From contig JBDGRK010000033.1 of assembly GCA_042218075.1 (NCBI GenBank), positions 1-12,898 of the forward strand: a stretch of 12,898 bases of DNA, written 5' to 3'. This document shows positions 1 to 12,898 of the stretch, piece after piece. Both the position numbers and the translations under genes were made by a program. This stretch comes from Candidatus Nanohaloarchaea archaeon. GTDB lineage: Archaea; Nanohalarchaeota; Nanosalinia; Nanosalinales; Nanosalinaceae. Under the pieces are notes generated by a model. That model had not been told where the DNA came from and ran no database searches. It saw nothing but the letters and a program-made list of their open reading frames with translations. Position 1 is the stretch's first letter, and each line of letters starts with the position of its first letter.

Positions 1-17
1 GAGCTAAATCTCTTTCC

Positions 18-1049
18 ATGGGAGTCGACCTGGGCGAGCTGGTTGAAAGAGAGGATATAGAGTTCGCGGACCTCAACGATAAAGAGATAGCGATCGATGC
101 TATGAACACGCTTTACCAGTTTCTCTCAATAATAAGGCAGAGAGACGGTACACCTCTAAAGGACTCCGACGGGAACATAACCTCACATCTCTCAGGCGTA
201 TTCTACCGGAACATCAAGGTCCTGGAGAACAATATTCGGCCTGTATACGTTTTCGATGGAGAGATGCCCGACCTGAAACAGAAAGAATCTTCAAGGAGGA
301 GAAAAAAGAGGGAAGAAGCCCGGAAAGAGTGGAAGAAGCTGAAAGAGGAAGGAAAGATTGACGAAGCGTTTTCAAAGGCGACCCAGAGCTCAAAGATCGA
401 TGGAGAAATGCTGGAAGAGGCGAAAAAGCTGCTGGAGGCTATGGGTCTGCCTTACGTCCAGGCCCCGAGCGAGGGAGAGGCGCAGGCCGCGTATATGACG
501 AGGGAAGAATCGAAGGGTGATATTTACGCGGTAGGATCTCAGGACTGGGACTGTCTTCTATTCGGGGCTGAGAGAATGGTAAAGAACCTGACCACGAGGA
601 AGACCAGGAAGAAAGCCTCTGGAGGCAGGAAGCAGATCTCGACCGAGCGTATCGAGCTCGGGGAAGTGCTTGAACAGCTGGATATCTCGAGGGAAAAGCT
701 GGTATGGATGGGAGTACTTATGGGGACAGACTTCAACCCTGACGGAGTGAAGGGTATAGGACCCAAGACGGCTCTCAAGCTGGTGAAGAAGTACCAGAAA
801 TTCGATAGCCTGATGGAGGATGAAAAAGTTGAATGGGAGTCGGACAACGACCCCTACAGAATCAGGGACTTCTTTCTTGATCCTCCTGTTGAAGATTCAG
901 GGTACAAATTTAGCGAACCTGAAAACGATAGGATTAAGGAAATACTGATCGATAAACACGACTTCTCCGAGAAAAGAGTGAATTCAGGCATCCAGAATCT
1001 GGAAAAGGCGCTCGAGGCAAGGCAGTCAGGACTCGGCAGCTTTGTATGA
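18..1049 (+). CDS. fen: Flap endonuclease 1 (archaeal FEN1, XPG/Rad2 family)
   Basis: Motifs MGV start, IAIDAMNTLYQFLSIIRQRDGTPL, SHLSGVFYR, VYVFDG, APSEGEAQAA, SQDWDCLLFGA, H3TH GTDFNPDGVKGIGPKTAL, and C-terminal PCNA-interacting PIP box RQSGLGSFV. Confidence 0.97.
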   Translation: MGVDLGELVEREDIEFADLNDKEIAIDAMNTLYQFLSIIRQRDGTPLKDSDGNITSHLSGVFYRNIKVLENNIRPVYVFDGEMPDLKQKESSRRRKKREEARKEWKKLKEEGKIDEAFSKATQSSKIDGEMLEEAKKLLEAMGLPYVQAPSEGEAQAAYMTREESKGDIYAVGSQDWDCLLFGAERMVKNLTTRKTRKKASGGRKQISTERIELGEVLEQLDISREKLVWMGVLMGTDFNPDGVKGIGPKTALKLVKKYQKFDSLMEDEKVEWESDNDPYRIRDFFLDPPVEDSGYKFSEPENDRIKEILIDKHDFSEKRVNSGIQNLEKALEARQSGLGSFV

Positions 1050-1050
1050 T

Positions 1051-2268
1051 TCATCGTGTCTCTCTCAGTTCTTTTAGCACTAGTTCCATCATCTCTCCCA
1101 GCTCTTCATAACCCTCCCTTATCTCCTGTATCTGTTCATCCTGCTTCTCAATCTTCTGCAGCACCGGATTGCTGACCTCACCTGACTCGGAAACTTTTTT
1201 CTCCAGTCGGTGGATCCTGTTCTCTATATTTTCCATCTCTTCGCTTCCGGTTCCCGAAAAGTTTTCAGCCAGCTTCTCCAGGTTCTGGTTCAGTCGCTCT
1301 ATCACCTCACCATCTTCTCCCTCGTTCTTCAGATCCTTGTACTCGTCTTTTGAAAGAAGCTTCAGCTCAGCGAGATCATCGAAATCGTTGAAAATCCACT
1401 TGAAATCTGAAACCATGCCTTTCAGCTGCTCGACTTCATCCCTGAGATTGGATACATCGCTTTCATCCTGCTTCTCTTCAAGCTTTTCGACCCGGTTCTG
1501 GAGGTTCTGCAACTCGACCCTCAGCTCATCAATTCCATCCGACTCAAGCTCCTCAATCTTCTGCTCGAAGTCCTCCTGCCTTTCAAGCACATCCTGGATA
1601 TCGGACTTGAGCTCTTCTATCTCGCCTGGCTCGGTATCTCCGCTCTCTTGCCCTATATCATCCAGTTTCTGTTCAAGCTCATTCATCCTTTCCTCAGAGT
1701 CCTGCTTAAGTTCTGACAGAAGATCCGACTTTTCTGCAACCCTATCCTTTACCTTTTCAATCTCTTCTTCGATATCTGTTTCTTCAAAATCTTCAAGCCT
1801 GGATCTCAGGGTTTCAAGCCCGGCTTCAAGCTCCTTTAGCCTTTCATTCAGCTCCTCAAACTTTCCGGCAGAAAATTTCTCAACTTGATCATCCTTAACT
1901 TCCGGAGTTTCGTCATCCATACCTCCTTTTCCACTGTCTTCAACATCTTCCAAAGAATTATTGCCATTCCCTTCTTCAGATACTGATTCTTCCTCTACCT
2001 CTTCATCCATATCATCTTCATCTACTTCGTAGACTGTTTCCTCCTGTGCTTCCCCGCCGGATTCTTCTTCATCCTCTCCGAATAGAACGTCCTCAGAATC
2101 TCCATCATCTTCTGCTCCTTCTACCTGATTCTCGCTGTCATCGCTACCACTATCTTCTTCGCCAAACTCCACATCTCCTTTCTCTTCCTCCTCACTCACT
2201 TCATCGCTTCCGAAGAGGGTCTCCTGTTCCGAATCCTCTTCCTCGCCGAAAATAACGTCTTCAGCCAT
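1051..2268 (-). CDS. Very acidic hypothetical protein: disordered D/E-rich N-terminus with repeated FG motifs, then long coiled coil
   Basis: 405-aa ORF, E/D-dominated, heptad-like segments (LNERLKELEAGLETLRSRLE; LRVELQNLQNRVEKLEE). No ATPase motifs or TM helix. Converges on fen with a 1-nt gap. Confidence 0.85.
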   Translation of the reverse strand: MAEDVIFGEEEDSEQETLFGSDEVSEEEEKGDVEFGEEDSGSDDSENQVEGAEDDGDSEDVLFGEDEEESGGEAQEETVYEVDEDDMDEEVEEESVSEEGNGNNSLEDVEDSGKGGMDDETPEVKDDQVEKFSAGKFEELNERLKELEAGLETLRSRLEDFEETDIEEEIEKVKDRVAEKSDLLSELKQDSEERMNELEQKLDDIGQESGDTEPGEIEELKSDIQDVLERQEDFEQKIEELESDGIDELRVELQNLQNRVEKLEEKQDESDVSNLRDEVEQLKGMVSDFKWIFNDFDDLAELKLLSKDEYKDLKNEGEDGEVIERLNQNLEKLAENFSGTGSEEMENIENRIHRLEKKVSESGEVSNPVLQKIEKQDEQIQEIREGYEELGEMMELVLKELRETR

Positions 2269-2313
2269 TATACCAGTCCTTTAATACTAAGAAGTAACTA
2301 AAACGTTAAAACT

Positions 2314-3393
2314 CTAGTGGTCGTTGAGCGACTCCTTCACCAGGTCGGTCAGCTCCAGCATCATGGAGTACATCTCGTCGAGTTCCGATTCATTATCGTG
2401 TATCCTGGACTCCAGGGCGGCGAACTCCTGATCCATAGCTTCCTGTACCGCCTCCACATCCTGGTCCTCCAGTTCCTCGATGGCCTCCCACAGCATATCC
2501 ATCTTCTGCTCTATATCCTCCAGCCTTTCCTCGGTTCCGGAGTCAATCTCGCTCTCCAGCTCTTCAACCTGCTCATCAAATCCCTCCCACAGTTCATCTA
2601 GCCTTTCCTGCATCTGCTCAATCCTGTGGTCATCCTGATCTGAAAGCTTACTGAGCTGTGTCTCGAGTTCCTCCAGCCTCCTGTCAAAGTTTTCAACCGT
2701 CTCAAGCGATTCCACTTTATCCTCAATCCTTTCCAGTCTATTCCTTATATCACTGTTGTCCTGTAGCTCAAGCTGCTCCACCCTTTTCTCCAGCTCGCTT
2801 AATTTCGCCAGTTCCTTAGACTCACCGGAAACGATCTTTTCCTCAAAGTTTTCGACGTGCGACCTTATCCTCTGCAGCTTTGATTCTTCCTCAGGGTGCT
2901 CTACCCCCGGAGAAGTTATATTTCCTGGTTGAACTTCTTCAGAAAGTTCAGCATCTTCTTCGCTATCCTCCTCAACATCCGGGGTTAATTTATCCTCCTC
3001 GATGTCAGGTTCCGTCTCGACCTCGGGATCTTCCTGAAGTTCCTTCGCCTCTTCTTCAATAGGTCTGGCATCAACATCCTCCCCTGGATCTCTTTCCTCC
3101 CCAGCTTCTTCTATCCCCTGGTCTTCCTGAAGCTCCTGATCCAGGGTTGACTCCTCAATATTCTCTTCGATTGCTTCGGCCTGTCTCTCCATCTTTTCCT
3201 GCTCCTGGCTCAACTGCTCCAGAGATTCCTCCAGTTCCTGCCTCAGCTCATCTCTATCAACCTGATCCGTGTTTTCCCCTTCATCTTTCTCAACTCCCTG
3301 TTTCAGTTGCTCCACCTCCTGCTCAAGGTCGCTATCCTCTTCCAGGTCTTCCTCATCTTCTCCTTTAATCCTCTGTCTTATCGAGGAAAACAT
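2314..3393 (-). CDS. Very acidic coiled-coil hypothetical protein with short basic/amphipathic N-terminus
   Basis: 359-aa ORF; N-terminal MFSSIRQRIKG then E/D-rich; coiled-coil repeats (LSELEKRVEQLE, RLDELWE/KMDMLWE); C-terminal helix loosely similar to that of the neighbouring 405-aa protein. Confidence 0.85.
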   Translation of the reverse strand: MFSSIRQRIKGEDEEDLEEDSDLEQEVEQLKQGVEKDEGENTDQVDRDELRQELEESLEQLSQEQEKMERQAEAIEENIEESTLDQELQEDQGIEEAGEERDPGEDVDARPIEEEAKELQEDPEVETEPDIEEDKLTPDVEEDSEEDAELSEEVQPGNITSPGVEHPEEESKLQRIRSHVENFEEKIVSGESKELAKLSELEKRVEQLELQDNSDIRNRLERIEDKVESLETVENFDRRLEELETQLSKLSDQDDHRIEQMQERLDELWEGFDEQVEELESEIDSGTEERLEDIEQKMDMLWEAIEELEDQDVEAVQEAMDQEFAALESRIHDNESELDEMYSMMLELTDLVKESLNDH

Positions 3394-3415
3394 ATCCTCT
3401 AATTTGATAAGCCAG

Positions 3416-3423
3416 TTATTAAA
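3416..3423. promoter_or_regulatory. Putative shared TATA box for the divergent gpmI and 359-aa genes
   Basis: TTATTAAA (minus strand TTTAATAA) sits centrally in a 53-nt intergenic gap, 23 nt from the gpmI ATG and 22 nt from the ATG at 3393, which is typical spacing for leaderless archaeal transcripts. Confidence 0.55.
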
Positions 3424-3446
3424 CCTGCGGGAAACAAATCCTCTCC

Positions 3447-4901
3447 ATGAGACCGGTGCTATTAGTGGTGATGGACGGAGTTGGACTGAGAGAGCAGACC
3501 GAGGGAAACGCCTTCAAGCAGGCCGAGACGCCGAATATCGGAAGACTGATGGCACGGGAGGGATTTTCAAAGCTGGAAGCGTCGGGAGAAGCTGTCGGCC
3601 TTCCTGAAGGCTACCAGGGCAATTCAGAGGTAGGTCATCTGCACCTGGGAGCGGGAAGGAGAGTTCCGCAGAGGCTCACCCGCATAAACAATGCTATAGA
3701 AAACGATGAGCTACGTGAGAAGGAGGCTCTAGTGAAAGCGCTGGAGAAAGCAAAGCGAAGCGATTCGACAGTCCATCTAGCGGGTATAATCTCGGATGGC
3801 GGAATCCACGGCCATATAGACCATCTTAAAGCGCTGATGGAAATCGCGTCCGATTACGATGTGGATGTCAGGATCCACTGTTTCACCGATGGTAGGGACG
3901 TGGACCCGAAGAGCGCGGAGACGTTTATCCAGAGGGTCGAGGAATGGTGCTCCGAGTACGGCGGGGAGATCTCAACGGTGATGGGCAGGTACTATGCTAT
4001 GGATCGAGACCACAACTGGGAACGTACTCATAAAGCGTACAGGGCGATGGCTGAAGCAGAGGGATTCGAGTTTTCCGACCCGAGAGATGCTCTTGAGGAG
4101 ACATACCAGGAAGGAGACTACGACTACTTCGTGGTTCCCTCGGTAAGTAAAGCTTACGGAGGCATGAAAGATGAAGATGACTGCTTGATATTCTACAACT
4201 TCAGGGCGGATAGGGAGAGGCAGATCGCAGAAGCATTCCTGAAGCCGGGTTTTGAGGAATTTAACAACCCGGTAAGGCCTGACTTCGTATCCATGTTCTC
4301 CTACAGGGATGATTTCGATAACCCGGTAATGTTTGAGAAGAAGCTTGTTGAGGATACACTGGGAGAGAAGATTGAAAACGCGGGTATGTCCCAGCTCAGG
4401 GTGGCGGAGTCGCAGAAGATTCCACACGTCACCTTCTTCTTCAACGGGCAGAGGGAACTAGAGTTTGAAAACGAGGAGAGAAAGTTTATCGAGAGCGACA
4501 AGATCAAGGCGTATGATCAGAAACCGGAGATGCACGCCGATGATACCACCGGTATAGTTCTGGAGGCGCTGGAGGAAGGAAAGAAAGACTTCATACTGCT
4601 GAACTACGCCAACTGCGACCTTGTGGGCCACACGGGAGAGATGGAGGCTGCGATTAAGGCGGTTGAAACGGTGGACAGGAATGTAGGAAGGCTGATGAAG
4701 AAGGTTGAAGATACGGATTACATAATGCTTGTGACCGCGGACCACGGAAACTGCGAGGACATGGGAAGCCCTGAGAACCCGAACACATCGCACACGACGA
4801 ATAGGGTGCCGCTGATCGGTTTCAATACAGAAAGAGAGTTCGGGGACGGAGAGATATGGAAAGTTGAGAGTATTATCGAGGAAATTCTGCTAGACAGCTG
4901 A
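3447..4901 (+). CDS. gpmI: 2,3-bisphosphoglycerate-independent phosphoglycerate mutase, bacterial-type iPGM
   Basis: VVMDGVG, catalytic-Ser motif GNSEVGH, SDGGIHGHIDH, FTDGRD, GRYYAMDRD, NFRADR, HVTFFFNG, NYANCDLVGHTG, TADHGNCE, HTTNRVP. Confidence 0.96.
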   Translation: MRPVLLVVMDGVGLREQTEGNAFKQAETPNIGRLMAREGFSKLEASGEAVGLPEGYQGNSEVGHLHLGAGRRVPQRLTRINNAIENDELREKEALVKALEKAKRSDSTVHLAGIISDGGIHGHIDHLKALMEIASDYDVDVRIHCFTDGRDVDPKSAETFIQRVEEWCSEYGGEISTVMGRYYAMDRDHNWERTHKAYRAMAEAEGFEFSDPRDALEETYQEGDYDYFVVPSVSKAYGGMKDEDDCLIFYNFRADRERQIAEAFLKPGFEEFNNPVRPDFVSMFSYRDDFDNPVMFEKKLVEDTLGEKIENAGMSQLRVAESQKIPHVTFFFNGQRELEFENEERKFIESDKIKAYDQKPEMHADDTTGIVLEALEEGKKDFILLNYANCDLVGHTGEMEAAIKAVETVDRNVGRLMKKVEDTDYIMLVTADHGNCEDMGSPENPNTSHTTNRVPLIGFNTEREFGDGEIWKVESIIEEILLDS

Positions 4902-5132
4902 AATATTTCTTCCCCCTGATTCCCTAAAACTGTTGCCGCTAGTATCACCCGAATCCTGCTGTTCACTATCAGGCAATACATCCGAGTTCCCGGCTTTATC
5001 TTTAGCATTTGACTTGGTCTCGTCCAGGAAGTTGCCGAAACTGTCGGTCTGTCCCTGCACAAGGAAGAGAACTATTAAAGCGGTGACAAGCGCGATCATC
5101 GCCACTACTACGATTTCGATAGTCTTGTCCAT
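4890..5132 (-). CDS. Small pilin-like protein with N-terminal hydrophobic helix (no basic leader)
   Basis: MDKTIEIVVVAMIALVTALIVLFLVQG resembles the hydrophobic segment of the two upstream pilins (TAL..IF.VQG). Starts 6 nt after the upstream pilin stop; 3' end overlaps gpmI convergently by 12 nt. Confidence 0.75.
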   Translation of the reverse strand: MDKTIEIVVVAMIALVTALIVLFLVQGQTDSFGNFLDETKSNAKDKAGNSDVLPDSEQQDSGDTSGNSFRESGGRNISAV

Positions 5133-5138
5133 CCTGGA

Positions 5139-5432
5139 TCACTGGGGAATCTGCGAGCAGCTCACTTCCGCATCCGGGCTCTGTGGAATCCACTGTGGAA
5201 CGCCCGGAGCAGGCTGGCCGTCCTGGTGACAGGAGATAGGTGTTGAAACTGTGCCGCTGGTAGTAGAGCATTTTGCGTTAATCGTCTGGACGCAGGATGA
5301 AGAAGACGTACCCTTGCCTACATCTCCGAGGCCTCCCTGGACCATGAAAATAACAGTGAGAGCAGTCATCATCAGTACGCTGGCTGCCACGATCAGTGCC
5401 AGAGTCTGCGACATTCCTGCTCTCTTGACCAT
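5139..5432 (-). CDS. Type IV pilin-like protein (class III signal peptide), four Cys
   Basis: MVKRAG|MSQTLALIVAASVLMMTALTVIFMVQGG: basic leader, Gly at -1, hydrophobic helix. Four Cys in the globular part; clear paralogue of 5485-5778. Confidence 0.85.
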   Translation of the reverse strand: MVKRAGMSQTLALIVAASVLMMTALTVIFMVQGGLGDVGKGTSSSSCVQTINAKCSTTSGTVSTPISCHQDGQPAPGVPQWIPQSPDAEVSCSQIPQ

Positions 5433-5463
5433 AGATTAAATTTGAAGAGCTCTACTTAAAAAA
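5433..5463 (-). promoter_or_regulatory. Putative leaderless promoter of pilin gene at 5432
   Basis: Minus strand TTTTTTAAGTAGAGCTCTTCAAATTTAATCT directly precedes the ATG, with a TATA-like element about 22-30 nt upstream. Confidence 0.5.
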
Positions 5464-5484
5464 TCTAACCGGAGTAGACGGACC

Positions 5485-5778
5485 TCATCCTCCACCGAGA
5501 ACTGTTTGACATTCCACACTCGCGCCGACACTGCTGGCGTGACCATTCATCACACCTACAGCATTCCCTTCGCTGTCGAAACAAGTCGCAGGAGCTGAAA
5601 TCGAACCGCCTCCCGAACACTTTGCCTGGACCACCTTGAGACATCCGCTGTTGCTTATACCGGTCCCGGTATCGCTGAGGCCTCCCTTCACTATGAATAT
5701 CGCTATCAGCGCAGTCATCATCAGTACAGTCGCGGCGATTATCAGCGCTATAGACTGCGACATCCCTGAACTCTTCAT
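5485..5778 (-). CDS. Type IV pilin-like protein (class III signal peptide), four Cys
   Basis: MKSSG|MSQSIALIIAATVLMMTALIAIFIVKGG; same four-Cys pattern (C..AKC..P..C..V.C) as 5139-5432. Confidence 0.85.
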   Translation of the reverse strand: MKSSGMSQSIALIIAATVLMMTALIAIFIVKGGLSDTGTGISNSGCLKVVQAKCSGGGSISAPATCFDSEGNAVGVMNGHASSVGASVECQTVLGGG

Positions 5779-5808
5779 ACCGTAAACTTGGAGACTCTGT
5801 ATTAAAAA
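5779..5808 (-). promoter_or_regulatory. Putative leaderless promoter of pilin gene at 5778
   Basis: Minus strand TTTTTAATACAGAGTCTCCAAGTTTACGGT directly precedes the ATG and resembles the element before 5432. Confidence 0.5.
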
Positions 5809-5829
5809 TGAAACGTGGAAAAAGTGGAG

Positions 5830-6114
5830 TTACTGGTCCTGCGAGAGATCGATCTGGATCGAAGAAACGTTCAGTTTGTCACCCTCGTCAGTGTCTATCT
5901 GGTCAGTGTCTATTGAAATGTCTTCAACTTCTGCTGTCTCCTCGAACTTGCTCCTGACCATCTCCGCGACGTCTACAGCCCTTGAGATTGCTTTTCCTCT
6001 TGCCTTGACGTGGACTGTTTCGTGTCCCTCGTTGAACTGTGTCACCACAGCCAGAACGTAGCTCATCGCGGGTTTGGAACCGACGTATACTGTATTGTCG
6101 TCATCTTCTGCCAT
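5830..6114 (-). CDS. albA: DNA/RNA-binding chromatin protein Alba (Sac10b family), acidic variant
   Basis: [39 protein letters not shown] and NVSSIQIDL match Alba signatures; 94 aa. Confidence 0.95.
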
Positions 6115-6119
6115 ACTGT

Positions 6120-6156
6120 ATCACCTCTGGAAGGAAATTTTAGACCAAGTTATAAA
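6120..6156 (-). promoter_or_regulatory. albA promoter (TATA) and Shine-Dalgarno site
   Basis: Minus strand TTTATAA at 6156-6150 and GAGGTGAT at 6127-6120, 5 nt before the ATG. Confidence 0.65.
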
Positions 6157-6167
6157 TTATCTCCGCA

Positions 6168-7208
6168 TCACTCGAACTCATAGCTAAACGGATCGACAAG
6201 GAACCCGAGATGCTTCCTGCCCTTATTGGTCAAAACCTGTTTTTTCTCATCCCTCAACTCGATAATCCCTTTGGCACTCTCCAGAGTGAGTTTTACATCT
6301 GCATCGTAGTCTGTTTCACAGCCATAAGTCTCGGTACTGCCATCCGGGAGAGTTCTGGTTTCACAGTCACAGGAGTCGGGTTCAGAGTCCACATCAGGAG
6401 ATCCCAGGTTTGAAACTGACTTAACTCCTTTTTTACTTACTTCAATACCTTCTGGAAGCTTGCTGTAGCTCTTGATAGCTGAAGTCATTGAAGAGTAAAG
6501 ATCTCTCTTGGCGCTGGATGTTGCATCGCTTTCTGCTTCCGAGACAGCTGCACTCCTGGAACCGCAATCACTTCCGCTCCCGGTATATTCAGAACCTGCT
6601 TTCGACTTCCAACTCGAGAATATTTTCCCGACAAGGTTCGATGTGTGTTTCGCCATCTTAACGTACCTGTTGGCGTCGTTCTCAACCGAGTACTTCTTCT
6701 TGACAGGCACGTAGGTCTCTGTGTACCCCGAGGAGCATCTAAGGCTTTGATCCGAGATTTTAGATGTAAAGTGTCTCTCCTTTACCCAAGATGTCACGTC
6801 CTCTTTCTGCTCGAACTTCACACCGGTAGAACCAATTCTCGGGCTGCGGCAGCTCATCACCTGCATCTGCCCTCTCAAGTGGTTCTCCACACCCGAAAAG
6901 TATTCCTGCTTCAACTTCCCCGGCTCTGGAGGACTGTTCTTCCAGCTTATGTCATATCCTCTCTTGTAATCTCCTGCTTTTTCACCCAGCCTGAAAGCCA
7001 TGATATTCGCTGAATAGTTTAGTTCTGGCCCCATCCTTCTCTCGTACTGGTCAGCCTTGAGCTTTGTCTCGGCTATAACGTTGTAATCACCCGTATTATA
7101 CCTTACAGTGTCCTGGATAGGCTCGTTGACCGCTATGATCGTCACAAAGGCACCTGACGTAAACACGAGCATCAGTATCGCAGGTATGGTCAGGGCTCCT
7201 CTTCTAAT
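6168..7208 (-). CDS. Membrane-anchored/pilin-like surface protein, Cys-containing; start uncertain (ATG 7172 or non-canonical ATT 7208)
   Basis: The frame is open upstream of ATG 7172 to a TAG at 7221-7223 and reads ..IRRG|ALTIPAILMLVFTSGAFVTIIAV, a class III-like signal. The body is S/T/K-rich with several Cys (DSCDCETRTLPDGSTETYGC). Confidence 0.75.
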   Translation of the reverse strand: MRRGALTIPAILMLVFTSGAFVTIIAVNEPIQDTVRYNTGDYNVIAETKLKADQYERRMGPELNYSANIMAFRLGEKAGDYKRGYDISWKNSPPEPGKLKQEYFSGVENHLRGQMQVMSCRSPRIGSTGVKFEQKEDVTSWVKERHFTSKISDQSLRCSSGYTETYVPVKKKYSVENDANRYVKMAKHTSNLVGKIFSSWKSKAGSEYTGSGSDCGSRSAAVSEAESDATSSAKRDLYSSMTSAIKSYSKLPEGIEVSKKGVKSVSNLGSPDVDSEPDSCDCETRTLPDGSTETYGCETDYDADVKLTLESAKGIIELRDEKKQVLTNKGRKHLGFLVDPFSYEFE

Positions 7209-7920
7209 TCTCTGCCACCGCTATCGAGATCACGTGAGGTTTTTCGTCCGGAGACGCCATTTTTACCCGGGAGAAATCCAGGTTCGCAAGGCCATTCTCC
7301 TGCTCGAAAAGTATCCTGCTGTTCTCTCCTTTTCTCTTAAGTTCAATCCTGTATGATTGACTCTGTTCGATCATGAAGCTTTCTATATCTGACTCGAATT
7401 TAGACTTTTTCCGCCCCAGTTCCCTTACCCTCTGGTTCAGTTTGTCAATCCTCTTTATTTTTTCGAAGAAGCTGTCGGAGGCACTGCTTGACTCCTGTAG
7501 CTTCTCAACGATTTTGGAGGCCTCATCCTCCAGTTCGGGGATAGTCTTGCCTCCCGGACCCCCCTTTCTCATCTCCTCGTTTATCTTTTTCAGTCTCTTC
7601 ACTCTCGACTTGCCTTTCTTCGCATGATTCTTAACTCTCTTTACCTTCTGACGCAGAGAGTTTCTCTTGCTTCTAAGCCTCTCAAGTTCCTTCTTTAAAT
7701 TCGAGTAATTCTTCGTCCTCTCCACAATTTTCGGATTCGAAAGAAACGCAGCTGTAACCGCGTGGGACCGGAACTGTTTCACGGACTCCTTCTGGATCGT
7801 GTTCAGGTTGCTCTTGAACTCTATCTCGGATATAAATGGAGCTAGAAGAAGCAGTAAAAGCATTGTTATGGTTGTAGCGAAGATCAGGCTGATCCACTGT
7901 ATATCTCCCTTCCTTCTCAT
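7204..7920 (-). CDS. Pilin-like protein (class III signal peptide) with highly basic coiled coil
   Basis: MRRKG|DIQWISLIFATTITMLLLLLLAPFI; ATGA overlap with the upstream gene at 7917-7920; K/R-rich heptads. Confidence 0.8.
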   Translation of the reverse strand: MRRKGDIQWISLIFATTITMLLLLLLAPFISEIEFKSNLNTIQKESVKQFRSHAVTAAFLSNPKIVERTKNYSNLKKELERLRSKRNSLRQKVKRVKNHAKKGKSRVKRLKKINEEMRKGGPGGKTIPELEDEASKIVEKLQESSSASDSFFEKIKRIDKLNQRVRELGRKKSKFESDIESFMIEQSQSYRIELKRKGENSRILFEQENGLANLDFSRVKMASPDEKPHVISIAVAEN

Positions 7921-8393
7921 CTTCCGGGACCCGGTCCTGCACCTGTAACAGTGCTGGATATCCTTGATTTTTGGTACAAACCCAGCTGGTAAAAACCACT
8001 ATCCTGCGAATCATCCCGCGAGTATAGAGGGGCTTGCAGTGTCAGAGCTGAGAGAAATGTCCTGGAACATTTTCCATCGCCCATTCCGACTCCGAGGAAT
8101 TCACCCTCTCTCATTCCTGGAGCAGGATAGTCGCATACACCCGAGTCTTCACTTATTCTCTTCTCCAGCTTCGACTTCTCCATCCTGCCGAACTCGCCGT
8201 TCTGGTTGGCTATCTTGAATATGCCTGCGGTCCTGTAGCCGTTCACCTGTAGCCCTGCCTTGGAAAGGTTTGACTTCTTCTCAATAATGCCGAATAGAGT
8301 TCCTAGAACCAGAGATATCAGGAAAATAATTATTACCAAACCTATCGCCTCCGGCAGAACCTTTCTAAGAGTCAAAGCCGCATCCCTCGACAT
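7917..8393 (-). CDS. Membrane-anchored surface protein with N-terminal hydrophobic helix; possible TTG start at 8375
   Basis: RKVLPEAIGLVIIIFLISLVLGTLFG helix, two Cys; overlaps both neighbours; GAGGG lies upstream of TTG 8375. Confidence 0.72.
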   Translation of the reverse strand: MSRDAALTLRKVLPEAIGLVIIIFLISLVLGTLFGIIEKKSNLSKAGLQVNGYRTAGIFKIANQNGEFGRMEKSKLEKRISEDSGVCDYPAPGMREGEFLGVGMGDGKCSRTFLSALTLQAPLYSRDDSQDSGFYQLGLYQKSRISSTVTGAGPGPGR

Positions 8394-8805
8394 TAATAGA
8401 AAGCTTCTTTGAGTTTTTTACCACGCATAGCTTATCTGTCAGACCGGTCTGGTAATCAAAACCTACAGGCGGGTTTATCCGGTGTTTCGCGGTCTGGCCG
8501 AGTATCGGTACCTTGACCGATCCGGCAGAATACTTCAGGAATACTTTTCCATCTTTCTCCACCACTTCATAGTCATCCTTGAACTCTATCTGGGTTTTGC
8601 CCTCCTCCAGCCCGGACATCATGTAGATGGTGGATTCCACCCTCTCCGCCGGCACTTCCACAGTATCCACCCTGATCTTGTCCGGCACAGCCTTCGTGGC
8701 ATTGTTGGCTATAGCAAGCACCATTATACCTGCAACTATCATCACCACGTATATTACGACAGTCAGCTGGTTCTGACCCTTCCCCACTTTACTCCACCGC
8801 ACCAT
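8365..8805 (-). CDS. Type IV pilin-like protein (class III signal peptide); possible GTG start at 8787
   Basis: KVGKG|QNQLTVVIYVVMIVAGIMVLAIA is a KG|Q cleavage motif common in archaeal pilins; C-terminal Cys pair (LCVVK..EGC). Confidence 0.8.
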   Translation of the reverse strand: MVRWSKVGKGQNQLTVVIYVVMIVAGIMVLAIANNATKAVPDKIRVDTVEVPAERVESTIYMMSGLEEGKTQIEFKDDYEVVEKDGKVFLKYSAGSVKVPILGQTAKHRINPPVGFDYQTGLTDKLCVVKNSKKLSINVEGCGFDS

Positions 8806-8857
8806 ACAGAAAACGAAAAGTTTTCAATCCCGTAAACATGTATCCCTGATGGAAAAG

Positions 8858-8896
8858 CTCTGAATAAAACTGTTGGGAAAACCCTGATTTACTTCA
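8858..8896. repeat. 39-nt direct repeat copy 1 (gene end, stop codon and downstream intergenic/promoter region)
   Basis: ctctgaataaaactgttgggaaaaccctgatttacttca; 38/39 identical to 10156-10194. Confidence 0.93.
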
Positions 8897-9791
8897 GTTT
8901 AGTCCTATCAGAGTACTTGACTTTACCATCCCTATAACACCGGAAGTAGATCTCCTGGCCACTTTTCATAATCGTATTGTAATTATTGTAGCCGTATTCA
9001 TTGCTATTTCCATCACTGTTGGTATCCCCACCACTTTGCATCTCCCCTTTTTGATCATTGTCATCGAAACCGTCCGAGCCAGCATATTCTTTATTCTTGT
9101 ACTGGTCATCGTCCCAGATGCACATATCTGCATTACTAGGTAGCTGAATCCTCAGATCAAGCCTGGAGTCGCACTTGATAATAGTGATATCATTACTTCC
9201 ACAGCCAGTTGAACTTCCTCCAGAATCTCCGCCTGTATCACCTGAAGAACCAGAACCATCATCAGAGCTTCCACCAGAACCGTCGCCAGTATTTCCTCCA
9301 GCCGAGCCACTTTGTCCAGAGCTTTCGCCAGATCCTCCCGAACCACCATCACTTCCAGATCCATCGCCAGAGCCGTCTGATGTGGATTCAGCCGTAACAT
9401 AGCTTACTTTTACTTCCTTTTTCGCTGTCCGCGTTATCTTATAGGTTGTACTTGTAGAGATTCTGACATCGAGTTTTATCTTATTGCAGCCAGGAACCTC
9501 CTGCTCGAAGACTTCAACTTCTTTTCCTCCCTTTAAAGAATTCAAGACCAGAATATTTTTCTCTTTAACCTCAATAGTTTTCCCATCCGGTATCCCCAGT
9601 CTGACCGAACCTTCATCCCTGTAACCCGTGCATACCTGATTCAGTCTATTCTTTAAATCCTTAACCGCGTCTTCGCCCTTGTTCAATTCCCCTGAACCTG
9701 TAAAATTTTTTACAAGTCCGTTGACTGCCGCCATGCCTACGAGCACGAATACTGTGCTCACAATCAACGCTACTACCTCCTTGCCATCCAA
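8889..9791 (-). CDS. Pilin-like surface protein: TM helix, Cys-pair domain, long G/S/D linker, C-terminal four-Cys domain
   Basis: TTG start with strong SD GAGGTGA (9805-9799); MDGKEVVALIVSTVFVLVGMAAV helix; ~60-aa Gly/Ser linker; C-terminal domain homologous to that of 10187-11332. Confidence 0.85.
   Translation of the reverse strand: MDGKEVVALIVSTVFVLVGMAAVNGLVKNFTGSGELNKGEDAVKDLKNRLNQVCTGYRDEGSVRLGIPDGKTIEVKEKNILVLNSLKGGKEVEVFEQEVPGCNKIKLDVRISTSTTYKITRTAKKEVKVSYVTAESTSDGSGDGSGSDGGSGGSGESSGQSGSAGGNTGDGSGGSSDDGSGSSGDTGGDSGGSSTGCGSNDITIIKCDSRLDLRIQLPSNADMCIWDDDQYKNKEYAGSDGFDDNDQKGEMQSGGDTNSDGNSNEYGYNNYNTIMKSGQEIYFRCYRDGKVKYSDRTKLK
9190..9224. repeat. 35-nt direct repeat copy 1 (encodes SGGSSTGCGS at domain border)
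   Basis: 9195-9224 acttccacagccagttgaacttcctccaga is 30/30 identical to 10508-10537; 34/35 with extension. Confidence 0.93.
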
Positions 9792-10012
9792 ACGGCAGTC
9801 ACCTCGATTAATTCGTGCCTGAAAAAGGAGTTGCTCTGCTCAGGGCAGTTTTTATCCTTAACCGGGTTGCATCCTACTACACCCTTGCTGTTTTCGCTCC
9901 CGAATATGTAGCCGGTTCCCTGCTTGTAACCTCCCTTCACGAACACTACAGTCAGCAGGAGCACTATTATCGCGAGAACTATTCCAACTATGACCCCTAC
10001 CTCCCTGTTCAA
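9773..10012 (-). CDS. Small pilin-like membrane protein (likely TTG start at 10012; ORF track uses GTG 10024)
   Basis: MNREVGVIVGIVLAIIVLLLTVVFVKGG helix, Cys pair (GCNPVKDKNCP); TTG overlaps the TGA of the upstream 42-aa gene (TTGA), with GGGGTGG upstream. Confidence 0.75.
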   Translation of the reverse strand: MNREVGVIVGIVLAIIVLLLTVVFVKGGYKQGTGYIFGSENSKGVVGCNPVKDKNCPEQSNSFFRHELIEVTAVWMARR

Positions 10013-10137
10013 GAGGGAATCCACCCCAGCATTGTCTGCTCTCCACCGGAGATGTAGGTGTTGGCCATGAACGCAAGTATCAGCAGAACCGCCACACCTA
10101 TAACAATTGAAACAACCAGATTTATCGAAATCTCCAT
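10009..10137 (-). CDS. 42-aa mini pilin-like protein not in the ORF track
   Basis: Manual translation: MEISINLVVSIVIGVAVLLILAFMANTYISGGEQTMLGWIPS*. It fills the gap, has a TATA-like TTTTATT 23 nt upstream of its ATG, and its stop overlaps the next start. Confidence 0.8.
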   Translation of the reverse strand: MEISINLVVSIVIGVAVLLILAFMANTYISGGEQTMLGWIPS

Positions 10138-10155
10138 ACTCTTGGAATTGAAGAT

Positions 10156-10194
10156 CTCTGAATAAAACTGTTGGGAAAACCCAGATTTACTTCA
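10156..10194. repeat. 39-nt direct repeat copy 2
   Basis: ctctgaataaaactgttgggaaaacccagatttacttca; one mismatch versus 8858-8896. Confidence 0.93.
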
Positions 10195-11332
10195 TTTCAG
10201 TGTTGACGGAAACACTCGTATCTTTTTCGTCACCTTCATAACACCGGACATATACCTTCTCTCCACTACCTAACCCGGATGAGGTTTCATGATACTCATT
10301 AGCAATACCGTCTTCATTCGTATCTCCCTCTCCTTCCATCAAACCAAATTTACTCTGGTCATTATAAGCATTTTCCACGTCGTTTTTAGGTTTCCCAGCA
10401 TATCTCTCATTCTTATATTTGTCATCATCCCAGATACATTCATCAAAAGATTTGTCAAACTGAACTCTCAGGTTTTCCGGGGCACACTTAATAAACGTCT
10501 CCTCATCACTTCCACAGCCAGTTGAACTTCCTCCAGAGGAAGGAGATACCACTTTAACAGTCTTAGTTGTTTTATCATTTCCACCGGAGGCAACTACTTT
10601 TAGAGTAACCTTCTTATCACCTGAGTTTTCAAACTTATGATTAACTTTTTTACCGCCACCTTCAAACGTTTCATCGCCGGTCCATTCCCATTTGTATTCA
10701 TCTATACTTCCCCCCGAAGGAGCTGAGGACGATTCCGCATCGAAAGTAACTTTCTCTCCAACCTCTGGATTTGATGGTGTAACACGGAAATCGGCTTTAA
10801 GTCCTGAACTTCCTCCTGAGAGGTCAGGAACAGACTTGGTTTCCTCGTAGTAGTCTCCACCGCCAGCGGTGAACCTGGCCCTGACTTTCTCTCCCGGTTG
10901 TAGATTTGCACTTTCTGCTGTCACACTGCATTCTTTCTGGTCTCCACAGTCAGCGTTACCGAAGTTTGTGGTTCCCTTGTAGAGAGAAGCACTGGCAAGA
11001 GAAACCTGTCCAGAGGCCGTCGCCTTTACTGTATACTTATCACCGTTCTTGTTGATATCGAAGCTGATCGTCACACTACCGGAGGATTCACCTGAACCAC
11101 CGGTTCCAGCGCCTCCACCGCTGAACTTTTTCCTGGCTTCTCTCAGTTCTCCAGCCACGCTGTCCTTCCCATCCGTATACTGATCGTCCAGCTTGCTCGC
11201 CTTCTTAGTAAGGGGATCAAACTGGGAACCTATCGCGGAAATAATGAACAGTATCATCAGCACCGCCACCACCACACCTATTACACTTCCTATAGAATCC
11301 AGTCCCTTGCTCTCCCCGATTTCCACTTCCAT
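10187..11332 (-). CDS. Pilin-like surface protein: class III signal, Ig-like domain, PKD domain, C-terminal four-Cys domain
   Basis: SKG|LDSIGSVIGVVVAVLMILFIISAIG; PKD-type ADFRVTPSNPEVGEKVTFDAESS..IDEYKWEW..VNHKFENSGDKKVTLKV (about 10549-10801); C-terminal domain shared with 8889-9791. Confidence 0.88.
   Translation of the reverse strand: MEVEIGESKGLDSIGSVIGVVVAVLMILFIISAIGSQFDPLTKKASKLDDQYTDGKDSVAGELREARKKFSGGGAGTGGSGESSGSVTISFDINKNGDKYTVKATASGQVSLASASLYKGTTNFGNADCGDQKECSVTAESANLQPGEKVRARFTAGGGDYYEETKSVPDLSGGSSGLKADFRVTPSNPEVGEKVTFDAESSSAPSGGSIDEYKWEWTGDETFEGGGKKVNHKFENSGDKKVTLKVVASGGNDKTTKTVKVVSPSSGGSSTGCGSDEETFIKCAPENLRVQFDKSFDECIWDDDKYKNERYAGKPKNDVENAYNDQSKFGLMEGEGDTNEDGIANEYHETSSGLGSGEKVYVRCYEGDEKDTSVSVNTEMK
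10503..10537. repeat. 35-nt direct repeat copy 2 (encodes SGGSSTGCGS)
   Basis: Matches 9190-9224 at 34/35. Confidence 0.93.
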
Positions 11333-11393
11333 AATAGAGTATTCTCCAGCTCAGGCTAAAAAGGTTGTCAAAATATATTTTCCCGGAAAACGA

Positions 11394-12898
11394 TTAACTG
11401 CACCTCCTCTTGATTTTAGCACTCTTAATCTTGACTTTAGCTTTAGAGTTAGTGGTAAGTCTGTTGAGGAATATATTTACCGTTCCAGGTGAGCTTTGCA
11501 TTTTAAATGGTTCTCCACCAAACGCTATTTTGTTTTGTTTGAAGTCGATGTTTACCTTGAAATCTCCTTCTTTTGCGATCTTTTTCCCTCTAACATAGAC
11601 ACCATCATTCCTAACTTTCGCACTATATTGTTTTTCTTTAATGAAAAACCCAAGGATGGCCTTTTCTGAAGCCGGACCCACTTTCACTGTGAGAGATTCT
11701 GTAGTATCAAGATCGGTTTGATCATAGCTTACCTCAATAGCATCCCCGTATTCTTTAGATTCCAGTACCAACCCATCGCTTTTTTCCTCTATAATTCCAG
11801 TATCTGGATTCCTAACTACTTGGTACTGGTCAAGTACGCTGAAGCTGTCCAGGCATTTCTCCGCAAACCATCCCGGCTTATAGTAATCTAATTCATGTGA
11901 CTTTCCACTGTGTTTCACGCTTGTAGTCTTGCTTTCCAGGCCACAGCTCAGCTTAACCTGCTCGCCATTGATTTTCATCTCATTAGAGCTTCCACTGCTC
12001 TTGTCTCCACTGCTCAGAGCCTTCTCCAGATTACATTTGCCAACGGGATCAGGATTCTTCGGCAGGTCATTCCCGAGAAACTCTCCACTTGCTCTTTCCC
12101 CGCCACCATTTATACAGGATCCCCCGCTTCCAGTTATCTCGATCTTCGGGAAAACAGCATTTTCTACAAGCGGTCTGACCTTATCACCTCCGACATCATC
12201 ACCGTTTCCAATATCTTTTGCATTACTCTGTATGAAACCTTCAGCATTTTTACAGAAAACATACCGGGCATTTTCCACAAATCTCTCAAATCTTCCCTCT
12301 TTGTCTTTGTTTCCAGTTCCCCCTTCTTTAATCCTCCATTCTTCAGGATTCTTATCCGCTGGAAGTACTTTTGGCACACTCTTCATTCTGACCCTGTAAT
12401 AGTAGAGCTTCTCATGTCCGGAATCTAGTTTCCCGGTTCTGTACTGTCTTGCCCCAGAACCTTCAAAGATTCCTTGTGCTCCATATGATTCGTAAAAATC
12501 TTCGTTCTTGAATCCTTCATCATTATAGAGTTCGTGGAATTTGGGATCATCTACTTTATAACTAATTCCTGCTGGAAGGAAAGCAGCTATTCTCTGGCCT
12601 TTCCAGAAATCTGGATATTTAGGGCTCCTTATAATAGGGTAAAGATCCATTGCCAGAAGCTTCTCCCCGTGACCAGAATTATCCGGATAATCGTATCCTT
12701 TTTCAACAAGAACATCCTGATCGTAGTCACCATCGTTTATTATGAACTGTTTGTTGATCTTGAAGAATACCCTTCCAAATCTCCCCTCCATATCGTTCTC
12801 TGATTGAGGCCCTCCTCCTCTCAGAGGATTCACCACATTTAAGGCATCATCAACCGGGTTCAGATCTACCGGGCTAGATCCCGCACAGAGTCCTGAAA
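11394..12898 (-). CDS. Large hypothetical, probably extracellular Cys-containing protein; 5' end lies outside the window
   Basis: The frame has no stop from GTG 12836 to the window edge (SGLCAGSSPVDLNPVDDALN precedes it). Several Cys, G/S linkers, beta-rich C-terminal ~150 aa; co-oriented with the pilin array. Confidence 0.8.
   Translation of the reverse strand, partial: SGLCAGSSPVDLNPVDDALNVVNPLRGGGPQSENDMEGRFGRVFFKINKQFIINDGDYDQDVLVEKGYDYPDNSGHGEKLLAMDLYPIIRSPKYPDFWKGQRIAAFLPAGISYKVDDPKFHELYNDEGFKNEDFYESYGAQGIFEGSGARQYRTGKLDSGHEKLYYYRVRMKSVPKVLPADKNPEEWRIKEGGTGNKDKEGRFERFVENARYVFCKNAEGFIQSNAKDIGNGDDVGGDKVRPLVENAVFPKIEITGSGGSCINGGGERASGEFLGNDLPKNPDPVGKCNLEKALSSGDKSSGSSNEMKINGEQVKLSCGLESKTTSVKHSGKSHELDYYKPGWFAEKCLDSFSVLDQYQVVRNPDTGIIEEKSDGLVLESKEYGDAIEVSYDQTDLDTTESLTVKVGPASEKAILGFFIKEKQYSAKVRNDGVYVRGKKIAKEGDFKVNIDFKQNKIAFGGEPFKMQSSPGTVNIFLNRLTTNSKAKVKIKSAKIKRRCS

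Follow-up and report, generated by a model that had tools for sequence, protein, structure and literature searches.

In a nano-archaeon from a salt lake, two surface proteins of pilus type that are encoded side by side, A and B, carry a common C-terminal end domain (the tip), whose interior has diverged to synonymous saturation and whose DNA borders are almost identical. The reading that we favour, at a probability of roughly one half, is that this tip is a grafted module and that its sharp borders are the scars of ordinary recombination, acting on an evolutionary or a population timescale. The window analysed here is the whole stretch of 12,898 nt, and it belongs to a metagenome-assembled genome of 1,103,323 nt in 40 contigs (92% complete, mean GC 0.47).

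All features described below lie on the reverse strand. Gene A (8889-9791; 300 aa, with a probable TTG start in the ORF list) has no Pfam or NCBIfam match and consists of a hydrophobic N-terminus with a stem of about 135 aa (stem A, 9387-9791, about aa 1-135, pilin-like by context), a Gly/Ser/Asp linker of about 55 aa and the tip domain. Gene B (10187-11332; 381 aa) leads from a hydrophobic N-terminus through a beta-rich region and a PKD domain (aa 182-261; Pfam PKD_4 E=9.4e-10, PKD E=1.6e-7) to the tip, which in both proteins forms the C-terminus, spans about 110 aa and contains four Cys. The original prediction of two unrelated N-terminal parts ending in a homologous tail of about 110 aa is borne out, as BLASTP similarity between A and B is confined to the tail (42% identity over 91 aa, E=1e-19), with nothing significant outside it.

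The interiors of the two tips (A, 8892-9194, 101 codons; B, 10190-10507, 106 codons) have a local GC of 0.40 and 0.39, respectively, against the genome mean given above. An interior identity of about 40% with indels had been estimated by eye, and this agrees with the 42% obtained by BLASTP and with the 47% obtained by MAFFT when the box at the start of the tip is included, the latter alignment requiring four indel events. At the DNA level, 162/294 interior positions are identical (55%), third positions are equal at 42 of 98 codons, and the same codon is used in 20 of the 39 columns with a conserved degenerate amino acid. Over these 98 codons, pS amounts to 0.78 and pN to 0.38. The comparison of dS between the copies that had been proposed thus yields a saturated interior, whose dS is not computable owing to that saturation. 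Orthologues from congeners (Alba, FEN1, iPGM) give pS values of 0.68-0.85, and the tip interiors are equally saturated.

The borders present the opposite picture. At the start of the tip, the 5' box (copy A, 9195-9224; copy B, 10508-10537) encodes SGGSSTGCGS, i.e., tip residues 1-10 including the first Cys, and is identical at 30/30 nucleotides. All ten codons (four Ser, four Gly, one Thr and one Cys) therefore agree between A and B, and two independent encodings of these residues would be codon-identical with P of about 1e-6 under the codon usage of this genome. At the end of the tip, the 3' box (copy A, 8858-8896; copy B, 10156-10194) spans, in A, the last two codons, the stop codon (8889-8891), a T-tract and a TATA-like element (TTTTATT, 8863-8869), with the stop codon of B at 10187-10189, followed by its T-tract and TATA-like element (10161-10167). 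The two copies are identical at 38/39 positions, with a sole mismatch at 8885/10183 and exact runs of 27 and 11 nt; both borders hold the extent and identity originally claimed for them. The edges of identity are sharp in coding as well as non-coding DNA, and downstream of the 3' box identity drops to about half, with the spacing to the ATG kept. Each box occurs in exactly two copies in the assembly (up to six mismatches, both strands), as direct repeats with no inverted pair connecting them. The 12-mer GGAGGAAGTTCA (GGSS) has three copies genome-wide, all within genes A and B; the third (10805-10816) falls in gene B, in the linker that precedes its PKD domain. A saturated interior enclosed by borders with zero and one changes cannot result from simple duplication with uniform divergence, as had been argued from the start, and calls for recombination at the borders or for some unusual constraint on them.

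Constraint by function alone would imply that the 3' box is a terminator-promoter unit and that the 5' box is held by an RNA- or DNA-level requirement, with no recombination involved. The 3' box could plausibly have the ordinary task of ending one transcript and serving the next gene as its promoter. It probably drives that gene, since both copies combine a T-tract with a TATA-like element placed 23 nt before an ATG (8839-8837 for A; 10137 for B), a distance typical of the genome. Relative to the ATG, the genome-wide upstream profile (A at -34 to -32, T at -31 to -26, A at -11/-10) indicates leaderless transcripts, and a leaderless transcript from 3' box B would start at the ATG of a 42-aa hydrophobic ORF (10009-10137). 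The gene expressed from the promoter in box A would be p146 (8365-8805), a conserved operon member downstream of gene A. The motifs of the 3' box recur in four additional intergenic stretches of this locus, and an AGAG.TCTTCAA-like sequence is shared by both 3' boxes and the promoters of two 97-aa pilin genes. A position-weight model gives the 3' box only a moderate promoter score, which ranks within the top 7.5% when random positions are scored and at the 42nd percentile among the regions upstream of genes.

Nevertheless, the four intergenic regions with the same layout, including those after p480 and upstream of pil97a and pil97b, are far more diverged, and function therefore does not demand an identity of 38/39. 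The region between p480 and gene B (11333-11396, from the alignment and the upstream listing) is an older, diverged copy of the stop/T-tract/TATA intergenic module; it keeps the motif order of the 3' box and has diverged much further, which argues that the identity of the 3' boxes is not a matter of pure constraint. In addition, the pilin promoters contain nothing equivalent to the 25 nt upstream of the TATA-like element, which agree at 24/25 positions between the boxes. The 5' box yielded neither a structure nor a signal: the RNA folds of its two copies differ and are not unusual (z -0.37 and +1.32), neither box has an Rfam match, and ten equal synonymous choices are improbable at random, as given above. 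Function as the sole cause of the border identity is therefore unlikely.

Comparison with congeners supports the grafting of the module. In 4/4 congener loci, the gene at the position of A has 139-144 aa, lacks the linker, the tip and the 3' intergenic module, and abuts or overlaps the next gene. This match is positional, the similarity of stem A to the congener genes being marginal (hhalign E=0.005, probability 6.9%), and stem A was detected in 0/40 relatives. Matches of gene B in the 40 relatives are restricted to its PKD part, with none to the non-PKD part. Of the neighbouring genes, p146 has tblastn homologues in two of the four congener loci and a positional counterpart in all four, and in the congeners the place of the 42-aa hydrophobic ORF is taken by a gene of 67-76 aa. 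The tip module itself is absent from the congeners.

In the favoured reading of a grafted module, A and B would be two subunits of a type-IV-pilus-like apparatus, each with a flexible Gly/Ser linker bearing an acidic, four-cysteine end domain of about 110 residues, which is probably the part that touches the host or a surface. The travelling module would consist of the 30-nt start, the variable interior, the stop codon and the T-tract/TATA-like intergenic piece, the last of which would restart transcription of the next operon gene. It would have been grafted onto stem A after the species split from its congeners, and would likewise end the species-specific gene B. The interiors may then be regarded as old, separately evolved alleles and the borders as young and identical. 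As the most likely cause we infer homologous recombination, with crossovers in both short conserved borders, that either imported a diverged tip allele between them or copied the module, with another allele of the other gene as its source. The boxes would thus serve as homology arms through ordinary recombination and not as parts of a dedicated switching machine. The homology-arm interpretation put forward in the original prediction is supported in part: it gains from the mosaic pattern and from one contig that joins stem A, the box and tip B (discussed below), and the evidence does not establish a dedicated swapping system.

The exact runs within the boxes (30 nt; 27 and 11 nt) come close to, or fall short of, the length commonly regarded as a requirement for homologous recombination to be efficient. 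Near-identical patches inside synonymously saturated paralogues are present here, as in ordinary interlocus gene conversion; patches of just 30 and 39 nt without homology on their outer sides are, however, unusual for that process. Moreover, the allele pool that the recombination reading needs is hypothetical, as no donor or third allele appeared in anything searched. Relatives of the tip were found neither in 60 related genomes, nor in a word search of 5.8 billion proteins (near and shorter word lengths), nor in a profile search of 1.84 billion representative proteins. JGI metagenome contigs gave no match to the tip peptide pattern or to the 27-nt box core, and neither tips nor boxes turned up in GTDB genome contigs, viral contigs, phages or plasmids. 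The tips have no match among PDB sequences, and ESM Atlas features gave no tip relative, the structure rows being generic beta-sandwiches under the naming bar. Such blank results do not show absence; within the collections searched, the tip domain is an orphan and no cassette pool is visible. The AF2 model of the tip (pLDDT 47.7) is too low for use.

A programmed, high-frequency exchange, in which the boxes would be dedicated recombination sites for the transfer of tips from one stem to the other or for exchange with a pool of cassettes, would quickly alter host or virus recognition. The boxes flank exactly the variable domain, and vlsE offers a precedent, as the direct repeats of 17 bp that border its variable cassette are described as important for gene conversion (PMC11756760). 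A swapped combination of N- and C-terminal parts, as originally anticipated, occurs in one contig from an independent run: record 6 of X2 (451 nt, depth 4.59) joins 9474-9195 to 10507-10337 and thus reads from stem A through the 30-nt 5' box into the interior of tip B. This contig may be an artefact, since the joint falls exactly at a 30-nt repeat, which equals k-1 of a k=31 assembly, and the depth is low (4.6); swapped junctions at this repeat in public k=31 assemblies hence need confirmation from raw reads. No matching joint at the 3' box is present among the listed X2 pieces. Where covered, the tip sequences in X2 are the same as the reference, and this second sample showed no other interior between the boxes. 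The listed X2 pieces leave 9035-9194 and 10508-10553 uncovered, so none of them spans the 5' box in the reference configuration; the pieces from X3 lie outside the tips, and run X4 gave none.

Several further observations stand against programmed exchange. The assembly of 1.1 Mb holds two tip copies only, both in full-length genes, and silent donor cassettes were not found in it; the additional box copies or orphan cassettes that had been envisaged are lacking in the genome and in every collection searched. The interiors, at 55% identity, are too distant for segmental conversion. As noted at the outset of this work, the repeats are direct and the window holds no recombinase gene, and integrase-family matches occur on other contigs with none on contig C27. 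Taken with the single 5' joint, which may be a graph artefact, these points render programmed exchange quite improbable. A related and equally speculative proposal, to which we assign only a slim chance, regards the boxes as selected homology arms through which the host-recognition tip is moved from one pilus subunit to the other or is exchanged for alleles of other cells, with the X2 contig as a real recombinant.

Targeted hypermutation, i.e., a recent duplication of the module followed by a mutator that scrambled the DNA between the boxes only, could account for the very sharp boundaries and for intact borders around a saturated interior, and a reverse transcriptase is indeed encoded on contig C29. 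The differences between the tips, however, fall on every base, with four indel events among them, instead of being adenine-specific, no template-like tip copy exists anywhere in the genome, and the X2 tip sequences equal the reference where covered. The repeats beside the reverse transcriptase have no relation to the tips, and they differ at few sites, which are not A-specific. We consider this explanation very improbable. A diversity-generating retroelement is rejected on the same grounds: all-base differences with indels, no third copy, and a sole reverse transcriptase placed on contig C29 by unrelated repeats.

Assembly artefact, by which the boxes or the tandem layout would stem from mis-assembled strain variants, might be suspected in a metagenome-assembled genome of 40 contigs in which contig C27 ends in graph junctions, and it had been named as a way in which the original prediction could fail. 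It is contradicted by the overlap of 55 nt at the contig ends of the assembly, which implies an assembler word longer than the boxes and renders repeats of 30-39 nt unambiguous, and by a separate assembly, made independently at k=31 from what is probably the source run, which recovers one contig of 15,679 nt with zero differences across the whole stretch. Record 5 of X2, from a different study (8746-9034), covers copy A of the 3' box together with the sequence on either side. Besides, the stems and the downstream genes are unrelated, a layout that allele collapse cannot create, and an artefact is accordingly very improbable.

The assignment of A and B to a pilus-like apparatus is a proposal. 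Both proteins have hydrophobic N-termini, with no pilin match in Pfam or NCBIfam. The AF2 model of stem A (pLDDT 65) shows a helix followed by a beta-sheet, and among the 50 structural neighbours listed for it, 15 belong to the type IV pilins or pseudopilins; minor pilins rank best, the top Z of 4.2 being under the noise bar of the tool; a Foldseek search with the model returned nothing at E<=0.001. A polytopic T2SSF-like protein of 712 aa, a putative platform protein, lies upstream in congeners and is also present on the adjoining contig C18 (68% identity); its T2SSF match (E=4e-5, 24.0 bits) falls just under the cut-off of 25.2 bits. After the pilin-like part, each protein carries an extra globular module, namely PKD plus tip in B and linker plus tip in A. 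Nanohaloarchaea are described as relying on contact with host cells, and their pilins as mostly unannotated (PMC9563170). The locus would represent a concrete way for a nanohaloarchaeon to build and vary its contact surface, by grafting an orphan domain as a module. This tip module would carry its own downstream promoter and sits on different pilus subunits, and its sharp borders could permit tip exchange. If exchange is confirmed at the level of reads, the locus would offer a way to test how host range changes in DPANN archaea. Should the boxes prove to be selected arms, the system would be a minimal one, in which recombination at two expression sites retargets the adhesin of an archaeal symbiont.

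Among known systems, PilB of Streptococcus sanguinis is described as likewise presenting a bulky C-terminal module on a pilin moiety, displayed for adhesion (10.1101/2021.01.27.428410), and its structure (PDB 7b7p) is one of the weak matches (Z 3.5) in the structural comparison of stem A. In modular pilins of the PilB type the modules have known folds (vWA), whereas the tip described here is an orphan and the pilin status of its bearers is only inferred. To our knowledge, one module with conserved DNA borders common to two different pilins has not been described. The shufflon (PilV/Rci) is rejected as a model, since the boxes are direct and not inverted repeats and contig C27 has no integrase-family match. 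In CdiA-CT/Rhs systems, the exchangeable C-terminal domain begins at a short conserved motif, and toxin domains are followed by immunity genes and accompanied by orphan modules. In contrast, the tips are followed by conserved members of the operon that have positional counterparts in the tip-less congeners, no orphan tips occur, and the genes have no toxin-family match. The vls system resembles the present locus in that short conserved repeats, which matter for gene conversion there (PMC11756760), bound a variable segment of a surface protein at each copy. It employs one expression site with about 15 silent cassettes of ~90% identity and segmental, unidirectional conversion. The present locus differs in having two expressed genes, no silent copies, an interior identity of 55% and two boxes that are unlike each other. 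In Neisseria pilE/pilS, short coding segments that are conserved delimit the variable regions, as does a conserved repeat directly past the stop codon, and the system needs many promoterless pilS donors as well as dedicated cis elements. The likeness lies in the pilin gene and in the post-stop repeat, which resembles the 3' box; donors and cis elements were not seen here, and the variable part is a whole appended domain instead of the pilin loops.

The window, which is the complete contig C27 (12,898 nt) of a genome of 1.10 Mb (40 contigs, 47% GC), carries a series of small minus-strand genes with hydrophobic N-termini between 12,836 and 4,890, as seen from the ORF list; among sequencing runs, the closest match bears the label salt lake metagenome. 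Two neighbouring genes of putative pilus type, gene A (8889-9791, minus strand, 300 aa, probable TTG start) and gene B (10187-11332, minus strand, 381 aa), encode proteins that BLASTP finds similar solely in the C-terminal tail (E=1e-19; 91 aa aligned at 42% identity), which constitutes the common tip as distinct from the preceding stem. Residues 182-261 of the gene B product form a PKD domain (E=9.4e-10 to Pfam PKD_4), while a family search with gene A gave no match. The model of stem A comprises a helix followed by a beta-sheet (pLDDT 65), and type IV pilins or pseudopilins account for 15 of the 50 structural neighbours listed, the best Z of 4.2 being below the noise bar of the tool; Foldseek yielded no match for this model, and the designation of the stem as putatively “pilin-like” draws on context and layout. 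By sequence, stem A was not found among 40 relatives, and the PKD region is the sole part of gene B that finds matches, which lie in 25 of 40 other genomes as parts of far larger proteins.

Each tip is flanked by two near-identical DNA stretches enclosing a diverged interior, as the original prediction had stated. Between the two copies, 30/30 positions agree in the 5' box (9195-9224 vs 10508-10537) and 38/39 in the 3' box (8858-8896 vs 10156-10194), the sole mismatch being 8885/10183. The 5' box codes for SGGSSTGCGS, i.e., tip residues 1-10 with the first of the four conserved cysteines; eight of these ten residues are Ser or Gly and all ten codons are identical between the copies (P ~1e-6 for independent encoding with the codon usage of this genome). 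The interior retains the same codon in 20 of 39 conserved degenerate-amino-acid columns, with DNA identity of 162/294 (42/98 at third positions) and four indel events. Its pS of 0.78 (pN 0.38; 98 codons, Nei-Gojobori counting) indicates saturation of synonymous sites, comparable to that of Alba, FEN1 and iPGM between this genome and its congeners (pS 0.68-0.85). Thus, the interiors date back at least to the origin of the genus, whereas the copies of the two borders differ by zero and one changes over 69 nt, and a sliding window shows abrupt identity edges on either side. The observation of a diverged interior between identical borders is therefore real and statistically strong, and uniform divergence after a simple duplication is excluded, as had been argued.

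An assembly artefact is likewise rejected: many contig ends overlap by exactly 55 nt, implying that the assembler used a word exceeding the box length; the probable source run, assembled independently at k=31, yields one 15,679-nt contig that contains the stretch with zero differences; and a contig from run X2, a different study, spans the gene A 3' box (record 5, 8746-9034). A retroelement-type mutator is excluded, since the changes are not adenine-specific, indels separate the copies, no template copy exists and the sole reverse transcriptase lies on another contig beside unrelated repeats. The latter locus (contig C29, 2353-4636 and 4930-6003) comprises a reverse-transcriptase ORF (PF00078, 42 bits) and, next to it, a ~105-nt intergenic repeat in four copies of 95-97% identity, whose differences are not adenine-specific; no Rfam family was found for the two copies searched.

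Constraint on the boxes themselves would be another way of keeping them identical. For the 5' box, no nucleotide-level function was found by RNA folding, Rfam or inverted-repeat search: the folds are unremarkable and unlike between copies (z -0.37 and +1.32), Rfam gave no match and there is no inverted partner. The 12-mer coding GGSS has a third copy, in the linker ahead of the gene B PKD domain, and no other in the genome, which hints that such linkers mark module joints. The 3' box can be read as the stop codon, a T-tract and the predicted promoter of the next gene. Upstream of ATG codons genome-wide, A is enriched at -34 to -32, T at -31 to -26 and A at -25 to -23 and -11/-10, which in sequence corresponds to archaeal BRE/TATA promoters that give leaderless transcripts. 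In both copies TTTTATT lies exactly 23 nt ahead of an ATG, which begins a 42-aa hydrophobic ORF after gene B (10137) and a 16-codon ORF after gene A (8839), the start of the 146-aa protein p146 being 34 nt beyond. The promoter score is moderate (top 7.5% of random positions, crude weight matrix); a promoter would fit a module appended within an operon whose genes otherwise overlap. The box and the DNA following it have TTTTCC, TTTTAWW and AGAG.TCTTCAA-like motifs in common with three other regions, namely the stretches preceding the two 97-aa pilin genes and the spacer that follows p480. These sister modules preserve the motif order and have diverged much further than 38/39; function does not account for this identity, which is best read as reflecting recency, and constraint alone is an unlikely explanation. 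In all, five intergenic regions (within 5139-5778; 8806-8900; 10140-10198; 11333-11405) have in common a T-tract, TTTTAWW and, between the TATA-like element and the start codon, the AGAG.TCTTCAA-like motif; they may represent a class of promoter, or a regulator site, particular to this locus.

Comparison with congeners places the tip within a conserved gene order. The window ends (1-55 and 12844-12898) each share an exact 55-mer with another contig, the partners being C13 and C18; the overlap with C18 extends the locus by the remainder of p480, by a small pilin-like gene and by a T2SSF-like platform protein. This 712-aa polytopic protein shares 68% identity with the congener counterpart, which matches the T2SSF platform family just below the 25.2-bit cut-off (24.0 bits, E=4e-5). 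Four congeners keep the gene order: platform protein, small pilin-like gene, a 630-640-aa p480 homologue (divided into 206-aa and 426-aa ORFs in G003), a 67-76-aa gene, a 76-80-aa gene, a 139-144-aa gene, counterparts of p146 and p158, a p334 homologue, Alba, pilin-like genes, iPGM and FEN1. The 139-144-aa gene occupies the position of gene A with the same layout (hydrophobic helix, VN.VC, EV.C, YK, V.VS) and has marginal sequence similarity to it (probability 6.9%, hhalign E=0.005). None of the four congener genes has the Gly/Ser/Asp linker or the tip, and each abuts or overlaps the gene that follows. As a separate observation, p334 (6168-7172) and p480 (11394-12836) are 24-32% identical to same-genus counterparts (L022-L025), as against 77-79% for FEN1 and 90-93% for Alba; the whole pilus-like operon thus evolves extremely fast.

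The original prediction, in which the boxes serve as homology arms for exchanging tip cassettes, raised the prospect of extra box copies or orphan cassettes; none was found in the genome, in 60 related genomes (0/60 for tip or box) or in the collections. The genome contains exactly two copies of each box (up to six mismatches allowed) and two tip matches (tblastn). A collection of 5.8 billion proteins yielded protein B alone (one of 58 candidates), and a two-sequence profile recovered only A and B from 1.84 billion representative proteins. Metagenome, genome and viral contig collections (peptide patterns and exact box DNA) and phage and plasmid records gave no further tip or box copy, and PDB sequences no tip relative. 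The tip is therefore an orphan, and public data show no pool of alternative cassettes. Its structure model is of low confidence (pLDDT 47.7), with generic beta-sandwiches under the naming bar as Atlas neighbours; its conserved GDTN.DG..NEY stretch is, by resemblance, a candidate calcium-binding loop.

The predicted swapping of tips between stems finds a single, tantalising and ambiguous candidate in X2. This run contains 85% of the sampled words, and 13 of its 15 pieces are at least 99% alike to the window. Record 6 (451 nt, depth 4.59) runs 9474->9195 and then, stepping back by 1313 positions, 10507->10337; it joins stem A with its linker, through the 5' box, to the tip B interior, with the 30 box letters matching either side. 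Proof is withheld by the box length, which is exactly k-1 of a k=31 assembly. According to the Logan description (PMC12424806), contigs derive from a k=31 graph of counted k+1-mers, once-seen words are dropped and only contigs >150 bp are reported. If the software behaves as we infer, loss of the two true junction words at depth ~4.6 could have joined contig ends with a common 30-mer. Among the X2 pieces listed, none crosses a 5' box as arranged in the reference (which is no evidence of absence), nor is there a listed counterpart joint at the 3' box, and record 6 does not show doubled depth; a real recombinant and an artefact have roughly even odds. Of alternative interiors between the boxes, also anticipated, none was seen in X2, where the covered tip parts are the reference sequences.

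Elsewhere, a 220-nt contig of a slightly different strain in run X3 (8638-8857) stops one base short of the gene A 3' box, possibly at a branch point or by loss of cover. One X2 contig has eight substitutions and one insertion in 11350-11404 and is unlike the window past 11435, and record 8 fits from 11801 after 107 unlike letters; across 11350-11801, which covers the 3' part of p480 and its spacer to gene B, a second, very different allele may thus exist in this sample for the last ~120 aa of p480, where GC is the lowest in the window (0.35-0.38).

The remaining reading is that the tip locus is a recombination mosaic. The tip and its 3' regulatory piece would be a module set on two stems, the interiors old alleles, and the borders young common segments where crossovers occurred; alternatively, the borders could be conserved ends common to the alleles of a single gene, with one such allele copied onto the other stem. 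A dedicated switching system is possible. The original interpretation is partly supported, as regards the mosaic pattern and the swapped contig, while support does not extend to such a system. Mosaics of this kind are common in surface-protein genes under diversifying selection. Mosaic surface-gene evolution is known, and the form seen in this type-IV-pilus-like nanohaloarchaeal operon is new.
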